A DNA stretch of 64,000 nucleotides, taken from assembly GCA_000004985.1 (NCBI GenBank), contig GG738849.1. One strand, written 5' to 3'. The notes below the pieces were generated by a model. That model was not told where the DNA came from. It saw nothing but the letters and a program-made list of their open reading frames with translations, and made no database searches. This DNA comes from Naegleria gruberi. Its lineage: Eukaryota. The translations under genes and the position numbers were made by a program. Each line of letters opens with the position of its first letter. Within the stretch, counting starts at the first letter, position 1. Below are positions 1 through 64,000 of the stretch, piece by piece.

Positions 1-1066
1 ATAATAATAATAATGAAATATTAATTCATCCATTAGAATTAAAACAAGATATAAAAAATTCATTAAGTAATATTAATAATACTTATTTAAATTATTATAA
101 ATCTATTAATAATATAAATGGTAATAATAATAATAATAATATTAAAAATAGAAGATTAAATATTTTATTATCACATTTAAATATTATAAAAAATAATAAA
201 TATATTAAAAATACATTTCATTATATTAATAATAATAATAATAATTTAAAAAATAATTTAAATAAATTAAAAATAATAATATTAATAATATTTATTTTAA
301 TAATAATAAAAATTAAATTTAAAAATAAAAATATTAAAAATAATTTTACATTAATAGAAATATTAATAGCAATTTCCATAATGGTAACATTTAGTGGATT
401 AACAAGTATAGTATATAATGATAAATTAATAGAAAGTAAAATATCATTTACAAAAATAGAATTAAATTTAATAATACAACATGTCTATTTATATTATATT
501 CAATATAATAAATATCCAATTAAATTAAATGATATTGAAAATATTAAACAAATTACAAATTTAAATGATAAATGGAATCAACCATATATGTACATTCCAT
601 TTATAGATTGGTTAAAAATTATTGAAATTTTACAATCAAAACAAATTAATGAAAAGGAATTAAATTATAATTTAGAATGTTTACAATCTTTAATTAATTG
701 TTTAATTAATTCACAACAATCAATTGATCCTAAAATATTACTTGTTCAAAGTTCAATTCAACCAATTTTATTTTCATTTGGTTATAGAAAACCTATTTTT
801 GTATTTCAAAATGATGATTCAAATGATTCAAATGATTTTAATGATTCAAATAATAATTCATATATACAAAGTAATGAATTTAAAGAAAGATTACAATTGG
901 TTTCACAATGGATTAAAATTGCACGTGAAAAATCTGTAAGTTTTTTTATTATTTAATATTTACAATTTATATATAATTTAAATAGGTTGGGTTAATTAGA
1001 GTACAAAATACATTACAACAATTACAAAATCAATTCAATACTACTAGTAGTACTACTAATAAATAA
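1..1066 (+). CDS. Asn-rich low-complexity protein, unknown function. 5' end lies outside the window. Two exons: 1..935 and 986..1066, intron 936..985.
   Basis: The reading frame is open from position 3 in the same frame as ORF 381..956. GTAAGT donor at 936 and AG acceptor at 984-985 restore the frame, giving ...IAREKS|VGLIRVQNTLQQ...TTNK and a TAA stop at 1064-1066. The 50-nt intron is AT-rich. Confidence 0.5.
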
Positions 1067-1069
1067 TAA

Positions 1070-3801
1070 TTAAATTTGTTCAAATTCAACAATCTTTCCA
1101 CTTGCCAACATTCTTTGAACTGTGCTTGTTGATGTTGAAGATGATGCAGATGGTGGTGTATTCTTTTTCTTCTTACTCTTTTTAGAAGGTGGTGGTGTTG
1201 TTGAAGATTTGGTTTTCTTTTTCTTTTTTGGTTTTTCTTCTTCTTCATCATCGCTCATTTCATCAATATCACTACTACTCATTTCTATTTCTTCATCTTC
1301 TTCATCAATATCACTACTACTGCTACTCATATAATCTTTATTCTCTTCTTCTTCATTCTCTTCTTTATCATCATTTTCATTTCCATTATCATTATTATCA
1401 TTTTCATTAATATTACTATTAATAGAAATGATATCATGTAAATGAATTTGTTCTTTTCTATTTGCATATTTATTTTTAACATATTCTCTTGCTAATAAAC
1501 CTTTTACTAATTTTTTCCAATTATTTAAAAAACGTTCATTCTTTTTTTTAATTAATTTTTCTAATTTAACTTGTTGATATTTTAAATATTCCATTCTAAG
1601 TAATTGTTCATTTTTAGAATGTATAATAATACCATCATAAATAGGTATACTACGTTTATGTTTAAATTCAAAACCAATCATTGCTCTAGAATAATCTATT
1701 TTTAATTTTCTAGCAACAATTGTTAAACCTTTTAAAGGTTCATTATTTGTACTAATATGGCAACATCCAATTGGTAAAAATTTATCATTCCATAATTCAT
1801 ATGATCCTTTATCTGATTTTGGTATTTCATCATTTTCATTTATAATTGGTACTTGATAATCTTCTGTTTGCCATTCACCAAATAATTCTGTTAAATCTGA
1901 ATTTTTACTAAATTTAGAAGATTTTACTATTTTGTAAGGTTTTTCATTTAATTTTACTTTTTTAAAATAATCTCTTAACCATCTATCACGTGTATGAAGT
2001 GGTTTTATCCATTCTCTTAAATAAATTGAATGATTTTTAATTTTATTTATAGAATCTCTATCTTTGGGATATATTGTATCATATTTAGTAATAAATTTAT
2101 CAATTATATAAATTGGATGTGTTTGGAATTCTTGTATTGATGTTGGTATTTCTTTTAAAATTAAATTTTTAATTTCTTTAATTATTTTTTCATCAATTTC
2201 TATAAATGTATTATTTATATATATGGAATTATTTAATATTAATTCAGAATTATTTTTTATAATTAATTTATCTTGTTCTTTTTTAATATTATTATTATTA
2301 TTTGTATTATTATTATTTTTATTATTAGTAGTATTTTTATTATTAGTAGTAGTATTTTTTAAATTACTATTTATAGTATCTTTAATAATTACATCTTGTT
2401 CTTCATCATCATCTAATACATGTATAATTAAATCTTCATTTTCTAAATCAATAATTTCATTATTTTTAATTTCATTATTATTTATATTTATATTTTTAAT
2501 ATTATTATTATTTTCCATATTTGTAATAATATTATTTAAATTATTATTTTTTAATAAATAATTAGGATTTTTTAAATTAATTAAATTTTCATTAAATTCA
2601 AAAATTAAATTATTCATTAAAGTTTCAATTCTTAAATAATTTTCCTTTCCAATTAAAGTATTTGGATATTTACAAATTAAATATTTACTTGTTGTATTTC
2701 TAATAATAAAATTAAAATCTTTTAAAATATCAAATGAAAATACTATAATTGGAATTTGATTTGTTTTTTTATCTAATTTTTTAAAATATTTTTCTAAATT
2801 TTCAATTTTAATTTTTTCTACTTTAAAAGATTTATTTTTTAAAATTAATTTTTTAAAAATATTTTCACTTGTTGAATTTGGATTTTCATATTGAATTTCA
2901 ATCCAATTATTAAATTTAAATTCTTTCTTTTCTAATATTTCTATTTTTGTACAATATCTAATATTATAATTATTATAAATTAATGTAATTAAAATTAATA
3001 AATTTAATTCAAATATATTTTCAATATTTTTTTTAGAAATGTTAAAAATTACATTTTCAAAATTTTCTAAAATTTCAAATAAATTTACATTTTTAAATTT
3101 TTTAATTTTAAATTTTTTATATATAGTATCTAATAAATGATCAATAGATCTATTATCAATTAATTTTAATTCTTCTAATATACTTAATATAGTACCTTGT
3201 AATATTTCATTTTTAATAATTTCTAAAAATTTAAATTCATAATTAAAATAAATTAATAATTCTACAAAATTAATTGAACAATTTAATAATTGTTCTTTTT
3301 TAGTTTTTCTAATTATTTTTTTTCTTTTTTTAGTTTCATGTTCGTCATTTTCATTTTCTTCATTATTTATAGTAAATTGAATATATTCTTCACTTTCCAT
3401 ATTTGGTTCATCTATATTTGGTTCATCTTGTGGAATGACTTGTTCTTCCCATTCATCATTCTCTATATTTGATTCTGTTTGTTCTTCAAACATTTCAATT
3501 CTATCTTTTAATTCTTTAATAGTATCCAATTCTCTTTATATAGTAATATTAAATATTAAATATATTTAAATATTAAAATTTACCTTTCAATTTTTTGTTT
3601 CTTTTTTTTAACAACTTGCTCCTTTTCATATTCCTTTTCCTTTTCTTTTCTCTTTTTATTTTTAATTAATAATTGATCAATACTATGTGATGATTTGTTA
3701 TTTAAATTGGTAACAAGGCTTGTTTCTTCTTCATTGTCATCATCATCTTCATCGGAAGAAAAGGCATGTTTTGCTTTATATTTAACTCCGAAGGGTAACA
3801 T
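1070..3801 (-). CDS. XPC: XPC/Rad4 nucleotide-excision-repair damage-recognition protein. Two exons: 3801..3584 and 3533..1070, intron about 3534..3583.
   Basis: The C-terminal region GEWQTEDYQVPIINENDEIPKSDKGSYELW...FLPIGCCHISTN...ARKLKIDYSRAMIGFEFKHKRSIPIYDGIIIHSKNEQLL matches the BHD3 region of Rad4/XPC (WQTE.Y...PIGC..L....ARKL.ID.A.A..GF.F). ORF 3580..3801 starts with ATG at 3799-3801 and ends in a GTAAAT donor. The acceptor is ...tataaAG at 3535-3534 and the phases are consistent. The C-terminus is acidic and Ser/Thr-rich. Confidence 0.8.
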
Positions 3802-4036
3802 TTATGAGGGAGTATTATAGATGAGGATGTGGTGGTGGAGTATTATGGTGACAGGAGTTAATAATCGGTTGAGAGAGTAATGAAGTGTTTTTTGCGTTTT
3901 TTTAATTGAATTTTTTTTTATAGTCGAGTTCGAGTATGGACAAGAACTATTCATTTTCCTATTAGTGCGCACCCGTAAAATAGCCATGTAAAAATAACGA
4001 AAAATACGATTCAGGGATATAACAGAATTGATGTAA

Positions 4037-4108
4037 GGCGGCTTAGCACAGTGGCAGTGCATCAGTCTTGTAAACTGAGGGTCGAGGGTTCAATTCCCTC
4101 AGTCGCCT
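4037..4108 (+). tRNA. tRNA-Thr, anticodon UGU
   Basis: Cloverleaf by eye: acceptor GGCGGCT/AGTCGCC, D-arm GCAC-AGTGGCA-GTGC, anticodon stem TCAGT/ACTGA with loop CTTGTAA (anticodon TGT), 5-nt variable loop, T-arm GAGGG-TTCAATT-CCCTC. Confidence 0.85.
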
Positions 4109-4317
4109 TTCTTTCTTTTTAGCCGATACTTCCTATAAATTCTGCAAGTTTTGCACTTGGGATAAGAATACTCTTGGTTAATTATTTGGCGCCTATTTTA
4201 AAAGTATTTCAGCATCACTCACCGTTTTTCCATCTTTAAAAAAACTGTAAATCACCACCAACACAACTAGTCTCATCACAACTTCTACAGTAAGGTTCTC
4301 TATGTTGTTTAATAACG

Positions 4318-5910
4318 ATGATGAATAGAACCAACTCTTTTGAGACCAGACAACGAATACAAAATATGGTAAAGAGTAAGGAAAAACTCTTCTACCCACC
4401 TTCCGATGGTGAGACCGATTCTACCAACAACAGTTTGTTGTTACATGGAGGAGGGTCTTCATCGGTACAAACTTCTACCTTTGTGTCTTCATCTGCTCCT
4501 TCTTCACCTCAGAAAAAGACCTCTTCAAGACCATCAACAGCTCATAGAACTACTACTCCCACAAAATCAATATCTCTAGTTACTTCAGCCTATGAAAAGA
4601 AAATTGAAAGATTGGAAAATGAAAAGAGACTTCTTCAACATCAAGTTTCATCAGAGCAAGAAAATTCAAACAAAATCATGTTGGATTTGATACAAAGGAA
4701 AGCAAATGAGCTTAAACTTGACGATCAACAGGGGCAAACCCTCATGGATCTTGTTTCTAGCAAAACAACTATTGCTCGATTAAAAAAAGAGATGGCAATT
4801 CGAGATGAGCAATTATCAACAATGGAAAAAGATAGAGTTGAACTTGAACAAAGACTTGATGAGTGGATGAGGAGATCGGAAAACCAACAAACTCAAATAG
4901 ATAAATTAAATGATGAACATCAACATTCTCAAATCTCAAAAAAGAATCAAGATGAAAATTTGCAAGAAATTGAAAATCAAAATTTAGATTTGAGAAATAA
5001 GAATATTGCACTCGAAAATGAAAGAGAAATGTTGAGAAAAACTATTCACGAACAAGATAGCCAGTCTAAAAAATTAATTGAAAAGGTTGAAACTCTGGAA
5101 GCCAATTTGAGGCAAATGCTTGCTTTTCAAAGACAAAATCAACAGCTTAATTCTGAAAACCAGAGGCTAACTTCCCTTGTCCAAAATTTTGAATCTCAAC
5201 TGGGTCAAAAAACACAAGAAAACGATGAAATGAATAGAATGCAAGAAGAATTATTACGAGTAATTGCAGAAGAAAAGAAAAAAGTACAAGAACTCACTAA
5301 AAACTCGAGTGGAGATTCAATGCAGAGAGAAAAGACAGCAAAAGATAACGAGAGGTTGGAATTATTAGTGGATAAGTTGACTGCTGATTATAAAAAGAAT
5401 CAGAAAGAATTTTTAGAAATGAAACATCAAATGACCACTCAATTCCAAGAAAAGGAAAGTGCTCTTTTATCAGAAAATATGGTTCTAAAAAGAGAGTTAC
5501 AACACTATAAGGAAAAACTAGGAGAAGAACAAGTTAACCATCAACAAACTATCAATGATTACCAATCAAAAGTGAACCAACTAACAGAACAATTGAGGGA
5601 TCAAGTGGAATTGTATAAACGAACTGTTAGTGATCAGAATGAAGAATCTTCAAAACAAAAACAAAGGCATAATCAACAGTTAGCAAAGGTTAAAAAAGAA
5701 ATGCAGTCCAGTTATGAGATTATATCCATTCTAAGGGAAGCTAATAAGAAAATGGAGGAAAATTTTCTCAGTCAACAGAAAATCATTAATAGTATGGAAT
5801 TTGAATTGGACAAGGTCAATGCTCAAAACAAGGATTTAAAAGATCAAGTTGATATTCTAAAATTTAAGCTTCCAAAGATGTTTAAACTTGGAAATTCCCA
5901 AACAATGTAA
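4318..5910 (+). CDS. Coiled-coil protein with a Gln/Glu-rich heptad-like rod, unknown function. Single exon.
   Basis: 530-aa ORF with ATG start. Long predicted alpha-helical stretches of LENEKRLLQHQ-, LEQRLDEW- and LRQMLAFQRQNQQL-type repeats. AATAAA lies just after the stop. GC content is noticeably higher than the flanking genes. Confidence 0.65.
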   Translation: MMNRTNSFETRQRIQNMVKSKEKLFYPPSDGETDSTNNSLLLHGGGSSSVQTSTFVSSSAPSSPQKKTSSRPSTAHRTTTPTKSISLVTSAYEKKIERLENEKRLLQHQVSSEQENSNKIMLDLIQRKANELKLDDQQGQTLMDLVSSKTTIARLKKEMAIRDEQLSTMEKDRVELEQRLDEWMRRSENQQTQIDKLNDEHQHSQISKKNQDENLQEIENQNLDLRNKNIALENEREMLRKTIHEQDSQSKKLIEKVETLEANLRQMLAFQRQNQQLNSENQRLTSLVQNFESQLGQKTQENDEMNRMQEELLRVIAEEKKKVQELTKNSSGDSMQREKTAKDNERLELLVDKLTADYKKNQKEFLEMKHQMTTQFQEKESALLSENMVLKRELQHYKEKLGEEQVNHQQTINDYQSKVNQLTEQLRDQVELYKRTVSDQNEESSKQKQRHNQQLAKVKKEMQSSYEIISILREANKKMEENFLSQQKIINSMEFELDKVNAQNKDLKDQVDILKFKLPKMFKLGNSQTM

Positions 5911-6071
5911 AATAATATTCCAATAAATAAATTTATTTGAATTTCCTTTTCACAAGAAGTAGGCTGGAACAAATGAATGAACATGAGAAGGCTTGTTAGA
6001 CGAGAAGGCTTGGTTTTTGTTGTATGTAAATTTGGCGCCAACAAATTTACATACAACAACCACCAAAAAAA

Positions 6072-9000
6072 ATGGCCTTACACAACAACACTCAACAAAA
6101 ATGGTTTGGCTTTGTGACCTTTTCGGAAGGAAATCACACTACTACAACCTTTAAACATTCAATCTCAATAATAATTTTAATAGTAATATTAATATTTCAT
6201 ACAAGTTCCGTACGATCATCGATAACACTGAGTAATTCCACTTGTTCAAAAAGCTCTCAGTTTTTTGATTCATCATCAATGTTCTGTAAGGATTGTTCCA
6301 CTAATGAAGTATCCACGGATGGATTGTATTGTTACTGTAATGAAGGGTATAAGCTCACTTTTACTACTTCATCAAAGACTTGTGAGCAATGTACATTCGC
6401 ATCTTCAAGAGATCGGTCAATTTGTATGACATGTGGACCTTCAACTTTGGGATTTGACTCTACTCTAAAAGACTGTAAATGCAATGGAACTTCAAAATTA
6501 GTTGAAATAGATGCAGGTGGAAATTATCTAAGTGCCAAACAATGCATTTCATGTGGTTCAAAATCAATTCCTCATCCTTCGAATAGATATTTGTGCTCCC
6601 CTTGTCCTGATCCACTGATGCAAGCAAGTACAGATGGAACTTCCTGTGTTTGCCCTTCTTCACATCAATTAGTAAGTTTAAAAAGATATTTAAATGATAA
6701 AAACATGAGTTTAGTGGTCTAATATGTGCATTCTGAAAGATGCCTACCTTGATATCAATAGCAAATATCCTATTGATTCATCTGCCTTAATAACCTTTAT
6801 CCAAGTATTCGAAAATAGTCGACAAGATACCCCGTCAACTGAATCTGTGAGATCAAAGTTATTTTATGATTACTTTTATCAGGCTGGAGCTCATTGTAAA
6901 TCATTACAAAATGTCACTGCTTGCCAAATGCTTGCAAACCTGTGTACCTTACTCTTGTATGATGAATCTACTCCTGCTTGTAAAATGTATTACTCCATTT
7001 TCAATACACTAACTGAGGACAGAGTAAATGGTTTCAGCGGTTGGAAGAATGGCCTTCCATGGTTAAAGTACACTGGAACAGCAAGTGAAAATTTGTACAA
7101 TACTGATTTGCTTCAATCTGTTGGATTGAGTGGAAGGAAGGATAGAGTATCACGATTACAGTTTTATCTCTCCAAATTCAATGTCTATGGAAATTGGTTA
7201 GGTTTTGAAGAGTTGACCAATCAATTAGAACTATGTCCAACAAGTAATTTTCAAGGATCTGGTTTTTTAGATTTTGGAAACAATTATGTTAAAAATTGTT
7301 TTTACAATGTCCTCTCCTTACCTTATTCCCAATCTACTTTCTTTTATGAACTTTGTAAGTAATATGTCTTGTTTCAAAGACTAACCATTCAATTCAGATA
7401 TTTTGGACAGTGGCATACTCTACCCAGTTCCAGTTCAAATTCTTAAAGATGACAAGACATCGTTCGCTGATATTGGTACAAGTACTCTCTACAGAAGGTT
7501 CTTCTTGTACGACAACCTTGCTGGGGTCACTACCGATGGTACAACTCCTTCCGTTGTTAGAATTTTGGAGAGTGCTCAGCTCTATGTATCATTAAATCCA
7601 TCAGTTTCAGAAAAAATTTATCCACCAACACTTACCTTAAAGTATACATCAAGAAAGATACAAAGTTCAACACTTTCAAAATTTGTAACCTCTGACACTG
7701 AATCAATAACCTCTCCAACAATTTCATTCTCTGCCTCCTATATCCAATCTCAACAAACACCTTGGATTATTGTTTTAGTGTTTGCAATTATTGGTCTAGT
7801 AGGAAGTCTATTGACATCCTGCATTGCTAGCTACAGATACTCAAGAAGAAGATTAGCACAAATAGACTTTCCAACTCTTGGAAAGTTTATATTTACTTTT
7901 TGTGCCCACTTTTCAAATTATTTATTTATTGTAATTATTGTAATTGTCTCTCTATACTATTTATTTTTCAAGTTACAAGACAGTGTGTTTATTTTGCTTC
8001 CAAATTTTGATGGAGCTGATAAGTGGTATTTCTTTGTCATTGTTTTTGTAGCTCTATTGGGTAAAACCCTTGATTTAGGTTATGAGTTTTATAAGCATTG
8101 CAGTTATGATATTTTCTTTATGGATTGGGAAAAGTCAAAAGGAAAAGTAGTTGGAGTTGGAGGAAGAGCTGAAGGATCTTATTCATCAGTCAGTATATGG
8201 AGAAGCTATTTCATTGCTAAAGAATGGGAGAAACTCCAAGAATTAACATGGACTAGTTTGGAATTCACATTGATTCTGGTTCTTCTTATTTTAGATGGAG
8301 GTAATGTAATTCAATTAGCATCTACATCACCATTGGAGAATAAGATTCTTACAAATTATCCTAGTCATCCTATTTTGAGACTTGCACTCTTGATGTGGTT
8401 CTACTTGTCCATATCATTGCTGCAATATTTGTTTTTCAAATTTGTATTGTACAGATTTACTAGAAATCCAATCACTTCACTCATTGATACATGCTCAATT
8501 GCCAATATCAGTATTGTAATACTTGACGAATTACATTCAGGATGTTATATTCATGGTGAGAGTATATTCCGTTTTGCAGATTCTAATATGAAAGAGTTTT
8601 ATGAGGGCCTTTCTCTTGAGAGTAATGATTTCTTTCCAAAGAGAGGATTGCTTCAAACCTCGAGTGAACAGAAAAGAAATGTTGTATTAACATTTGATTT
8701 GTACATTTCAAGGTCTGTCAGAGAAAACTATGATAACTTCCTTCTCATTCCAATTCAGGAGGAGGAAGCAAAGAATGGTTTTTTAAGAAGAGCAGTAGGA
8801 AACCAGAGGGGTGTTTCAAATCAAAGACCAAACATGCCCCAAGTTAATACTTTCAATAATAATAACCAATTTCCTCCAAATCCTCAAAATCATGAAACCC
8901 AACAACCTAATCCAACAAATCCTGTCACTCTTAATCCTCCAATTGAACAACCCATCCAACAGACAATGAGAGAGAGAAACCAAATCAACAATCCTCTTCT

Positions 9001-9484
9001 CAATTCTCCTCTACAAGGTGATTTTAGAATTAGTGATATTTTCAACTTTAATGTAGGCCAAAAGAGTAGATACATTCCAGCAGCATTTATTGATGGTTAC
9101 AATACAATCAATGAATATTTCAAGAGAGTTGTGACTGATGTAAAAATCAAACAAGGACAAATTTTGGACAAGCAACTTTCCTACAGATTAGGATTTACTC
9201 CAGATTTTATTTATCAACACGATAGAGAATTTTTCTTTAAGGATGACTATGAACATTTTTTCCAAAACTATTCCTTCTTTAGGGTAATGTTGAGAGGAAC
9301 TGAATGGAAAATGATCTTTTTCAATATTCTCTTGTTTGCCATTCTGAACATTTTCTGGGAATCAGTTTTTGGAATACTAATGATTGTTTATGTTATTAAT
9401 AGAGGATTTTTGTGGTTGAGACGTAATTTTGTAAGGAAAAACTTAATCTCAAAAACATTACTTGATAGAAGATTTTTGTTTTAA
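6072..9484 (+). CDS. TMEM67: Meckelin (TMEM67)-like protein with a Cys-rich ectodomain and a multi-pass membrane C-terminus. Three exons: 6072..6671, 6715..7354, 7398..9484.
   Basis: N-terminal signal peptide and a Cys-rich region (CKDCSTN, CYCNEGY, CEQC, CMTCGP). Motifs NVTACQMLANLCTLLLYD, GWKNGLPWLKY and SKFNVYGNWLGFEEL align with human meckelin CQALGNMCVMNMNSYD, WRQNLPWLFY and AAQYSLNGNFLGWQD. The C-terminal half carries several hydrophobic TM segments. Two 43-nt introns (GTAAGT...AG at 6672..6714 and 7355..7397) join the three ORF-track ORFs in consistent phase. Confidence 0.7.
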
Positions 9485-9651
9485 TAAAATTATTAAATAA
9501 TTTCAAAATTAATATCCATATATAATATTGTATCATTACAATTTCCAATCAAAACAAGACAAAATTCTCAAAGCCTTAAACTATTTATACACAAACAACT
9601 TTAAAAAAAAACAGTCAACAACAACAATAAGAAAATTCACATTCTCAAAGT

Positions 9652-11667
9652 ATGAAACATTCAATTAGCAGTGACAAGGGTAGTACTAATCATATAATAG
9701 TTGAATTTCAATTATTTATATCGAATGCAATCAAGGCTGATTTGAGGAATATTTCCAAGACTTTAAATCAATCAAAAGACTTTTATCAAGAACAACAACG
9801 ACAACAAGCCTCTCGATTCCTATCTATATTATATGGTGGTGATGAAAATGATGATGAGAATGATAATTTATCACTTAAAGATAAAATTGAAAAGGTGATC
9901 AAGCCTTGCATTAAATTAATTTGTGGATTTATTCATAATTTATCATCAAAAGAAAAGATTTCTAAAGAATCAATATTGAATAGATTAATATCAAATTGTA
10001 AATTGACTATTTATGTATTATTTGAAATATTCATGTATCCGAATAGTAGTATATTGAAGAATAGTTTAGTTTCTAATAAGGATGATGATAATGATGAAAC
10101 TATGAATAATAATTTGGATGAAGACAATTCTATTATAATTAATTCAGAAATTGCTTCCTACTTTGGTTTATATGATGAATTAGTTTGTTTTATGATCATG
10201 TTTAGTTATGATGAAAACTTTTTAGAAACTTTAACTTTAATGAATCCACAACGATTCTCCAATATTAAGGTTGAACACTCCAGTGAATTGATGAAACAAT
10301 TTCTAAATAGAATATTTAATTGGATTTGTGTAACAAGTGTTGAGAATGAAATTCAACATCAACTCTCTTCACTTGGTTATCAAATTGTGTTTAAACATTT
10401 AATTCATTCAATTCAAAATGTTATATTTAAATCATTGAATAATAATGGTAATGGAATTGGATTTCATTCAACTCATATGAATATTGCAAAGTATTGGTTT
10501 AGAAAATTGTGGAAACATGATAGTTCATTAATGAAACCTCATTTAATTGAATTGTTGAAGAGATTGTTTATTGTAATGAAAGTGAAGAGAACTAATCAAT
10601 TTCATTCAACATTTAATATTTATATGAATGAATTAATTCAATCTCTAATGAAATCTAAAACAACATCCTCAACAGATGAAGAAGCCACTGAAGAAGATTT
10701 TAGTAAATTCATTCTTCAATCATTGAAAGAAATAATTACAAATACAACTGAGGAAATTGAGGCAAAAAATCAAGCAATTATAATGTATTACAATTTATTA
10801 ATTGATGATATTGATAATATTGAAGATCATAACAGTTCAATTGTCAAATCATTTGTTGAATTAATGTTTGATAAGGTACTATTCACTAATAAGAATGCAG
10901 ATTGTAGAATAACAGCATTGGAAATGATTCAGAAAATTGTTGAATCTAAATTTTACAAACGTAGAATTAATCAGCAATCAAATAATCAAGCGAATATTGT
11001 GCCAATTAATAGAATCCTCAACCAAACATCACATGTTTTGAAATTTGATCCAAATCAAAGTGTTAGGAAGGTCTCTTTTGATTTATGGTTGTTGATTTTC
11101 GATTTATTACCTCAACAAGGAGATGACAACAATAATAATCAGCAACACAATTTACTAATTCTCTCAAACATGTTACATATTAAATCAAGAGATAAAGAAA
11201 AGAGAATTAGAGTTAAAGTTTTTGAAAAGATTACAGAGATGGGAATTTTCAGATTCAATCAATCACTTTTAGAACAAATGAAACATCAAGATGAGTATTC
11301 TGAACCAATCGTTTCTAACAAATCATTGAAACTCACAAGAATAGTTCGTACAAAGAAGATTTCCAATGATTCTAATCATTCAACATTGGTTTGCCATGTT
11401 TTAAGGGAAATTCTAATTATTGGAATGTTGGATGAGGAGAAGAAAGTAAGAGATTTGACAGAGCAATTATTTGTAGATTTGGTATTGTCAGAGTTGAATC
11501 CATTAGAATTGATGAAAGAATTGGAGGAGAGTTATCATGAAATTGTAAGAACAACTACAGTTATTGGTAGCAGTACAGATGAGCGTTCACAAAAACCCAC
11601 TTGTTGGGCTCTATTTGAGGGTGTTCTAAAAGGAAACATTAACAATCTCTATTCAAAGCAGTTATAA
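9652..11667 (+). CDS. Large helical-repeat (HEAT/ARM-like) protein of unknown function
   Basis: 671-aa uninterrupted ORF with ATG start. The amphipathic helical-repeat character runs throughout the sequence. I recognise no confident family motif. Confidence 0.55.
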   Translation: MKHSISSDKGSTNHIIVEFQLFISNAIKADLRNISKTLNQSKDFYQEQQRQQASRFLSILYGGDENDDENDNLSLKDKIEKVIKPCIKLICGFIHNLSSKEKISKESILNRLISNCKLTIYVLFEIFMYPNSSILKNSLVSNKDDDNDETMNNNLDEDNSIIINSEIASYFGLYDELVCFMIMFSYDENFLETLTLMNPQRFSNIKVEHSSELMKQFLNRIFNWICVTSVENEIQHQLSSLGYQIVFKHLIHSIQNVIFKSLNNNGNGIGFHSTHMNIAKYWFRKLWKHDSSLMKPHLIELLKRLFIVMKVKRTNQFHSTFNIYMNELIQSLMKSKTTSSTDEEATEEDFSKFILQSLKEIITNTTEEIEAKNQAIIMYYNLLIDDIDNIEDHNSSIVKSFVELMFDKVLFTNKNADCRITALEMIQKIVESKFYKRRINQQSNNQANIVPINRILNQTSHVLKFDPNQSVRKVSFDLWLLIFDLLPQQGDDNNNNQQHNLLILSNMLHIKSRDKEKRIRVKVFEKITEMGIFRFNQSLLEQMKHQDEYSEPIVSNKSLKLTRIVRTKKISNDSNHSTLVCHVLREILIIGMLDEEKKVRDLTEQLFVDLVLSELNPLELMKELEESYHEIVRTTTVIGSSTDERSQKPTCWALFEGVLKGNINNLYSKQL

Positions 11668-11984
11668 CTATATATTTCCTTGTAATTTTAGCCTGTTGGT
11701 TTACCAAGAGTTTTAATAGACATTCGTTCAGTTACAATCATATTCATACCACACAGTAAGAACCAATATACTATTCAACATTCAAATAAATACACAACTG
11801 ATAATTATAATTTAATCGTTTGTTGTTTACTAGTGTACAAGAGTTTAAATCGGAGAGAGACAAAATTTGTGTGATGATAATTAGAATTGCAACATTGCTG
11901 TGTGAAAAGAGATAGTACTATTTGATGATTGATCATATTCGATTGAATCAAATATAGAATCATCAAATTGTTTTGTTGCTTGAC

Positions 11985-13400
11985 TTATTTCTTAATAACA
12001 ATCTTTTTAACAGTATCGAAAATGTTCTTCACATTATCAGTATCTGTGGCACAGGTAATATATGGATAGAATTCTCTGTTGGCATCATTAATTCTTGAAG
12101 TAAACTTTTGGAGCATATATTTAGAACAAGCATCAAAATCATGAGCTGGTCCTTGATAATCTGGGAAGAAATCTGCGAGTTTCTTAGTGGCAATCTTCTT
12201 TTGGAAAATATCCTTCTTATTCAAGAAGAAGATGACTGGTGTATCAATAAAGTATCTACTGTTAACAATTTCATCAAATAATAAAAGTGATTCTTGAATT
12301 CTACTTGTACTGTCGTCTTCATAACATTTTTGATCAAATTCTGACATGGAAGCAACGAATACTATTATCATGATAATAATATCACATGATAACCAAGTTA
12401 GGATGATATTTGTGTGTGAATATTATGTGAAATAGTATAAACTTACAAATGGCAGTGACATTTTCAAAGCAGTGAATCCACTTTTTACGTTCATTTCTTT
12501 GACCACCAACGTCAATAAGTGAAACCTTAGTACCATCTTGTTCACTATTTATCATATCATGATATAAATAATAATATGATAATGATGATATAAATAATGA
12601 TAATAAACAATGTCAAATGTGTCAACATTAATATTAATATAATAATAATAAAAAAACATACAATTTCAATTCAACAACACCAGTTGTCTTTGTTCTACAC
12701 ATTAAAATATCTCTATCAGTTGGAACATAACCCTTAGCACTAATATCATCAATTCTTTCATAAAAGTATTCAGTTGAATCCAATAATTGATATTCATCTC
12801 TACGTTGTAAAACATTTTGAATACCAGTGTCATTCCACAAGTTCTTTAATTTCTGAACCAATTCTGCATTGTAGAAGGCATCAACATTGAGGAGAGCATT
12901 TTCATCATCTAATTGAATTAATTCTTGTGCAAATTGTTTGTTTTCCTCCTTTTCAATATCTTCACCTAATTCATCACAGGCTTCAACCATGGAAATCATG
13001 GCACGAACAACGTTACCCTTGATTGTACTGGCAAATATGTTTCTTTCTTCACTTGTATAGGAACCTTCTTTTAATAATTTAAATTGCTAGTTTAGTTTAG
13101 TTTCGTATGTTATATATGTGTAGAATAAGTGGAAAGTGGAATGTGGAATGTAATAGTACATAAACGCAGTGTAGTAGAAATATAAAGTTCATGAGAGGGA
13201 TGAAGATGATGGAAGGTTCGAGTACACATAATAGATGATTTCGTATAACGTTTAGTCTAGAGCTTTCACAATAAACATACCTTGAAAAGTGTTGATTTAC
13301 CAGATTCACCAGCGCCCAACAATAACAATTTACAGTCATTATTCTTAACAACTGGTCTTGTGTTTGAATTATTTCCTTGTTTACTTCCCATACAACCCAT
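11985..13400 (-). CDS. Heterotrimeric G-protein alpha subunit. Four exons: 13400..13281, 13086..12662, 12544..12447, 12361..11985.
   Basis: Exon 1 encodes [40 protein letters not shown] (myristoylation/palmitoylation site and P-loop) and ends in a GTATGT donor. Exon 2 runs from [16 protein letters not shown] to [12 protein letters not shown]. Exon 3 encodes [32 protein letters not shown]. Exon 4 encodes [11 protein letters not shown]...FFLNKKD...TCATDT...KK and ends in the stop. Introns are about 194, 117 and 85 nt. All junctions are GT..AG and in phase. Confidence 0.85.
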
Positions 13401-14733
13401 TTTCTAGCCTTTGTTTCGTATAAAGTTTTATCGTGTGTTTTTTGTTTCGTTAGAGAGGAGTGTGTGATATTAGTAGTAGGGACTTTCTCACGTGTGTTTA
13501 TATTGTTGTTATTGTGTTTAAAGAAATTATTGTTGTTGCAACCGAATAGTCCCACAAGAAAGTGTCTGTTGTGTTTTCAACAATTTTTTTTTAAAGAAAG
13601 TGTTACTGACAGCAGTATGACAAGTACACATTCAGTCCAATTGTGGGTGCGCATCAATATTAAGAGGTGGTGCAGCAGAAGCACAATCATGAATATCGTT
13701 GTTGAGTTACGAGCAAGCATATACGAGAAAGTGTTATCTGTACAAAATCTCGCTCGCAGTTTAAGAAAAGCAGAAATTTTCCATAGAGCGTTCACATCAG
13801 TGATTGGGCGCCAAAAAGACAATAAACAATTGCCTGTTGCAATAAACGTTCACTCGCCTCCATTTTTGAATCTGATGGGTTTTGACGTTGCATTTTTGAA
13901 TTAAAAAGGCTTTCATGACGGCTTACCAATTAGACCCAAAAGTCTTTTGTTTTTATCAATTGAGGAAATCGATACGTAAAATGGCAAGGTTGAAGTTGTG
14001 GAATCTAGAATTATTTTGAGGTTTATTGGAGAATACTAGCTTGTTATACCTTTTGATACAATTTACTCTGGTGATGTTCATTTACTACTGGGTTTACAGT
14101 TCAGTTGTTGATGAATCATTTTTGTTAATGAACACTACCACTTTTAAACGGTCAAATATTATTGAGAGAATTATGAATGGTTCAATTTGATTATCAATAT
14201 CATAATGTGATTATTGTTTAGAATAATAATATTGTAATAATGATGCAGTATAGTGTCGGTAAGAACAACGGTGGGAAGGATATGAAATGGATTCAGAATC
14301 GTTGTTCCAATAGAGAAATCCTTAATCACATACTAGTAACCTTCCAATAGGTGTCTTTTCAGTAAACATCTCTTAATGCGAAAAGGCCATTTTTTTGAGA
14401 ATTCCATTTACATATCTGAAACTTTATCTAAATTGGTGAAGTTGAAAAATGATGATTGTAAAAAGAATAAAAACTGTAGTTTCTGTTTGGGTGGCTTGTT
14501 TTTTTCAAATTCTTCTGTGAGCTTTAATGTTATTAACACTTTGGTTGTATTTCACAGAATTATGAAATATATTTGAATAAATATCCGAATAAGTGATCTA
14601 TTCGAATAATACAAATGTTACTGAAGCAATAAAGCGAATCACCATGAAGAAGAACTGAAAGTTATCGGATCAAAAGTTGTGTGAACATGTCAAACCTAAT
14701 TTCCATAAACAGACAATGGCTGTTTGAAAAAAT

Positions 14734-14830
14734 TGATCAGAGTGGGATTTGAACCCACGCCCTTGCGGAACACGGTATTAATATTAGTTTTACCTTAACG
14801 TGTCGTCTTAGACCACTCGACCATCTGACC
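14734..14830 (-). tRNA. tRNA-Leu, anticodon AAG, with an intron of about 17 nt 3' of the anticodon
   Basis: Reverse complement reads GGTCAGATGGTCGAGTGGTCTAAGACGACACGTTAAGG[TAAAACTAATATTAATAC]CGTGTTCCGCAAGGGCGTGGGTTCAAATCCCACTCTGATCA. It has a class-II long variable arm, T-arm GTGGG-TTCAAAT-CCCAC and a 7-bp acceptor stem with one G-U pair. The AT-rich insert sits at the canonical 37/38 position. Confidence 0.75.
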
Positions 14831-14943
14831 TTCGAACACAAACACAAAAACTCTGTTCAGTAGAGTACCCTTAATGAAGTTGTTGTGAGAAGCTGTGCTA
14901 TTATCAAAATTACTGTAACGTTAACATATTTCAAAAGAAAAAA

Positions 14944-17900
14944 ATGTATGCACAATTTTCAGGCTTATTTAAGGTTGGGGAGACAGTGTACGTTAATCAT
15001 CCAACAGAGTCATGGATAGTCGGTAAAGTTGATGCAGCCGATAAGAATAACAAAAAGGGAGCCTATTCAATAAAACCAGTTGCGAGCCTTAACGACTCTT
15101 TAGCTAATGAGGTAAGTTGGAATCATCATTATCTAATGGTAGTAATTTTATATGTACACCAATATTAAGAACCCTATAAATGTTAATGAGGATCAATTAT
15201 TTAAATACACAAATGACTTGGATAAACTTGATCATGATGATTTGTTATCAATGACAGAACTTCATGAAGTGACTCTTCTAAATTGTTTAAGAAATAGATA
15301 TAAAAAGGATGTAATTTATACATTGATTGGAGGAGTTTTAGCTATAGCAATGAATCCTTTCAAATGGACAATTCCCTATGTTCAAGATGATAAGATGGAC
15401 TTGTATTGTAATAAGGGAAAGAATTCAAATCTTCTTCCACATGCTTGGAGTATTGCTGATAATGCCTATCGAATCATGAAGGAAACAAAACAAAATCAAT
15501 CCATTCTTATTAGTGGTGAATCTGGTGCAGGTAAAACTGAAGGCTGTAAGACAGTCATCAAATATCTATCTAAATTATCATGTTCAATAACAACTGATGA
15601 AAAAATTAGAGAAAATGCTTCGGGTATTGCTATCAAGATACAAGAATGTTCTCCAATTCTAGAAGCTTTTGGTAATGCTAAAACTCAACGTAATGACAAT
15701 TCATCGAGATTTGGTAAATTTATTATTATGCAATTCGACAAGGAAGGTGTAATTTTAGGAGCCTATATGTATAATTATCTATTGGAAAAATCAAGAGTAA
15801 TATCACAACCACTAGGAGAAAGAGGATATCACATTTTCTATCAATTATTGGCCGGAGCTGATGCAAAGAGAAGAAAGGAATTATATTTATCAAAGGCTGA
15901 AGATTATTCTTGCATTAATCAAGGTAAATGTTTTACAGTCAATGGTGTGGATGACGGAAAAGAATATGCAGAAGTTATAAAGGCCATGAATATTGTGGGT
16001 ATTTCTCAAACTGAACAAGATGCCATCTTCCGAATTACAGCAGCTGTATTACATATGCAAAATTTGAAATTTAATCTTAGAGGTGATGGATCTGAAGTTG
16101 AAAACAAGCAAACTTTAAAGAATGTTGCAGAACTTTTAAGAGTTGATCAAGTTGGTCTTGAAAAGGCTCTTACAACAATGTATGTCTCTGCAGGAAAGGA
16201 CTTGATTTTGAAAGGTTTAGTACCTGCTAAGGCATGTGATGCAAGAGATGCTTTTTCAAAGGCGTTATATGATGCTGTATTTAACTGGATTATTAAGAAA
16301 ATTAACGAAAATCTCGATTCATCAAAGCAACATAAGGTTGATAACTTTATTGGATTGTTGGATATTTATGGTTTTGAAGCTTTTGAAAAGAATAGTTTCG
16401 AACAATTGTGTATCAATTTTGCCAATGAAGCACTTCAAGGAGTTTATAATAATTACACTTTTAAGAAAGATGTGGATGAATGTAGAGAAGAAGGTATTGA
16501 AGTTACATCAGTTACATTTAATGATAATCAAGAATGTATTGAATTGATTCAAAAGGGTGTTGTCAATTCTTTAACTGATTGTTGTAAATCTAGCTCTACA
16601 GATATCGACTTTTTGGAAAAACTCAAAAAGGCCTATTTGAAAAAGACAGGATTCTTTGATGCTTCTCCATTGAAAAAGGAAGATTTTATTGTTAGACACT
16701 ATGCAGGTGATGTATCATATAATGTTACTGGGTGGATTGAAAAGAATAAGGATACTCTCAATGGAGACTTGTTCAAATTAACCAAGACAAGTACTTGTAA
16801 TTTTATTAAGGACCTTTTGGAAGATACTGGTAATGCTAAAGACACTGTTGGTGAATCATTCAGAAAACAACTTAACAATTTATTAACCACTATTAATTCT
16901 ACTAGGCCTCACTATATTAGATGTCTTAAGCCTCACCCTGCTAAGAAACCAAACATGTTCAGTGTTACTGAAGTTATGAATCAATTGAGATCATCTGGTG
17001 TTTTGGAAACTGTTAAAATCAGAAGAGAAGGTTACAGTGTAAGAATGCCTTTTGATCAATTCTATCACAAATTCAAGATACTTCTCCCACCAGCCCAACA
17101 AAAAGGATCTACCAAAGAAGAAATGAGAGTATCATGCGAAGAAATTATCAAATCAGTCAAGTTTGATAAAGTTAAAGCACAAATTGGTAAATCAACAGTA
17201 TTCCTTCGACACTATGCTTACTCTGATTTGGAATCATTGAGAAATGAAAAGCTCGTTCAATATGTGATAACAATTCAAGCATCCTTTAGAAAACTCAAAG
17301 CTATTAAGGAAGTTGCAACTATGAGAAGACTCAAAAAGGAAGAAGAAGAAAGAATTTACTTTGAAAAACATAGAGAAGAAATTGAAAGAAAGAGAAGAGA
17401 AGAAGAAGAAAAACTTCGTATAGAGAGAGAACGTATTGAAAAGGAAGAAGCTGAAAAGAGAAGAATTGAAGAAATCAAAAGACAAGAAGAAGAAAAAATT
17501 GCTAGGGAAAAGAGAGAACGTGAAGCTGTTATCCTTAAGGAACAAGCCAAACTTAACAAGTTGAGAGAAGTTCAAATGAAAAAGATGGAAGAACTCAAAC
17601 GAATTGAAGCAGAAAAGGAAGAAAGAGAACGAGTTAAAAAGGAATTGGAAGAACTCGAATCTGGTAAAGCCAATATGGAAGAACAAGAAAGTGTCAAGAT
17701 TTGGAAAGTTGATGAAGGAAAGCTTGTTGGATTTACTCTCAGTGAAGCTAGAAAGGATTTAATTTTCCGTATCAAAACTGATCAACTCTTTACTCTAGAA
17801 GAATGTAAAATATTAATCAAGGAAATTGTTAGAATTATGAAACGAGATGCTGAAAGAGATTTTAAGAATTTGATATTCCTAAGCAAGTTTAGAACAGAAG

Positions 17901-18331
17901 TTTTATTCCCAAAACCTATTGTATCTGATTATATTTCAGAAACACATGGATTGGATGGATTTGCTGATAGTATTGATGTTAAAAAGATGATTTATGGAAA
18001 GGTTACAATTCGTCCATTAGATCCACTTTCAAGTAAGGATACCATTCTCATTGCTAAGGAAAAACTCAAATTACTTGTATTGAATATTAATAAGAATATT
18101 GTCAAGTTAATTGATAATGCTCTCAGACAACGAAAAGAAAGACTTTTAATTATTGCAACCATTTTAGAAGAATTGGAAACAAGTGTCATCAAAAAGTACT
18201 TGCATCCAAATGAACTTTTAGTTGTAATGGCAAAGATTAAGAGTCAATCCACTAGTAATTCCAATGCTGCATCCCAACAACAACAACCTCAACAACAATT
18301 TGCATCTGCCTCCGAAGAAAAATTGTTTTAA
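14944..18331 (+). CDS. Myosin heavy chain: N-terminal SH3-like domain, motor domain, IQ motif, long ER/K-rich single alpha-helix (SAH) domain and a short tail. Two exons: 14944..15111 and 15170..18331.
   Basis: Exon 1 encodes MYAQFSGLFKVGETVYVNHPTESWIVGKV..., then a GTAAGT donor at 15112 and an AG acceptor at 15168-15169. The motor domain carries the P-loop GESGAGKTE, switch/relay motifs such as LDIYGFE, and the IQ motif IQASFRKLKAIK. Residues around 740-870 form an EEEERIYFEKHREEIERKRREEEEKLRIERERIEKEEAEKRR... SAH-type segment. Confidence 0.85.
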
Positions 18332-18335
18332 AAAA

Positions 18336-19646
18336 ATGGGAAAACGTAAAAAACAAAATAATAATACATCAACTACTACTTCAACTACTAACAGTGGAGA
18401 AAATGATGGAGAAAATATTCTAGTCTCCATACACGAAGGAGAAGAAACAATATTGGAAGAACCACCAAATAAAAAGAATGAACCTAAAATTATACAATTA
18501 TTATTTTCCAAATCCTTTCTAAGTATTGAACAAGCTTGTGAAACTATTCAAACAATTTTAGAAGATGAAAATAATCAACAAGATTCAATTAAAATGTTAA
18601 AAAATCATAAAGCTATTGAACGATTAATTGAATTATTAACAATTGAAAAACATAATCCAATTATTTTAGAAAGTACAAAAGCTTTGAGAAATTTAAATCT
18701 TGTTGATGAAAGTATTTTTACAAATATGGAAAGTGAATTAATTAAACAATTATTTAAATCAATTAATTATTTACAAACAAGTGATAATAATTTACATCCT
18801 ACAATGATTTATGATCATAAAGATAAAACAAGTATTGAAAATATTATAAATACAATTTTAGAATTTTTAATTCAATTAATTCCACAATTTACAGAAATAA
18901 TTTTAAATAATTTAGATTTAAATATTTTAAATATTTTAAAAAATCAATATAAAGAAAAAGTTTTAAAAATTATTTATTTAATTACAAAGGAAATTGAAAC
19001 TAACGTATTTGGTGATTTATCTGATTTATCCGAAAATGGAATTATTAATACTTTTATAAATGGAATTTCAATTAATTTGAAAAATTATGAAAAAATTGAT
19101 AATATTTTAAATGATATTAAAAATTCAGAAAATTTATCTCTAAATTTAGAAATTTTAATTCATTATGTAATTAATAATGAAATTTATAATTCAAAAGAAA
19201 TTTTTGAAATTTTAATTAAATTATTAAAAACAAATGAAATTTTAATTTTAGAATTATTAAATATTATTAATGAAAAAATTGATAATATTGAAATTATTGA
19301 ATATATTTTAAATAATTTTAATTTATCAAATTATCCAAATTTGTTAATTCAATTCGGACAAATTAATCAATTTAAAAAGAAAATTTTAAATTTATTTATA
19401 GAATCAATTAATCAATGTAAAGATTTACCAATTTTATTAGAATTATTAAATGGAATTTTTGATGTTTATGCAGATGAAAAGGGAATTGAAAAGGAATTAT
19501 TAAATTTATTACCATGTTTGGAAGGTGTAGTTAAAAATAAATTATTAACAGAAACAAATGATGAAGAATTGTTAGAATATATTGATGAAACTTTGGAAAA
19601 TTTAATTAATTACATTGATTATATTAAAAAATCATGTCAACAATAA
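18336..19646 (+). CDS. Leu/Ile/Asn-rich helical-repeat protein, unknown function
   Basis: ATG at 18336 (MGKRKKQNNNTSTT...) lies only 4 nt after the myosin TAA stop. The listed ORF start at 18264 overlaps the myosin CDS and is unlikely. Open frame of about 436 aa ending in TAA, with no recognisable catalytic motif. Confidence 0.5.
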   Translation: MGKRKKQNNNTSTTTSTTNSGENDGENILVSIHEGEETILEEPPNKKNEPKIIQLLFSKSFLSIEQACETIQTILEDENNQQDSIKMLKNHKAIERLIELLTIEKHNPIILESTKALRNLNLVDESIFTNMESELIKQLFKSINYLQTSDNNLHPTMIYDHKDKTSIENIINTILEFLIQLIPQFTEIILNNLDLNILNILKNQYKEKVLKIIYLITKEIETNVFGDLSDLSENGIINTFINGISINLKNYEKIDNILNDIKNSENLSLNLEILIHYVINNEIYNSKEIFEILIKLLKTNEILILELLNIINEKIDNIEIIEYILNNFNLSNYPNLLIQFGQINQFKKKILNLFIESINQCKDLPILLELLNGIFDVYADEKGIEKELLNLLPCLEGVVKNKLLTETNDEELLEYIDETLENLINYIDYIKKSCQQ

Positions 19647-19757
19647 AAAAACATTTAAAGTTTCTTTTTTTGTAAAGTATATTTATTGTAAAAATGTAAA
19701 TTAAAAGTTATTAAAAAGTGTTGATATGTTTTGTAATTTTTTTAATAATAAAAAAAA

Positions 19758-21530
19758 ATGTGTGGTATTGGATTTTATGATTCACAATGTATTCTATCAT
19801 CATCATCATTAGAATTATTAAATAATAATAATTTAATTCATTCCGATGATGAAGATGAAGATAGAGTTGGTAATAATGATGAATTGAATAACAAGAGCAA
19901 TTCATCATTATCATTATCAAATAGTAATGATGATAATAATGATGAAAATTGGAATGAAATTGAAAGTTTAATTGAAAATTTAATAATTAAAAGAGGACCT
20001 GACTATTTAGGAAAATTAAAATTTAATAATTTTACATTTATTTCAAGTGTTTTATCATTGAGAGGTGAAAATGTTACAATTCAACCAATTTCAAATTCTG
20101 ATCAAATATTATTATGGAATGGTGAAATATTTAATTATCCAAATATGGAAAATGAATTAAAAAATGGTAATGATACAAATTTATTATTTGAATTATTAAA
20201 TAATAATATTAATGATAAAAAACAAATAATTTCTATATTTAATAATATTCAAGGACCATTTGCATTTATTTATTTTAATATTAAATTTAATTATTTATTA
20301 TTTGGAAGAGACAAAATTGGAAAGAGAAGTTTAGTTTATTATTATTCTAATGGAAAGTTGATTATTTCTAGTAATAGTATTCCTGGAATGGAATTTAAAT
20401 CAATTCCACCATTTATATTTCAATTAAAAAATAACCAATTAAAGAAATATGAATATAAAAGTAATTTTATTAATAAGGAAAGAATTTTATTTAAAGAATT
20501 ACAAGATTTACATTCAGAAGAATATAAAAATGTATTAAATGATTTTTATAGAATTTTTTCAGATTCAATTTCTAAAAGAATTAATTTTTTACAAAGACCA
20601 AAATTAACAAATTTGGAAAATACTAAAAATGGAAGTGAAAACAATTTAAATGATATTGAAAATGAAGCAAATTATGCAATTTTATTTTCTGGTGGAATTG
20701 ATTCACTTGTTTTAGCTTCACTTTCACATTTAAATTCATTAAATAATTTAAATGAAAAAATTACATTATTAAATGTTTCATTTGGTAATTCATTGGAACA
20801 AGTATCAAAAGGACATGATAGAATTCAATCTATTCAAGCATTTAAAATGTTAAATGATAAATATGGAAATAGATTTAATTTAGTATTAATTGATGTTTTA
20901 AAAGCACAAGTTGAAGAATATGCCAATACTATTAAACAATTAATTTATCCAAACAATACAGTATTAGATTATACTATTGGATGTGTATTATGGTTTGCTA
21001 GTAGAGGAAGAGGGTATTTATATGGGAGTGATACAAGTCAATTGGTACAATCTCAAAGTAGAGTTTTATTGTGTGGAGTTGGAAGTGATGAACTACTTGG
21101 AGGTTATCGAAGATATCTTAAAAGATTCAAAGATGAAGGATGGGAAGGTTTAAATGAGGAAATGAATATGGATGTAAATAGATTGTGGTATAGAAATTTG
21201 GGAAGGGATGATCGAATTATTGCATCACATGGAAGAGAGTGTAGACATCCATTCTTGGATGAGAATTTAATTGAATTTGTTCAATCACTTCCACTCAGTT
21301 TTACTGTTGATTTGAGAGATAAGATTGAGTTTGAAATTAAGGAAGGTTGTAATAATTCAACTAAATTCCAACAAGCTAAGGATAAACTTTTGTTAAGACA
21401 AATGGTTTCTCAAATTTTAGAACTTGAATCCAATCAACCTAAAAAAGCCATGCAATTTGCTTCCAATGTTGCTAAAATTACCTTAACAACAAGTAGAAGA
21501 AAAGAAAGAGGAAATAAACGTATTGATTAA
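19758..21530 (+). CDS. Asparagine synthetase domain-containing protein (ASNSD1-like class-II glutamine amidotransferase)
   Basis: MCGIGF at the N-terminus gives the Ntn-amidotransferase catalytic Cys2. The SGGIDS PP-loop of the asparagine-synthetase domain is present. An Asn/Asp-rich insert follows. Single 590-aa exon. Confidence 0.75.
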   Translation: MCGIGFYDSQCILSSSSLELLNNNNLIHSDDEDEDRVGNNDELNNKSNSSLSLSNSNDDNNDENWNEIESLIENLIIKRGPDYLGKLKFNNFTFISSVLSLRGENVTIQPISNSDQILLWNGEIFNYPNMENELKNGNDTNLLFELLNNNINDKKQIISIFNNIQGPFAFIYFNIKFNYLLFGRDKIGKRSLVYYYSNGKLIISSNSIPGMEFKSIPPFIFQLKNNQLKKYEYKSNFINKERILFKELQDLHSEEYKNVLNDFYRIFSDSISKRINFLQRPKLTNLENTKNGSENNLNDIENEANYAILFSGGIDSLVLASLSHLNSLNNLNEKITLLNVSFGNSLEQVSKGHDRIQSIQAFKMLNDKYGNRFNLVLIDVLKAQVEEYANTIKQLIYPNNTVLDYTIGCVLWFASRGRGYLYGSDTSQLVQSQSRVLLCGVGSDELLGGYRRYLKRFKDEGWEGLNEEMNMDVNRLWYRNLGRDDRIIASHGRECRHPFLDENLIEFVQSLPLSFTVDLRDKIEFEIKEGCNNSTKFQQAKDKLLLRQMVSQILELESNQPKKAMQFASNVAKITLTTSRRKERGNKRID

Positions 21531-21550
21531 ATTTTAATGTTACTTTTGTT

Positions 21551-24500
21551 TTATAGTCTAAAGGTTACCTTGTTCAAATTCTTTCCTGGCTTTAATGAGA
21601 ACATCTTATTATTGTCCCATTCAAATCTAACAAACTTTAAAATTTCCATTGGTTTCAAAGGTGATCTTACATAATTTGGATCAATTTCAAATGTCTTGAC
21701 ATTTCTATTAGTGACACCTAATAATTGTAAAATAGTTCCTCCACTTCCAGCATCTGTATTCCAAACCTTACATGTCTTTTCAGCTGCACTGAAAGAACAC
21801 AAATATTGACCATTTGGTGAAAAACTCAAAGCATCAAGTGAAGCAGAAGGTTGACCTTTTTGACTCTGCTTTTGAGGTTGTTTCTGGTGAGCTTCAAATA
21901 GTTGCCATTTACTTGCTGTACGCATATCATAAATACAAACTGTACCATCATTAATTGAACCAACAGCTAACTTTTGTTTTTCTTGATGGAATGAAACCAT
22001 TGGATAAATTTCAACCATGAAACGAAGAATATTTGTCGAGTTGGCCATACAAATATCTCTAATAGCAGGGAAATGAGGATCCAAAACTTTCAATAATAAA
22101 GATGTCAATACAACTAAATGATCCATTAAACATTTTGGATGTCTTTGCATGACTGGGAATAGAGAACTAATTGCTGCATTGAGTGTGGTTGTACTTGTTT
22201 GTTGAGCATTTGAAATGATATTCGTAATAAAATCGATATAGAGAGGAGTATCTGCACTTGCCATGTTAACAAATGCTTGGAGTGAGTCAATAGCAAGTTG
22301 ACTAATCTCAGCAGCTGAACTATTAGAAGAAGGTACTTGTGAAGTAAGGGCTGGTAAGGAAATTTGGAAAAGTTGTCTACAGAATCCCATTGGATCAGGA
22401 ATATAAAACTTCCAAATTGAATAAGCATCACCCAACAAAGTAATTGCTGTACTATGTTGTGGACCTCCCTTCTCTAAAATATCAATCAATTCCATTGCTG
22501 TCAGAGTGGCAATTCTTCCATCAACAGCTCTTGGAACTCTGTATGCCAACAAGGCGAGGGCAACAACAAAGTTTTGTCTTTGGGTATTAATTTGCTTTGA
22601 TGAAGTCTTGTTAGAACTTTCGATGATCATGTTTGCAAGTTTTTCAGCTAAAAGTTTGTGTTGAACAGGTTCCATTCTTTGAAGTACACTGTACATTACT
22701 GATCTAGCAGCTTGTTGTACATCCTTTGTTTGATCTTTCAAAAATTGTGCACACCACAAGAATGATGGTTCTTGGAAGTTATCAAATCCGGTGTGAATTT
22801 GATTGAGGAAATAAGTTATGCAATCATTACAGGTTTTTTGGAATTTGAGAGTGGCAGGTAAATTAGCACTGATAGCTGTCAATACAGAAACAGCACCAAT
22901 CATATAAATAGAAGATAATACAGGTGAGAAAATAAATGGATGGCAATTATCACTCATACTTGGAACAATAAGTGAATAAGTTTCACCTGCACCTTTCAAT
23001 CCAATAAATCCTTTAGGATATGGTGCTAAATTATCAATCATTGAAAAATCTGATGTATCATTGTGTTGTCCTTGAATTCTTAAAATTGCAAAACGAATTT
23101 CATGTCTAAGTTGTTTAAGTGAAGGATCATTTCCATATTGTAATAAATATGAAAGGGATGTTAACAGAGCTGACATATTTCTGTCGTTAATTCTATTTTC
23201 AATTTCATCTTCAGGATTAACAGATGTGTTTGATAAATCTCCATCACTAAAATATTTGAGGAATAAATTCTTCTTAGAGTTGATAAATGTAACACATCTT
23301 CTAACACTAATGGTCAATAATTGAATATCTGGTGTTTGTTCATTCACTTGAAGTGATATGGATTCTATGAATCCTTTAGCCTTATTATAGGCCTCAGATG
23401 TTGCTGATTGTTTAGAGAAGGACAATTTAACAATACCAGAAGAACCAATAGATCCAGATCCTTGACTATTAGAACCAGATGATGTACTTGGATCAGATTG
23501 ACCAAAACTGCCACTAATAACACTCGATTGTTCACTTGTCTTGATCAAATACTTGGCAGAAGCTCCAGAAACTCTTCTTTCCAATAGACCCGTACTTATA
23601 CTCCAAACATACACTGTACCATCACTACATTGAACAAGTAAATAATCCAAATCACTTCTCCAATAAATTGCAACAACTGTACTTCCATGTCCACCTAAAA
23701 TATGAATGACATCCAAAGTCTTGACACTGTACATTATAACACTGTGATCATCATCTGAAAGAGAACAGAAGCAGTTTTGCAACTTTCTTCTTATTGTTCT
23801 TGGAGGAACAAAGAGTAAATCAACCTTACCAGAGTGATAATTGAAAGATCTCAACAACTTGTGATATTTGAGATCTGTAGAATCCAGTTGCCAAACCTTA
23901 ATGCTATAATCTGCACTTCCTGAAAGTAAAAGTGGATTGTTGTCATCATCACTCATGACAAGCAGTGTAGTAACACGTTTTTTGTGAGCATTTTGAATGT
24001 ACAATTCTTGTGAATCTTCTTTACCATTATTTTGTGTAGTAGTATATTGAATATGAACATCACCATTATGGAAGCCCCTAATTAAACATGGAGAAATACG
24101 CTCAACAGCAAAATGAGAAACACTGATAGGAGACTTGTTTGTTAAGCTATTTTCTTTTACAGTATTGGAAGTATTCCATCCCTTGGCAAGTCTATTATCA
24201 CTTGATAGCAGTGTAATATCAACTGTTGAAGATGAAATAGTAACTTTCCAAATGATAATAACATCGTTATTAACACGTAAAAGAATATTACTAATTGGAT
24301 CGTATTGCCAAACAAAATCACCATATGGATCATTTTCAGAGAGAGCACTATCAATAACTTTAACAATTTTTGGTTGTTCCTTTTGAGCAACTCTGTCAAA
24401 GTTTGGAGTAGAAGGTGAAGAAGAAAGTTGTAAAGCATCCATAATAGAAGTAGAGAATGCTCTTTCAATAGCAGCACCAATAGATGTTAAATCATTTGAT

Positions 24501-25954
24501 GACATATCAATATCTGTTGTAGATGGAGTTGTTGGTGATTCATCTTCACTTTTCAGAGAAGTATTACTCTTAGATTCTGTAATACCTCTTTCTGGAACAA
24601 TTAATTGAAGATTTTTGACCCTTTTATCCTTCTTAGTTTCACTAGGAGTAGCAACAGAAGCAGATTCACTTGTAGTATTAGATCTTGGTGTTACACCTTC
24701 AACTGTAATTCCAAGTTGGACATCATCTCCTGTATCACTTTGTTCAATTGCAGCTCCAAAATCATTGGCATTACCATTTTCCTCATCAGCCATATATAAA
24801 AGACCATCATTATTATCATATTGCTTTTGTTTTGGTGAAATATCAGTTGAATAAAATTGTAAAACTTCATCCATAATAGATTTAATTCTTTGTCTACCAG
24901 TTGATGGAATTTTATAAATAAAAGCATTACCCTTACTTGTGTGAAGTAACAAAAGGTCTTTAGCAATAAATAAAGCACCTTTGAATTTTTCATTCTTTCT
25001 AATTGAGCTAGAATTATTTGAAAGTGGAAATAGTTCATTTTCCAAAGTTTGTTGTAAAGTTATAGTATAAATTGGTTGAATAGAGTGATAAGTATAAATA
25101 TAAACAACCTTATTATAAACAGCAGCAACAAGTGACCAATAGTAATTATTAACAACCATTACAGGTTTAAATTGTTGTACATTTGGTTGATTTGCAATAG
25201 GTGCTTGAATACTGAAAAGAGGTTCTTCACTTTTAATTGTGTGAGTTTTTTCGTCCAGTTCAAATGACCAATATTTCAAACTATGATCATCACCAACACT
25301 TAACATGACACTTTTAAGCCTTGATTTAACATCATCCGTAATAATAAAAGGTCCAGAAGAAAGTGAAGCAATCCATTCAGTATGTCCTTCCAAAACACGA
25401 ATAATCTTTAAACGATTCAAATCCAATAAATAAATCATATTATGTTTACCACTAATTGCAACAATACTTGAATTATAATTACTATATCTATTCAAATTAC
25501 AAATACATTGTGGCACAACATCAAAAAGTAAATTTGGTGATAAAGCCATACAACGTCCATCATAAAGATTCCATACACAAACTGTACCATCCAAACTAAT
25601 ACTACAACAACAATTATTATTATCTAATCCATAAGGTGGATTATAAGAAGATGAAGGTGATTGCGGAGTTGGTAAAGGTGATGAATTTTGAAGTAGTGGT
25701 CCTTTTACATTACTACTATTATTATTTGTTGAAGCACTATCATAACTACATTCACAACAATCTGTTACTTTAGTTTGATGTCCATACATTAAAGAGAAGG
25801 GAACATAACTTGTACTTTCTTGATCAAAATTCCAAAGCACACAAATACCACTATTTGTTCCGGTAACAAGTTTATCTTTTATTACACTAGCACAAGTGTA
25901 TCTAAAAGAAGGTGGTAAATCATTCCAAAATATCACTGTGTTTTTCAAGGACAT
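21551..25954 (-). CDS. WD-repeat protein 7 (rabconnectin-3 beta)-like protein. The likely start is the internal Met MSLKNTVIFW.
   Basis: N-terminal WD repeats containing CVWNLYDGRCMALSPNLL, comparable to human WDR7 CLWDVSDGRCIEFTKL. Further WD repeats (LLSGSADYSIKVWQ, GGHGSTVVAIYW, CSDGTVYVWS) are present, plus a long helical C-terminal region ending in WD repeats (GSINDGTVCIYD, KTCKVWN). 1504-aa ORF. The first 37 residues of the listed ORF look like AT-rich leader. Confidence 0.75.
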   Translation of the reverse strand: MSLKNTVIFWNDLPPSFRYTCASVIKDKLVTGTNSGICVLWNFDQESTSYVPFSLMYGHQTKVTDCCECSYDSASTNNNSSNVKGPLLQNSSPLPTPQSPSSSYNPPYGLDNNNCCCSISLDGTVCVWNLYDGRCMALSPNLLFDVVPQCICNLNRYSNYNSSIVAISGKHNMIYLLDLNRLKIIRVLEGHTEWIASLSSGPFIITDDVKSRLKSVMLSVGDDHSLKYWSFELDEKTHTIKSEEPLFSIQAPIANQPNVQQFKPVMVVNNYYWSLVAAVYNKVVYIYTYHSIQPIYTITLQQTLENELFPLSNNSSSIRKNEKFKGALFIAKDLLLLHTSKGNAFIYKIPSTGRQRIKSIMDEVLQFYSTDISPKQKQYDNNDGLLYMADEENGNANDFGAAIEQSDTGDDVQLGITVEGVTPRSNTTSESASVATPSETKKDKRVKNLQLIVPERGITESKSNTSLKSEDESPTTPSTTDIDMSSNDLTSIGAAIERAFSTSIMDALQLSSSPSTPNFDRVAQKEQPKIVKVIDSALSENDPYGDFVWQYDPISNILLRVNNDVIIIWKVTISSSTVDITLLSSDNRLAKGWNTSNTVKENSLTNKSPISVSHFAVERISPCLIRGFHNGDVHIQYTTTQNNGKEDSQELYIQNAHKKRVTTLLVMSDDDNNPLLLSGSADYSIKVWQLDSTDLKYHKLLRSFNYHSGKVDLLFVPPRTIRRKLQNCFCSLSDDDHSVIMYSVKTLDVIHILGGHGSTVVAIYWRSDLDYLLVQCSDGTVYVWSISTGLLERRVSGASAKYLIKTSEQSSVISGSFGQSDPSTSSGSNSQGSGSIGSSGIVKLSFSKQSATSEAYNKAKGFIESISLQVNEQTPDIQLLTISVRRCVTFINSKKNLFLKYFSDGDLSNTSVNPEDEIENRINDRNMSALLTSLSYLLQYGNDPSLKQLRHEIRFAILRIQGQHNDTSDFSMIDNLAPYPKGFIGLKGAGETYSLIVPSMSDNCHPFIFSPVLSSIYMIGAVSVLTAISANLPATLKFQKTCNDCITYFLNQIHTGFDNFQEPSFLWCAQFLKDQTKDVQQAARSVMYSVLQRMEPVQHKLLAEKLANMIIESSNKTSSKQINTQRQNFVVALALLAYRVPRAVDGRIATLTAMELIDILEKGGPQHSTAITLLGDAYSIWKFYIPDPMGFCRQLFQISLPALTSQVPSSNSSAAEISQLAIDSLQAFVNMASADTPLYIDFITNIISNAQQTSTTTLNAAISSLFPVMQRHPKCLMDHLVVLTSLLLKVLDPHFPAIRDICMANSTNILRFMVEIYPMVSFHQEKQKLAVGSINDGTVCIYDMRTASKWQLFEAHQKQPQKQSQKGQPSASLDALSFSPNGQYLCSFSAAEKTCKVWNTDAGSGGTILQLLGVTNRNVKTFEIDPNYVRSPLKPMEILKFVRFEWDNNKMFSLKPGKNLNKVTFRL

Positions 25955-26306
25955 GTTTTCAAAAAATCCAAAATATTTAAAAACACAAAGTGATGATGAT
26001 TTTGCTGCACCCGATGCGATGTTGAATTTTTTTTTAAAATAAAATCTTTTTCGATTGAAAATCATATTTGGAAATCACCAAGAAAAAGAAGATGAAAAAA
26101 TTTAAAATGCACTAAATCTCAAATTCTCAAATACCATCACAGTATTGTATGTATTACATCTTACATCCAATTAGAATATACTCATGGTGGTTGAACTCTA
26201 AGCTTTTTGTAAATGTTGCGCTTATTGATGGGCAATGAAGAGAACACGTAAACAAGCTTAAGTTAGAAGAAACACACTTGATACTATTTATAAACTTTAA
26301 AAAAAA

Positions 26307-27419
26307 ATGATGAACAATTTCTTTCAAGGTCAAAGAATTGACGTATTTAAACGACCATACAGAGTGTATACTGGTGCTTTTTGTGGAAAACCTCAAATAG
26401 ATGAAGGAGGTAAAATTATTTTACCATCATCGGCTCTTGATGAATTGGCTAGATTAAATATTGTATATCCAATGCTTTTTAAAATTTCAAATTCAAAGAA
26501 GAAAAAAGCTACACATTGTGGTGTTTTAGAATTTAGTGCAGAGGAAGGAAGAGCATACATTCCATTCTGGGTAGGTTTAAATTATTCAAACGGATTATTA
26601 ATATTAATATGATTTTTAATTGATCAAATTTTGTATTTTTAGATGCAAGAATACTTGCAATTATCACCTGGATCTCTTGTTAATGTTGAAAGTGTAGCAT
26701 TACCAAAGGGTACATTTGTAAAAATCAGACCACAACAAAAAGCCTTTATTGAAATTTCCGATCCAAAGGCTGTCTTAGAAAAACAACTCAGAAACTTTTC
26801 ATGTCTTTCTCGTGGTGATACTATTATTATAGCTTACAACAACAAACAATTCTTTATCGATATAGTAGCTGTTGCTAGTGCGAGTGGAGATTGTGAAGCT
26901 GTGAGTATTGTGGAAACAGATGTTAAAGTTGAATTTGAAAGACCTGCTGATATGCCTCCATCACCTGTAAATCCAATCACTCCATCAGCAGATGAATTAT
27001 TCAAGGTCAATAATAATATTATCAAACAACCAACTACTACTAATATCACTCCAACACCAACTAATGTACCACCACCAAAAGAAGAACCAAAAGAACCACC
27101 AAAATTTGTTGGAGTTGGAAGAAGATTGGACGGAAAAGGAGGATCTTCATCAAGTAATAACACTCCAACAAGTACTACACCAACAAAAACAACAACACCA
27201 ACAACATCTACACCAACAGCAGCTTCAGGTGCAAGTGGAACTAATTTAAATACTTCGGGATTAGTACTTGGTAGGAAGAGAAAGACTTATGGAGAGGAAG
27301 AAAAGAAACCAGGCCAACCAGGTGCTTCCACAGCCACTACCACTGCTACTGCTACTACTGACAAGAAGGATGAAAGCAAATTTAAAGCATTCGCAGGTCA
27401 AGGAAGATCATTGAAATAA
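26307..27419 (+). CDS. UFD1: UFD1 (ubiquitin fusion degradation 1), Cdc48/p97 cofactor. Two exons: 26307..26570 and 26643..27419.
   Basis: EGGKIILPSSALDELARLNIVYPMLFKISN...THCGVLEFSAEEGRAYIPFW|MQEYLQLSPGSLVNVESVAL...ISDPKAVLEKQLRNFSCLSRGDTIIIAYNNKQF aligns closely with human UFD1 ([30 protein letters not shown]...THCGVLEFVADEG..YLPHWMMQNLLLEEGGLVQVESVNL...[31 protein letters not shown]). GTAGGT donor at 26571 and 72-nt intron. The C-terminus is Pro/Thr-rich. Confidence 0.9.
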
Positions 27420-27430
27420 ATATTCATTAT

Positions 27431-28598
27431 TTAATTAAAATCAATTTCAATATTGTGTTCGTTACAAATTTGTTCCAGTTTTTGCTTGCCATAATTTTGA
27501 GCTTGCAAAATTCCGTCATAGTCTGTGGATGGCCTCAACAATAATTCCTTATAGAATTTGACAGCTTCCATTGGCTTACCAAAATTTTGATGAATCATAC
27601 CTAGAACAAGTAAGGTATGTTCATGACCTGGACTCTCATTCAATACATTCATTAAATGTTTTACACAAACATCAAATTCCTCTTTTTCTTCCATGCACTG
27701 TTTTAAATAATAACTTGCAACAGTGTTACATTTCTGTCTCAATGTATTATCCCTCTTTTCATAGTTATATTTGAGTGCTTTTTCAAATTCTTCAATAGAT
27801 TGGTCAATCATCTTTTTAGTTCCATAAATACATGCACATAAGTGATGAATCTCTCCAAAATCGGTTTCTGAAAATTCACTAGACTTGCTCATTAATTCCT
27901 GACAGAGTTTGACACTTTCCAAACTTGAATCTAAATCTTGCTTTAAGTATTGTAATGATCCAATCCTATAATATAATTTATACATTAATTTATCATCTCT
28001 AACACCACTATTCACAATATTCTCAATTGCTTCTGTAAGTAAATTAATTGAATGTTCATATAATTCCTCTTGTTTCAATTCATCAACAGCTGTTGCATAT
28101 TCCAATCTATATTCAGGATTAGAAGTGTCAGATTTTAATTTTTCTGCAGCATTAATGAGCTCGGTCAATTTGAGAGTATTTTCAATACTAGATGCTGACG
28201 ATTTATCATCTCTATTGATGGTAAACTTTTCTTGTTCCTTTGTTATCATTATTAATATAAATATTAGAAAATCTCAAACATACATATCCTTCAATAATTG
28301 TAATAACCAAATCAATCACTCTCAAATCTACTTCATTGGGTAAAATTGCAAATTCCCCATCAGTTCTAAATCCACTATGAACCAACAATTCATAGGCTCC
28401 AGGTACATTTACAACCTTCTCCGAAAACTTTTCATTCGACAATTTGATTTTTCTAAATTTCTCATCAAAGGCATTCTTGATAATATTCCCCAGAATATTC
28501 TTGATCAAAGTCAGCGAATCACACTTATCCAACAATTCGGGATGTGATTTAAATGTATGATGAACCTTGTGAGAAACAAAACCCAAGACGCTTTCCAT
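27431..28598 (-). CDS. PUB-domain protein with a helical, TPR-like C-terminal region. Two exons: 28598..28284 and 28238..27431.
   Basis: The N-terminal exon contains LIKNILGNIIKNAFDEKFRKIKLSNEKFSEKVVNVPGAYELLVHSGF, which matches the PUB/PUG domain consensus (ILxN..DEKYRKIRLSN..F...V....GA.ELL...GF) of PNGase and UBXD1. GTATGT donor and a 45-nt intron give in-phase continuation ...VITIIEGY|EQEKFTINRDD... into the 272-aa helical-repeat ORF. Confidence 0.6.
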
Positions 28599-29066
28599 TT
28601 TTTTTTACAATTTTTAAATTCCATGGCGGGGAAATGATATCAGCAATTCTATACTTGATTTTCATTGGGGACAAGTTGAGTATTGCATGTTTGGTTTGGA
28701 TGTTGTTGGTGATACGTGAGGATTAATACATGGAATTGTTGAATAAAATCTTTATTGCCACGTCGTTGTCTCCAATTTAAAAATTGTAAAGTTTTTGCTG
28801 GTTCTTATATGAAATTGAGAATTTTCACAGAATTTATTAGCATCTAGGTAGGAATTGGGTGATTCTACACTTTGGCATGAAATTAAAACGAAACCAAACA
28901 ATTTCTTACTTCTCCAAATATATTGTTGAACAATGGATTATTGAATTTAGCATCTTAATGTTGAAGTAAGTTAATGCTAAAAATAAACTTGAACCTGGAA
29001 AAAACTTTAGAATTTCAAAGCCTTCAAAGTTTTTAAAAAAAATTAATCAACATTCATCCAAACATA

Positions 29067-30734
29067 ATGCAAAGTTCTTCTTCTTCCTCTGATCAACATG
29101 ATTGTGATATAGTCATGCTCGACAAAAATCATGAGGAAGAATTATTCGAAAATAGATTAAAAGAACTTCCTTCCGATATTGTTCTTCATTCAATTCTTTG
29201 CCATTATGTTCTTGATTTGGATAGATATGCCTTTCTGTATAGGAAATACAAGTCAGATTTAATTTTGTTATTTATGGGAAGATATCATGGTGAAATTCAT
29301 TTGATTTTTAAGAATGTTTCAATTTCTACTTTTAGAGCTATTGGAAGAGATGGATTGGTGTTTAATTTTATGAAATCTGAAATTCTTGATCAGGTATTAC
29401 CTTCTAGGATTCATTCAATTGATTTTATATCAAATTATTTCACTAGAGAAGACTCTTTATGTGAATTACCTCCAATTATTGTAAATCATATTGGTTATGT
29501 GAGGAAAATTAATTTTTCTAGACAAACAAGTTTTAAAGATTTTAATCAATTGGATTTATTTACAAATTTGGAAGAATTTAAAATATCTGATACTCGTTTA
29601 CCTGCTGAAAATGTTATTAGAATTCTTTCATCTAACAAGCATTTGAAATCTATTGAATATAGTAATCCGCTCTGTGATAGCTCCACTCTTGACGTTCAAT
29701 TATTCTTGGCAAGTATTATTTCACTTCCTAATTTGAGACACGTCAATTTGTCAGGAGTTAAATTCATCAATGATGAAATTGTAGCCAAGTTATTGATTAA
29801 TTTACCATACTTGTCTGATTTGGTAGTAAGATATTGTACAAATGTTAGTGATATTGCATTTGCTGGTATTGAACAACACAAACATATCAAAATTGTGGAT
29901 ATCACTGGTTGTAAAATTACAAATCCTGGAATAATTCTCAAAAATCAAAATATTAGAAAGCTGAGTTATGAAGATTCTGATTTTGAGAACGTATATCTTG
30001 ACCTAGGAACAATTGTATCAAAGGTTATTGAGCTTTCATTTAGTCTCTCAACAAATATTTCCACAAATGTATTGAGAAGTATTGCTGATTCCTGTCCAGA
30101 TGTGGAAATTTTAAGATTAGAAACAAGTACTTACAAATCTGATGGCTTGAAGCAATTCTTAAATTCATCCATCAACAAGTTGACAAGCCTCAAAGAACTC
30201 TATTTGAATGGAACAAAATTAGATGATGGAAATATTAAGGAGATTCTCTTAGAAAAACTTCAAATTCTCAGTTTAGAATTCAATAATATTACAGATTCTT
30301 CCATTGATAAGATTAAACAATTCACTCAACTCACAGACATCAGATTAGGAAGAACCAATATAACACATAAGGGTATTGCTGATCTATTAGCTCATTATCA
30401 TTCTATTGGAAAGGTCATTGAAAACCTAGCATTGAATTCACTTAAAATTACAGGTGAACAAATTCTTTCCATTCCTCATTGGAGTCAAGTTCAGAGATTG
30501 AATCTTTCCAAGAATAAGGTGAATAATGATGCCTTCCTCTTTCTTATCAAATTATTGAATATTATCGAATTGAATTGTTCTGATAATATGATTACCAATG
30601 AAGCTGTTCATCCACATATCTATTCTAATAGAACTTTGAGAAAACTAAACCTTTCTTCCAATAGAAACATTTCTGCACGTACCAAATCATCCATTGTTAT
30701 GAAATGTCCAAATATAAGTGAGCTAACCTTATAA
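29067..30734 (+). CDS. F-box/LRR-repeat protein
   Basis: N-terminal F-box-like motif LPSDIVLHSILCHYVLDLDRYAFLYRKY followed by Cys-containing leucine-rich repeats (LxxLxLxxCxxITD-type) throughout. 555-aa single exon. Confidence 0.7.
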   Translation: MQSSSSSSDQHDCDIVMLDKNHEEELFENRLKELPSDIVLHSILCHYVLDLDRYAFLYRKYKSDLILLFMGRYHGEIHLIFKNVSISTFRAIGRDGLVFNFMKSEILDQVLPSRIHSIDFISNYFTREDSLCELPPIIVNHIGYVRKINFSRQTSFKDFNQLDLFTNLEEFKISDTRLPAENVIRILSSNKHLKSIEYSNPLCDSSTLDVQLFLASIISLPNLRHVNLSGVKFINDEIVAKLLINLPYLSDLVVRYCTNVSDIAFAGIEQHKHIKIVDITGCKITNPGIILKNQNIRKLSYEDSDFENVYLDLGTIVSKVIELSFSLSTNISTNVLRSIADSCPDVEILRLETSTYKSDGLKQFLNSSINKLTSLKELYLNGTKLDDGNIKEILLEKLQILSLEFNNITDSSIDKIKQFTQLTDIRLGRTNITHKGIADLLAHYHSIGKVIENLALNSLKITGEQILSIPHWSQVQRLNLSKNKVNNDAFLFLIKLLNIIELNCSDNMITNEAVHPHIYSNRTLRKLNLSSNRNISARTKSSIVMKCPNISELTL

Positions 30735-30796
30735 AAATCAAGTCAATTTCAACTTGGAAATTCAATATAGTATTTACTATTTAATATATTTAAAAA

Positions 30797-32183
30797 ATGT
30801 TTAAACGTACATTATTGACCACCAATACAACAAGAAATTCCTCCACTTTCAACCTTGTGATCAATAAAATTCAACAGCATCATTGTCGTCATGTGAGTGC
30901 TTATGCCTTTGATATTGATGGTGTACTTTTAAAAAGTCATCATGCCATTCCGAAGGCTAGAGAAGCCTTGATGAGATTAAAAGATAGGAATATTCCTTTT
31001 TGTATGTATATTATAAACGAGTTGTTGAACTCTAATAACAAATAATAATATTATTTAAAATTATAATTATTTTAAATATTTAAATATTTAAATATACAAT
31101 TATTGGATCAAATTATGGATGATACAATTTAGTATGTCTTACAAATGGAGGAGGAGTTTTGGAAAAGGCTAAAACCTCTCAACTCAACAATATTTTGGAT
31201 TTACCAAAGGAATATCAATTAACATCGGAACAAATGATTTTAAGTCATACCCCATTTCAAGAATTTGCAAAGGATTACAAGGATAAAAATGTTTTAATTG
31301 TTGGTGGATATGATTGTTTGAATGTGGCTAAATCTTATGGATTTGAAAATGCTATTCATGTTACTGATTATCATAAAAAGTAGGTGAATATATGGAATAT
31401 GATTGGAATTTAATGTTTTTAATATTACATTGTACAAATTCTCATTAGATATCCATTCATTTATAGTATTTTCCCACCAAGAGATATTACAAAGGATGAA
31501 TATGAAAGTATGAAGAAATTGTACAATTTTAATGTAGATCCAAAGGATGCTGTTAGTGCTGTACTTTTTATGTATGAAAGTGATCATTTAGGACGCGATA
31601 TTCAAGTTGTTATGGATTTAGTTTTGGCTAATAATGGTGTTCCTGGACATACTGAGGATTATAACTTGGTTGACCATAAACAAAATTGTAAATTAATCAT
31701 GTCCAATGCTGATTTCCTTTATTCATCATCTGTAAGTATTTCATTAATGTTTAATTAATTGTGGAAATTTGCAGTTCTCATGGCCAAGTATGTTATATTA
31801 TAATTCTAAAATTTCTAATCAATTAAAACACCAAAGGATTTGGACAAGGAATGATTAAATTATGTTTAAAGAATATTTACAGAGAATTAACTCAAAAAGA
31901 ACTCAATATTACACAATATGGTAAACCTGAAAAGGTAACATATGATTTTTGTCAAAAGAGACTTGAGGAATTAGCCAAAAATCAAGGAATTTCAGAACCT
32001 TTATCTACCATTTATATGGTTGGTGATAATTTACTTTCCGATATCAAAGGAGCCAATCAAGCAGGAGGTGTCTGGAGATCAGTTCTAGTAAAAACTGGAC
32101 TTTACAAGGGTGAATTAGATCATCAAAATCCAGCTCACTACATTACACCAGATGTTTTTACTTTTGTTATGGAACATTCATAA
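30797..32183 (+). CDS. HAD-superfamily hydrolase of the CECR5/HDHD5/YKR070W family. Five exons: 30797..31001, 31133..31379, about 31449..31731, 31775..31787 (13-nt micro-exon) and 31837..32183.
   Basis: HAD motif I AFDIDGVL. NIPF|LCLTNGGGVLE spans intron 1. FPPRDITKDEY...MDLVLANNGVPG and SSS|FSWP|RFGQGMIKLCLKNIYRELTQKELNITQYGKPEKVTY...MVGDNLLSDIKGANQAGG parallel human CECR5 ([60 protein letters not shown]). All junctions are GT..AG and phase-consistent. The exon-3 acceptor could be 31449 or 31467. Confidence 0.7.
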
Positions 32184-32329
32184 TCTGGAAACTGTTGAAA
32201 TTATCCTCACTATTTTACCTTCTCAATCCACTAAGGTCAACTTGTGTAAACAATTTTAAATATTTCTCTCTCCATGTTCAACAAAGTTTTAAAAATAAAT
32301 TTTCCGTTAAAAAATTATTTAAAAAAAAA

Positions 32330-33856
32330 ATGAAACGACAACTCGAAGATCCGATCCACTCGGAAAAGAAACAAAAATCAAATGATCACGGAAAGGATGT
32401 TATTAAAATGTTAGGATATACCAATGATGAAAATCCCTTCAATGATAGCAATTTATCGGAAAAATTTGTATGGACAAAACAAGAAGACAATTCATCATCA
32501 TTAACCGAAAATAAAAGGAAGGAAATTTTGTTATTAAAACAACAAAGATTGGAGAGAGAAATGGAAAAGAGAAGATGGGAAATGGAAAGAGAAAGAGTTT
32601 TCAGAGAAAGAGAAGCTGAAAGATTTGATGAATATGAAAAGAAGGAATCTGAATTTCACTTGAAACAAGAAAATTTAGCATCGTTTATTAGATTGAGAGA
32701 AAGAAGAGCAAAATTAATTGATTTTGTTACTAATAACTTGAAATATTTGAGATTTAAGGATAAATTACTTGGTGATGACTATGACAGCCATTTGATTTTA
32801 AGCAGTGAACATGAAAGAATTTATGGAGTTGAGTATAAAAAGCCATATGAAGTATTTCATGATAGAAAATTGCAAGATTTATTAGATTCTCAAGAAGATT
32901 TGGAAACAATGATTGAATGTGATATTGACTATCAAGATTTCTGGAGAGCACTTTCTGTAATTGTCAAGGATGAAATTAATCTTGCAAAGGAATATGAAAA
33001 GAAAAAGGTAGGAAAGGAAGAAGAAAGAACTAAAGATATTCATGCTTCAGTTGTGGCTGAAATTAAAGAATTGCTATCTGATAAGAATTTGGATGAATTA
33101 TTAGAAATGGAACAATTAATTAATGAAACATTAGATAATAGAGATGCTTCAACAGATGTTGAATATTGGGAAGGTTTGAAAAAGTACCTCCAAATTTACA
33201 AAGCTAGGAACATTGTCTCACAAATTCATCAGGAAGCAATCAAAGTTTATGAACAAATGAAAAAGAATGGTACAACTGATAGAATTTTCACTCAACACAA
33301 TACTCCTTCATCTTACAAGGATAATGCTACTCAACAAAAGAAGGATCATAACTCAATATCAGGAGGAGCATCCAATGAAGATGATAGATTAATGCGAGAA
33401 TACAAAAATAAGGAAACAGAGGAAGGTGATGAAGATACAGTGGAAGAAGTCAAACTAGTCAACCAACAATATGCATGGAATGATAAGTATAGACCAAGAA
33501 AACCTAAATTCTTCAATCGTGTAAGAACAGGATATGAATGGACAAATTACAATAGAACTCACTATGATTTTGAAAATCCTCCTCCAAAAGTCATTCAAGG
33601 TTACAAATTCAACATTTTCTATCCAGATTTAATTGACAGAAGTATCACACCATCCTATGCTTTAGAAAGAGATCCAAATAATGATGAATTCTCCATTCTT
33701 ACATTCCATTCTGGTCCACCTTATGAGGATATTTCATTTAGAATTGTAAATAGAGAGTGGGAAAAGTCTCACAGAAGAGGTTATAGATGTGTTTTCGAGA
33801 GGGGTGTTCTTCAACTGCACTTTAAATTTAAGAAATTAAAATTCCAAAAAGATTAA
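32330..33856 (+). CDS. CACTIN: Cactin (spliceosome-associated protein)
   Basis: C-terminal YRPRKPKFFNRVRTGYEWTNYNRTHYDFENPPPKVIQGYKFNIFYPDLIDRSITPSYALERDPNNDEFSILTFHSGPPYEDISFRIVNREWEKSHRRGYRCVFERGVLQLHFKFKKLKF is near-identical in pattern to the conserved cactin C-terminal domain. The mid-region ER-rich coiled coil (LEREMEKRRWEMERERVFRER) is present. Start is taken at ATG 32330 (MKRQLEDP...). The upstream part of the listed ORF is AT-rich leader. Confidence 0.85.
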   Translation: MKRQLEDPIHSEKKQKSNDHGKDVIKMLGYTNDENPFNDSNLSEKFVWTKQEDNSSSLTENKRKEILLLKQQRLEREMEKRRWEMERERVFREREAERFDEYEKKESEFHLKQENLASFIRLRERRAKLIDFVTNNLKYLRFKDKLLGDDYDSHLILSSEHERIYGVEYKKPYEVFHDRKLQDLLDSQEDLETMIECDIDYQDFWRALSVIVKDEINLAKEYEKKKVGKEEERTKDIHASVVAEIKELLSDKNLDELLEMEQLINETLDNRDASTDVEYWEGLKKYLQIYKARNIVSQIHQEAIKVYEQMKKNGTTDRIFTQHNTPSSYKDNATQQKKDHNSISGGASNEDDRLMREYKNKETEEGDEDTVEEVKLVNQQYAWNDKYRPRKPKFFNRVRTGYEWTNYNRTHYDFENPPPKVIQGYKFNIFYPDLIDRSITPSYALERDPNNDEFSILTFHSGPPYEDISFRIVNREWEKSHRRGYRCVFERGVLQLHFKFKKLKFQKD

Positions 33857-34055
33857 AGATAATATTATATTGCCTTAAACCTTCCCTTACATATTACTTA
33901 CACTAATCAATTTAGCAGAATCTAATCAAAATAAAAGAATATTCAGCCGTATTTAGAAAAGAAGTTTTAGAAAGTTGACCTCTAATTTAACAACTGCAAA
34001 TTTTACAGAATAACAACTTTATCAAATACAATCACTTTGCAGCTTTTTTGTAGCA

Positions 34056-35273
34056 TTATTCATCAGTCATTCTGTACAATGCTTCATCCAACAAATCAAT
34101 GCCCAATGTTGAAATAAATTTGAACAACCAACTTTGACCGTCATCATCAATATTTACAAAATCTTGTCCAATCCATTCTTTCTTAAATGTTGAAATAGCT
34201 TGTTCTCTATTTGATGACCCTTTTTGTTCATTCCCATCAGTTTCGTCTTGTTCAGATTCTTCATCATTCTCCTCTTCCTCATCACCTTCATTCCCATCAC
34301 CTTGTTTCATTAAGATGAGTTTTGTTTGGCTTTTTGGATCTTCCAAGTCACTAGCTTGATCACTGTGTAATCTAGATACAGAAATAGAAATACCTTTTTC
34401 ATGAGTTTCACCACCATAGGAAACACTATAGTCAATATCAATCCTCATAGAAAAAGGAATGAGTGCAGTGTAATAATCCAATGTAAAGTGAATAGTTGAT
34501 ATTGTATTGTTAGTATCTCCATCATCAGTTACACTAATATAGGTCAACTTGTGATCTACAGATGTAATGTGAAATCTTGAATAAAGGGATGGTGCAATAA
34601 GAGTAGTATCAGCATAACTACAATCCTGATGGGTAGTTAAAAAGAAAGTTCTCACAGGTCCAATTCTTGAATGTTTGTCAAAACTTGCATGTTTTAACAA
34701 ACAAAATTCCTTCATAAATTGATACGAGTGCTCTTTAATCATCTCCTTGCCACTCTTTGTAAATATAGTTGGTTTTGTTGTAAAACGAGTAATTCTATTA
34801 ATTTCCACAACAATTATATCATTGGTATCGAATTGTGTTGGCCATTTAGTCCAATTTTTAAAACTTTCCAATGTCATATCCCACAATCTACAAAACAATT
34901 CTTGCCACATTCTTTCCTCATCAATCATACCTTTATACCAAGGACGACAAACCAAAAACACTGATCCATTCAATACACTTTCCAAATCCATAAATGGAAC
35001 AATCGAATAGGCAACAATTTCTGGTGGTAACGATTTGATTAAAGAAGGTAAACGCGCCATTTCATATTTTCTCTTCTTTCTTTCCGCCCATACCATCACC
35101 AAATCACAAAAGTCATCATAACTTTGAACTTTCTCATTCTTTTGATAATTTTCATAGCACTCTATCATGTGGGCATCTAGTTGTTCAATTTTATTCTCTT
35201 GCTCCTCTTGTAAATTTGCTGATGATGATTTATTGGATGGTGCTTCATGGGTGGCTTTTCTCTTTGGTGCCAT
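34056..35273 (-). CDS. F-box domain protein, unknown function
   Basis: LPPEIVAYSIVPFMDLESVLNGSVFLVCRPWYKGM matches the F-box consensus (LP.EI...I...L....L.....VCK.W). Acidic C-terminal tract. 405-aa single exon with ATG start. Confidence 0.55.
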   Translation of the reverse strand: MAPKRKATHEAPSNKSSSANLQEEQENKIEQLDAHMIECYENYQKNEKVQSYDDFCDLVMVWAERKKRKYEMARLPSLIKSLPPEIVAYSIVPFMDLESVLNGSVFLVCRPWYKGMIDEERMWQELFCRLWDMTLESFKNWTKWPTQFDTNDIIVVEINRITRFTTKPTIFTKSGKEMIKEHSYQFMKEFCLLKHASFDKHSRIGPVRTFFLTTHQDCSYADTTLIAPSLYSRFHITSVDHKLTYISVTDDGDTNNTISTIHFTLDYYTALIPFSMRIDIDYSVSYGGETHEKGISISVSRLHSDQASDLEDPKSQTKLILMKQGDGNEGDEEEENDEESEQDETDGNEQKGSSNREQAISTFKKEWIGQDFVNIDDDGQSWLFKFISTLGIDLLDEALYRMTDE

Positions 35274-35377
35274 TTTTTTTGATGAAGTTTTGCGAATATT
35301 CGTACTACGTTCTTGTACTTTTATTGTAATGAAGGTAGAGTTTGAAGTTTTTTTCGACTGTTTTTTGGAATAATTTA

Positions 35378-36493
35378 CTAATGATGTTCATGATTACAAC
35401 AAGAATGTTCATGATGGTCGTGTGTACAGTTTTCAGAGTGTTCATGTTGACAAGCTTCAGAATGTTCATGCTGATGTTCGTGTTGTTGACAATTTTCAGA
35501 GTGTTCATGATGATGCTCATGTTGACAACACTCACCATGCTCATGATGATGATGATGTTCGTGGTGTTCGTGTTCATGGTGATGATCATGTTGACAACAG
35601 TGGTGATGACCTTGTTCTTGCATTTCCTTAATTGCTTCTTGAATTTGTCTTCTCATTTCAGTTGATCTAGCCCAAATGATCAAATTAACTCGTTCTCCCT
35701 TAGTAAGAGGTAAAGCACCATGCATTAATGCTCCATCATGCATCACAGCTCTCCCAACAACATGTTGATATTCAAAGTATTGATTATAAGTCTTTGGATT
35801 ATCTCTGTGACCTCTGAAGAATAAATTTCCACCTTCAAATCCTGGTTTTCCCAAACAAACATTTAATGTGAGTTCGGCATCATCGACGTGAACATTTAAA
35901 TCCTTATCACCACCAATAAAGTATTCTACAAAGAAGGTATGATGATCATCCAAATCAAATCCAGCTGGATTCATAATCTTGGCCAATGGACACAAATATT
36001 CCACAATAAATACATCAAAGAATTTTCCCAATCCAATTTCATCAATGACAATACCATAGTTATTCATTGAATTTGGTCTCAATTTAACATGATGATTCTT
36101 TTCATAATTATTCTTTTCTTCAATCATTTTCTGAGAAAATTCTGGAGTGAAAATTTCCAAGCTATAAACCTGAGGAACTTCTTCAGTCAGAATGGTCAAG
36201 AGAATTTCTCTCTTTTTCTGATTAAACTCCTTTTTAATAGTATTAAAAGCTTCCTCACTTTCAGCCTTCTCCAATAAATCAAAATAATAATGTAATTCCT
36301 TGGCATCTTTACAAGCCTTGGCAAAGGTCGGATTTAAAAACTTTTCATCAAACTCGAATAAATCTTTGTGTAATCTATTATATTCCTTATTTACAAATGT
36401 GAGAGTATCTCTCTCCGAGGAAGAAGATGATGGTGAAGAACCATTGTTATTGGCTTCTTCCTCTGGTGTGGTGTTACTTGGTTCGTTGCTCAT
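35378..36493 (-). CDS. 2-oxoglutarate/Fe(II)-dependent dioxygenase-like protein with a C-terminal His/Cys/Glu-rich tail of about 75 aa
   Basis: HxD...H facial-triad candidates (NVHVDDAEL; HGALP) and basic residues further C-terminal (GHRDNPK, TKGERV), none confirmed as the 2OG-binding Arg/Lys, in a double-stranded beta-helix-like region (HTFFVEYFIGGDKDLNVHVDDAELTLNVCLGKPGFEGGNLFFRG...VMHDGALMHGALPLTKGERVNLIIWARS). The tail is HHHCCQHDHHHEHEHHEHHHHHEHGECCQHEHHHEH..., encoded by CAY/GAR repeats. Confidence 0.6.
   Translation of the reverse strand: MSNEPSNTTPEEEANNNGSSPSSSSSERDTLTFVNKEYNRLHKDLFEFDEKFLNPTFAKACKDAKELHYYFDLLEKAESEEAFNTIKKEFNQKKREILLTILTEEVPQVYSLEIFTPEFSQKMIEEKNNYEKNHHVKLRPNSMNNYGIVIDEIGLGKFFDVFIVEYLCPLAKIMNPAGFDLDDHHTFFVEYFIGGDKDLNVHVDDAELTLNVCLGKPGFEGGNLFFRGHRDNPKTYNQYFEYQHVVGRAVMHDGALMHGALPLTKGERVNLIIWARSTEMRRQIQEAIKEMQEQGHHHCCQHDHHHEHEHHEHHHHHEHGECCQHEHHHEHSENCQQHEHQHEHSEACQHEHSENCTHDHHEHSCCNHEHH
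35385..35640. repeat. Imperfect CAY/GAR (His/Glu codon) microsatellite-like tract encoding the His-rich tail of the dioxygenase-like gene
   Basis: Dense runs of catgat, cacgaa and catgaa units. Spurious overlapping ORFs appear on both strands here (35305..35589, 35342..35665, 35422..35631). Confidence 0.6.
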
Positions 36494-36866
36494 TTTTTTT
36501 TGTTTGTTTTTTGTTGCTAAAATTGATTTTGTTCAAATCTTAAATTGACCAAAACATAAATTGACTCGATTTAGAGAAACTTTGTAATGAGTTCAATCCA
36601 GACATTGAGACACTATCCATGAACCAGTTTGCACTTTATTTCCTAAACCTTACTGTTCATTCTTTAGAGAAAAAAGTTGATTGTAAACTCTAGTTCCCAA
36701 TTAATACTACTTTCCCAATTTATAAATCAAAGGACATGCTCTAGTAACACAATTACCATTATTTGGCATCAACTTTCACACACAATATTATCATAATCCC
36801 AAACAAACCCCTCAAAAAATCTCTCAAACTCTCTCTATTGTATTCTTCGTTGCGTTTTATTTTACA

Positions 36867-38599
36867 ATGAAAAAAATGAATCGATTGGTTGTTGGGCGGG
36901 AGCTCGTTCTCCTCGTCTTGTTTTTCGTTTGTTGTTGTCTAGCCTTCGCAAATGCTGCTTCGAACAAGATTCTCGAAGGAAAGACTTCCAATGATGTTGC
37001 ACAATTTAATATTAACTTGGTTGGAAATGGAGCACCATTAAATCATTTTTGGAAAAGATCGGTCGGTAGTTGTCATGCTACTTTTTGTTTGAGAGCAGAT
37101 TGGAGAGAACAATTGAAATTGGCTCAAAAGGAATTGGGATTCACAGGTATTAGATTCCAGTAAGTTTGTTTATTAGTTGAACATAGTGTGTGAGAGAAGA
37201 ATTTGTGTATTTTTGCTTATAATTCGTTTACAATTTTGTTAATATTTTACAATAGTGGTATTTTCAATGATGATATGAGTGTTGTTTTGCAAAGTAGACA
37301 TGATCCTAATGTTCTTCAATATTCATTCTTTAATGTGGATCAATGTTATGATTTCCTTGTTGGTGAATTGAAGATGAAACCAATTATTGAATTGAGTTTC
37401 ATGCCAGAATTGATTGCCAGTGATCCTTCAAAGACTATTTTCCATTACAAGGGTGGTATTTCACCTCCAAAGTCAATGAAAATGTGGAATGATTTGATTT
37501 ATTATTTCGTTACCCATTTAATTGAAAGATATGGATTGGATGAAGTTGCTAGTTGGCATTTTGAAGTTTGGAATGAACCAAATTTGAGAAATACTTTCTG
37601 GACTGGTACTCAACAAGATTATTTCAATCTTTATAATAATACTGCTCATACTATTAAGGGAATTAGTAATAGACTTAGAGTTGGTGGACCAGCAACTGCA
37701 GGATCTGGATGGATTCAAGATTTTGTCAATTATGCCAAGTCTAATAATGTTCCTTATGATTTTGTTTCAACTCACGAATATCCAACTGATATTGAACCTT
37801 TGGCAACTGACACTTTGATTAAAGTTGCCAAGCAAACAAAGAATATTGTTGGACCAAATACTCCATTGCTCTATACTGAATGGAATTCTGGATTGAATAA
37901 TATTGGAAGTGGAACTTATTTCTATCAAGATTCTTCTTATCCAGCTGCTCTCGTTCCAAGAACACTCTTTTCTATTAATGGAGTTGTTGAAGTTTACAGT
38001 TATTGGACTTTTACTGACTTGTTTGAAGAACATGGGTTTGTATTTTTCAATTTTTAATTTTCATAATTTTCCATTTTAATGTTTAATAATTATTTTAATA
38101 TTTTCTTTTTAGTCAATACCCAGAGGTTTTCCAAGAAAACTTTGGCATGATGTCAATCTATGGTGTCAGAAAACCAGTTTGGAGAGCATTCGAATTAATG
38201 GCTAAAGCTGGTAATGAACTTTTCAATTCTACTACCACCTCTACTTCAACTGTCAATGTCTTTGCAACCCTCAACAAGCAAGCAAAGGAAATCATGATCT
38301 TTGCTTCAAATTATCAAGTTCCAACTCAAAAAGCTGAAGCTTTCCTTGTATCTATCAATGTTGACAGCCTTTCCAATACTTTGAGCAATTGCAAGACTCA
38401 TATTATTGATGAAACTAGATCCAATGCCTTCACTAAATGGAAGCAAATTGGCTCACCAACCTACCCAACTCAAAGTCAATTGAAGGAACTCCATACTGCT
38501 TCAACTTTGTTCACTCAAAATATTGAACCAAAGAACGGTAGTACTTTTGTTATTCAAATGGAAAATCCATCATTGCATGTTATTGTGTGTAATGTTTAA
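36867..38599 (+). CDS. Secreted glycoside hydrolase family 39 protein (beta-xylosidase / alpha-L-iduronidase-like). Three exons: 36867..37159, 37256..38035, 38113..38599.
   Basis: Signal peptide MKKMNRLVVGRELVLLVLFFVCCCLAFANA. GFTGIRFH|GIF spans intron 1. The catalytic acid/base motif FEVWNEPN and the nucleophile region YTEWNS are present. Introns are 96 and 77 nt, GT..AG, in phase. Confidence 0.8.
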
Positions 38600-38694
38600 A
38601 ATAAACATTATTTATTGAATGAAATGTACACATTGTAAAAGAATTATATTGAATCATAATATTCTTTAATATGGTTTATTAATTAGCCCATTAA

Positions 38695-40764
38695 TTATTC
38701 CAAAACAGGAACCATAGAAAATCTTTCCAAATGTTTGAACCTTTGACCTATATATTCCATGTACATTTTAGCCATTTGGTTTTCCAATTCAACTAGAATT
38801 TCTTTGGCTGTATTTGTGGAATCACTGAATGCCTTGATGGATCTATAATAAACCTTGACCTTGGTTATATTCTTACATTCTGATAATAATTTCTTTAGAG
38901 GAGTCTTTTCCTTCTTGCAATAAATTTTGAATTTCATCTTCCAAGCGTTCAAATCTCTGGCATATTCCATACTTTCCTTCTGGAAAAATTCTACAGTTGG
39001 CTTGTAACCCTTTGGTCTCCAGTTCAATAAGGATTCATGAATATAGAGAACTCTTAAACTCTTAGTTTGTGACAATACCTTTAAAAAGTCAAATCTTTCG
39101 AATACATTGTAATTAGCCTTATATAAAACTAGTTTGCCAAGGGATGAAATTGGAAGTAGTTTTTCTGCACCTCCAGCCAGCATGAAATCACCCTTGAGAG
39201 ATTGTATTTTCTTGTTAACAATTTGCTTTAAAAATGTTTCTCTATCAAATGCTATTGAAAGAGTGGAAGATGGATTTGGTTGAACTCTAACATATTTGAC
39301 TGAACTATTCAAATCATTAAGGTATGGAACACCAACACCTACAGAAGGACTGTAAATGTAAGCATTACCAGAAGAATCATTTCCAGGTATTACTTTTGGA
39401 TATGCTCTGATGGTCAAATAAATTACAACTGATCTCAAACTTGGGAAATCACGTAATAACATGGCCAGAGAGGCAGGAGAGTGAAAACCTCCTCTAATGT
39501 CCATGTGCTTTAAATTGGGTAAATATTTTTTGATCAACTTCATAGTCTCTTCTAAACACTCGGTTGGGCTGTCAACTACAAAAGTTAGCTTTTTCAAATA
39601 ATTAAAATATGAAAAGAATTGGAAAATCCTTTCTCTTCTTAATGGATTTTGTGGAACATTTGGAACTCTCTTCTCGAAATATCCTAAGGAATTAATGAGT
39701 GATCTGAAAGTTTGGGCAAGATGATTACTTTTCATAGTATTGAATAAATTAAACTTAGTTTGTCTAATCTCTGGTAGTTTTTCTAAAAAGGTATTTGTGT
39801 CAACCTTTTCTCCAGCATTAAAAACTTCCTTATCTCCATCCTTAAACATAATTTCAATAATAGTATTTTGTAAATGTTCTAAATATTGTGTTAGTGTGAA
39901 TAGTTCAACATTCTCCTTATCTTCAATAACTGCTTTCCTAGAGTCAAGAAATTTACCACCATCATATTCTCTTGTTTCAAACCTAGACAAAAATCCCTCT
40001 TTCAAAGATTCACTAACAACAATTTCGTGAGATGTAAATGCTTCCCACATTTGCAGTAGTATTTCTAAATTATTTTCTCTTAACACTATTTTTTGCATAT
40101 CAATTGAAATCAGTTGCTCTCTTCCACAAGGATCATAGAGTCTTTTCATTAGTAATTCTCTAATGAATCTTAGTGTACAGAGTGTAGATCCTCCACAAAA
40201 CTTTTCCTTCTTATATCCATTTGAGAAGACCACCTTGTGTAGTTTAGTAAAGGCTACTCTCAAGAAAAGATCATCCACCAACCTCTTTCTAAAGAAGTAT
40301 TGAAAGTAAAAATCATCCACACAATTTTCAAGTTCTACTGTACAAACTTTAACATTCGGATACAACATGACCAATCTATTTGTTATTGGATAGTTGCAAT
40401 CATACAATGTAGAACTATATTGATAATATTTGCATTTTCCGAAGACTTGATTAAAAATTAGTTCCGAAATATTAGCAACTTTTGATGTATCAAAGCGAGA
40501 AAGTATCAATTTCTTTGAATGTCCATCCAATTTAATACATCCCAATTTTTTCTTCACTCCCATAGCATAGGATTCAACAATTTTAATTTCCAAATAGGCT
40601 TGAAAATTAAATATATGCTGAATAATTTCCTTCGGAAGATCCGAAAACGTTCTATTACTTAGTAAGCAATTTGTATTTTTGTTTTTTCCACTATTGCCTG
40701 ATGTATTACTACTAGCATTTGATCGATTAGAATTTCCCTTGTTGTTTTTTCTTGCTTTTTTCAT
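38695..40764 (-). CDS. F-box-like protein with repeat-rich body, unknown function
   Basis: 689-aa single ORF with ATG start. N-terminal Asn/Ser-rich tract followed by an F-box-like FSDLPKEIIQHIFNFQAYLEIK, then irregular Leu-rich repeats. Confidence 0.5.
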   Translation of the reverse strand: MKKARKNNKGNSNRSNASSNTSGNSGKNKNTNCLLSNRTFSDLPKEIIQHIFNFQAYLEIKIVESYAMGVKKKLGCIKLDGHSKKLILSRFDTSKVANISELIFNQVFGKCKYYQYSSTLYDCNYPITNRLVMLYPNVKVCTVELENCVDDFYFQYFFRKRLVDDLFLRVAFTKLHKVVFSNGYKKEKFCGGSTLCTLRFIRELLMKRLYDPCGREQLISIDMQKIVLRENNLEILLQMWEAFTSHEIVVSESLKEGFLSRFETREYDGGKFLDSRKAVIEDKENVELFTLTQYLEHLQNTIIEIMFKDGDKEVFNAGEKVDTNTFLEKLPEIRQTKFNLFNTMKSNHLAQTFRSLINSLGYFEKRVPNVPQNPLRRERIFQFFSYFNYLKKLTFVVDSPTECLEETMKLIKKYLPNLKHMDIRGGFHSPASLAMLLRDFPSLRSVVIYLTIRAYPKVIPGNDSSGNAYIYSPSVGVGVPYLNDLNSSVKYVRVQPNPSSTLSIAFDRETFLKQIVNKKIQSLKGDFMLAGGAEKLLPISSLGKLVLYKANYNVFERFDFLKVLSQTKSLRVLYIHESLLNWRPKGYKPTVEFFQKESMEYARDLNAWKMKFKIYCKKEKTPLKKLLSECKNITKVKVYYRSIKAFSDSTNTAKEILVELENQMAKMYMEYIGQRFKHLERFSMVPVLE

Positions 40765-41138
40765 TTTTTTTATTAAAAAATTTAAAAATTAAATATCGGA
40801 GCTGATGAAAACCTTATTATTATCGGTTATTAACTTGAACATACTGAATGTACTATTAAAATATATAATTTTATATTTATTATTATTCTTTTTGAATTAA
40901 ATAAATTTTTAATGATTTTTTCATCGTGATGAGTTTCGCACTTTAAAACCGTTCATCAAATTTCTGATTTGGCAAAGAAAACATTCCGATTGGTGAATTG
41001 GTACTCAATAGACTTATATAACAATTTTGTTGCAATTTCCTTTAATTCCATTGTCCACTCGATGTCTCAATTTTGCTAACAACAAAATCTTCCAGAGCAA
41101 AGCAGAAATTTTCAATTTGATTACAAAATTAAAAAAAA

Positions 41139-43511
41139 ATGTACAACGGTGATGACGATGATTACATTACCTCATCAGCAGTGTATTATCCCGAAGAGAG
41201 ACCACCTCCACTATGGTCACTCTATTTTCCCAATGAAATTTATCAACCGAATGTTTTGGATAAATACATAACAGTCTTGGAACCACATTTTAAAACGCAT
41301 AAAAACATTTACAAATTACAAAGTGTTGAAGGAGTTAATAATTATGTATTGACTATTGATTTGATTTTTATGTATAATAATTTGGATCATAATCATAAAG
41401 CATTTATGGAAAATAATATTTATAATAATCCTACTTATGCTTTGGCTGCTATTGAAATGGCTGCTCATAAAGTATTGCTTTGGAATGATGCAGAGGAAGT
41501 TGTAAAAGGAACTAAAATTAATGCGAGACTGATCAATCACTCAGTGTTTGTATCATTGAGAAAATTGAAATCAAATTCAATGGGAAAGTTTGTGTCACTC
41601 AAAGGAACAGTTGTAAAAGCAAGTAATATCAAACCTATTGTTACAGAGATGACTTTTGTTTGTGCAAAATGTGGAGCCAAACAGAGAAGACACTTCAAGG
41701 ATGGAAAGTTTATTCCACCAACCAAATGTAAAACACACTCATGTAAATCAAAAGCATTCAATCCAGATAGAAGTACTGCATCCACTGTTGATTGGCAAAA
41801 AATTAAAATTCAAGAAGTATCCGAAAGTGACGATTATGAAGCAGGTAGAATTCCAAGAACTATTGAATGTGAAATTACAGAAGATTTAGTCGAGTCATGT
41901 GCTGCTGGTGATGAAGTTATTGTTTGTGGAACAGTCAAGGTCATAAACAGTGAACAACAAGAGTATAGTAGAGGAGCAAAAGGAACTACAAAGAGAATGT
42001 ACTTTTTATATTTAGAAGGAAATTCAATTACAAATACGAAATCAACAGACAAAGGAGATGATACTCAATCATTTAGTACTAATGACTTGGAAGCAATCAG
42101 AGAAATGGGTTGTGAACCTGATATTTTCAGATTGGTTGTCCACTCTCTTTGTCCTGCAATTTTTGGACACGATATTGTAAAAGCTGGTCTTGCATTAACA
42201 TTATTTGGAGGAGTTCAGAGATATACCAATGCTAAAGATATGTTGACAGTTCGTGGCGATCCTCATATCCTGGTTGTAGGTGATCCAGGTTTGGGTAAAT
42301 CACAATTATTAACAGCAACATCACACGTAGCTCCTCGAGGTATCTATGTTTGTGGTAACACAACAAGTACATCAGGTCTCACGGTTACTGTAACAAAAGA
42401 TGTTTCAACAGGAGACTTTTCATTGGAAGCAGGTGCTTTAGTATTGGCGGATCGTGGATGTTGTTGCATTGACGAGTTTGATAAGATGAGTAATGAACAT
42501 CAAGCTCTTTTGGAAGCTATGGAACAGCAAAGTATTTCAGTTGCCAAGGCAGGTATTGTTTGTAATTTACCAGCCAGATGTTCTGTAGCCGCTGCTGCCA
42601 ATCCAGTTGGAGGCCACTACAATAGAGCTAAAACTGTTGGTGAAAATTTAAAGATTAATCCAGCCCTTCTTTCAAGATTTGATTTAATTTTCATCTTATT
42701 GGATAAGCCAGATGAGCTCAGAGACAAGCTTCTTTCAGAACACGTTTTGAAACTTCACTCTGGAAACACAACTAGAACAGGTTCAGCTCTCTCCACCTTT
42801 ACCACAAAATCTGCACTGAGTCAAGTTGGTACTCAACATGGACAAACATCTCTGAAGGAAAGATTGAAACCAAAAAAAGGTGAAACTTTTGATGTTATTC
42901 CGCCAAGACTTTTGAGAAAATATATTTCCTATGCCAGACAATATGTCATGCCAAAACTTAACAATGATGCAAAGAAGGTATTACAAGATTTTTATGTAAA
43001 ACTCAGAAAATCACACCACAGTTCTGAAGCAACACCTATCACAACAAGACAATTGGAATCATTGATTAGACTTTCACAAGCTAGAGCTAGATCTGAATTG
43101 AGAAGTGAAGTGACAGAAAGAGATGCTTTAGATGTTGTAGAGTTAATTAAGGAATCTATGTTTGATGTCCTTACAGATGAAAAGGGAAGAATTGACTTGA
43201 CACGTGTAACTGGTATGAGCAAAACCAAACAACAAAATGCCTACATTGAACAGCTCACCAAGATTGCAGACTCTAATGGACACGGTCCTATGTTTGAATT
43301 TAATGAAATGGTTCAATATGCTCAACAAATGGGACTTACAGAAGACCACAGAATTCTCATTGAAAGACTTAATAACCAGGGTTATATTTTAAAGAAGGGA
43401 CCTGGTGTTTACAAGCTCACAACCTGTGCTTCTACAACCACTCCAACCAAACCAAAGCGTAAATCTAGATTGTCACAAGAGGAGGCTTCCCAAAATGATT
43501 ATGAGGAATAA
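41139..43511 (+). CDS. MCM8: MCM8 DNA helicase (minichromosome maintenance 8)
   Basis: N-terminal Zn-finger CAKCGAKQ...CKTHSCKS. Walker A GDPGLGKSQLL is the MCM8-type canonical GKS, unlike the MCM2-7 GDP[GS]xAKSQ form. Walker B/MCM box CCCIDEFDKM. Arginine finger SRFDLIFILLD. C-terminal winged-helix region. 790-aa single exon. Confidence 0.85.
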   Translation: MYNGDDDDYITSSAVYYPEERPPPLWSLYFPNEIYQPNVLDKYITVLEPHFKTHKNIYKLQSVEGVNNYVLTIDLIFMYNNLDHNHKAFMENNIYNNPTYALAAIEMAAHKVLLWNDAEEVVKGTKINARLINHSVFVSLRKLKSNSMGKFVSLKGTVVKASNIKPIVTEMTFVCAKCGAKQRRHFKDGKFIPPTKCKTHSCKSKAFNPDRSTASTVDWQKIKIQEVSESDDYEAGRIPRTIECEITEDLVESCAAGDEVIVCGTVKVINSEQQEYSRGAKGTTKRMYFLYLEGNSITNTKSTDKGDDTQSFSTNDLEAIREMGCEPDIFRLVVHSLCPAIFGHDIVKAGLALTLFGGVQRYTNAKDMLTVRGDPHILVVGDPGLGKSQLLTATSHVAPRGIYVCGNTTSTSGLTVTVTKDVSTGDFSLEAGALVLADRGCCCIDEFDKMSNEHQALLEAMEQQSISVAKAGIVCNLPARCSVAAAANPVGGHYNRAKTVGENLKINPALLSRFDLIFILLDKPDELRDKLLSEHVLKLHSGNTTRTGSALSTFTTKSALSQVGTQHGQTSLKERLKPKKGETFDVIPPRLLRKYISYARQYVMPKLNNDAKKVLQDFYVKLRKSHHSSEATPITTRQLESLIRLSQARARSELRSEVTERDALDVVELIKESMFDVLTDEKGRIDLTRVTGMSKTKQQNAYIEQLTKIADSNGHGPMFEFNEMVQYAQQMGLTEDHRILIERLNNQGYILKKGPGVYKLTTCASTTTPTKPKRKSRLSQEEASQNDYEE

Positions 43512-43515
43512 TAGG

Positions 43516-45035
43516 TTATTTGAGATTTATTTTCAGATAAGCAATGAAGCTTGTAACTGTAAAGAAAACTGTTGAACCTAGAGTTACACCTTGATCCAGA
43601 ATATAATTATTATCAGCTATTACACCATACATATTACGGAATGATCCATTCAATTCGCTCTTAACTTGATCAATCTCTATAATAGAAAGGGCAAACGAAA
43701 CTGCTGCAATTATTACTGGAATAATAGTTGTCAAAAGTGTTATTTTTGGCAGTAATTTGAAAAACTGAATTCCAAAAGCAATAGAAATAAACATTGAAAT
43801 CCAAGTAAGGAAATATAACAGTTTTGCATAAATACTGATTTCTAACCCAGTTGTAAAGTATTGATAATTGACAGATAGTGAAATACCAAGCGCCAAATAT
43901 GCCACCAAAGCAATAGAAACAACAATAGCCAATATCGTAAATAGGGCACAAACAGAATGTCTGAACATTGTGAAGAGTACAAGGGGAATATTCTTACGTT
44001 TCTTTCTTCTGAAAATTGTTTTCATTCCAATCACACAAAAGATGATAGATAGCCCAACTACTACAATAGAAACCAATGCTAAACCGCCATAAAATCCCAG
44101 ACCAATATAATTAGCATCTCTTCCAGTAACTATTCCTAAAATTAAGTAAACAATAGCTGTCAAAATGAACACAATAAATGGGAATGTAAAAACCAAAAAT
44201 CCAAATACAGCACATCCAAGAGATATTCTTCCACACCATTTCAGTTTGTGCTTTTTAATTGATTTTACCTTTTTTCTTTTCCATAAAAAGCAGCAAGAAA
44301 ATGCCATAATTGTCAAACAAACACTCAGAGCTAGAAAATAAATAGGTAATAAATAAGTATGAGACGAATTATCAATACTATCTACAACGGTATATCTATG
44401 TGCAGAGTAATACACAATAGCATATGTCAAATAAATAATAAATGAAAAGCAAAATATGAAACAAAACACTATTCTCAAAATATTCTCATTGGATTCTATT
44501 TTTTTCACAGATCCTGAACTCATTGCACTAGATGAATAAATAGACTTCATAGATTTTCTATGATTGGTAGTATTAGTTGTGTGGGTGACTAAATCTTCAT
44601 GTATGGTAACTGTTTCTTCTTCCCTTGTTGTGTTAAGTGTTACAACAGTTCGTGCTGATCTAGGTGTAATTAATTGCTGATCTAGAGATGTACATGAGTT
44701 ACTATTCGAAATGATAGATTGATCAAGTCCATTGTTGATAGGTTTTTCTGATTCTGATGAGCTTCCACTCCTTGCAGAGTCAATTTCATTCAATTCAAAT
44801 CCTCAACCTGACTCCCTTTCACACTAAAATGTTTTACCAGTGTTTTAGTGTTAGTTTCATCATCTTGATTCTGTTTAATGTATTCGTATAAATTTGACAC
44901 ATTTTCCGATAAGCTAACCACAGAATCTCCCTTGTTATTATTTGGAAGTGATGTTATTGAAGATGAAGGTATGATTCTCGCATCCTCACCTTCTGGAGCT
45001 GTCGAAGTTGCTGCTGTTGATGTTTGTTGAGACAT
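43516..45035 (-). CDS. Multi-pass membrane protein (8 or more predicted TM helices) with a Ser/Thr-rich N-terminal extension. An apparent +1 frame change near 44790 separates an 81-aa N-terminal ORF (44790..45035) from the 425-aa TM ORF (43516..44793).
   Basis: The downstream ORF has repeated hydrophobic 20-25-aa segments (IVFCFIFCFSFIIYLTYAIVYY, YLLPIYFLALSVCLTIMAFSCCFLW, ...). The upstream ORF, ATG-initiated MSQQTSTAATST..., ends at TGA while the +1 frame opens 9 nt earlier. No in-phase GT..AG intron can join them. The TM ORF otherwise starts only at TTG or at an ATG 81 codons in. Confidence 0.5.
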
Positions 45036-45356
45036 TTTTTAATGTTCACTTCAGTGTTGCGAATCTCTGAAAGGTGATGCAACAATATCGGAATTGTGAT
45101 GAAGTTGCTTTTATGAGAGATTGAAACTTTGACGTATTCTACAAGATATTTTGCATAGTGTTTCCGAGAGATTGAATAATACTATTTGCTTTTCAAAATT
45201 CAAAAGCCTTCGAAGCCTACTAATGTGTTATGTTTTAACGAGTTTTTTTCTAAGTTCTTCTTCACTGAACGGAGGCTATACTGTCATCATATTAAGATAG
45301 GAAAATATTGGTGCGATAATTTTTTAAAAAAAAACAATTAAAAATATTTTTAAAAA

Positions 45357-46349
45357 ATGATTTCTTCATCATCGGAGCAACTCGACTTGTTAAATTCCAA
45401 AAATTTTGTATCACCAGCAGAGTTGGCCTATCTGGATTGTTATTTGGAGGATAGGACGAAGAATAGCGATGTGGATTATAGTAGAGTCTATCAAGAAGCT
45501 AAGAAACATATTACATGTATGAAAAAAGCAACATTTAACAAATCCAAGATAAAGTCTCTGTTAGGGGAAGGTGATTTGGAATCACAGGAAAAATCATATA
45601 ACTCGGTGGTGGAAAAACGATTAAAATTTCTGGAATTGGTAAATGATAAATTATCAAATTCAATACAATTTATGGAAAATAATCAAGATAAGGATTTAAA
45701 TGTAAAGATTATTATGGAACAATTTACTACGACATTCGAATTTGCAGCAAATATTATTCCTGTACCAACAGTTGAACCAGGAGAGGAAAAACCACAAAAA
45801 AAGAGAAAATCGAAACAATTAGAAATTGACACAAGTGTTGCTACTACTTCCTCTTCTACGACAAATCATACAGCAGAAACACCAACTGAAACGCCAACAT
45901 CTGTTTCAGAAACACCAACTGAAGCAAAGGTGGAATCCACTCCAAAGAAGAGAAAGTTCAATAAGAGAACAGAAGCCTCAACTGCCACAAAGGTTCTTAA
46001 TGATAGACTTTCATCAATTTTAGAGGAATTAAATAACCATGAACATGCTGATATTTTCAGAGATGAAGTTCCAAAAGATACACCTCATTACTATGAAAGT
46101 ATTTTACAACCAGTTTGCTTGACTCAACTCAAAAAAAAACTAGAAAAGAAGGAAATTACAACAGAATTGGAATTGAAGCATCAACTCTTATTAATGTACC
46201 AAAATTGTATTATGTATAACGATGACGATACTGAATACTATCAAGCAGCTAAAGAAATGAAACAGTTTACAATTGATTTGTTTTCTACTGGAGCCAATAC
46301 ATCCCAATCTAATACTAAAAAAGTACAAACAAAGAAAAAAAAGAAATAA
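45357..46349 (+). CDS. Bromodomain-containing protein
   Basis: C-terminal bromodomain HADIFRDEVPKDTPHYYESILQPVCLTQLKKKLEKKEITTELELKHQLLLMYQNCIMYNDDDTEYYQAAKEMKQF with the conserved Y and N positions. 330-aa single exon. Confidence 0.75.
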   Translation: MISSSSEQLDLLNSKNFVSPAELAYLDCYLEDRTKNSDVDYSRVYQEAKKHITCMKKATFNKSKIKSLLGEGDLESQEKSYNSVVEKRLKFLELVNDKLSNSIQFMENNQDKDLNVKIIMEQFTTTFEFAANIIPVPTVEPGEEKPQKKRKSKQLEIDTSVATTSSSTTNHTAETPTETPTSVSETPTEAKVESTPKKRKFNKRTEASTATKVLNDRLSSILEELNNHEHADIFRDEVPKDTPHYYESILQPVCLTQLKKKLEKKEITTELELKHQLLLMYQNCIMYNDDDTEYYQAAKEMKQFTIDLFSTGANTSQSNTKKVQTKKKKK

Positions 46350-46354
46350 ATAAT

Positions 46355-47380
46355 TTATTCAATATTCTTAGTGATGGAAGTTATTTCAATCTCTGTGCCT
46401 GCCAATTCTCTTCTTAATGATGAAGAATTTGTCATTGAACTAGTTGTAATACCAGTACTTGATTGACTTTCCTTCTCTGTAGCTGAGGCGTTTGCTGGAA
46501 CGTCAGGTTCTGTTTCCAATAGAGTTGAGAAAGAGTTCTTCAATCTTTCCCATCCATCGAAATAAACAGCAAGGAAATACATTGATGTTGCTTGCAGAGT
46601 GGAATTCCAATAAACTAATCTAGTAAAAAATGATTTTGGTGTATAAACAGAGTACATGAAAATTCCAGCAATTCCTCCTAGTAAATTTAAATGTTGACTG
46701 GCAAGTGAAACTCCTTCTGTACTTCTAGCTTCCCAAGTTACAAGTAATTGTGGAATGTGACTGATAATTTGAGAAATTGGTTTGATCAAGTTAGTATATG
46801 GAATTGTTTCAGGATATGAAACTCCACAAAATAAAGGAACAATTGGAATAAAAATACAAAGCAAGAATATTCTTCTATTTGTAAAAACAGTAAACTGGAT
46901 CATAAAGATAATATGTTGAGCAATATTGAAAGCACCATAAAGAACAACACTCAATGCTTCACCCATCAAGTATGAATTCACTCCCAAATATGCAGATCCG
47001 ATGAGTTTTAACAAAATTCCTGTTGTACTAAATCCTTTCACTGATTTTCTCTTGTAATTTAAATAGGCTTGTGGCAAATATTGTACTGTAAAACAAAATG
47101 TTGCCATATAACCGGAGATTGAAGCCAGTGATGTGAGCAATGATGGTTGCAATTCTGTATCCGTTGTAGCAGCCTCAACAGAATCATTAAAGGCCAATGT
47201 TATTACTAAAGAAACTATAAAAGATATTATTGGTGAGTAAATAGCAAAATTCGATGATGATGATGACTTGGCTGATGATGGCCTCATCGCCATGATGGAT
47301 TTAAATCGTGAAAGAGAGGATGATAACAACGTAGAGGAAATATCCATGATGGTGTTGCTTGGAGTTGTTGTTTCCTTCAT
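46355..47380 (-). CDS. PQ-loop repeat (cystinosin/PQLC2-like) seven-TM transporter
   Basis: Two PQ-loop motifs: TVQYLPQAYLNYKRKSVKGFS and a second IPQLLVTWEARSTEGVSLAS. Seven hydrophobic segments. 341 aa, single exon. Confidence 0.7.
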   Translation of the reverse strand: MKETTTPSNTIMDISSTLLSSSLSRFKSIMAMRPSSAKSSSSSNFAIYSPIISFIVSLVITLAFNDSVEAATTDTELQPSLLTSLASISGYMATFCFTVQYLPQAYLNYKRKSVKGFSTTGILLKLIGSAYLGVNSYLMGEALSVVLYGAFNIAQHIIFMIQFTVFTNRRIFLLCIFIPIVPLFCGVSYPETIPYTNLIKPISQIISHIPQLLVTWEARSTEGVSLASQHLNLLGGIAGIFMYSVYTPKSFFTRLVYWNSTLQATSMYFLAVYFDGWERLKNSFSTLLETEPDVPANASATEKESQSSTGITTSSMTNSSSLRRELAGTEIEITSITKNIE

Positions 47381-47680
47381 TTTTTTTCAACGTTAAATAG
47401 GTGATGTTTAGGGAGGGCGCCACATTAATGAAATACAAGAAGAATTGACAACAGAATAGAAAAAATTGTACAAGTTCCAAAATCAAAACTAGATAGAGAG
47501 GTGTTGGAAGAAGGGAAAATTGATTAAGAATCAAGTACTTGGCCAAATTCATTAGCAAGCAAACCATCAGTTTTTAAGTATTAATTCTTAGAACTTGGGT
47601 ATTGATATTTGTCTAATTCCCAAAACAACCAATAGATCAGAGGCGACATCCTTAATCCCAAATTGAGTTACCAAATGTAC

Positions 47681-50600
47681 TCAAATATTAACATTCAAAA
47701 CACCAACTTCACCTTCAGAAGTAACAAATACGAAAGAATTGGATTGCCCAACATCATTATAACTTCCAAAACCACCTCTAATAAGATTCTTGATGGAACC
47801 TGTAAATTGCTTACAAGTGGATTTGACAAGAGATTCGTATTGAACTCCCTTCTCTGCCTCAACAAGAAAGTGATTTTTCAAGTAGGCCTTCTTTGGATTG
47901 ATGTAATACTTCTCTGGTGAAAGGGTTGTACTCTTCGATTCCTTATTCAATAAATCTATGTAATAGTAAAGGTTGGTGTTTTCGAATTGATTCCAATTTG
48001 CTGATATTAATCTATCCTCATCCTTGATCTTGTATTCATTGCTTAGTTTCCTCGAGCCAATTCTCTCTTTTTGATTGAGACCCAAGATTTTCAAATCCCC
48101 ATCTATGTAGTCAGTTACCAGAATATTGTAACTGTTAGAACCACTTGATGGTATCAGAGCACAAGACAATGTAAGCATTCTATTGTTTGTTTTGTCAACA
48201 ATCAAAAGCTCCTCAACTTTTTGGAAATCTCTCCTTACTCGAATTAATCTAGTTTGACCTCCCAATCCACACAATAACAAATATATATCCAATCCATGCT
48301 CAATTATATCAAAGCTATTAACTATAAAATGGAGAGATCTGAATACAGGACTTCCTCTATTGAAGTATTTGGCATACACTGGATAAGTTAGCTCTCTTTC
48401 TTTGGTGTAGTCCAAAAGCTCATATCTATCAATAAAATCAATGTTAATTTTGTTAGATTCCTTTCCTATCGAGCAAAGATGTACCATGTTATTAAATATC
48501 AAGAAATATTTCCCGTCAGAATGACTGATTTGTTGGATTTTGATGAATATAGATTCGTTATGATAAGGGAATGGTTGCTCCCCAAGAATAGTTGATTTCA
48601 ACACATTGAGAGATTCGTCCAGAACTGCCATCCATGCAATAGAAAGTAGTACAGAACCTCCATCACTTTCAGTACTTGATGGTAGCAAAAATGTTGTTAG
48701 TATTGGTACCATTATGACTTCGTCCTCCTCTATTTGAACTGCTGTAATGTCACAAATAGAATGACTCTTAATGATACTCTTCTCATTCAATTTCAATGAT
48801 TCAGGTAGAATATCTTCAGCACTTATATACTTTTCTTGGAAAAACTCATTCTCAGTGTCCATATCCAGTACACATTTAAATATTAAGGAATTAACTTTTT
48901 CTGAGACTAGAGATCTTTCAGTGCATGCTACAAAGTAGCTTTGTGATCTTCCCACGTTAATACTTTTAAGTGGCTCTATGAAATCTTCACTTTTGGTTTT
49001 AAGAAGTAGTGACTTCCATCTAATCTTTCTCTCTGAGGCCATCTCACAAAACTGAATTGCGCCACCCTCTGGTTGTTCAATCAGAGCAATTATGCATTCA
49101 CCAAATTGTGATGTGGTTATATTGGAAATAGAGATGGTTTTACCTGGATACCTCTTCTTTTCATTTTCGTGAGTAAATACAGTTTTCAAAATCCTTCTCT
49201 TATCCATCGTTGATTCCTCAGCCACAATTAGAATGTCTCTATTACTGCTGCAATACACAGCTTCCTCTCCTTTCTCTGTTTTGATCTTCTTCAAATTTAC
49301 AAATGATTCTCCAACAAATATTTCTTCCTCTTCAGCTGAACTTCCAAGGATTGGTGTAATAACACATTTCCCTTTTGATAAACCCAGCACTGCAACACAT
49401 TGTCCATCAATTTCATAGCTGATGCATGATCTAATGGTATCATCCAGCTTTTTTTCTGACACAATCTGCCAGGTGGAAACCTCAACAATATAAACTGAAT
49501 TAACAATCCAAAAAGATACAATAGCATATTTCTTGCCCTTAAAGTCAAATATTGAGAAGCAGGAAACTTGATTCTCGAAACTATTAGTAGACACCTTTTC
49601 CAGTGATAATGGTCTATTCTTGAGCTCAAACTGTATCATTTGATTTTTTCTCGAAATGAACACCTACAATTGAATTAAATTTCAAGCATTAATCTTAATA
49701 CTTACTGTTCCATTCGACTCAATTTCTGCACACATAAACTTTTCTCCGTCATTTTTAAATAAGTAAACGCATGACGTAGCAAAGTTCGAATATTGTATCT
49801 CAAATAAACCAATATCTACCTCTGTTACCATTTCAAAGAGTGAGGATGTTGGAGTTTTCTTGAACTCTCTGATAGCAAGTATTTTCTTTTTTTTACAATC
49901 CAAAGAAGGTATTTCAATAGGAGCCATATCAAAAGTTGAAAATAAGCTGGTCCCATGGTCCTGTGAAAACAGTACCAATGAGTTTTCCTTTAACGTTAGA
50001 CTGTTAATTATTGAGTTAATAATTACTGTTTGAGGATTACTTACACAAACAGATCGGAAGATCCTTCAATGATTGAGTTTTCACAAAGTGGCATGAAAGG
50101 CACAAGTCTACTTCCTGATTGACAAACACTAAATCTAGCAGCACCCTTAATATGTTGTGTATATTGATTGAAAGACCCTGAGAATGAAGTGCAAACCAGT
50201 CTTGAATCTCTGGTCATATTAAAACTATGCAAGTACCCATGAGTGATACTTCCCAAGCATGGTAATTGCTCCTCATCAATACTACTCCCAACACTATCAT
50301 AATAGTTTCTCAAGTTCAATTCTATACCATTTATGTTTGAATTCTTCTCCGCAATATCAATCCATTTTGTTTGGGTATTTTCAAATGGAGAGCTGATGAA
50401 TAATTGTGAATAACTCGAAGAATGAGTAAATAAAAGAAAATCTCCAACATTTTGCTTTACCAACGATGAGGGACTATGTTCAATAGTTATATTGTTCGCT
50501 GATTCTCCTAATGAATTTTCCAATGACAACTTGACAATATGGAAACTTCCGTCAGAATACTGACACAAAAACTTCTTTGTTGTGAGATATCTGGCTGATC

Positions 50601-51745
50601 TAATCTTCTTTCTTTCTTCCTTAATGCATACTACATGACATGGACATAATAAACTGTTGAAATTGCCCAATTTTAAAGGATGTTCTTTGACAATACCGGT
50701 TTTGGAATAGTACACAATGCTGCAAGAACTGAAACACAAAACTCCAAACTTAAAAAGCAATAAGCTAATCAATTAATCTAAATTACTCACATTACCTGAC
50801 TCTAGACATGTTGTGGTTGGATGAATGTTGAAAACAGAAAAAGGCCCTATCGATGCTTTTAAAAAAGCACTGGAACTGAATACTCTCGATGTTTCTACCT
50901 GTCCCGTTTCAACCTTAGTTGTAACATCCAAAACGAAACTTGTTAAAAATGTGTGAGGAATGGCAGGCAATGAGTAATTTGAATCGTCATAGTCGCCAAC
51001 ATACTCTTGCAGTAAAACAGCCAATTCAACATTTGTCTCTGAAAGACTTCCTTTTAGAAATCCCATATCCATAATTTTAAATAGTGATTTGGTATTCAAA
51101 GAGGACTGTGGTCTTATTTCAAATACTTTGCTTTCCACTGAAATTGTTGATTTCTGATTATATACAAGCCTAAAGTAATACAAATATTGATTGTATAATG
51201 AGAGAACTATTTCACTAAAATTTCTCATTTTCCTACATCTTCCAATTGGAAATACTGTCCTCTAATAAAATAAGAATTGAATAGTATTGAACTACTCACA
51301 CTTGAATCTTCCAACTTCTTTTCCAAATCAGTAGCACTTTTTTTATCTGAAGCATAGTTCAATAGACACAGTGATCCTTCCTCAATCACAATTATCAACT
51401 GATCCATCTCAATCCTAATCAAAAACCAATTCAACTCATAATCAATCAATAAAATATGATCCAACATCTCATTCATAAATTGCACAGTCATTAATTTAAT
51501 CACTTTCTTTTCAATCTTGTCGAATTGTATTGTTTTGTTTTCAAATGAATCCTCCTCTTTACAATACTTGAAAAAGTGCAATTTGTTTCCCTAAATAATT
51601 TTAAATAATTCAATTAAATAGTCATCATTCTCCGATAAACACAAACCTTCGACTCGAGAGCATACTCTGCATCATCCTTAAAAAACCTTCCATAACAACA
51701 GGCACTTATCGATTGATCTTCCACCAATTGTTTAATATCAATCAT
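47681..51745 (-). CDS. DDB1/CPSF1/SF3B3-family (CPSF-A-type) triple beta-propeller protein, divergent. Seven exons: 51745..51647, 51590..51237, 51153..50796, 50684..50045, 50000..49706, about 49663..47681 plus one small adjustment. Six introns of 42-111 nt.
   Basis: N-terminus MIDIKQLVEDQSISACCYGRFFKDDAEYAL resembles the DDB1-type N-terminus ([20 protein letters not shown]). The overall length of about 1,150 aa and the propeller-like repeats fit the family. Donors GTTTGT, GTAGGA, GTAATG, GTAAGT, GTAAGT with AG acceptors join ORFs 51225..51581, 50773..51228, 50041..50772, 49682..49978 and 47681..49663 in consistent phase. One coordinate disagrees with the ORF track by 1 nt. Confidence 0.55.
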
Positions 51746-51880
51746 TTTACTTCCGAATTTCCCTTCTCATACAAAATCCAACAACAGAGCAATAGTAGCA
51801 AGCCTTTGGGTTGCTTCTTTTTTAATGTGATTTAAAAAAATCATTCCGTACAAAAACAGATAAAAAAGGAGGGAAAAAAA
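51746..51880. promoter_or_regulatory. Short AT-rich divergent intergenic region of about 135 bp between the beta-propeller gene (minus) and MnmE/GTPBP3 (plus). Putative bidirectional promoter.
   Basis: The start codons of two divergent genes are 135 bp apart. The spacer contains A/T homopolymer runs (aaaaaaa, ttttttaa) typical of dictyostelid promoters. Confidence 0.4.
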
Positions 51881-53710
51881 ATGCACAAGACAACTTTGAT
51901 AGGCTTCACAAAGGCTACACAAAATATTCAAATTGTTGGGAAGGCTTGTTCTTCTTCTCATGTTCTTCTTCTCCGAGACTTGTTGATGAGTAATAATAAT
52001 TGTAGAATAAATAATTTTCGGAAGGGATCTATAATGATGGATTCATTGATTATTAATAATTATAATATAAGAAATTATCAAAGTCTTGTAGGAGGAGGTA
52101 TCAGGGCACCAAAATTTAAAACTAGTTTTAATATTGGAAATATTAGAAAGGGAATTAACAAGATTGAAAAGAAGGAGGAAGAGGAAAATTTAAATAATAT
52201 TCATAATGATACGATTTATGCAATGGCGAGTGGATTTACATCGAGTTGTGCTGTTTCTGTGATTAGAGTGAGTGGAGCCAAAGCAATGAATGTTGTCACT
52301 AAAATGACAAAATTAAATCCAGAAAAAATTGAATCCAGAAAGGCCTATTATTGTTCCCTTCACGATCCAAACAATATCAATATTCCAATAGATAAGGTGC
52401 TACTATTGTATTTTAAAGGGCCAAATAGTTTTTCTGGAGAGGATATAATTGAAATTCATTGTCACGGAAGTAAGGCTGTTGTTAGTCAATTAATGAAAGC
52501 TTTGGGAAGTGAAATTGTTGGATATAGACCTGCTGACCCAGGAGAATTTACCAAACGAGCATTTTTAAATAGGAAAATGGATTTAACAGAAGTGGAAGGT
52601 TTAAGTGATCTTTTACATGCACAAACAGAGCATCAAAGAATCCAAGCTCTGAAACAAATTAATGGTGAATTAAGCCATATTGTGACGAACTGGAAAAGAG
52701 AAATGCTTCATTGTGTAGCACATGTAACAGCATTTATTGATTTTGGAGACGATAACGGATTGGAAGAGTCGGTTGTATATAGAGAGCGAATTATGCCTTC
52801 AGTTAAAAAGTTGGCATCAGAATTAGAATACTATTTGGAAATTTCAAAGAATAGACTTGGTGAAAGATTAAGAGAAGGAAATGGAATTCGTTGTGCCCTC
52901 TTGGGTGCTCCAAATGCCGGAAAGTCTTCCTTGTTAAATATTTTGGCCGAAAAGGATATTGCTATTGTTAGCGACCAAGCAGGCACAACAAGAGATGTTG
53001 TGGAAGTTCAACTCAATCTTAAAGGTTGGCCTGTCACAGTTGCTGATACTGCAGGTTTAAGAGATCAAAAGAATGATATTTCATCTGAAACAGAACTAGG
53101 TAAACACTACTTGATAGAAATTGAAGGAATGAAAAGAGCTATTCAAAAAGCTAAGGAAGCCGATATTATTTTGATTGTCATTGATTCATCCGATAGTCTT
53201 GCATCTGCCAATCAAATGTTAGACTCCTGCCTTGAACGGCTCTCTGAAAACAATCATCAAATATTGGAACAAAAGAAAATATTCGCCATCTTTAACAAGA
53301 TTGATTCACGTGACAATGTAGATTTCATTGGACCTATTAATACAGCAAGTGGAAAAGATATTCCAACATTTGCAGTCTCTTGCATTACAAAAGAAGGAGT
53401 CGATAAACTGATAGAACGTATTGGAACAACAGTGGAAAATATATTTACTGGAAATGATGAACAATTCTTCACTAAGGATGTTGGATCTCAACAAGCTGAA
53501 CATGCTCTTTTAATTACCAGAGAAAGGCACAGAATTTCCTTCACCAAAACTCTTTTATTCCTCAATAAGGCACTTGAGGATAATAAGCAAATTGAGTTGG
53601 CAGCTGAACATATTCGACAAGCTCACAAAAGTCTTTGTGAAGTGACAGGAGATGTTGATTTCGAACAGATTCTAGATGTGGTTTTCAAAGAATTTTGCAT
53701 TGGCAAATAA
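51881..53710 (+). CDS. GTPBP3: tRNA modification GTPase MnmE/TrmE (mitochondrial GTPBP3/MSS1 homologue)
   Basis: G-domain motifs GAPNAGKSSLLN (G1), GTTRD (G2), DTAG (G3) and NKID (G4), and the characteristic C-terminal FCIGK. Long N-terminal extension consistent with an organellar presequence. 609-aa single exon. Confidence 0.85.
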   Translation: MHKTTLIGFTKATQNIQIVGKACSSSHVLLLRDLLMSNNNCRINNFRKGSIMMDSLIINNYNIRNYQSLVGGGIRAPKFKTSFNIGNIRKGINKIEKKEEEENLNNIHNDTIYAMASGFTSSCAVSVIRVSGAKAMNVVTKMTKLNPEKIESRKAYYCSLHDPNNINIPIDKVLLLYFKGPNSFSGEDIIEIHCHGSKAVVSQLMKALGSEIVGYRPADPGEFTKRAFLNRKMDLTEVEGLSDLLHAQTEHQRIQALKQINGELSHIVTNWKREMLHCVAHVTAFIDFGDDNGLEESVVYRERIMPSVKKLASELEYYLEISKNRLGERLREGNGIRCALLGAPNAGKSSLLNILAEKDIAIVSDQAGTTRDVVEVQLNLKGWPVTVADTAGLRDQKNDISSETELGKHYLIEIEGMKRAIQKAKEADIILIVIDSSDSLASANQMLDSCLERLSENNHQILEQKKIFAIFNKIDSRDNVDFIGPINTASGKDIPTFAVSCITKEGVDKLIERIGTTVENIFTGNDEQFFTKDVGSQQAEHALLITRERHRISFTKTLLFLNKALEDNKQIELAAEHIRQAHKSLCEVTGDVDFEQILDVVFKEFCIGK

Positions 53711-53765
53711 TTTATTTACAATATAATGTCATTTCGATTTAGATATAGTTGTTATATGATCATGT

Positions 53766-54285
53766 TTAATCCGTGAAACCCACTCCATCTCTTCTATAAA
53801 ATGTTTTAGTTTGAGCCTTTTTTCCTGTTGTCAGTTGGGCATCGCTTGATCTTTTTCCTTCTAAAAAGTTTTTCTCAACCAACCATCCAATGGTTTGGCT
53901 AGAAGAAACTGGAAAGTTATATTTCTTGGTTGGGGATTCCTCTTTTCTTGATTTCAGGTAACTCATTCTACCTCCTCCTTCTTTTGATACTCCCTCATAA
54001 ATTAATTTTCTTTGAGGGTGATTTGCAATAGTATTTTTTATCTTTTCCTTTTCCGCAGCTGCTTTTATAGATTGATGAAGTTTTTCCTTTTCTTCTTGTA
54101 CTTTTTCTGGATAGTATTTTTGATTCCATTGTTTCCTTATTGCTAAAAGTTTGTTAGATCATGATGATGATTTGATGATATCAAAATAACATACTTGACT
54201 CCTTTTCTATTGCTTCTTTCCAATGCCTACTGAGAAAACTAACTCCTCCATCAGGTCTGCCACCAGAAGATGCCTTAGATGCCAT
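53766..54285 (-). CDS. Small Lys/Glu-rich protein, unknown function. Two exons: 54285..about 54199 and about 54139..53766.
   Basis: ATG at 54285 (MASKASSGGRPDGGVSFLSRHWKEAIEKES), then a GTATGT donor, an intron of about 59 nt and acceptor ...caataAG. The sequence continues RKQWNQKYYPEKVQEEKEKLHQ...MSYLKSRKEESPTKKYNFPVSS...FTD in phase into ORF 53766..53966. Confidence 0.45.
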
Positions 54286-54463
54286 TTTTTTGTTTTGATT
54301 TTTTAAATATACCTACGACCGTTATTAATTAGCGCGGTTAATGAAATGTATACTGACATAAATCAATATAGCTATTATTTTAGCCTTACAAGGGTAATTC
54401 AAATAATATTGTACAAAAATAACAATATTCAATAAGATTAATTGTACAATAATTTCGAGAACT

Positions 54464-56803
54464 TTATTTCCAACTCCATGAATTTTGTGTTTGTTGTGGA
54501 TATCTATTTTGTTGAGTAAAGAAACCAGAATATGCTTGTTGTTGTTGTTGATTCACACCATAAGGATCTACTTGTTTTTGTTGGTGGTTTGGTTCAGTTT
54601 CAGTTGCGTTCATTCCCCAATCAACATTATTTTGTTGTCCTTCGTTTTTGGCAAATGTAATATTTACATTAGGGAGTAAAGCTCTAAAGCTGTTTTGAAG
54701 ATCAGCATTATTAAACATTTGTTCGTTACCTTGTCCATTAGATGAACCTCCAAAGAATCTACTTGTTTGTTGACCAGATCCTGATCCAGATAAATAAGGT
54801 ACTGATTGCATATTCCAATCCATACCATGTCCTCCATAAGGGTAGTGATGTGGCATTTGTTGAGGTTGAGATTGTTGAGATGGTTGTTGTTGTTGTTGAG
54901 GTGGTGCATCAGAAGATGGATTGCCTCCAAAGAATCTAGATGATGTTCTCTTTGTATCAACGTTTTGATTACCATTTGACCAAGCATCTCCATAATATTG
55001 GTAGTAAGGATCATATTGGAAGGTAGCAAACAGCTGCTGAACTTGTTGTGGATATCCATAATATTGGTTTTGCACTTGTTGATAATTTTGTGGAGCAGTG
55101 AATGAATTTTGTGTTCCTTGTTGTGTTTGATCCATTCCAAAACCATTAAATCCATTTGTTGTTGGTTTCGAGTCAACCAATGCAAGTAAAGCAGATCTAT
55201 CACTCGAAATAGGTTGTTGTCCAGATTCAAGACCAAGCATTTCCAAAGTTGGATGTGTTTCTAAAATTTGAGATTCAACTTGGTCTAATGTACTCTCTTC
55301 ATTGATATTTATATTATCAATAACACTGATTGCAACCTTTTCTTGGTTTTCTGATATTAAATCTTCACCACTTGGATCAGTGCTAGATCTTCCACTACTG
55401 CAAGAGTTAGCTTCTGTATTATTAGTATCATTAGTTGTTATTGTTGTAGTTGAAGCTTCTGTTGTTTCTGTGGAAGCCTCAGTTGCTTCTGTTTCTTTTT
55501 GTTTTGATTTCTTGTTCTTGTTCTTATTCTTATTCTTGTTTTTAATCTTATTCTTCTTCTTACTCTTTGTAATATTTGTTGGTAAATTTACAGGTATTAT
55601 TGGAGAAGTAACAGCTGGAGTTACAATAGGAGTAGTAGGTTGTCCCCATCTTGCTGTTTTAGGAAGTATCGATTCTTTGCTATTATCTAACACTTTTGTT
55701 GTTAAATCAGCATATTCTGTTTGTACTTCATCATCTTCTTCCTCTTCTTCACCATCATCATCACCTCCATAATAATAATCATCAATGCTATGATGATCAT
55801 ATTCATGTCTGCTCCTACTGGAAGAACTTGTTCTTGGTCTTGTATTTCCTATGGAGTCATCAGCATAGTCATCATCTTGTAAGTCCTCTTCTAATAGATT
55901 ATCATCGTCGTCGTCCATGATATCATAATGACGAAGTGGATTAGAACGGCTATTTGCTCCCCCAGCAGACAAATCATCATCCTCATTAGATTCATCACCC
56001 TCAGGCTCCTTGTTAGAGTTTTGATACTTCCAGAAATGTTTATCTATCGGTTGTGAATCATCATCAGGTGGATAAAACTGAGACATTTTCTCTAAATTGT
56101 GTGGAACTGGCAAACCATTCCTCAGAACAATTTCATCCTTATTAAAAGTATCTTCATCGTTCCCATATTCGTGTAGATACATACAGTCAGGATTCGTACA
56201 AGGAATACCCTTTAAAAAGTATGCACAATATTTTGTTGTACCAAAAGATGCTCGTAATTGTTTAGCGTCCAAGTAAGTTTTGTCAACAGCCCTAATAGCT
56301 TTATAGGCATCCTCCTTTCTAACATAGGTAATATATGCACTCACTGTAGGAGTTCTATTAGAAGCAATATGTGTTGAATTATGTAAATTACTCTTGTTGA
56401 TTACTACTTTTTTGATTTTACCATACTTTCCGAAATTGTCTTGATGTTTTAACCAATCATGTTTAGCAACAACCAGAGTTAGTCCAACCACATAGACCAA
56501 ATTACGCTGTATAACCCTAACATTTGCGAGTTGTTTTCTGTTAATGTGTGGTTTTTTCTTCTTCTCCTTTTGCTTCTTTTCTTGTTGAATTAATTCTGGA
56601 TCTGGAGGAGTAAATTCAATGTTTGATTTCTCGTATTCTCTTCTACAATTTGGGCAACGTTTGCTTGTATTGTCGATCTTGTTCCAACACCAAGAGCAGA
56701 TTTTAAATCCACACGGACAAGGTTGGAAATGTTTGTCTGTAATGTCCAAGTCTTCGCAGCAAATTGGACAAGTTGTATCTTCGTCGCTTGAATAATCACT
56801 CAT
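54464..56803 (-). CDS. CNOT4: CCR4-NOT complex subunit 4 (NOT4/Mot2) RING E3 ubiquitin ligase
   Basis: N-terminal C4C4 RING CPICCEDLDITDKHFQPCPCGFKICSWCWNKI...CPNCR, then RRM (LVYVVGLTLVVAKHDWLKHQDNFGKYGKIKKVVI) and C3H zinc finger (CAYFLKGIPCTNPDCMYLHE) in the canonical NOT4 order. Long Gln/Asn-rich C-terminus. 779-aa single exon. Confidence 0.85.
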   Translation of the reverse strand: MSDYSSDEDTTCPICCEDLDITDKHFQPCPCGFKICSWCWNKIDNTSKRCPNCRREYEKSNIEFTPPDPELIQQEKKQKEKKKKPHINRKQLANVRVIQRNLVYVVGLTLVVAKHDWLKHQDNFGKYGKIKKVVINKSNLHNSTHIASNRTPTVSAYITYVRKEDAYKAIRAVDKTYLDAKQLRASFGTTKYCAYFLKGIPCTNPDCMYLHEYGNDEDTFNKDEIVLRNGLPVPHNLEKMSQFYPPDDDSQPIDKHFWKYQNSNKEPEGDESNEDDDLSAGGANSRSNPLRHYDIMDDDDDNLLEEDLQDDDYADDSIGNTRPRTSSSSRSRHEYDHHSIDDYYYGGDDDGEEEEEDDEVQTEYADLTTKVLDNSKESILPKTARWGQPTTPIVTPAVTSPIIPVNLPTNITKSKKKNKIKNKNKNKNKNKKSKQKETEATEASTETTEASTTTITTNDTNNTEANSCSSGRSSTDPSGEDLISENQEKVAISVIDNININEESTLDQVESQILETHPTLEMLGLESGQQPISSDRSALLALVDSKPTTNGFNGFGMDQTQQGTQNSFTAPQNYQQVQNQYYGYPQQVQQLFATFQYDPYYQYYGDAWSNGNQNVDTKRTSSRFFGGNPSSDAPPQQQQQPSQQSQPQQMPHHYPYGGHGMDWNMQSVPYLSGSGSGQQTSRFFGGSSNGQGNEQMFNNADLQNSFRALLPNVNITFAKNEGQQNNVDWGMNATETEPNHQQKQVDPYGVNQQQQQAYSGFFTQQNRYPQQTQNSWSWK

Positions 56804-57544
56804 AGTGTTTTATAGTTTTGTATATTATTTATATTTTAAATTACTAAATGTATTATTATTATTGTTATGAAAAATGTAGTGTTGTTGTTGTTGTTTACTA
56901 CGAAAGTGTTGTTGTTGTTAAGTGTTGATGTTGTTTTTAAAAACAGAAGCAAGTCAGATCAAAAGGACAGTAGAGAGTTTCTCAAAATACTATCAAAAAG
57001 TCCTAAATGTAATAGAGAGCGTATTTAAAGACGACGAACAAAATATTTTTTTGTTGTTTGTAAAGGAATTGACGGATGCTCACTCACACAATAAAACTCG
57101 AGCTGAACAAGATAAAGGCAAACAAAAAGGCTAATGAAAGGAACAACAAGAGAGAACAAACTCAAAGAAAAGGCGGGATCAAAAATTTATTATTATCACG
57201 AAGCCTTCAACTATTAAATTATTAATAATTCACCATCAGAACAAGATTGCTTCAAATTCAATTTGGTCAAAAGTTAATAATAGTTTGTGCCACAATCAAT
57301 TCATCAAGGAACGAGAATCGCATGACTTGTTTATTGGAAAAAGCTTTTTAAATATTAATTTCAATTTTGATTTTTAATCATGTTGCTGATGATGATAATT
57401 CAACTTAAGAGGAGTTAAATACCAACAACTCAAGCATAAAATTCTTTTGGAAATTATACATTTATAGAAGTATACTCAGTTTCAAAAGAGTTGGATAAAC
57501 CATGCCTATGACAACCCAAATAGAGAAAAAAATCAAAACATTTA

Positions 57545-60500
57545 ATGAGTATTACAGTTTCTGATCAAAATGATTTTAACAATCGTCAGTCAAAGGGAAA
57601 TATTAGTTGTAATTACACATCAACCAATCAATTCGCTGCTAGTTCAGGCGCTTCTGATTTTGTAAATATTGATATCCATCAGGAGGACAGAGAAATAAGT
57701 CAATTGAAAGATGCCCATTTACTTTCGATTGATCAAGTTGCCAGTCAATTGAAAACTAACATTGAACGTGGATTGACTGAAGATGAGGCTAAACAAAGAC
57801 TAGACAAACTTGGTTTGAATGAATTGAAAAAAACAGGAGGTGTAAAGATTTGGAAAATTCTATTGAGACATACTTTTGGTTTTATGAATATTGTTCTGCT
57901 TGCTGCGTTAGTTATTGCATTTGCAGTTCAAGAGTGGATTGATGGAGCTGTTATTGGTTTTATTATTCTTGTAAATGTTGTAATTGGTTTTGTTCAAGAG
58001 TTTAGATCTGAGAATTCCATGCAAAAATTGAAATCACTTCAGGAAACAACTTCCACAGTCATTAGAGATGGAAGAGTTGTAGAAATCAAATCAAAATTTC
58101 TAGCTGTTGGAGATTTAATAGAGCTTAATGAGGGAGATCACATTCCTGCTGATTGCAGAGTTGTCTATTCAGCACAATTATCATGTCTAGAATCTATTCT
58201 GACAGGAGAGTCAGAACCTATTAAGAAAAATCCACAAACCATTGTTCCTAAACCACTTCCTGTCGGATCCCAATCATTTGATGTTAGACCTTCAACATTA
58301 ACAAATCAATCGAATACTACCACCAGTAGATTCTCTTTTGCACGAAGAAAGAAGGATTACAATGTATTGGGTGATAGATTTAATATGGTTTTTGGAGGCA
58401 CAGTGATTACAAAAGGTAAAGGAAAAGCAATTGTTACTTGCACTGGAATGAATACAGAATTGGGTGCTATTGCTCAATCTCTTAATAAGTCCAATGACAG
58501 CAAGTTCAAGAATGCTATTGTGAAATTTTTTGCTCCTAGTGGATCAAGATTACAAAAGAGAATGGGTTTACTAGGTATCGTGTTGGTATTTGCTGGATTA
58601 ATTTGTACTGGACTGGTTTTATTGGGTGTTTATATTCATGGAACAATTCCAATCATTCCAGATGGATTGAAGATTGGTGTTTCAACAGCTGTTGCAGTAA
58701 TTCCTGAAGGATTGGCTCCTGTTCTTACATTGACAATGACAATGGGAGTTTTAAAGATGGCCAAGAACAATGCTATCGTTAGAAGACTCGATGCTATTGA
58801 GTCACTGGGTAATATTACAGATATTTGTACTGACAAAACAGGAACACTCACTGAGGGAAAGATGAGTGTTCGAGAAGTGTATTTGAGCGATGAATCAGAG
58901 TTGAGTGTTGTGAAAACTGTCTCCCCACCATCTGCCAATCATGAACCTCAAAGATCAGTTACTGAATTGATCAATGATAGAGGAGTAGTGGTAAATATCG
59001 ACTCAAATCAATTACTAACCATTTTCCTCACCATTTCCTCCTTGTGTAATGGTGCAAATATAGTCAAGACAAATGAGAAGGAGAATCAAGAGAAACCCAA
59101 TCCAAATCAAAATAAGAAAGCTACAGAAGAAGAATTTGTTGGTGATCCAACAGAAATAGCTCTCCTATCTCTTTCGACATGTTATGGACTCTCTAAGGAA
59201 AAGCTAATTCAAGACAGCTCATTCACATTTCATGAAGAATTCCCATTCGACAGCACCCTGAAAAGAATGACAGTTCTTTACAAGAAGAATGGTCATGAAT
59301 TTATATTAACTAAGGGTGCTCTAGAGCAAACATTACCACTCTGCAGTTACATGTGCTCAAATAGTGATAACATTTCCATATTATCGGAAATATCTGAACA
59401 GGATGCAGAAAAGATTAAATACCAAGCAGAGGGAATGGCTATGAAGGGGTTGAGAGTTCTTTCTCTTGCTTTTCGTCAAAATGCAAGTTTCGAAACAATT
59501 ACTCAAAGAGAAGATGCAGAACGCCAATTGACCTTTGTAGGTTTGGTTGGAATTCAAGATCCACCTCGAGGTGGTGTACATGAGGCAATCAAACTTTGTC
59601 AACATGCTAATTTGACTGTGAGAGTAATAACTGGTGATCACAAAATAACAGCCAAAGCAATAGCACACGAATGTGGAGTCATTGAAGCCGATGACGAAGA
59701 TCTTGTCATGAACGCAAGTACATTTGATAGTATGTCAGATCACGAACTGAGATTATTACCAGATTTACCCAGAGTAATTTCGAGATGTACACCAGGCACT
59801 AAGGAAAGAATGATTGAAGCTCTCCACGCCAGGAAGAAATATGTAGCCATGACAGGTGATGGTGTGAATGATTGTTCCTCTATTAAGGCAGCTGATGTTG
59901 GAATTGCAATGGGAATTACAGGTAGTGATGTGACCAAGGAAGTGGCTGATATCGTTCTAACTGACGATGACTTTTCAACTATAGTTATTGCAATTAAAGA
60001 AGGAAGACACATGTTTGAATCTATCAGAAAGTTTACAATCCACTTGTTATCTGGTAACGTATCACAAACTATATTATTGGTAGTTACTGCCTTGTCTGGA
60101 TTGCAGGTTCCTCTCAATTCCATTCAAATTCTATGGCTTAACTTGGTTACTGGAACAGGACCATCATTTGGATTGGGAAAAGAAAAGGTAAGAAATGATA
60201 TAATGGCTCCTGGATTCAATAGTGGTATGTTCACATTCGAAACCATATCTGATATTCTAGCCTATGGGATAGTTATGGGAATGCTTGGAATGGCTAACTT
60301 TTTATTGGCAACAATGGTTTGGGGAAGACCTTTGATTGAGGCTCAATCACTTACCTTCGTTACAGCCACTTGCCTGTTGCTACTCCATGCATACACATGT
60401 AGACATTTGAGGAAGCCATTCTTTGAGGATGGTTTCTATGAGTGTTGGGTGTTACATTTATTTGTCTTTTTAGGATTGGTTTCAACCATTGCAACATTAT

Positions 60501-60682
60501 ATATTCCTTGGGTAAATTCTAATATTTTTCACCAAGTTCCACTTAACAACCCAATAGATTGGGTATTTGTATTATTTGCAGGATTATTACTCGTGATTTT
60601 TTCAGAAGTTTACAAAGGAATTAAGAGATGCATTATTTCTCTCAAACTAAAAATTAGAAAACGAAGATTACATGGAGTTTAG
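57545..60682 (+). CDS. P-type cation-transporting ATPase, type II (Na+/K+- or ENA-like)
   Basis: TGES (LTGESEP), phosphorylation site ICTDKTGTLTEG, DPPR, TGDHKITAKAIA (the IIC-type TGDHPITAKAIA pattern) and hinge MTGDGVNDCSSIKAADVGIAMG. About 10 TM helices. 1045-aa single exon. Confidence 0.85.
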   Translation: MSITVSDQNDFNNRQSKGNISCNYTSTNQFAASSGASDFVNIDIHQEDREISQLKDAHLLSIDQVASQLKTNIERGLTEDEAKQRLDKLGLNELKKTGGVKIWKILLRHTFGFMNIVLLAALVIAFAVQEWIDGAVIGFIILVNVVIGFVQEFRSENSMQKLKSLQETTSTVIRDGRVVEIKSKFLAVGDLIELNEGDHIPADCRVVYSAQLSCLESILTGESEPIKKNPQTIVPKPLPVGSQSFDVRPSTLTNQSNTTTSRFSFARRKKDYNVLGDRFNMVFGGTVITKGKGKAIVTCTGMNTELGAIAQSLNKSNDSKFKNAIVKFFAPSGSRLQKRMGLLGIVLVFAGLICTGLVLLGVYIHGTIPIIPDGLKIGVSTAVAVIPEGLAPVLTLTMTMGVLKMAKNNAIVRRLDAIESLGNITDICTDKTGTLTEGKMSVREVYLSDESELSVVKTVSPPSANHEPQRSVTELINDRGVVVNIDSNQLLTIFLTISSLCNGANIVKTNEKENQEKPNPNQNKKATEEEFVGDPTEIALLSLSTCYGLSKEKLIQDSSFTFHEEFPFDSTLKRMTVLYKKNGHEFILTKGALEQTLPLCSYMCSNSDNISILSEISEQDAEKIKYQAEGMAMKGLRVLSLAFRQNASFETITQREDAERQLTFVGLVGIQDPPRGGVHEAIKLCQHANLTVRVITGDHKITAKAIAHECGVIEADDEDLVMNASTFDSMSDHELRLLPDLPRVISRCTPGTKERMIEALHARKKYVAMTGDGVNDCSSIKAADVGIAMGITGSDVTKEVADIVLTDDDFSTIVIAIKEGRHMFESIRKFTIHLLSGNVSQTILLVVTALSGLQVPLNSIQILWLNLVTGTGPSFGLGKEKVRNDIMAPGFNSGMFTFETISDILAYGIVMGMLGMANFLLATMVWGRPLIEAQSLTFVTATCLLLLHAYTCRHLRKPFFEDGFYECWVLHLFVFLGLVSTIATLYIPWVNSNIFHQVPLNNPIDWVFVLFAGLLLVIFSEVYKGIKRCIISLKLKIRKRRLHGV

Positions 60683-60817
60683 TCTGATTGGAATGGAAAA
60701 TGAGGCAATGAATAAACAAAACACTAAAGTATAATTTTGAGCCTTCATTTATTTACCGAATTCTTCCAAGTGTTCAATTAAATATTTGATTAATATTTCA
60801 CATTTTGGGATTATTGT

Positions 60818-60937
60818 CGGCTACGGCCATATCACGATGAATGCACCTCATCCCGTCCGATTTGAGAAGTTAAGCATCGTCGAGCCACATCAGTACTGAG
60901 GTTGGAGACAACTTGGGAACCTGTGGTGCTGTAGTCT
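60818..60937 (+). rRNA. 5S ribosomal RNA gene, solitary chromosomal copy
   Basis: GGCTACGGCCATATCACGATGAATGCACCTCATCCCGTCCGATTTGAGAAGTTAAGCATCGTCGAGCCACATCAGTACTGAGGTTGGAGACAACTTGGGAACCTGTGGTGCTGTAGTC matches universal 5S blocks (CGGCCATA, CCCGTCCGAT, GAAGTTAAGC, AGTACT, GGGAA, GGTGCTGTAG). It includes GGTTGGAGACAAC, as I remember it from D. discoideum 5S. The terminal helix GGCTAC/GTAGTC is complementary. Confidence 0.8.
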
Positions 60938-60948
60938 TTTTGTTTTCG
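60937..60948 (+). terminator. RNA polymerase III T-run terminator immediately 3' of the 5S gene
   Basis: TTTTTGTTTT directly follows the 5S 3' end, as expected for Pol III termination. Confidence 0.5.
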
Positions 60949-61277
60949 ATTTTAAGATTTCACTTTTTGAAAATCGAACTACAAATCGTAAATAGCAAAT
61001 AACCAACACATGAAACGATCGAAACGATGAGCAAAATTGCCAAAACACCATACACACCAAATGCTTTTTTCATTTTTTTAAAAATTAAAAAATGATTTCA
61101 AGTCAACCAACAACAGAAACACACCAAAAGAATAAGAAGAAGAATTCTAACAATAATTCAGAGCCAGCATCATTGGAATTACAACCACGATCCAACAATA
61201 AATCCAATTCTAATATAACAATAATAATAATAACAATCAAAAAGTAAACAAAAACAAACCATCATCAACACCTTCCG

Positions 61278-62852
61278 ATGCTGCCTCTACTCCACAACCA
61301 TCAAAAGATCATGAAAAAGCAAATAATAAAAAAGCCTAAGGGCAATGGTGGTAATACTAGCAATAATAATAATCAGAAACAGGAAAAAACAAAACAAGAA
61401 AAAAGACCAAAATCTGCACAAATTGATCATCAAAAAACAAGTCAAAACAAACAAGAAAGCAAATCATCACAATCTGAAAGACCAAAATCTGCACAAAGAG
61501 ATCAAAAATCAATTTCAGAGAACAAACAAGAAACTTTGTCTGAAAAAGATCAAAAATTAAAGAAGGATTCGGTAAAGAAAGATGGGAGACAAGATAGTGT
61601 TGCATATTCTCTTCCCAAGATAGATCGATCATTATTTTCTTATGAATATATTCCAGAATATTCTTTTGAAAATGTTCAAGAATTGATAAAGAATGGAAAT
61701 TTGGAGAAGGCTGCACAAGTTATGAATTTGGTATTGAATCCGTCGATTGAGTGTTTGTGTTATGCTTTGAATGTTAATCAACGGATTAACAATTCGAAGA
61801 AAGTGGCAGAGATTGGAGCAAGAATAGACAAATTGGTTGGTTTGAAAGCTAAAGCTAAGAAAATCAAATTGAATTATAATTGGAAACAAATTTGGCCCTA
61901 TTTGGATTATTTAATTGATGAAACTTGCAAGGATAGTTCAATAATTGAAAGAGAAATTGAGTTTAACCTTAAAAGTTCGAAATGTGAATCTTACACAGAG
62001 GAGGACGACAGTGCTATTACCAAATACTGTGAATGGAATGAAGAGTATTTCAAGCAGTTACGTTATCCCTTTGCGTTTGGTACTGGACGAAACAATTTCT
62101 TGACCTCGTACATTAAATTATCAAATTACACCATGAAAGAAATGGAAGCAAGAAAATTAGATTTTCATTTCTTTAAAGGAGAAATGAGTGAAGAAAATAT
62201 TTGCCCATCAACATTTTATAATTTGATTGCTAGAGTTGGATTGACAAGGGATCATTTATTAAATGGTAAACATGGTTTCAAGGATATGATTCGTGTTTTT
62301 CCATATAAAGTGGAAAGCTCACTAGCCAACTCGGAAAGTTTTTCTCAAGATGTTGAGAAATATATCAATAACAAGTTGGAAAATACCCATCAACCCTACG
62401 TTGTGTTTGTCTTTTCATTTGACAGTGATTTTACAGTCAAGAGAGGTATTGTAAATTACTACAATGCATTTAACATCTACCCAAGTGCCACAATTATTGA
62501 GACAACAGAAAATAGAGTTTACTATTGCTTTGAAAACAATAGAAAGAAAACTATTGATCTCCACAAAATGTCAGTCGAGGAGGCAAAAACAAGAGTACTC
62601 GAACTCATTCAAGAACGATATGAATACAGAGACAGAGAGTTCAGTATAATAACTGGTAAAGGAAATCATGTGAATGAGAATGGAACCTCTGGTGTGCTTC
62701 GTGAATTGATTGGAAAGTTATTGAAAGAGCATCCTCTTGTGGAATCAGCAAAACTTTTAGAGGGAAAGTATGTGGTTAAAATCAAAGAAAGACCATTTGA
62801 TTTCTTGGAACAAGATTGGATTGAATTTAAAAAGACTCAGTACAACAAATGA
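61278..62852 (+). CDS. Smr (small MutS-related) domain protein with an N-terminal basic tandem-repeat region
   Basis: C-terminal Smr domain LHKMSVEEAKTRVLELIQ...FSIITGKGNHVNENGTSGVLRELIGKLLKEHPLVESAKLLEGKYVVKIKE. The N-terminus has imperfect repeats (EKRPKSAQIDHQKTSQNKQESKSSQSERPKSAQRDQKSISENKQE). The start codon is uncertain (61278 or a downstream Met). Confidence 0.65.
   Translation: MLPLLHNHQKIMKKQIIKKPKGNGGNTSNNNNQKQEKTKQEKRPKSAQIDHQKTSQNKQESKSSQSERPKSAQRDQKSISENKQETLSEKDQKLKKDSVKKDGRQDSVAYSLPKIDRSLFSYEYIPEYSFENVQELIKNGNLEKAAQVMNLVLNPSIECLCYALNVNQRINNSKKVAEIGARIDKLVGLKAKAKKIKLNYNWKQIWPYLDYLIDETCKDSSIIEREIEFNLKSSKCESYTEEDDSAITKYCEWNEEYFKQLRYPFAFGTGRNNFLTSYIKLSNYTMKEMEARKLDFHFFKGEMSEENICPSTFYNLIARVGLTRDHLLNGKHGFKDMIRVFPYKVESSLANSESFSQDVEKYINNKLENTHQPYVVFVFSFDSDFTVKRGIVNYYNAFNIYPSATIIETTENRVYYCFENNRKKTIDLHKMSVEEAKTRVLELIQERYEYRDREFSIITGKGNHVNENGTSGVLRELIGKLLKEHPLVESAKLLEGKYVVKIKERPFDFLEQDWIEFKKTQYNK
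61380..61560. repeat. Imperfect tandem repeat of about 60 nt inside the Smr-protein gene
   Basis: aaaagaccaaaatctgcacaaattgatcatcaaaaaacaagtcaaaacaaacaagaaagcaaatcatcacaatctgaaagaccaaaatctgcacaaagagatcaaaaatc. Confidence 0.5.
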
Positions 62853-62941
62853 ATATGTCATCATGATTTGTTGATACATGTATTTGAACATGTTTTTGAT
62901 TGTAATATTCCCCTATTGACCGAAAGAACCAATTAAAAAAA

Positions 62942-63253
62942 ATGTCAAAACGCCAAAAGCTCGATTCTTCAGTGATTGTTTCAACAGATGAGATGGGAGT
63001 GATAATTTCCTTTGTGGACACATCAAGAACTTTTAACAATCTCTCACTATGTAACAAATCCATCAAGAAACAGTGTGAATTAATTATGGAAAGAGCGAAT
63101 GATAAAATTTCCTTTTTCAGAGGTTTGGAAGTGGATCCACGATTGTCTCTGATGAGAGCACAAGGAATGGGATGGAAGGTTCCGAGATGGGCACACGATG
63201 AGGTATTAAAAGGAGGATTGGATTTATTGATTTATTACAAGACATTCTTGTAG
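62942..63253 (+). CDS. Small F-box-like protein (103 aa), hypothetical
   Basis: ATG-initiated ORF with an F-box-like segment MGVIISFVDTSRTFNNLSLCNKSIKKQC. It may instead be the first exon of the next ORF, but I found no phase-consistent splice. Confidence 0.35.
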   Translation: MSKRQKLDSSVIVSTDEMGVIISFVDTSRTFNNLSLCNKSIKKQCELIMERANDKISFFRGLEVDPRLSLMRAQGMGWKVPRWAHDEVLKGGLDLLIYYKTFL

Positions 63254-63325
63254 GTTTAGTTTGAAATTAACGTGTGAGAAATTTTATTCTATAGTCGTTC
63301 ACCTGGAGGAAATACTGATGAATTC

Positions 63326-63958
63326 ATGCTGAAATTTAAGGTTTCATTCAGTGCAGAGGCTGAAATGAAGGTCATGAGATCGAAGGTTCATTGTGCTGAT
63401 GGATTTTATACTCGTATTAGACCATTCGAAAGTAAGGTTGAAAGAAAGTGGACTAATCTTTTGGAGGCTATTGAAAAACAATCATTTGAAAAGAAAACAG
63501 ATTATGAAAGTTTGAAAGTCAATACTGAGGGTCACAATGAAGATTATTTCTATACTATTCTAGATGAAGTTCATGGCTGTGAAAAATTTAACACTGACGA
63601 ATATCATGGAAAATGGACTTTTGTAAACCTTCAAGTTTCACACAAGAATGAAAAGATTTTCTCGATTGTAAGAAGGGCTGTTCATAAAGAAAAGCTTGAC
63701 ACCAATTCAGTAGATTCAAATCCAATTGCTCAAAAATTATTTGATGAATTACAAGAATTTTGTCAAGTGAGTCAAATTGCTGAATGTGAACATGATGAAT
63801 GTGAAGATTTTGAAAATGATATGATTTATGAATGTTCTAAATCAGGAATTGAAATGCACCAGACAGAAGCAGAAGTGGACGAGATTGAAGTAGATGATGA
63901 AGAACGTGATAATAGTAATATTAGAGATGTTTTGCATCGATTGATTGAGGACTATTAA
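63326..63958 (+). CDS. Acidic Cys/His-containing protein (210 aa), hypothetical
   Basis: ATG-initiated uninterrupted ORF with coding-like composition and a TAA stop. An acidic C-terminus is present. I recognise no family. Confidence 0.4.
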   Translation: MLKFKVSFSAEAEMKVMRSKVHCADGFYTRIRPFESKVERKWTNLLEAIEKQSFEKKTDYESLKVNTEGHNEDYFYTILDEVHGCEKFNTDEYHGKWTFVNLQVSHKNEKIFSIVRRAVHKEKLDTNSVDSNPIAQKLFDELQEFCQVSQIAECEHDECEDFENDMIYECSKSGIEMHQTEAEVDEIEVDDEERDNSNIRDVLHRLIEDY

Positions 63959-64000
63959 AGGTTAATCATTTTGGGCTTCAAATAATCATTGATTAAATGG

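Follow-up and report, generated by a model that had tools for sequence, protein, structure and literature searches.

A gene coding for a protein of the meckelin family (TMEM67/MKS3) occupies positions 6072-9484 on the plus strand of the window, the whole 64,000-nt stretch of Naegleria gruberi contig GG738849.1 which was analysed. In-frame splicing of three open reading frames (6072-6722, 6724-7362 and 7403-9484) yields a 3327-nt coding sequence and a protein of 1108 aa (Table 1). The original prediction had joined these frames via two 43-nt introns into a protein of about 1,100 aa, and this reconstruction is borne out, as both introns are of the canonical GT..AG type and their junctions are those of the public N. 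gruberi gene model. The residues around the second junction (FFYEL-Y-ILDSG) are colinear with those of the Willaertia magna and human meckelins, while the motifs NVTACQMLANLC, GLPWLKY and YGNWLGF are all encoded within exon 2.

Table 1. Coordinates of the features of the N. gruberi meckelin gene in the window
Feature	Position (nt)	Strand	Content and basis
N-terminal 69 codons absent from the public model	6072..6278	+	Conservation of the N-terminus among orthologues
Exon 1 (aa 1-200)	6072..6671	+	Start codon, hydrophobic signal/anchor and first half of the Cys-rich domain; ORF, splice reconstruction, hydropathy
Hydrophobic signal/anchor (aa 29-47)	6156-6212	+	Hydropathy
Intron 1 (43 nt, GTAAGT...TTTAG, phase 0)	6672-6714	+	Junction common to public model; kept in Willaertia magna
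Exon 2 (aa 201-414)	6715..7354	+	Remainder of the Cys-rich domain and start of the beta-sheet-rich domain
Intron 2 (43 nt, GTAAGT...TTCAG, phase 1)	7355-7397	+	Junction also in public model
Exon 3 (aa 414-1108 and stop codon)	7398..9484	+	Beta-sheet-rich domain, seven-TM domain, cytoplasmic helices and C-terminus (...KTLLDRRFLF)
Seven-TM domain	approx. 7754-8557, TM7 at 9332-9454	+	Hydropathy, AF2 secondary structure, Foldseek match to 7FH1
Asn/Pro/Gln-rich low-complexity insert (aa 884-968)	8807..9061	+	Gap in the 7FH1 alignment, composition

The spliced protein is 100% identical to the product of NAEGRDRAFT_62841 (XP_002681565.1 / EFC48821.1 / UniProt D2V212, named 'Meckelin') over all 1039 aa of the latter, and both introns are common to this model and to the longer 1108-aa reconstruction. 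The N. gruberi meckelin/MKS3 is thus already known, both as an annotated locus and as a gene reported to be induced in differentiation. The two models differ in their start codons, with the public model starting at Met70 (nt 6279, MFCKDC) and the 1108-aa model at nt 6072. As a consequence, three elements are missing from the public model and are restored by the upstream start: the signal/anchor stretch, the conserved QFFD motif and the first of the conserved Cys residues. The Phe of the QFFD motif (F65) is invariant in seven diverse orthologues, a hydrophobic signal stretch precedes F65 in the six orthologues with a complete N-terminus (the 1108-aa model among them), and C58 aligns with C49 of human meckelin. 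Judged from this conservation, the start at nt 6072 should represent a correction of the public model, and the 69 residues, signal sequence and conserved Cys which it adds would be useful for expressing or tagging the protein.

The protein is a genuine meckelin (TMEM67/MKS3) orthologue. The only Pfam family matched is Meckelin (PF09773), with an E-value of 3.1e-160 and a score of 535.4 bits (cut-off 25), and the match extends from end to end of the profile (positions 4-824 of 825). A phmmer search against the PDB likewise returns a single sequence match, human meckelin (7FH1; E=2.3e-80), which spans aa 58-861 and 978-1107; this match among the solved structures was taken as a proxy for a reciprocal match to human TMEM67. 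The homology to meckelin proposed in the original prediction is confirmed by both searches, and the three motifs on which it drew do align with human meckelin (NVTACQMLANLC with NLTSCQALGNMC, GLPWLKY with NLPWLFY and YGNWLGF with RGNFLKW), but the last human motif had been misquoted as NGNFLGW. The proposed signal peptide, Cys-rich ectodomain and polytopic C-terminus are also recovered. The ectodomain (aa 1-420) contains 24 Cys residues, 20 of which are invariant across seven diverse orthologues, and hydropathy analysis places seven hydrophobic segments after it, centred at approximately aa 546, 597, 632, 705-712, 751, 780 and 1068-1078. Human meckelin forms 11 + 1 disulfides (PMC8565905), about 11 of them in the Cys-rich domain and one in the beta-rich domain, and the Cys count of the Naegleria ectodomain matches this number.

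The predicted structure leads to the same family. An AF2 model of the public 1039-aa protein, built as a monomer and without the N-terminal 69 residues, has a pLDDT of 79.4 and a pTM of 0.71, and its helices correspond to the hydrophobic segments derived from hydropathy. The model superposes on human meckelin 7FH1, the sole significant Foldseek match (E=1.1e-47; target-normalised TM 0.80); the match ranked second has an E-value of 0.18. The Naegleria and human proteins share a common domain order, comprising a signal sequence, a Cys-rich domain with approximately 24 Cys, a beta-sheet-rich domain, seven TM helices and cytoplasmic coiled-coil helices. They are approximately 22-29% identical and have the motifs CQxLxNxC, LPWLxY, RRFFLxD, DWEKxKG, VSIWR and YIHG in common. 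Human meckelin is a homodimer, whereas the Naegleria protein is known here from the monomer model, and it belongs to an organism which makes motile flagella de novo, while the comparison for human meckelin is with primary cilia. Two further features set the Naegleria protein apart, namely an N-terminal extension of 28 residues before the signal stretch, without human counterpart, and an Asn/Pro/Gln-rich insert of approximately 85 aa which follows the cytoplasmic helix and precedes the C-terminal helices. The insert, absent from human meckelin, falls in the stretch from query residue 861 to 978 which is left unaligned to 7FH1 and is predicted to be disordered (pLDDT <50 at residues 815-899 of the public model); a comparable insert is present in Willaertia magna and in the metagenomic protein P0003 (alignment columns 1200-1330). 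The suggested analogy with Frizzled-like CRD signalling finds no support in these searches. Neither an Fz nor a Frizzled family was matched when the protein was searched against Pfam, and the listed Foldseek matches include no class-F structure, only weak matches to class-C and class-B GPCRs (E>=1). Human meckelin 7FH1 is described as differing from class-F GPCRs in its CRD as well as in its TM topology (PMC8565905).

After the N. gruberi model itself, the next-best protein is encoded by the heterolobosean Willaertia magna (ABK040_005683; 57% identity, 98% coverage), which has both an N-terminal signal peptide and a low-complexity insert as in N. gruberi. Intron 1 recurs in W. magna, where its position and phase agree with those in N. 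gruberi and its length is likewise 43 nt. There is, however, no intron at the site of N. gruberi intron 2, across which the tblastn alignment is continuous, and the genes adjoining meckelin differ between the two species. Among the other named matches in the protein search are those from Volvox, the diatom Thalassiosira, the nemertean Lineus and Paratrimastix, lineages known to form cilia or flagella during part of their life cycle. No meckelin was returned from the pathogenic Naegleria fowleri or from Naegleria lovaniensis in the protein search, although both species form flagellates. Their proteomes are represented in the database, since N. fowleri orthologues were found for both the coiled-coil gene (4318-5910) located just upstream of meckelin and the AT-rich Rad4-like gene located two genes upstream, and an N. 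lovaniensis orthologue for the coiled-coil gene. At the N. fowleri locus of the coiled-coil gene (FDP41_001373) synteny is broken, the 10 kb to each side containing neither meckelin nor any other gene of the window, and the lack of meckelin at this locus does not bear on its presence elsewhere in N. fowleri. Loss of meckelin in the N. fowleri/N. lovaniensis lineage is conceivable on this pattern of matches but rather doubtful, the more mundane explanation being that the gene is unannotated in these species or was missed by the search. If the absence is real, flagellum assembly could be compared between naturally occurring sister species which have and lack MKS3. The coiled-coil gene itself has homologues in Naegleria only and matches no Pfam family, which offers no functional link to meckelin.

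Naegleria gruberi (Discoba/Heterolobosea) is a classic model for the de novo assembly of basal bodies and flagella. It differentiates into a biflagellate with basal bodies, two flagella and Y-link-like fibres at a structurally conserved transition zone (PMC4819266). Since N. gruberi builds flagella, a gene for a ciliary transition-zone protein is to be expected in its genome and presents no paradox. The product of the nuclear locus NAEGRDRAFT_62841 in all likelihood acts in the membrane as part of the MKS module at the flagellar transition zone. The protein is a type-I-like glycoprotein, in which the signal sequence is joined by an extracellular Cys-rich 'arch' domain, a beta-sheet-rich domain, a membrane domain of seven helices and coiled-coil helices in the cytoplasm. 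The MKS module would be assembled as the amoeba differentiates into the biflagellate and builds its basal bodies and flagella de novo, and within it meckelin may contribute to tethering the Y-link/ciliary-necklace region to the membrane and to gating the flagellar compartment. This localisation and gating role are suggested by analogy with animals, C. elegans and Paramecium and by the reported induction of MKS3 in Naegleria. A passage in PMC4819266, citing Fritz-Laylin & Cande (2010, J Cell Sci 123:4024), places MKS1 and MKS3 among the genes mass-induced during Naegleria differentiation. [quoted passage not shown] Depletion of MKS3 in Paramecium results in short or missing cilia (PMC8535419) and also misorients the basal bodies (PMC8535419, PMC4635004). 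The Paramecium and C. elegans proteins have been studied functionally, whereas the role of the Naegleria protein is proposed from orthology and from its reported co-induction with basal-body genes.

Alternatively, this could be a true N. gruberi meckelin with its main role outside the flagellum, for example in ER-associated degradation, in actin or membrane organisation or in the sensing of extracellular ligands by the amoeba stage, the transition-zone role being secondary or lost. Such a reading could draw on the lineage-specific nature of the disordered insert and on the lack of a returned N. fowleri or N. lovaniensis meckelin, which, if the absence is real, would make the protein dispensable for Naegleria flagella. 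The named orthologues, however, derive largely from lineages generally known to build cilia or flagella, and the human transition-zone protein shares the entire architecture, TM domain and C-terminal helices included. The Wnt function of mammalian TMEM67 is separable and mediated by the ectodomain (PMC12119803), which would be in keeping with an extra-flagellar function, but the reported induction of MKS3 together with basal-body genes, as given in the above passage of PMC4819266, is not. A main role outside the flagellum is therefore considered improbable and membership of the flagellar MKS module remains the preferred explanation. In the amoeba, meckelin may nevertheless have a second role, because its mammalian counterpart has reported non-ciliary roles, such as that in Wnt signalling.

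The original prediction had placed the gene in an apparently non-ciliated dictyostelid, which would have retained meckelin for a function unrelated to cilia, for instance Frizzled-like CRD signalling or quality control in the ER. The window is indeed AT-rich (31% GC), and the Asn/Ile/Lys-rich, dictyostelid-like proteins encoded by some of the AT-rich neighbouring genes were probably the source of this assignment. The host is, however, N. gruberi, a heterolobosean amoeboflagellate. In addition to the exact match of the meckelin gene, the next ORF downstream is exactly NAEGRDRAFT_62842, which is consecutive with NAEGRDRAFT_62841 on one 850,158-bp scaffold and has no detectable homologue in the search, and an ORF at 26.6 kb clusters with N. 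gruberi XP_002681569 at >=90% identity. The AT-rich Rad4-like gene corresponds to NAEGRDRAFT_62839, and its closest homologues come from N. gruberi (97%), N. fowleri (65%), Willaertia (51%) and Percolomonas. Neither a dictyostelid nor any amoebozoan protein is found among the 27 meckelin matches of a word-limited protein search. With these matches a dictyostelid host is ruled out for practical purposes, and a cilium-independent role is not indicated in an organism which forms flagella (PMC4819266). A ciliary gene kept in a cilia-less organism would have pointed to a cilium-independent role of a human disease gene, but the premise is false.

It is equally hard to credit that the contig is a contaminant or mis-assembled chimera, in which the gene of a ciliated organism is embedded in foreign, AT-richer DNA. 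The window does have sharp GC steps, at about 3.6, 9.5 and 18.4-21 kb, but GC content shifts gradually inside the ORFs rather than at junctions. Both GC-typical and AT-rich genes (NAEGRDRAFT_62839, 62841 and 62842) are located on the same N. gruberi scaffold, so that a contaminating or mis-assigned sequence need not be invoked, and the AT-rich Rad4-like gene, with its heterolobosean relatives, seemingly has the same short GT..AG intron style in our own reading of the sequence. The higher GC content noted previously for the meckelin gene (0.337) and the coiled-coil gene (0.331) relative to their neighbours is correct, but it is the flanking genes which are AT-rich outliers (0.179 and 0.272). 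The window has a mean GC content of 0.311 and its 3.4-kb windows a median of 0.326, 23% of them being at least as GC-rich as the meckelin gene. With a genome GC content of 35% in N. gruberi (PMC6125883), the meckelin gene is thus typical of both window and genome, and its neighbours are unusually AT-rich.

The gene at 6072-9484 belongs to the meckelin (TMEM67/MKS3) family, as originally predicted, and this membership is established by sequence, architecture and predicted fold. Meckelin (PF09773) is the sole Pfam family identified by hmmscan (E=3.1e-160, 535 bits), the near-complete match spanning profile positions 4-824 of 825 and residues 175-1107 of the 1108-aa model. A phmmer search against all PDB chains returned one match, human meckelin (7FH1; E=2.3e-80), aligned over residues 58-861 and 978-1107. 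All three motif pairs previously put forward sit as claimed in this alignment, but the third human motif is RGNFLKW, not NGNFLGW. The anticipated signal peptide, Cys-rich ectodomain and polytopic C-terminus are also observed, with a hydrophobic signal/anchor stretch at aa 29-47 (hydropathy), 24 cysteines within the first 420 residues and seven hydrophobic segments downstream of the ectodomain (clustered hydropathy peaks). Twenty of the cysteines are invariant among seven diverse aligned orthologues; human meckelin contains 11 disulfides in its Cys-rich domain (CRD) and one in its beta-rich domain (PMC8565905). An AlphaFold2 model made from the public 1039-aa version with 26 homologues (mean pLDDT 79.4, pTM 0.71) matched only 7FH1 in the PDB using Foldseek (E=1.1e-47, TM 0.80 target-normalised; next match E=0.18). 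Relative to human meckelin, the protein carries an Asn/Pro/Gln-rich insert of ~85 aa (aa 884-968), predicted to be disordered in the AlphaFold2 model, with a comparable insert in Willaertia and one metagenomic relative. The conservation of its flanks at the protein level shows that this segment is coding sequence rather than a missed intron, and the insert is a slightly new feature of N. gruberi meckelin.

Features of the meckelin locus and the remainder of the window
Feature	Position	Strand	Remarks
Rad4/XPC-like gene NAEGRDRAFT_62839	1070-3529, on to about 3800	-	97% match; GC 0.179
tRNA-Thr(TGT)	4036-4109	+	between Rad4-like and coiled-coil genes
Coiled-coil ORF, 530 aa	4318-5910	+	directly upstream of meckelin; GC 0.331
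Meckelin gene	6072-9484	+	GC 0.337
Meckelin ORFs (ORF listing)	6072-6722, 6724-7362, 7403-9484	+	
Meckelin intron 1, 43 nt	6672-6714	+	GTAAGTTT...GTTTAG, canonical
Meckelin intron 2, 43 nt	7355-7397	+	GTAAGTAA...ATTCAG, canonical
NAEGRDRAFT_62842, 671 aa	9652-11664 (also given as 9652-11667)	+	exact match; 850,158-bp contig shared with NAEGRDRAFT_62841; GC 0.272
Second tRNA match	14734-14830	-	
Myosin heavy chain ORF	15152-18331	+	motor-domain match E=5e-213
SYO1/Arm-like ORF	18264-19646		in AT-rich stretch
Asparagine-synthase-like ORF	19758-21530		in AT-rich stretch
WD40-repeat protein, 1504 aa	21551-26065	-	
ORF	26643-27416		at least 90%-identity cluster shared with N. gruberi XP_002681569, a longer UFD1-domain model (346 aa)
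5S rRNA gene, full-length	60819-60937	+	Rfam RF00001, 105 bits

The proposed joining of three ORFs through two 43-nt introns is upheld: removal of both introns in silico yields an unbroken CDS of 3327 nt (1108 codons and a stop), in agreement with the predicted length of about 1,100 aa. Frames of 200-690 codons open at 31% GC are far beyond chance. The predicted splice junctions, read from the DNA, are backed by three independent lines, namely the public N. gruberi protein (XP_002681565), which is 100% identical to the spliced model through both junctions, the junction peptides, which are colinear in W. magna, human meckelin and other orthologues, and a Willaertia magna meckelin intron (10586-10628 of its locus) which shares the codon boundary, phase and 43-nt length of intron 1. 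The common intron length suggests that, in these heteroloboseans, minimal intron length is under tight constraint. The public model (1039 aa) begins at Met70 (MFCKDC...), leaving out nt 6072-6278. Upstream of Met70 are a hydrophobic signal stretch, present in 6/6 complete N-termini of the seven-sequence alignment (this model counted), a QFFD motif, of which F65 is invariant in the same alignment, and Cys58, the first conserved cysteine, which is aligned with human Cys49 in the 7FH1 alignment. The sole in-frame ATG taking in all three is at nt 6072, 161 bp past the upstream gene's stop codon. As these conserved elements are recovered only from this start, the longer model of the original prediction is better than the public one, a slightly new N-terminal correction.

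The top database match to meckelin, at 100% identity, is 'hypothetical protein NAEGRDRAFT_62841 [Naegleria gruberi]' (UniProt D2V212, 'Meckelin'). Together with the matches to NAEGRDRAFT_62842, NAEGRDRAFT_62839 and the XP_002681569 cluster, this shows that the window is N. gruberi nuclear DNA throughout. The host had been taken for a non-ciliated dictyostelid, an understandable guess given that several neighbours have long stretches of only 10-20% GC and code for Asn/Ile/Lys-rich proteins; N. gruberi belongs, however, to the Discoba/Heterolobosea and not the Amoebozoa. The named meckelin orthologues returned by the protein search include those of Volvox, the diatom Thalassiosira, the nemertean Lineus and Paratrimastix, lineages with cilia or flagella at some stage. 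On differentiation, Naegleria amoebae become biflagellate swimmers whose flagella are templated by basal bodies that arise de novo, and electron micrographs reveal basal and terminal plates together with doublet-to-membrane fibres interpreted as Y-links (PMC4819266). The same review, citing Fritz-Laylin & Cande 2010, includes MKS1 and MKS3 in its list of conserved genes that are mass-induced as the cells differentiate and are predicted to encode basal-body proteins. Because the host is a heterolobosean that forms flagellates, its meckelin gene is expected, besides being annotated and published; the paradox of a ciliary gene in a non-ciliated host is refuted, and the cilium-independent role drawn from it is no longer indicated. 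The suggested Frizzled-like CRD signalling finds no support, with no Fz domain in meckelin (hmmscan, Pfam), no class-F structure among the matches listed for the AlphaFold2 model (Foldseek, PDB), and both CRD and transmembrane topology of the human protein differing from those of class-F receptors (PMC8565905). The transition-zone MKS module includes meckelin among its membrane components in mice, C. elegans and Paramecium (PMC4635004, PMC8535419), and by orthology a conventional transition-zone mechanism is most likely in N. gruberi. We infer that the gene would be transcribed at the amoeba-to-flagellate switch and that the protein would enter the secretory pathway via its signal sequence and be incorporated at the flagellar base, where it would contribute to the transition-zone gate on its membrane side.

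Meckelin and the coiled-coil gene had been described as GC-richer than their neighbours. They do exceed the flanking genes, but are themselves ordinary, the surrounding genes being the AT-rich outliers: the whole window averages 0.311, the median of 3.4-kb windows is 0.326, 23% of these match or exceed the meckelin gene, and genome GC is 35% (PMC6125883). This composition does not mark meckelin as foreign. Positions 1-3600 and 18400-21000 are strongly AT-rich (8-23% GC in 200-nt steps), yet coding, and the Rad4-like, SYO1/Arm-like and asparagine-synthase-like products are all Asn/Ile/Lys-rich. The Rad4-like gene, two genes upstream of meckelin past the coiled-coil gene, is native, since its next relatives are in N. 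fowleri (65%) and W. magna (51%), followed by Percolomonas.

The protein search returned no meckelin from N. fowleri or N. lovaniensis, both proteomes being in the database. Two synteny anchors were tried. The coiled-coil neighbour led to an N. fowleri locus (VFQX01000023.1:268773-291055) which lacks meckelin and shares no further window gene, synteny being broken there, while downstream NAEGRDRAFT_62842 belongs to no Pfam family and, among 5.8 billion protein clusters, matches only itself, making it an orphan. The missing orthologues could reflect lineage-specific loss or an annotation gap. The coiled-coil ORF has no Pfam family and homologues in Naegleria only (N. fowleri FDP41_001373, 760 aa, 49% identity; N. 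lovaniensis C9374_004689). Its exact sequence is absent from the protein collection and any public model must differ from it; the longer N. fowleri protein hints that 5' sequence may be missing.

The exact myosin and WD40 ORFs are also absent from the protein collection, and their public models thus differ from the window ORFs. Over about 70 nt, the last part of the myosin ORF also forms, in another frame, the beginning of the AT-rich ORF that follows. The second tRNA match probably contains an intron, as it is 97 nt long and was found by Rfam and missed by ARAGORN. The 5S rRNA gene stands alone among protein-coding genes.

Follow-up and report, generated by a model that had tools for sequence, protein, structure and literature searches.

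A myosin gene and a SYO1/HEATR3-like gene follow one another on the same strand of the Naegleria gruberi genome, with only 4 nt between the stop codon of the first and the start codon of the second. We consider it probable that each is a separate gene with conventional Pol II expression and that their transcription units physically overlap. The pair lies in a stretch of 64,000 nt (GCA_000004985.1 GG738849.1), which we call the window. Its spacer is too short for a 3'UTR, a promoter and a 5'UTR, and we infer that the transcription start site (TSS) of the SYO1-like gene lies inside the myosin coding sequence and that the myosin poly(A) site lies inside the SYO1-like gene. A first-pass annotation of this DNA had placed 4 nt between the myosin TAA at 18329-18331 and an ATG at 18336 in another frame, and both the coordinates and the frame are borne out. 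Its further point, that a terminator plus a promoter would not fit between the genes, agrees with the 4-nt spacer, given that direct-RNA sequencing in N. gruberi puts the median 3'UTR at 39 nt (PMC11529991).

On the + strand the junction reads GAA AAA TTG TTT TAA AAAA ATG GGA AAA CGT. Homopolymers such as this T4A7 tract invite suspicion, and deletion of a single T would fuse the two frames. The junction could then reflect a wrong homopolymer length, faulty assembly, or a single gene interrupted by an intron that went unrecognised, and we regard the chance of this as close to negligible. Contig L005 (ENA ERZ929261), assembled from metagenome data of an unrelated project and representing a strain about 1% divergent, aligns to positions 14370-18548. 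Over these 4179 nt it shows 42 substitutions and 8 indels; seven of the eight indels fall in the non-coding upstream region and the other is an in-frame CAA deletion. Its junction, TTGTTTTAAAAAAATGGG, is identical to that of the window, T4A7 included, and because this assembly is independent, a homopolymer or assembly error is excluded. In the reference annotation the myosin has the same last residue. A fusion of the two ORFs through an intron was rejected, given that the orthologs are two separate genes and that no plausible donor, of the GTAAGT type, occurs near the myosin stop. For a single spacing, asking whether it departs from chance is the wrong test.

Table 1. Coordinates of the features discussed, counted from the first nucleotide of the window.
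Feature	Position	Strand	Basis or remark
Myosin exon 1, 56 codons	14944..15111	+	sequence; spliced model = XP_002681567.1
Myosin intron, 58 nt, GTAAGT...AG	15112..15169	+	annotated protein joins ...LANE/NPINV...
Myosin exon 2 including stop; motor domain, coiled coil, tail	15170..18331	+	Pfam Myosin_head
N. gruberi-specific low-complexity C-terminal tail, 29 aa, SQSTSNSNAASQQQQPQQQFASASEEKLF	18242..18328	+	ortholog comparison
Upstream in-frame ATG of the SYO1-like ORF, within the myosin CDS (68-nt overlap)	18264..18266	+	sequence
T4A6 element adjoining the ATG	18326..18335	+	last Phe codon (18326-18328) + TAA + AAAA
Myosin stop TAA	18329-18331	+	sequence
Spacer AAAA, 4 nt	18332-18335	+	sequence
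SYO1-like ATG	18336-18338	+	sequence; frame +1 relative to myosin
SYO1/HEATR3-like ARM/HEAT-repeat gene, 436 aa + stop	18336..19646	+	Pfam, orthologs
AATAATAAT, with AATAAT at 18357/18360	18357..18365	+	weak candidate myosin poly(A) signal, 26-29 nt past the stop
First canonical AATAAA past the myosin stop, SYO1-like codons 45-46	18468..18473	+	candidate myosin poly(A) signal
Next in-frame SYO1-like ATG, past the conserved N-terminal block	18594..18596	+	not the start
AATAAA overlapping the SYO1-like stop codon (19644-19646)	19642..19647	+	dual-use stop/poly(A) signal
MCM8 ORF	41139-43508		100% identical to an N. gruberi protein

Both members of the pair have the marks of real genes. The spliced upstream model matches XP_002681567.1 ('myosin [Naegleria gruberi]') residue for residue over 1109 aa, ending ...FASASEEKLF. 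The MCM8 ORF likewise matches, at 100% identity, another N. gruberi protein encoded on the same 850-kb contig, and the window is therefore nuclear DNA of N. gruberi. The myosin motor domain is full-length (PF00063 positions 1-679 of 679, E = 4.9e-213), and the protein shares 78% amino acid identity with its N. lovaniensis ortholog. On the strength of its Pfam matches, the downstream gene is a SYO1/HEATR3-like ARM-repeat protein gene: the predicted protein scores 40.6 bits against PF25567 TPR_SYO1 (cut-off 27, E = 2.8e-10) and 22.4 against Arm (cut-off 20.6). The ORF spans 1311 nt at a GC content of 17.8%. By our own estimate from base composition, the probability of so long an open frame arising by chance is about 1e-20; given this length and the presence of conserved blocks, we take the ORF to be a maintained gene. 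RIP-like mutation was considered as the cause of its AT richness and rejected, as the dinucleotide indices do not fit. Database relatives of the SYO1-like protein are confined to N. fowleri and N. lovaniensis, where they are annotated as hypothetical proteins, and to one metagenomic protein; identities are 36-37% by BLASTP and 40-43% in an alignment. The gene appears to be absent from the N. gruberi protein set.

Where the SYO1-like protein begins bears directly on how much room is left for a promoter. The first-pass annotation had taken 18336 as the first ATG of the downstream ORF. It is not the first, as the frame is open back to an ATG at 18264, but homology and start context favour it as the start. 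In the alignment the orthologs begin MPKR and the window's protein MGKR at 18336. Within the window, at least five of the six positions from -6 to -1 are A at 14 of the 24 gene-start ATGs, compared with 64 of all 2483 ATGs (2.6%); the A-run before gene starts often reads TTAAAAAA(A)ATG, and the ortholog starts carry the same A-run.

We think it unlikely that the protein starts elsewhere, either at 18264, with the two CDSs overlapping by 68 nt, or at the later Met of 18594, with promoter room ahead of it. Ribosomes scanning from a TSS upstream of 18264 would reach that AUG first, and since it is in frame, the product could still be functional. Counter to this, ATG 18264 has the context TTCCAA rather than an A-run and no counterpart in the orthologs, whose starts align with 18336, and the 24 additional codons are an out-of-frame reading of the low-complexity myosin tail. 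On this sequence evidence, 18264 is probably not the main start. The later Met is rejected because a start there would cost 22 alignment-invariant residues from PKIIQLLFSKSFLSIEQACETIQTI, the conserved block at the N-terminus. There is no AUG in 18267-18335, and therefore any TSS in that segment would give a leader free of upstream AUGs.

Comparison with relatives indicates how the two genes came to stand so close. The order myosin then SYO1, on one strand, is kept in N. fowleri and N. lovaniensis, and in all three species a G-alpha gene lies upstream of the myosin on the opposite strand. Given this conserved synteny across three species, myosin and SYO1 are best regarded as two old, separate genes. 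The annotated spacer between them is 388 nt in N. fowleri and 112 nt in N. lovaniensis, compared with the 4 nt seen here. Collinearity of the myosin proteins extends as far as ...KYLHPNELLVVM.KIK, after which the species diverge. Beyond KIK, N. fowleri has 7 residues and N. lovaniensis 6, with 412 nt and 133 nt, respectively, from KIK to the SYO1 ATG; a metagenomic relative (L006) has 6 residues and no SYO1 gene downstream. These ortholog C-termini past KIK read QQQQHHP*, QQQHQQ* and QQSNTQ*. In N. gruberi, KIK is followed by 29 low-complexity residues, and the SYO1 ATG comes 94 nt after KIK. The corresponding 87-nt segment sits where the relatives have 3'UTR or spacer. Of the 108-nt difference in spacer length from N. 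lovaniensis, 69 nt is thus accounted for by extension of the ORF and 39 nt by shrinkage.

We interpret the gap as a likely by-product of genome compaction combined with a lineage-specific extension of the myosin ORF. On this reading the ancestral stop codon just past the conserved KIK was lost, and the myosin ORF now continues across sequence that serves as 3'UTR and spacer in the relatives, to end at a TAA in the A-run of its neighbour's start. The present TAA is composed of a T from the T-run and the first two A's of SYO1's A-run. The ancestral stop is not precisely placeable by alignment, as the spacer DNA is too divergent from that of N. lovaniensis. In N. lovaniensis an AATAAA lies 42 nt past the myosin stop and 71 nt ahead of the SYO1 ATG, and the N. 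fowleri spacer holds only a TATAAA variant. With AATAAA only 71 nt from the ATG, the promoter of SYO1 and the 3' end of myosin would already be interleaved in N. lovaniensis.

Tight packing is the rule in this part of the genome. In a rough gene map built from ORFs and Pfam matches, the eight same-strand stop-to-ATG spacers of the window measure 4, 89, 104, 111, 161, 167, 300 and 595 nt, so that the myosin-SYO1 spacer is the smallest of the true tandem spacers and most of the others fall at about 90-170 nt. An apparent 1-nt tandem junction at 6722/6724 was discarded as an intron of the Meckelin gene rather than a gene pair. Among convergent neighbours, stop-to-stop distances include 4 nt between MCM8 and an unknown gene, 5 nt between the bromodomain and PQ-loop genes, 11 nt between the UFD1 and TPR genes and 20 nt between the AsnS-like and WD40 genes. 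Where stops are 4-20 nt apart, 3'UTRs must enter the neighbouring CDS, and transcript overlap is therefore routine here. The first-pass annotation had regarded such spacing as out of the ordinary for two eukaryotic Pol II genes. That is right for eukaryotes in general, but in this region the pair is the extreme of a normal pattern.

Poly(A) signals in the window follow the same economy. In N. gruberi, cleavage takes place 15-20 nt past AAUAAA, with UGUA and U-rich sequences as auxiliary elements, and 11-13% of stop codons overlap AAUAAA, forming dual-use stop/poly(A) signals (PMC11529991). The stop codon lies inside AATAAA in the SYO1-like, UFD1, bromodomain, PQ-loop and Not4-like genes of the window, and overlaps or adjoins it in two more. 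AATAAA is strongly depleted in sense-strand coding sequence, with none in myosin, where about 8 are expected, and two internal copies in the SYO1-like gene, where about 10 are expected; this avoidance fits a functional signal. The myosin stop itself and its surroundings lack AATAAA; the first copy comes 137 nt downstream, inside the SYO1-like gene.

Taken with the choice of start codon, this setting suggests how two independent mRNAs could be made. The SYO1-like mRNA would start within the last ~100 nt of the myosin CDS or in the T4A6 element, and would be translated from the AUG at 18336. With translation beginning there, this mRNA must start further upstream, and as just 4 nt of non-coding DNA separate the genes, its promoter would lie in the 3' coding end of myosin, most plausibly in the 87-nt species-specific tail segment; alternatively, T4A6 may act as an initiator. 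The myosin mRNA would be translated up to the UAA at 18329-18331 and cleaved and polyadenylated within the first ~15-50 SYO1-like codons, using the candidate signals AAUAAU at 18357/18360 or AAUAAA at 18468. Its predicted 3'UTR is ~45-50 nt or ~155-165 nt, and either length would include the SYO1-like start codon. This retains one part of an earlier suggestion, that of a promoter in the myosin 3' end with overlapping or coupled units. The later-Met start to which that suggestion was tied falls away with the invariant residues that it would remove.

Some observations count against this layout. No UGUA occurs in the 40 nt that precede the candidate AAUAAA at 18468, and the SYO1-like gene's own mRNA would need to bypass this signal. 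Myosin also lacks the stop-proximal poly(A) signal of many of its neighbours, which a read-through transcript would predict as well. The literature searched held nothing specific on 5'UTR length, TSSs, promoter motifs, Kozak context or overlapping transcripts in Naegleria; expression vectors use ~1.1 kb of upstream DNA (PMC12845041).

The alternative to independent mRNAs is that the pair is translationally coupled on one RNA, by reinitiation or by a +1 shift that yields a fusion, which seems to us improbable. In the first form, a true bicistronic mRNA would carry both ORFs, and a ribosome ending at the UAA of 18329-18331 would reinitiate at the AUG of 18336. The 4-nt distance falls in the working range of termination-reinitiation, no AATAAA is found at or near the myosin stop, and the two genes share a strand in an order conserved in three species. 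We nevertheless judge such an mRNA to be quite unlikely. The upstream ORF has 1109 codons (3.3 kb), and a dedicated RNA element is normally required for reinitiation past long ORFs; the RNA around the junction (18236-18400) folds no better than shuffled sequences (z = 0.05). Leaky scanning is impossible through a 3.3-kb ORF full of AUGs, and any RNA reading through would be cut short at the AATAAA of 18468. In the relatives the genes are 112 nt apart with an AATAAA between them (N. lovaniensis) or 388 nt apart with only the TATAAA variant (N. fowleri).

The wider genomic context argues the same way. Heterolobosea lack a polycistronic architecture, having ~2 genes per same-strand run, or directon (bioRxiv 10.64898/2026.07.29.740908), and strand alternates often among the genes of the window. 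The long same-strand arrays of an operon-like organisation are not seen, and the tight coupling of the two ORFs is not kept in relatives. The dicistronic transcript with reinitiation that the first-pass annotation had listed as an option thus found no positive support, in view of the 3.3-kb upstream ORF, the fold score and the AATAAA 137 nt downstream.

The second form of coupling is a +1 ribosomal frameshift at UUU-UAA (18326-18331), in which tRNA-Phe would re-pair on the U4 run while the stop is slow to be read in the A site. The product would be a myosin-SYO1 fusion, ...EEKLF-KK-MGKRKK.... Arguing for this case, the +1 frame past UUU continues as AAA AAA AUG GGA, in exact register with the SYO1 ORF, and a stop directly after a shifty codon is the layout classically associated with +1 frameshifting, as in prfB, antizyme and Euplotes. 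However, one in three downstream ORFs fall in the +1 frame by chance, and the layout is absent from N. lovaniensis and N. fowleri, with their genes 112-388 nt apart. The fold score likewise gives no sign of a stimulatory structure, the myosin mRNA probably ends before the SYO1-like ORF is complete, and there is no functional rationale for linking a myosin to an adaptor for ribosomal-protein import. We consider a frameshift very improbable.

If the layout of overlapping transcription units is right, the locus would place a Pol II promoter wholly inside an upstream CDS and a poly(A) site inside a downstream CDS, a clean example from nature in a eukaryote that is free-living and can be cultured. 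It would also illustrate a one-step route to such a layout, in which a stop codon is lost and the ORF runs into the start context of the next gene. The locus would be convenient for defining the Naegleria core promoter and for the study of transcriptional interference. For gene prediction in Naegleria it carries a caution, the SYO1/HEATR3-like gene being apparently missing from the protein set. The pair alone does not alter general knowledge of eukaryotic gene expression. Should coupling prove true instead, a free-living eukaryote would provide a cellular, non-viral instance of a start codon coupled to the stop of a very long ORF.

Several known systems offer points of comparison. In the termination-reinitiation of calicivirus TURBS and influenza B M2, a start codon likewise stands only a few nucleotides from a stop on one strand, and cellular polycistronic mRNAs have been described in fungi and green algae (bioRxiv 10.1101/012542). 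The N. gruberi junction differs in having no evident structured element upstream (z = 0.05) and in following a very long ORF, and the pair lies 112-388 nt apart in its Naegleria relatives. Giardia genes have AT-rich initiators (AATTAAAAA) and very short 5'UTRs. The TTAAAAAA(A)ATG context of the window resembles this initiator, a likeness that is a lead only. If transcription starts inside the motif, the SYO1 5'UTR could be just a few A residues.

The ultrashort 3'UTRs described for N. gruberi (PMC11529991) are a precedent within the species: many stops of the window, including that of the SYO1-like gene, lie inside AATAAA, and convergent neighbours are 4-20 nt apart. The myosin differs from the dual-use stops of that study (PMC11529991) in having no AATAAA at its stop, the next lying 137 nt away in its neighbour's CDS. 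That work covers 3' ends, and not tandem pairs with a spacer below any 5'UTR plus promoter (PMC11529991).

In functional terms the parallel is with the overlapping transcription units of the microsporidia Encephalitozoon cuniculi and Antonospora locustae and of nucleomorphs (Williams et al. 2005, Corradi et al. 2008, via PMC3629993). There too, spacers are too short for UTRs and promoters, and transcripts start in the upstream gene, end in the downstream gene, or both, each gene remaining its own unit; this class is defined by mapped mRNA ends, whereas the overlap of the N. gruberi pair is predicted from sequence. N. gruberi, with a genome of roughly 41 Mb, is a free-living amoeboflagellate with introns, and not a reduced parasite or the remnant of an endosymbiont. 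Its extreme spacing stems from recent ORF extension rather than from loss of spacer alone. The arrangement is an extreme but explicable case of the overlapping gene expression known from compact eukaryotic genomes. What is distinctive is a tandem pair in a free-living protist with a traceable origin, the extension of one ORF into the spacer ahead of the next.

The N. gruberi v1 annotation probably lacks the SYO1-like gene, an ARM/HEAT-repeat gene related to SYO1/HEATR3 whose ATG lies 4 nt beyond the myosin stop codon. The database relatives found for its protein come from N. fowleri and N. lovaniensis, plus a single metagenomic protein, with no N. gruberi entry among them, unlike the adjoining myosin, which is annotated as XP_002681567.1. 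The omission may perhaps be explained by the 18% GC of the gene combined with its 4-nt distance from myosin. AATAAA is strongly avoided in coding sequence genome-wide, and despite this the SYO1-like coding sequence holds two internal copies (18468-18473 and 19536-19541). The first of these would be the canonical poly(A) signal nearest to the upstream myosin gene.

Tight spacing is also seen at convergent gene pairs, with stop codons only 4-20 nt apart (43511/43516, 46349/46355, 27419/27431 and 21530/21551). On each strand, several of these stops are contained within AATAAA; between the bromodomain gene and the PQ-loop gene, for example, lies the near-palindrome AAATAAATAATTTATTC. With stops this close and several embedded in the hexamer, the predicted 3'UTRs of convergent pairs must run antisense to the coding sequence of the neighbour.

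Across the window, most gene starts carry an A-run immediately 5' of the start codon, TTAAAAAA(A)ATG. Scored as at least five A among the six preceding positions, it occurs at 14 of the 24 gene starts compared, versus 2.6% of all ATGs. We interpret the motif as an element that may act as an initiator or leader. It also points to revised starts in some ORFs, including one at 32330 for the cactin gene; for the Smr gene, a start at 61092 is possible. Further upstream, 30-50 nt from the Meckelin and PQ-loop gene starts, are E2F-like sequences containing GGCGCC, which are possible promoter elements.

An intron-containing tRNA gene, which ARAGORN missed, precedes the start codon of the myosin gene by about 113 nt and lies on the opposite strand, and a dispersed 5S rRNA gene occupies the spacer separating the P-type ATPase gene from the Smr-domain gene.

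Features of the window, with position, strand and supporting values
Feature	Position	Strand	Gene or details
E2F-like, GGCGCC-containing; TTTGGCGCC within palindrome	~6030-6050	+	Meckelin
E2F-like, GGCGCC-containing; GTGGCGCC	~47400-47430	-	PQ-loop
TTAAAAAA(A)ATG examples	26297, 32319, 41129, 45350, 62933		
tRNA gene, intron-containing	14734-14830	-	Rfam tRNA, 47.3 bits
5S rRNA gene, dispersed	60819-60937	+	Rfam, 105 bits
SYO1-like gene	18336-19646	+	GC 17.8%, GC3 5.9%
AsnS-like gene			GC 23.7%, GC3 9.6%
Rad4/XPC-like gene			GC ~18%
ORF	381-956		GC ~18%

Two sharply AT-rich islands stand out, at 18500-21000 and 1-3500, and a RIP-like dinucleotide signature was not found for them. The genes concerned (SYO1-like, AsnS-like, Rad4/XPC-like and the ORF at 381-956) have lower GC than the intergenic sequence of the same window (24-32%). 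The SYO1 orthologs of N. fowleri and N. lovaniensis have a GC content of ~32%.

What the first reader, a model, noticed from the sequence alone, without database searches (positions are those of the whole stretch)
31732..31836. 13-nt micro-exon (TTCTCATGGCCAA, encoding FSWP) in the HAD-hydrolase gene, flanked by 43-nt and 49-nt introns
Only the inclusion of a 13-nt exon restores the frame between ...ADFLYSSS and RFGQGMIKLCLKN... . The exon has an AG acceptor at 31773-31774 and a GTATGT donor at 31788. Inclusion recreates the conserved PRFG(H/Q)G motif found in human CECR5 (MPRFGHG). A micro-exon this short is at the limit of exon definition and is easily missed by gene predictors.
Basis: partly seen in the sequence, partly recalled or inferred. 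Interest (0 to 1): 0.5.

Follow-up and report, generated by a model that had tools for sequence, protein, structure and literature searches.

The report
Conserved 13-base micro-exon in Naegleria gene
The 13-base exon is almost certainly real: it supplies four conserved amino acids of a phosphatase-like (HAD family) enzyme gene in the amoeba Naegleria gruberi and is kept in four Naegleria-type genomes, but it is an ordinary gene-structure detail rather than a new kind of feature.

Summary
The window is Naegleria gruberi NEG-M. At 30797-32183 (+) lies a five-exon gene for a TIGR01456/CECR5/YKR070W-type HAD-IIA hydrolase of 364 aa.

- intron 31732-31774, 43 nt, GTAAGT...CAG
- exon 31775-31787, TTCTCATGGCCAA, encoding FSWP plus the first base of Arg
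- intron 31788-31836, 49 nt, GTATGT...AAG

The claim that only this exon restores the frame is wrong. I found 131 GT/GC-AG models that keep the frame open. One is a simple 4-nt donor shift that skips the exon and gives SSSVRFGQG.

The micro-exon model is nevertheless clearly the best:
- It has the top profile score of the 131 models: 352.4 against 337.0 bits on my own profile, and 237.3 against 226.9 bits on TIGR01456.
- It aligns without gaps to yeast YKR070W and to 118 homologues.
- The same 13-nt exon, between two diverged introns, is present in N. fowleri, N. lovaniensis and an uncultured Naegleria-like contig. Changes are at third codon positions, plus one Ser-to-Ala.
- Willaertia magna keeps only the downstream intron.

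The public N. fowleri and N. lovaniensis gene models already contain this exon. I could reach no transcript data for N. gruberi. Verdict: a real, most likely constitutive micro-exon of low novelty.

The parts
30797..32183 (+). Whole coding region of the HAD-IIA (TIGR01456/CECR5/YKR070W family) hydrolase gene: 5 exons, 364 aa, stop TAA at 32181-32183
   Evidence: exon map; TIGR01456, 237.3 bits, cutoff 139.25; PF13344, PF13242; YKR070W 3kc2, E 8.6e-41
30797..31001 (+). Exon 1 (ATG to ...NIPF, ends in phase 1); contains the catalytic DIDGV motif
   Evidence: D39, D41 and G42 are invariant
31002..31132 (+). Intron A, 131 nt, GTATGT...TTTAG, phase 1. Shared with N. fowleri and N. lovaniensis, absent in Willaertia
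31133..31379 (+). Exon 2 (LCLTNGGG ... VTDYHK)
31380..31448 (+). Intron B, 69 nt, GTAGGT...ATTAG, phase 2. Seen only in N. gruberi among the genomes compared
31449..31731 (+). Exon 3 (KYPFIY ... MSNADFLYSSS), ends in phase 0
31732..31774 (+). Intron D, 43 nt, GTAAGT...TTTGCAG, phase 0; the upstream flank of the micro-exon. If retained, translation stops after VSISLMFN
   Evidence: Present in N. fowleri (49 nt), N. lovaniensis (47 nt) and L009 (47 nt); absent in Willaertia
31775..31787 (+). 13-nt micro-exon TTCTCATGGCCAA: codons F246 S247 W248 P249 plus the first base of the R250 codon (A|GA)
   Evidence: Orthologous exons are TTTTCATGGCCTA (N. fowleri), TTTTCATGGCCCA (N. lovaniensis) and TTTGCTTGGCCAA (L009)
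31788..31836 (+). Intron E, 49 nt, GTATGT...CCAAAG, phase 1; the downstream flank of the micro-exon. If retained, translation stops after 24 further codons (SMLYYNSKISNQLKHQRIWTRND*)
   Evidence: Same position and phase in N. fowleri (58 nt), N. lovaniensis (58 nt), L009 (41 nt) and Willaertia magna (41 nt)
31837..32183 (+). Exon 5 (R)FGQGMIKLCLKN ... GKP ... GDNLLSD ... VMEHS and the stop codon
31736..31741 (+). Cryptic GTATTT donor lying inside the GTAAGT consensus. It allows the rival in-frame model that skips the micro-exon

Best explanation
TTCTCATGGCCAA (31775-31787) is a genuine internal coding exon, most likely constitutive, of the Naegleria gruberi TIGR01456/CECR5-type HAD hydrolase gene.

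Shown: the two flanking introns (43 and 49 nt) carry canonical GTAAGT/GTATGT donors and AG acceptors. Removing both joins ...FLYSSS to FSWP to RFGQG... and rebuilds a family-wide, fixed-length segment with a nearly invariant Pro and an invariant Arg-x-Gly-x-Gly. The exon evolves like coding sequence while its introns drift.

Inferred: because the introns are so short, each is recognised as a unit (intron definition), not across the 13-nt exon. A 13-nt exon cannot carry complexes on its 3' and 5' splice sites at once, so the two introns are probably removed one after the other, as has been shown for plant micro-exons.

Only the doubly spliced mRNA encodes the enzyme. Skipping the exon from the normal donor shifts the frame (SSS-DLDKE-stop), and retaining either intron runs into a stop codon.

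The exon exists because two introns lie 13 nt apart. The downstream intron is shared with Willaertia. The upstream one is found only in the Naegleria lineages, so it was either gained there or lost in Willaertia.
For: Sequence and ORF.

Model scoring:
- Best of 131 frame-preserving splice models against an independent 118-homologue profile, 352.4 against 337.0 bits for the best model without the exon.
- The curated TIGR01456 profile gives 237.3 against 226.9 bits.
- In the 118 homologues there is no indel between N237 and I256. P249 is in 104/118, R250 in 118/118, G252 in 105/118 and G254 in 118/118.
- The alignment to the solved yeast YKR070W is gapless: YKLNRFGQG against FSWPRFGQG.

Comparative evidence:
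- The annotated N. fowleri (P0001) and N. lovaniensis (P0125) proteins contain FSWPRFGQG. They are reproduced exactly from their genomes only by five-exon models with a 13-nt exon at the same phases.
- A fourth, uncultured Naegleria-like contig has TTTGCTTGGCCAA (FAWP) between introns of 47 and 41 nt.
- Between N. fowleri and N. lovaniensis the micro-exon is 12/13 identical and the flanking exons 54/60 and 57/60, but the introns only 32/54 and 39/65. All micro-exon differences among the three named species are at third codon positions.
- Willaertia magna has FNWP fused to the upstream exon and keeps only the downstream intron, at the same position and phase.

Literature:
- The N. fowleri models were made with RNA-seq-guided BRAKER1 (PMC6831594).
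- Consecutive removal of the introns flanking a micro-exon, and merging of a micro-exon into a neighbouring exon on intron loss, are described in PMC8831610.
- The intron-definition argument is in PMC8378409.
Against: - No transcript of N. gruberi could be examined. Two scans of metagenome and metatranscriptome contigs for the spliced junction found nothing, and the spliced 364-aa protein is not in the protein collection.
- An in-frame alternative without the exon exists, so ORF logic alone does not prove inclusion.
- The acceptor of intron E (CCAAAG) has no pyrimidine tract.
- Sequential splicing and intron definition are inferred from other organisms, not shown for Naegleria.
Confidence: 0.9

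Rival explanations
1. There is no micro-exon. A single 101-nt intron (31736-31836) is removed using the GTATTT donor four bases downstream, giving a 361-aa protein that reads ...FLYSSSVRFGQG...
For: The frame is preserved and there is no stop. It is the second-best of 131 models. It still passes the TIGR01456 cutoff at 226.9 bits. The same +4 GT is available in the other Naegleria genomes, because it is part of the GTRNGT donor consensus.
Against: It scores 15.4 bits lower on the 118-homologue profile and 10.4 bits lower on TIGR01456. It deletes three residues where none of the 118 homologues has a gap and removes the conserved Pro. The donor GTATTT is weaker than GTAAGT. It leaves unexplained why a 13-nt block bounded by AG and GT and encoding F-S/A-W-P is conserved within otherwise diverged intron sequence in four genomes. 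The residue it would create varies between species (Arg in three, Gly in L009).
Confidence: 0.03
2. Both forms are made. The micro-exon is alternatively spliced, and the form that skips it using the +4 donor is a minor in-frame isoform lacking FSWP, or skipping from the normal donor is a non-productive product.
For: The cryptic donor gives an open frame in all four Naegleria-type genomes. Exon skipping and intron retention have been detected genome-wide in N. gruberi transcriptomes (PMC6142364).
Against: There is no evidence here for any isoform. The skipped product lacks a segment of fixed length in the whole family. The frame preservation is a by-product of the donor consensus, since 4 and 13 are both 1 modulo 3.
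Confidence: 0.06
3. The locus is a decaying pseudogene or carries an assembly frameshift, and the AG...GT-bounded 13-mer is a coincidence.
For: Without splicing, the frame changes twice within 105 nt.
Against: All five exons are open and the family's catalytic motifs are intact. An identical architecture is present in independent assemblies of three other lineages. The substitution pattern is that of coding sequence.
Confidence: 0.01

Closest known systems
Orthologous gene models N. fowleri FDP41_005833 (XP_044559793.1) and N. lovaniensis C9374_011353 (XP_044554522.1)
   Same: The same 13-nt exon encoding FSWP plus one base, with the same phases (0 and 1), flanked by introns of 49/58 and 47/58 nt. 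Their public protein sequences already include FSWPRFGQG.
   Different: They differ from N. gruberi at third codon positions. Elsewhere in the gene they lack N. gruberi intron B and have an extra intron after DLQI.
Small conserved coding micro-exons (15 nt or less) of land plants (Yu et al. 2022, PMC8831610)
   Same: Constitutive, coding, conserved over long evolutionary times and often not a multiple of three. They merge with a neighbouring exon when a flanking intron is lost, as in Willaertia here. Their flanking introns are removed consecutively, and they are prone to misannotation.
   Different: Plant introns are usually longer. The plant cases have RNA-seq and RT-PCR support, whereas this one has only comparative support.
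Micro-exons in agaricomycete orthologues of the same family (Amanita muscaria, Coprinopsis marcescibilis)
   Same: The same TIGR01456 gene family carries annotated exons of 19, 14 and 15 nt between introns of 48-67 nt. This shows that such exons are routine where introns are short.
   Different: They lie at different positions (around LTNGGG and GDNP), and there is no intron at the PRFG site. They are independent in origin.
Vertebrate and nematode neural micro-exons (SRRM4- and PRP-40-dependent)
   Same: The exon is too short for complexes to assemble across it, so recognition has to work through the introns (PMC8378409).
   Different: Those exons are alternatively spliced, tissue-regulated, mostly multiples of 3 nt and lie between long introns. 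This one is a non-3n, obligatory coding exon between 43- and 49-nt introns in a unicellular organism.

Membership tests
Coding micro-exon (internal exon of 15 nt or less) | Internal segment bounded by a 3' splice site (AG) upstream and a 5' splice site (GT) downstream, each belonging to a complete intron | tested here: met
   ...TTTGCAG|TTCTCATGGCCAA|GTATGT...; the introns are 43 and 49 nt with GTAAGT and GTATGT donors
Coding micro-exon (internal exon of 15 nt or less) | Length of 15 nt or less, and required to keep the reading frame and the protein sequence | tested here: met
   13 nt. It is the best of 131 frame-preserving models and matches a gap-free family segment
Coding micro-exon (internal exon of 15 nt or less) | Present in the mature mRNA (junction reads or cDNA) | not testable with these tools
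   No N. gruberi transcripts could be reached. Junction scans found nothing. The only indirect support is that the N. fowleri model came from RNA-seq-guided BRAKER1
Coding micro-exon (internal exon of 15 nt or less) | Evolutionary conservation of the exon relative to its flanking introns | tested here: met
   four genomes. The exon is 11-12 of 13 identical with synonymous changes, while the introns are about 60% identical and vary in length
TIGR01456 / CECR5 (HDHD5, yeast YKR070W) HAD-IIA hydrolases | Score above the curated family cutoff | tested here: met
   237.3 bits against a cutoff of 139.25. YKR070W 3kc2, E 8.6e-41 over residues 34-359
TIGR01456 / CECR5 (HDHD5, yeast YKR070W) HAD-IIA hydrolases | HAD catalytic motifs: DxDG nucleophile motif, conserved Lys (GKP), and the GDN...D acidic motif | tested here: met
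   D39, D41, G42, G278-K279-P280, G312-D313-N314 and D318 are invariant in the alignment
TIGR01456 / CECR5 (HDHD5, yeast YKR070W) HAD-IIA hydrolases | Phosphatase activity and substrate | not testable with these tools

The most novel reading that the evidence does not exclude
The 13-nt exon was created in the Naegleria stem lineage by de novo insertion of intron D just 13 nt upstream of an older intron E, which is shared with Willaertia. That would make it a datable case of micro-exon birth by intron gain in a discoban protist. It may also be missing from, or wrong in, the N. gruberi reference model (presumably EFC48827.1/D2V220).
Probability: 0.3. Interest if true: 0.3.

Novelty: new member of a known kind. 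Interest (0 to 1): 0.2.

Why it matters
The practical value is correct gene annotation. Without the 13 bases, the predicted N. gruberi enzyme is either truncated or lacks a fixed-length, nearly invariant Pro-Arg-Phe-Gly-x-Gly segment.

It is also a clean, conserved example of a 15-nt-or-shorter exon in a heterolobosean with very short introns. It could serve as a test case for micro-exon-aware gene finders and for studying the order of intron removal.

It does not change what is known about splicing or about this enzyme family.

Tried and rejected
- Transcript evidence. Two scans of metagenome contigs for the spliced junction (TCNTTYTCATGGCCNAGATTTGGACAAGG and TGGCCNAGATTTGGACARGGNATGAT) both gave 0 hits. 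Exact look-up of the 364-aa and 361-aa models found neither in the collection.
- Reference annotation. By accession order there is one annotated + strand gene between the LRR gene and cactin: EFC48826 is the LRR gene at 29334-30731 (+), EFC48828 is cactin at 32330-33856 (+), so EFC48827.1/D2V220 lies between them and is presumably this gene. It was not returned by the homology search. That search also missed P0133 (63% identical, 239 bits), so its silence proves nothing. A literature search for the accessions found nothing.
- Literature on Naegleria micro-exons: only two incidental hits, neither relevant.
- RNA structure across 31712-31856 is no better than shuffled sequence (z = +0.87), so I rejected a structure-assisted splicing idea.
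- Shared ancient intron positions: Mixia (intronless), Amanita and Coprinopsis (12 introns each), the GCA_026419775.2 orthologue (one 35-nt intron elsewhere) and a metagenomic orthologue (L010) have no intron at either position. There is therefore no support for an ancient pan-eukaryotic intron here.

Full report
**Source and context**

Exact look-ups of neighbouring ORFs identify the window as Naegleria gruberi, on an 850,158-nt scaffold. UFD1 is EFC48825, the LRR protein EFC48826 (NAEGRDRAFT_46060), cactin EFC48828 (NAEGRDRAFT_46061), and EFC48977/8 lie on the minus strand. GC content is about 0.3.

The gene in question lies between the LRR gene and cactin. Its product is a HAD-IIA hydrolase of the TIGR01456/CECR5 family:
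- TIGR01456: 237.3 bits against a cutoff of 139.25.
- Pfam: PF13344 and PF13242.
- Yeast YKR070W crystal structures 3kc2/3rf6: E about 1e-40 over residues 34-359.

**The observation**

- Exon 3 ends ...GATTTCCTTTATTCATCATCT at 31731.
- 31732-31774 is a 43-nt GTAAGT...TTTGCAG intron.
- 31775-31787 is TTCTCATGGCCAA.
- 31788-31836 is a 49-nt GTATGT...CCAAAG intron.
- Exon 5 starts GATTTGGACAAGG at 31837.

With two further introns (31002-31132, 131 nt; 31380-31448, 69 nt), the five exons give a 364-aa ORF from ATG 30797 to TAA 32181-32183.

Any other outcome at the normal splice sites is non-productive:
- Skipping the 13 nt from the normal donor gives SSS-DLDKE-stop.
- Retaining intron D gives VSISLMFN-stop.
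- Retaining intron E gives a stop after 24 codons.

**What is wrong in the finding**

The exon is not the only way to restore the frame. The donor consensus GTAAGT contains a second GT. Using it (donor at 31736, GTATTT) with the acceptor at 31836 removes 101 nt and reads ...SSSVRFGQG..., a 361-aa protein. I enumerated all GT/GC-AG one- and two-intron models in 31600-31900. There were 1391 combinations, and 131 distinct products kept the frame open.

**Why the micro-exon model is nevertheless right**

1. Profile scores. The +4-donor model is second at 337.0. The curated TIGR01456 profile also prefers it, 237.3 against 226.9 bits.
2. Fixed spacing. In those 118 homologues there is not a single indel between N237 and I256. 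P249 is Pro in 104, R250 is Arg in all 118, and G252 and G254 are Gly in 105 and 118. Yeast YKR070W aligns without a gap, SNQDLLWANPYKLNRFGQGAF against SNADFLYSSSFSWPRFGQGMI. The rival model would delete three residues and the Pro.
3. Comparative genomics.
   - The public N. fowleri (FDP41_005833) and N. lovaniensis (C9374_011353) proteins read ...FLYSSSFSWPRFGQG....
   - Mapping those proteins back to their genomes reproduces them exactly only with a 13-nt exon at the same place and phases: TTTTCATGGCCTA between introns of 49 and 58 nt, and TTTTCATGGCCCA between introns of 47 and 58 nt.
   - A fourth lineage is an uncultured Naegleria-like organism on ENA contig ERZ27315067:k141_421914. Over the 171-aa exon fragment compared (P0133), its protein is 63% identical to N. 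gruberi and 66% to N. fowleri. It has TTTGCTTGGCCAA (FAWP) between introns of 47 and 41 nt, and cactin lies downstream as in the window.
   - Among the three named species, all differences in the exon are at third codon positions.
   - Between N. fowleri and N. lovaniensis the exon is 12/13 identical and the neighbouring exons 54/60 and 57/60. The two introns are only 32/54 and 39/65, about what unrelated AT-rich sequence gives. This is the signature of a translated segment.
4. Willaertia magna. Its orthologue has ...SNNFNWP in one piece with the upstream exon and only the downstream intron (41 nt), at the identical position and phase. So the four codons are coding sequence there without any micro-exon.

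**How it most likely works**

Shown: canonical splice signals, the reading frame, and conservation.

Inferred: with introns of 41-58 nt, recognition is by intron definition. A 13-nt exon cannot hold factors on its 3' and 5' splice sites at the same time, so the two introns are probably removed consecutively. This has been documented for plant micro-exons of 15 nt or less (PMC8831610) and is argued mechanistically for animal micro-exons (PMC8378409). No special RNA structure spans the region (z = +0.87).

Such short introns are unremarkable in this group. N. fowleri RNA-seq was mapped with a 30-nt minimum intron, chosen 'based on an assessment of predicted genes' (PMC8296547). Other introns seen in the window are 69, about 72 and 131 nt.

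**Origin**

Intron E (phase 1, inside the Arg codon) is shared by Naegleria and Willaertia. Intron D (phase 0) is found only in the four Naegleria-type genomes.

Neither position is occupied in the other orthologues examined:
- Mixia: intronless.
- Amanita and Coprinopsis marcescibilis: 12 introns each.
- GCA_026419775.2 orthologue: one 35-nt intron elsewhere.
- Metagenomic orthologue L010: no intron at this site.

Either intron D was gained in the Naegleria stem or Willaertia lost it. Willaertia keeps only one of the introns seen in the Naegleria genes, so loss is quite possible. This cannot be polarised with the genomes available.

Intron turnover elsewhere in the gene is visible. Intron B is specific to N. 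gruberi, and an intron after DLQI is specific to N. fowleri and N. lovaniensis.

**Comparison with what is known, and novelty**

Micro-exons of this size are a known kind. The agaricomycete orthologues of this very family carry annotated 19-, 14- and 15-nt exons, with the 14 and 15 in tandem. The identical exon is already in the public N. fowleri and N. lovaniensis models, and the former were built with RNA-seq-guided BRAKER1 (PMC6831594).

I could not see whether the N. gruberi reference model contains it. By accession order that model is presumably EFC48827.1/D2V220, but it was not returned. That search also missed P0133, so the absence is uninformative.

I found no literature on micro-exons in Naegleria. 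The finding is therefore a correct, useful annotation detail: a new (or at least undocumented) member of a known kind, with low surprise value.

**Limits**

There is no direct transcript evidence for N. gruberi. Both junction scans were empty.

Noticed in passing
window 31380-31448; L001 3701-3760; L003 2206-2265: Intron turnover within the same gene. The 69-nt phase-2 intron after ...DYHK is present only in N. gruberi. N. fowleri and N. lovaniensis instead have a 60-nt phase-1 intron after ...DLQI that N. gruberi lacks.
   Followed up: partly
L009 (ENA ERZ27315067 k141_421914), 1259-2464, micro-exon 2061-2073: A metagenome contig from an uncultured Naegleria-like organism, about equally distant from N. 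gruberi (63%) and N. fowleri (66%) over a 171-aa exon fragment. It carries the same gene with the micro-exon (FAWP) and the same HAD-then-cactin gene order as the window. N. fowleri and N. lovaniensis have a guanylate cyclase gene downstream instead.
   Followed up: partly
L006 593-611, 1709-1722, 1784-1798; L008 655-673, 1793-1806, 1869-1883: The agaricomycete orthologues (Amanita muscaria, Coprinopsis marcescibilis) have conserved annotated exons of 19, 14 and 15 nt. The 14- and 15-nt exons are consecutive and split the GDNP/SD catalytic motif.
   Followed up: no
window 28377-29334 (+): The reference LRR model EFC48826 (474 aa) starts MNQQFIGS at about 28377 and joins at about 29334, implying an intron of roughly 930 nt. 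The uninterrupted 555-aa ORF 29067-30734 offers a simpler start, so the reference 5' exon looks doubtful.
   Followed up: no
window 27431-28598 (-): Two overlapping minus-strand ORFs (272 aa and 128 aa) look like one gene split by an intron or a frameshift. The 272-aa ORF as such is not in the protein collection, and accession order suggests no + strand model here.
   Followed up: no
window 1-4000 and 18001-20000: GC content drops to 0.17-0.20, against about 0.30-0.35 elsewhere. These are possibly intergenic or repeat-rich AT islands.
   Followed up: no
L001 1-2939: In N. fowleri, LINE-like ORFs (reverse transcriptase, endonuclease, RNase H) sit directly upstream of the HAD gene.
   Followed up: no
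The word-indexed homology search did not return P0133, a 239-bit, 63%-identical relative that the exhaustive representative search found. Absence of a protein from that search, including the expected N. gruberi reference model, is therefore not evidence that it does not exist.
   Followed up: partly

What the first reader, a model, noticed from the sequence alone, without database searches (positions are those of the whole stretch)
60780..60960. Solitary 5S rRNA gene embedded between protein-coding genes
A complete 5S gene of about 120 nt lies 135 bp downstream of the P-type ATPase stop. It has all the conserved 5S blocks, a complementary terminal helix and an immediate T-run terminator, and it is not part of an rDNA repeat. 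In D. discoideum, 5S is encoded on the extrachromosomal rDNA palindrome. A dispersed chromosomal copy is therefore either a species-specific organisation or a 5S orphon/retrocopy.
Basis: partly seen in the sequence, partly recalled or inferred. Interest (0 to 1): 0.55.

Follow-up and report, generated by a model that had tools for sequence, protein, structure and literature searches.

The report
Dispersed Naegleria gruberi 5S rRNA gene
This is an intact 5S ribosomal RNA gene standing alone between two protein genes, which is normal for the amoeba Naegleria gruberi (not a slime mould), and a 2012 paper already lists this exact copy.

Summary
Rfam RF00001 matches window 60819-60937 (+) over the full model at 105.4 bits (threshold 38). 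All helices are intact. A T5-G-T4 run follows the gene, and no other rRNA lies in the 64 kb.

The interpretive frame is wrong. The window is Naegleria gruberi, not a dictyostelid: the upstream ATPase is residue-for-residue identical to an N. gruberi protein. Naegleria carries 18S/5.8S/28S on a circular extrachromosomal plasmid. Its 5S genes are chromosomal.

Table S1 of PMC3369914 lists 279 putative 5S genes in the N. gruberi assembly. One is R33602 at scaffold_5:60822-60938, which is this copy, so the window is the start of scaffold_5. I parsed that table. The copies lie on 117 scaffolds, the median same-scaffold spacing is 34 kb, and 200 of 279 have no neighbour within 10 kb.

So this is an ordinary member of a known dispersed 5S family, most likely transcribed by RNA polymerase III from an internal box A/box C promoter plus an upstream A/T-rich element. 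I found no sign of pseudogene decay or a poly(A) tail.

One loose end remains. An imperfect 18-nt direct repeat brackets the gene, with an empirical chance of about 1-6%. It is a weak hint of insertion.

Novelty: already known. Interest: low.

The parts
60819..60937 (+). 5S rRNA gene, 119 nt. It is copy R33602 of the N. gruberi 5S family.
   Evidence: RF00001 scores 105.4 bits over the full model. It folds as a three-way junction. Its coordinates match scaffold_5:60822-60938 in Table S1 of PMC3369914. All 39 consensus pairs form in this copy, and 15 of 39 covary across 9 related sequences.
60868..60882 (+). Box A of the internal control region (RNA positions 50-64): AGTTAAGCATCGTCG
   Evidence: Exact match to the degenerate box A pattern quoted in PMC3369914, at the canonical position. 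Its function is inferred, not tested.
60898..60915 (+). Box C-like segment (RNA positions 80-97): GAGGTTGGAGACAACTTG
   Evidence: Best match in the gene to the box C pattern, at the canonical position, with 2 mismatches. Inconclusive as a promoter element.
60937..60946 (+). T5-G-T4 run, the presumed RNA polymerase III terminator
   Evidence: Read directly from the sequence. Every full-length relative with 3' flank on its contig also has a T-run of at least 3, either immediately after the gene or, in L013, 8 nt downstream.
60789..60798 (+). A/T-only run ATTAATATTT at -30 to -21, a candidate TATA-like upstream element
   Evidence: Eight of 11 compared copies have an A/T-only run of at least 6 nt starting between -30 and -21. 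The background is itself A/T-rich, so this is weak support. PMC3369914 reports a TATA box upstream of N. gruberi 5S genes.
60790..60807 (+). Upstream copy of an imperfect 18-nt direct repeat that brackets the gene: TTAATATTTCACATTTTG
   Evidence: Repeat family D5: 16 of 18 identical to 60952-60969, spacing 162 nt. Shuffles reach this score in 4 of 2000 trials. The empirical null from the same window is 1.0-5.9%. Its meaning is unresolved.
60952..60969 (+). Downstream copy of the bracketing direct repeat: TTAAGATTTCACTTTTTG
57545..60682 (+). Upstream neighbour: a P-type cation ATPase ORF. It is context, not part of the 5S unit.
   Evidence: Pfam hits E1-E2_ATPase, Cation_ATPase_N and _C, and Hydrolase. 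It matches N. gruberi protein P0001 at 940 of 940 aligned residues.
61278..62852 (+). Downstream neighbour: an ORF with a C-terminal Smr domain. It is context only, and its true start may lie further upstream.
   Evidence: ORF list. Pfam Smr, E = 2.9e-13.

Best explanation
This is one ordinary member of the dispersed chromosomal 5S rRNA gene family of Naegleria gruberi. It sits in the short spacer between a P-type ATPase gene and an Smr-domain gene near the start of scaffold_5. Naegleria keeps 18S, 5.8S and 28S on a multicopy circular extrachromosomal element, so 5S must be supplied from the chromosomes. It is supplied by a few hundred scattered single genes rather than by a tandem array or an rDNA-linked copy.

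The likely mechanism is inferred from general Pol III biology and from the motifs present. TFIIIC/TFIIIB-type factors assemble on the internal control region: box A at +50 and a box C-like element at +80. An upstream A/T-rich element near -30 to -21 probably assists. RNA polymerase III starts at or within 3 nt of 60819 and terminates in the T5 run that begins at the last base of the gene. The 119-nt RNA folds into the canonical five-helix three-way junction, binds uL18 (L5), and enters the large ribosomal subunit.

Shown here: the gene's identity, its structural intactness, its solitary position, the organism, and the dispersed family layout. Inferred: that this copy is transcribed, and which promoter elements act.
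For: The full-length RF00001 hit scores 105.4 bits with no flagged mispairs.

The fold is the canonical one.

In an alignment with 8 environmental relatives, all 39 consensus pairs form in this copy, and 15 pairs show compensatory double changes.

Box A is exact at +50, box C-like sits at +80, and the T-run terminator is present.

An independent heterolobosean contig, L005, carries a 5S gene identical at 118 of 119 positions. Its flanks are completely unrelated on both sides, so conservation stops exactly at the RNA ends.

The organism is identified by the 940 of 940 residue match to an N. gruberi protein.

PMC3369914 Table S1 lists this copy as R33602, scaffold_5:60822-60938, similarity 0.75. 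By my hand count, 161 of 279 rows share that value.

Parsing the table gives 117 scaffolds, a median same-scaffold gap of 34 kb, a minimum gap of 462 bp, and 200 of 279 copies with no other copy within 10 kb. This is the only copy listed on scaffold_5.

The Naegleria rDNA element carries only 5.8S, 18S and 28S (PMC5805870).

Scattered 5S genes are documented in Neurospora, S. pombe and Acanthamoeba (PMC1635290).
Against: No expression data could be consulted, so activity of this particular copy is inferred.

I could not retrieve the other 278 N. gruberi copies. Whether this copy is the family consensus therefore rests only on its sharing the modal similarity value in Table S1.

Position 24 is T here, but A in L005, in all the other relatives and in the Rfam consensus.

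Box C has 2 mismatches to the metazoan-derived pattern.

PMC3369914 found no TFIIIA homologue in N. gruberi, so how the internal promoter is read is uncertain.

The same paper's Table 1 labels the N. gruberi genes 'tandem'. That conflicts with its own coordinates. It could reflect collapsed arrays on the many small scaffolds that also carry 5S.
Confidence: 0.9

Rival explanations
1. The copy arrived as a small inserted DNA or RNA-derived segment of about 162 bp, comprising the 5S gene plus about 11 nt upstream and 14 nt downstream. The insertion left an 18-22 nt target-site duplication. This would be an 'orphon' generated by a transposition-like or retroposition-like event. It might still be functional.
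For: An imperfect direct repeat, 16 of 18 identical (20 of 22 with one 2-nt indel), brackets the gene at -29 to -12 and at +15 to +32. Mononucleotide shuffles of the flanks reach this score in 4 of 2000 trials. One unrelated environmental copy, L013, also has a flanking repeat, reached in 6 of 500 shuffles. In three relatives, the loci orthologous to L005's neighbouring gene lack a 5S gene, so 5S positions do change over time.
Against: An empirical null from the same window (random 119-nt 'genes') reaches the score in 1.2% of cases overall and in 5.9% of cases when the flanks are below 25% GC. So the repeat is only marginal. It does not abut the RNA ends, as an RNA-mediated copy would require. 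There is no A-rich tail. The closest relative, L005, and six other copies show no flanking repeat. The 11 nt upstream and 14 nt downstream, which would belong to the inserted unit, show no similarity to the corresponding L005 flanks.
Confidence: 0.08
2. It is a decaying 5S pseudogene: a dead copy that is not transcribed or not used.
For: Large dispersed 5S families usually contain pseudogenes. Table S1 of PMC3369914 includes truncated and low-similarity entries. This copy has a T at position 24 where its relatives have A.
Against: The score of 105.4 bits is as high as or higher than that of all but one relative. Every helix pair forms. Box A, the terminator and the full length are all intact. 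The copy has the modal similarity value of the family.
Confidence: 0.05
3. It is an assembly artefact: a 5S or rDNA fragment wrongly joined into a chromosomal scaffold.
For: None was found.
Against: There are no N runs or breaks in the sequence read across 60300-61500, and base composition is even across 56-64 kb. The gene sits in a normal-sized spacer between two intact ORFs. No other rRNA is nearby. The same arrangement of a lone 5S gene beside a protein gene is seen in an independent environmental contig, L005. The family is dispersed genome-wide.
Confidence: 0.01

Closest known systems
Naegleria gruberi nuclear 5S rRNA gene family (279 putative copies; PMC3369914, Table S1)
   Same: It is this family. 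This copy is entry R33602, scaffold_5:60822-60938. It is not linked to the rDNA unit. The paper reports an internal control region and an upstream TATA-like element for the family.
   Different: Nothing differs in kind. The paper's Table 1 calls the arrangement 'tandem', but its own coordinates show scattered single genes and loose clusters with spacings of 1.5-5 kb.
Scattered 5S genes of Neurospora crassa, Schizosaccharomyces pombe and Acanthamoeba castellanii (reviewed in PMC1635290)
   Same: These are single 5S genes scattered among protein-coding genes, detached from the large rDNA, each with its own Pol III signals. As I recall for Neurospora, conservation is confined to the transcribed region while the flanks are unrelated. 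The window/L005 comparison shows the same pattern.
   Different: The lineage is different (Heterolobosea, Discoba). Here the large rRNA genes are not chromosomal at all but sit on a circular plasmid. No TFIIIA homologue has been reported for N. gruberi.
Dictyostelium discoideum 5S gene on the extrachromosomal rDNA palindrome
   Same: In both organisms the large rRNA genes are extrachromosomal (PMC1635290 for Dictyostelium; PMC5805870 for Naegleria).
   Different: In Dictyostelium the 5S gene rides on the rDNA element. In Naegleria the element carries only 18S, 5.8S and 28S, and the 5S genes are chromosomal and dispersed. The window is not from a dictyostelid.
Mammalian 5S retropseudogenes and orphons (recalled from memory, not checked here)
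   Same: These are solitary 5S-like sequences away from the main 5S loci. The flanking direct repeat here is reminiscent of them.
   Different: As I recall, those copies carry A-rich tails, have direct repeats that abut the RNA ends, and are often degenerate. None of this is seen here.

Membership tests
5S rRNA (Rfam RF00001) | Covariance-model score above the curated gathering threshold over the full model | tested here: met
   105.4 bits against a threshold of 38; model positions 1-120 of 120; E = 4.4e-22.
5S rRNA (Rfam RF00001) | Three-way junction of five helices with a closed terminal helix I | tested here: met
   The minimum-free-energy and centroid structures show it. All 39 consensus pairs form in this copy, and 15 covary among relatives.
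Eukaryotic Pol III type 1 (5S) gene | Internal control region: box A near +50 and box C near +80 | tested here: inconclusive
   Box A matches exactly at +50. Box C-like sits at +80 with 2 mismatches to the pattern. The intermediate-element pattern is too degenerate to be informative.
Eukaryotic Pol III type 1 (5S) gene | Run of at least 4 T immediately after the RNA end | tested here: met
   T5 at 60937-60941, then G, then T4.
Eukaryotic Pol III type 1 (5S) gene | Transcribed into a stable RNA of about 120 nt that is incorporated into ribosomes | not testable with these tools
   No RNA-seq or ChIP data are available.
Dispersed (scattered) 5S gene organisation | No other 5S copy adjacent, and family members spread over many loci with unrelated flanks | tested here: met
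   It is the only 5S in 64 kb and the only copy listed on scaffold_5. The 279 copies lie on 117 scaffolds with a median gap of 34 kb. The flanks are unrelated to those of the copy in L005, which is identical at 118 of 119 positions.
rDNA-linked 5S gene (as in Dictyostelium or S. cerevisiae) | 18S, 5.8S or 28S genes in the same repeat unit | tested here: not met
   No SSU, LSU or 5.8S hit anywhere in the window. The Naegleria rDNA element encodes only 5.8S, 18S and 28S.
Tandem 5S array | Head-to-tail repeats of gene plus spacer | tested here: not met
   There is a single copy, and no tandem repeat is reported near 60.8 kb.
5S retrocopy or retropseudogene | A-rich 3' tail and target-site duplications abutting the RNA ends | tested here: not met
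   The 3' flank is T-rich. The only flanking repeat lies 11 nt upstream and 14 nt downstream of the gene ends and is statistically marginal.
5S retrocopy or retropseudogene | Sequence decay relative to the functional copies | tested here: inconclusive
   No decay is visible in the structure or the motifs. The other N. gruberi copies could not be retrieved for a direct comparison.

The most novel reading that the evidence does not exclude
The 18-22 nt imperfect direct repeat bracketing the gene is a real target-site duplication. That would mean Naegleria 5S genes spread through the chromosomes by inserting short DNA segments of about 160 bp, each landing in A/T-rich spacers that then supply the TATA-like upstream element. 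This would be a mechanistic explanation for how a dispersed 5S family is born and turned over.
Probability: 0.08. Interest if true: 0.45.

Novelty: already known. Interest (0 to 1): 0.12.

Why it matters
It matters little as a discovery. The gene is real, but it is a catalogued member of a known dispersed family in a sequenced model amoeba.

It is useful in two smaller ways. First, it corrects the organism and removes the apparent anomaly. Second, the published table that lists this copy shows scattered genes, not the 'tandem' arrangement stated in that paper's summary table.

There is also a wording issue in the literature. The statement that Naegleria has no rRNA genes in nuclear DNA applies only to 18S, 5.8S and 28S.

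The general question of how hundreds of scattered copies stay nearly identical could be addressed with this family. This single locus does not open that question.

Tried and rejected
**Dictyostelid origin.** Rejected by the protein match to N. gruberi.

**Retrieving the N. gruberi scaffold or other N. gruberi 5S copies.** Three exact-protein look-ups failed, so within-genome alignment of the copies was not possible.

**Scans of public collections with 5S-derived patterns.**
- A 33-mer specific to the N. gruberi type found nothing in the prokaryote genome collection or in the viral contigs.
- A different 30-mer, from the conserved helix III/box A part of the gene, found 13 contigs in the metagenome collection. 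Only one, L005, is of the N. gruberi type. Eleven come from another organism (26-30 mismatches wherever a full-length copy could be compared), and one, L013, is from a GC-rich organism.

**Synteny tests.**
- The best ATPase homologues in N. lovaniensis and Willaertia have different neighbours and no 5S gene within 10 kb. They are probably paralogues.
- Orthologues of the hydrolase next to L005's 5S gene lack a 5S gene in three relatives.
- An attempt to show that L005's other flank is syntenic found nothing.

**Upstream A/T-run conservation.** It is present in 8 of 11 copies, but the background is A/T-rich, so I do not claim it as significant.

**Target-site duplication.** Tested with shuffles and with an empirical null; the result is marginal.

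**Bacterial promoter/terminator scanner.** Not used, because it does not apply to a eukaryotic Pol III gene.

Full report
**1. Is the feature there?**

Yes. Rfam release 15 places RF00001 (5S_rRNA) at window 60819-60937 on the + strand. The score is 105.4 bits against a gathering score of 38, with E = 4.4e-22. The hit covers model positions 1-120 of 120, is not truncated, and has no flagged non-canonical pair.

It is the only 5S hit in the window. The only other Rfam hits are two tRNAs, so no 18S, 5.8S or 28S gene is within 64 kb. A low-stringency blastn of the 119-nt gene against the window finds only itself plus chance 10-19 nt matches.

Folded alone, the RNA adopts the canonical three-way junction with a closed terminal helix. 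The energy is -41.5 kcal/mol, and the MFE and centroid structures agree (z = -2.6).

The ATPase ORF upstream ends at 60682, which is 136 nt before the gene. The last base of the gene starts a T5 run, followed by G and then T4.

**2. Which organism?**

The window has about 32% G+C, not the 22% I recall for D. discoideum.

The upstream 1045-aa ORF is a P-type cation ATPase (Pfam). Its best database match is 'predicted protein, partial [Naegleria gruberi]'. The pairwise alignment is identical at 940 of 940 aligned residues. The only difference is a 31-residue stretch that the gene model removes. The next best hits, N. lovaniensis and Willaertia magna, are only 44-46% identical.

The window is therefore N. 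gruberi, a heterolobosean. It is not a dictyostelid.

**3. What is known about 5S in this organism?**

PMC3369914 (PLoS One 2012) searched the N. gruberi assembly and reports 279 putative 5S genes. It reports that they are not located with the rDNA unit, that they have an internal control region and a TATA box, and that no TFIIIA homologue was found.

Its Table S1 includes 'R33602, scaffold_5, 60822-60938, similarity 0.75'. That coincides with the Rfam hit at 60819-60937. Base 60822 is a T, matching the paper's 'proposed first transcribed base (T)'. So the window is the first 64 kb of scaffold_5, and this very copy is already catalogued.

I transcribed the table and analysed the coordinates:
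- 279 rows, of which 264 are at least 110 nt long.
- 117 different scaffolds; 57 scaffolds carry a single copy.
- 162 same-scaffold gaps, with a median of 33.9 kb and a minimum of 462 bp. Nine gaps are under 2 kb and 32 are under 5 kb.
- 200 of 279 copies have no other listed copy within 10 kb.
- Scaffold_5 has only this one copy.

By hand count, 161 of the 279 rows share the similarity value 0.75, including this copy. It therefore belongs to the modal class.

The paper's summary table marks N. gruberi as 'tandem arrangement: yes'. Its own coordinates show a scattered family with some loose clusters. I cannot exclude collapsed arrays on the many small scaffolds that carry 5S genes.

Naegleria's 18S, 5.8S and 28S genes are on a circular extrachromosomal element of about 14 kb, present in thousands of copies. 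The annotated gene content of that element does not include 5S (PMC5805870).

Scattered 5S genes are a recognised, if minority, arrangement. They are known from Neurospora crassa, S. pombe and Acanthamoeba castellanii (PMC1635290).

**4. Is this copy intact, and how does it probably work?**

A metagenome scan with a 30-mer from the gene returned 13 contigs. All 13 carry 5S hits, and 11 of them are full length.

One contig, L005, has a 5S gene identical to the window's at 118 of 119 positions, yet its flanks are completely unrelated on both sides. Its neighbouring 361-aa hydrolase ORF has Willaertia (52%) and N. lovaniensis (58%) as its best named relatives. L005 is therefore a heterolobosean, but not the reference N. 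gruberi. Conservation thus stops exactly at the RNA ends. That pattern is expected if selection or homogenisation acts on the RNA and its internal promoter, rather than on a larger mobile unit.

In a nine-sequence alignment the consensus structure has 39 pairs. All of them form in the window copy, and 15 show compensatory double changes across the relatives.

I also checked the promoter motifs, using the degenerate patterns quoted in PMC3369914:
- Box A matches exactly at RNA position 50 (60868-60882).
- The best box C match is at position 80 (60898-60915), with 2 mismatches. Both positions are the canonical ones.
- An A/T-only run, ATTAATATTT, lies at -30 to -21. Eight of the 11 compared copies have such a run starting between -30 and -21. 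The spacers are A/T-rich overall, so this is weak support.

My reading is a standard type 1 Pol III gene. Factors assemble on the internal box A/box C region, assisted by an upstream TATA-like element. Transcription starts at or within 3 nt of 60819 and terminates in the T5 run. The identity, structure and motifs are shown. Transcription of this copy, and which factors are used, are inferred. No TFIIIA has been reported for this species, which is the main mechanistic gap.

**5. Rival readings**

*Retrocopy or orphon.* There is no A-rich tail, and no decay of the helices or motifs.

The one observation in its favour is an imperfect 18-nt direct repeat that brackets the gene: 60790-60807 TTAATATTTCACATTTTG and 60952-60969 TTAAGATTTCACTTTTTG. 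It is 16 of 18 identical with a spacing of 162 nt.
- Mononucleotide shuffles of the flanks reach this score in 4 of 2000 trials.
- An empirical null, built by sliding a dummy 119-nt 'gene' along the same window, reaches it in 1.2% of positions overall, 1.0% at similar flank G+C, and 5.9% when the flanks are below 25% G+C.
- The repeat does not abut the RNA ends.
- L005 and six other copies show no such repeat. One unrelated copy, L013, does.

I treat it as an unexplained, marginal signal.

*Pseudogene.* Nothing supports this beyond a T at position 24, where the relatives and the Rfam consensus have A.

*Assembly chimera.* Nothing supports this. The sequence is continuous, the spacer is of normal size, and the same layout of a lone 5S gene next to a protein gene appears in L005.

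**6. Positional stability**

The closest ATPase homologues in N. lovaniensis and Willaertia have different neighbours and no 5S gene within 10 kb. They are probably not orthologous loci.

Orthologues of the hydrolase that sits next to L005's 5S gene have no 5S gene within 10 kb in N. lovaniensis, in Willaertia or in a third relative. This suggests that 5S positions turn over between lineages, but the sample is small. About 110 kb was scanned in total, in which N. gruberi's density would predict less than one copy.

**7. Verdict**

The feature is an ordinary, already catalogued member of the dispersed 5S rRNA gene family of Naegleria gruberi. Novelty: already known. Interest: low (0.12).

The most novel reading not excluded is that the bracketing repeat is a target-site duplication that reveals how these genes disperse. 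I give that about 8%.

Noticed in passing
window 60790-60807 and 60952-60969: An imperfect 18-nt direct repeat (16 of 18 identical; 20 of 22 with a 2-nt indel) brackets the 5S gene at -29 and +15. It is marginally unusual, at 1-6% by the empirical null. It could be a target-site duplication or chance in an A/T-rich spacer.
   Followed up: partly
PMC3369914, Table 1 versus Table S1 (N. gruberi assembly coordinates): The paper's summary table scores N. gruberi 5S genes as 'tandem arrangement: yes'. Its own coordinate list shows 117 scaffolds, a median gap of 34 kb, a minimum gap of 462 bp, and 200 of 279 copies with no neighbour within 10 kb. That is a scattered family with a few loose clusters at 1.5-5 kb spacing.
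   Followed up: yes
window 14734-14830 (-): An intron-containing tRNA gene of 97 nt (Rfam, 47.3 bits) that ARAGORN did not report. It has a long variable arm, the anticodon loop reads TT-AAG-G before the insert (so probably tRNA-Leu(AAG)), and a T6 run follows directly.
   Followed up: partly
window 4037-4108 (+): A tRNA-Thr(UGU) gene (Rfam 70.4 bits; ARAGORN agrees). It lies at the boundary between a very A/T-rich 4-kb scaffold end and normal-composition sequence.
   Followed up: no
window 1-4000: The first 4 kb have only 17-19% G+C and contain degenerate A/T-rich tandem repeats with periods of 18-41 nt. This may be a scaffold-end, subtelomeric-type or low-complexity region. A second A/T-rich patch (20% G+C) lies at 18-20 kb.
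   Followed up: no
window 57545-60682 (+), residues 240-270 of the ORF: The N. gruberi database protein lacks 31 residues that are in frame and uninterrupted in the genomic ORF. Either the gene model removes a 93-nt in-frame intron, or it mis-predicts one.
   Followed up: no
L001-L004 and L006-L012 (metagenome contigs VFQM.../VFQO...): Eleven contigs from one or two metagenomes carry a second 5S type. Where a full-length copy could be compared, it differs from the window at 26-30 positions. Each contig holds a single copy, and each copy with flanks on the contig has unrelated flanks, in 33-38% G+C sequence. An unidentified protist therefore also seems to have dispersed 5S genes.
   Followed up: no
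L005 539-657 (-) and 823-1908 (+); L016-L019: An environmental heterolobosean has a 5S gene identical to the window's at 118 of 119 positions, 165 nt upstream of an alpha/beta-hydrolase gene. The orthologous hydrolase loci in N. lovaniensis, Willaertia magna and a third relative have no 5S gene within 10 kb. 5S positions therefore appear not to be conserved between lineages.
   Followed up: partly
Literature (PMC5805870 and related CERE announcements): [quoted passage not shown] That holds for 18S, 5.8S and 28S only, because the 5S genes are chromosomal.
   Followed up: yes
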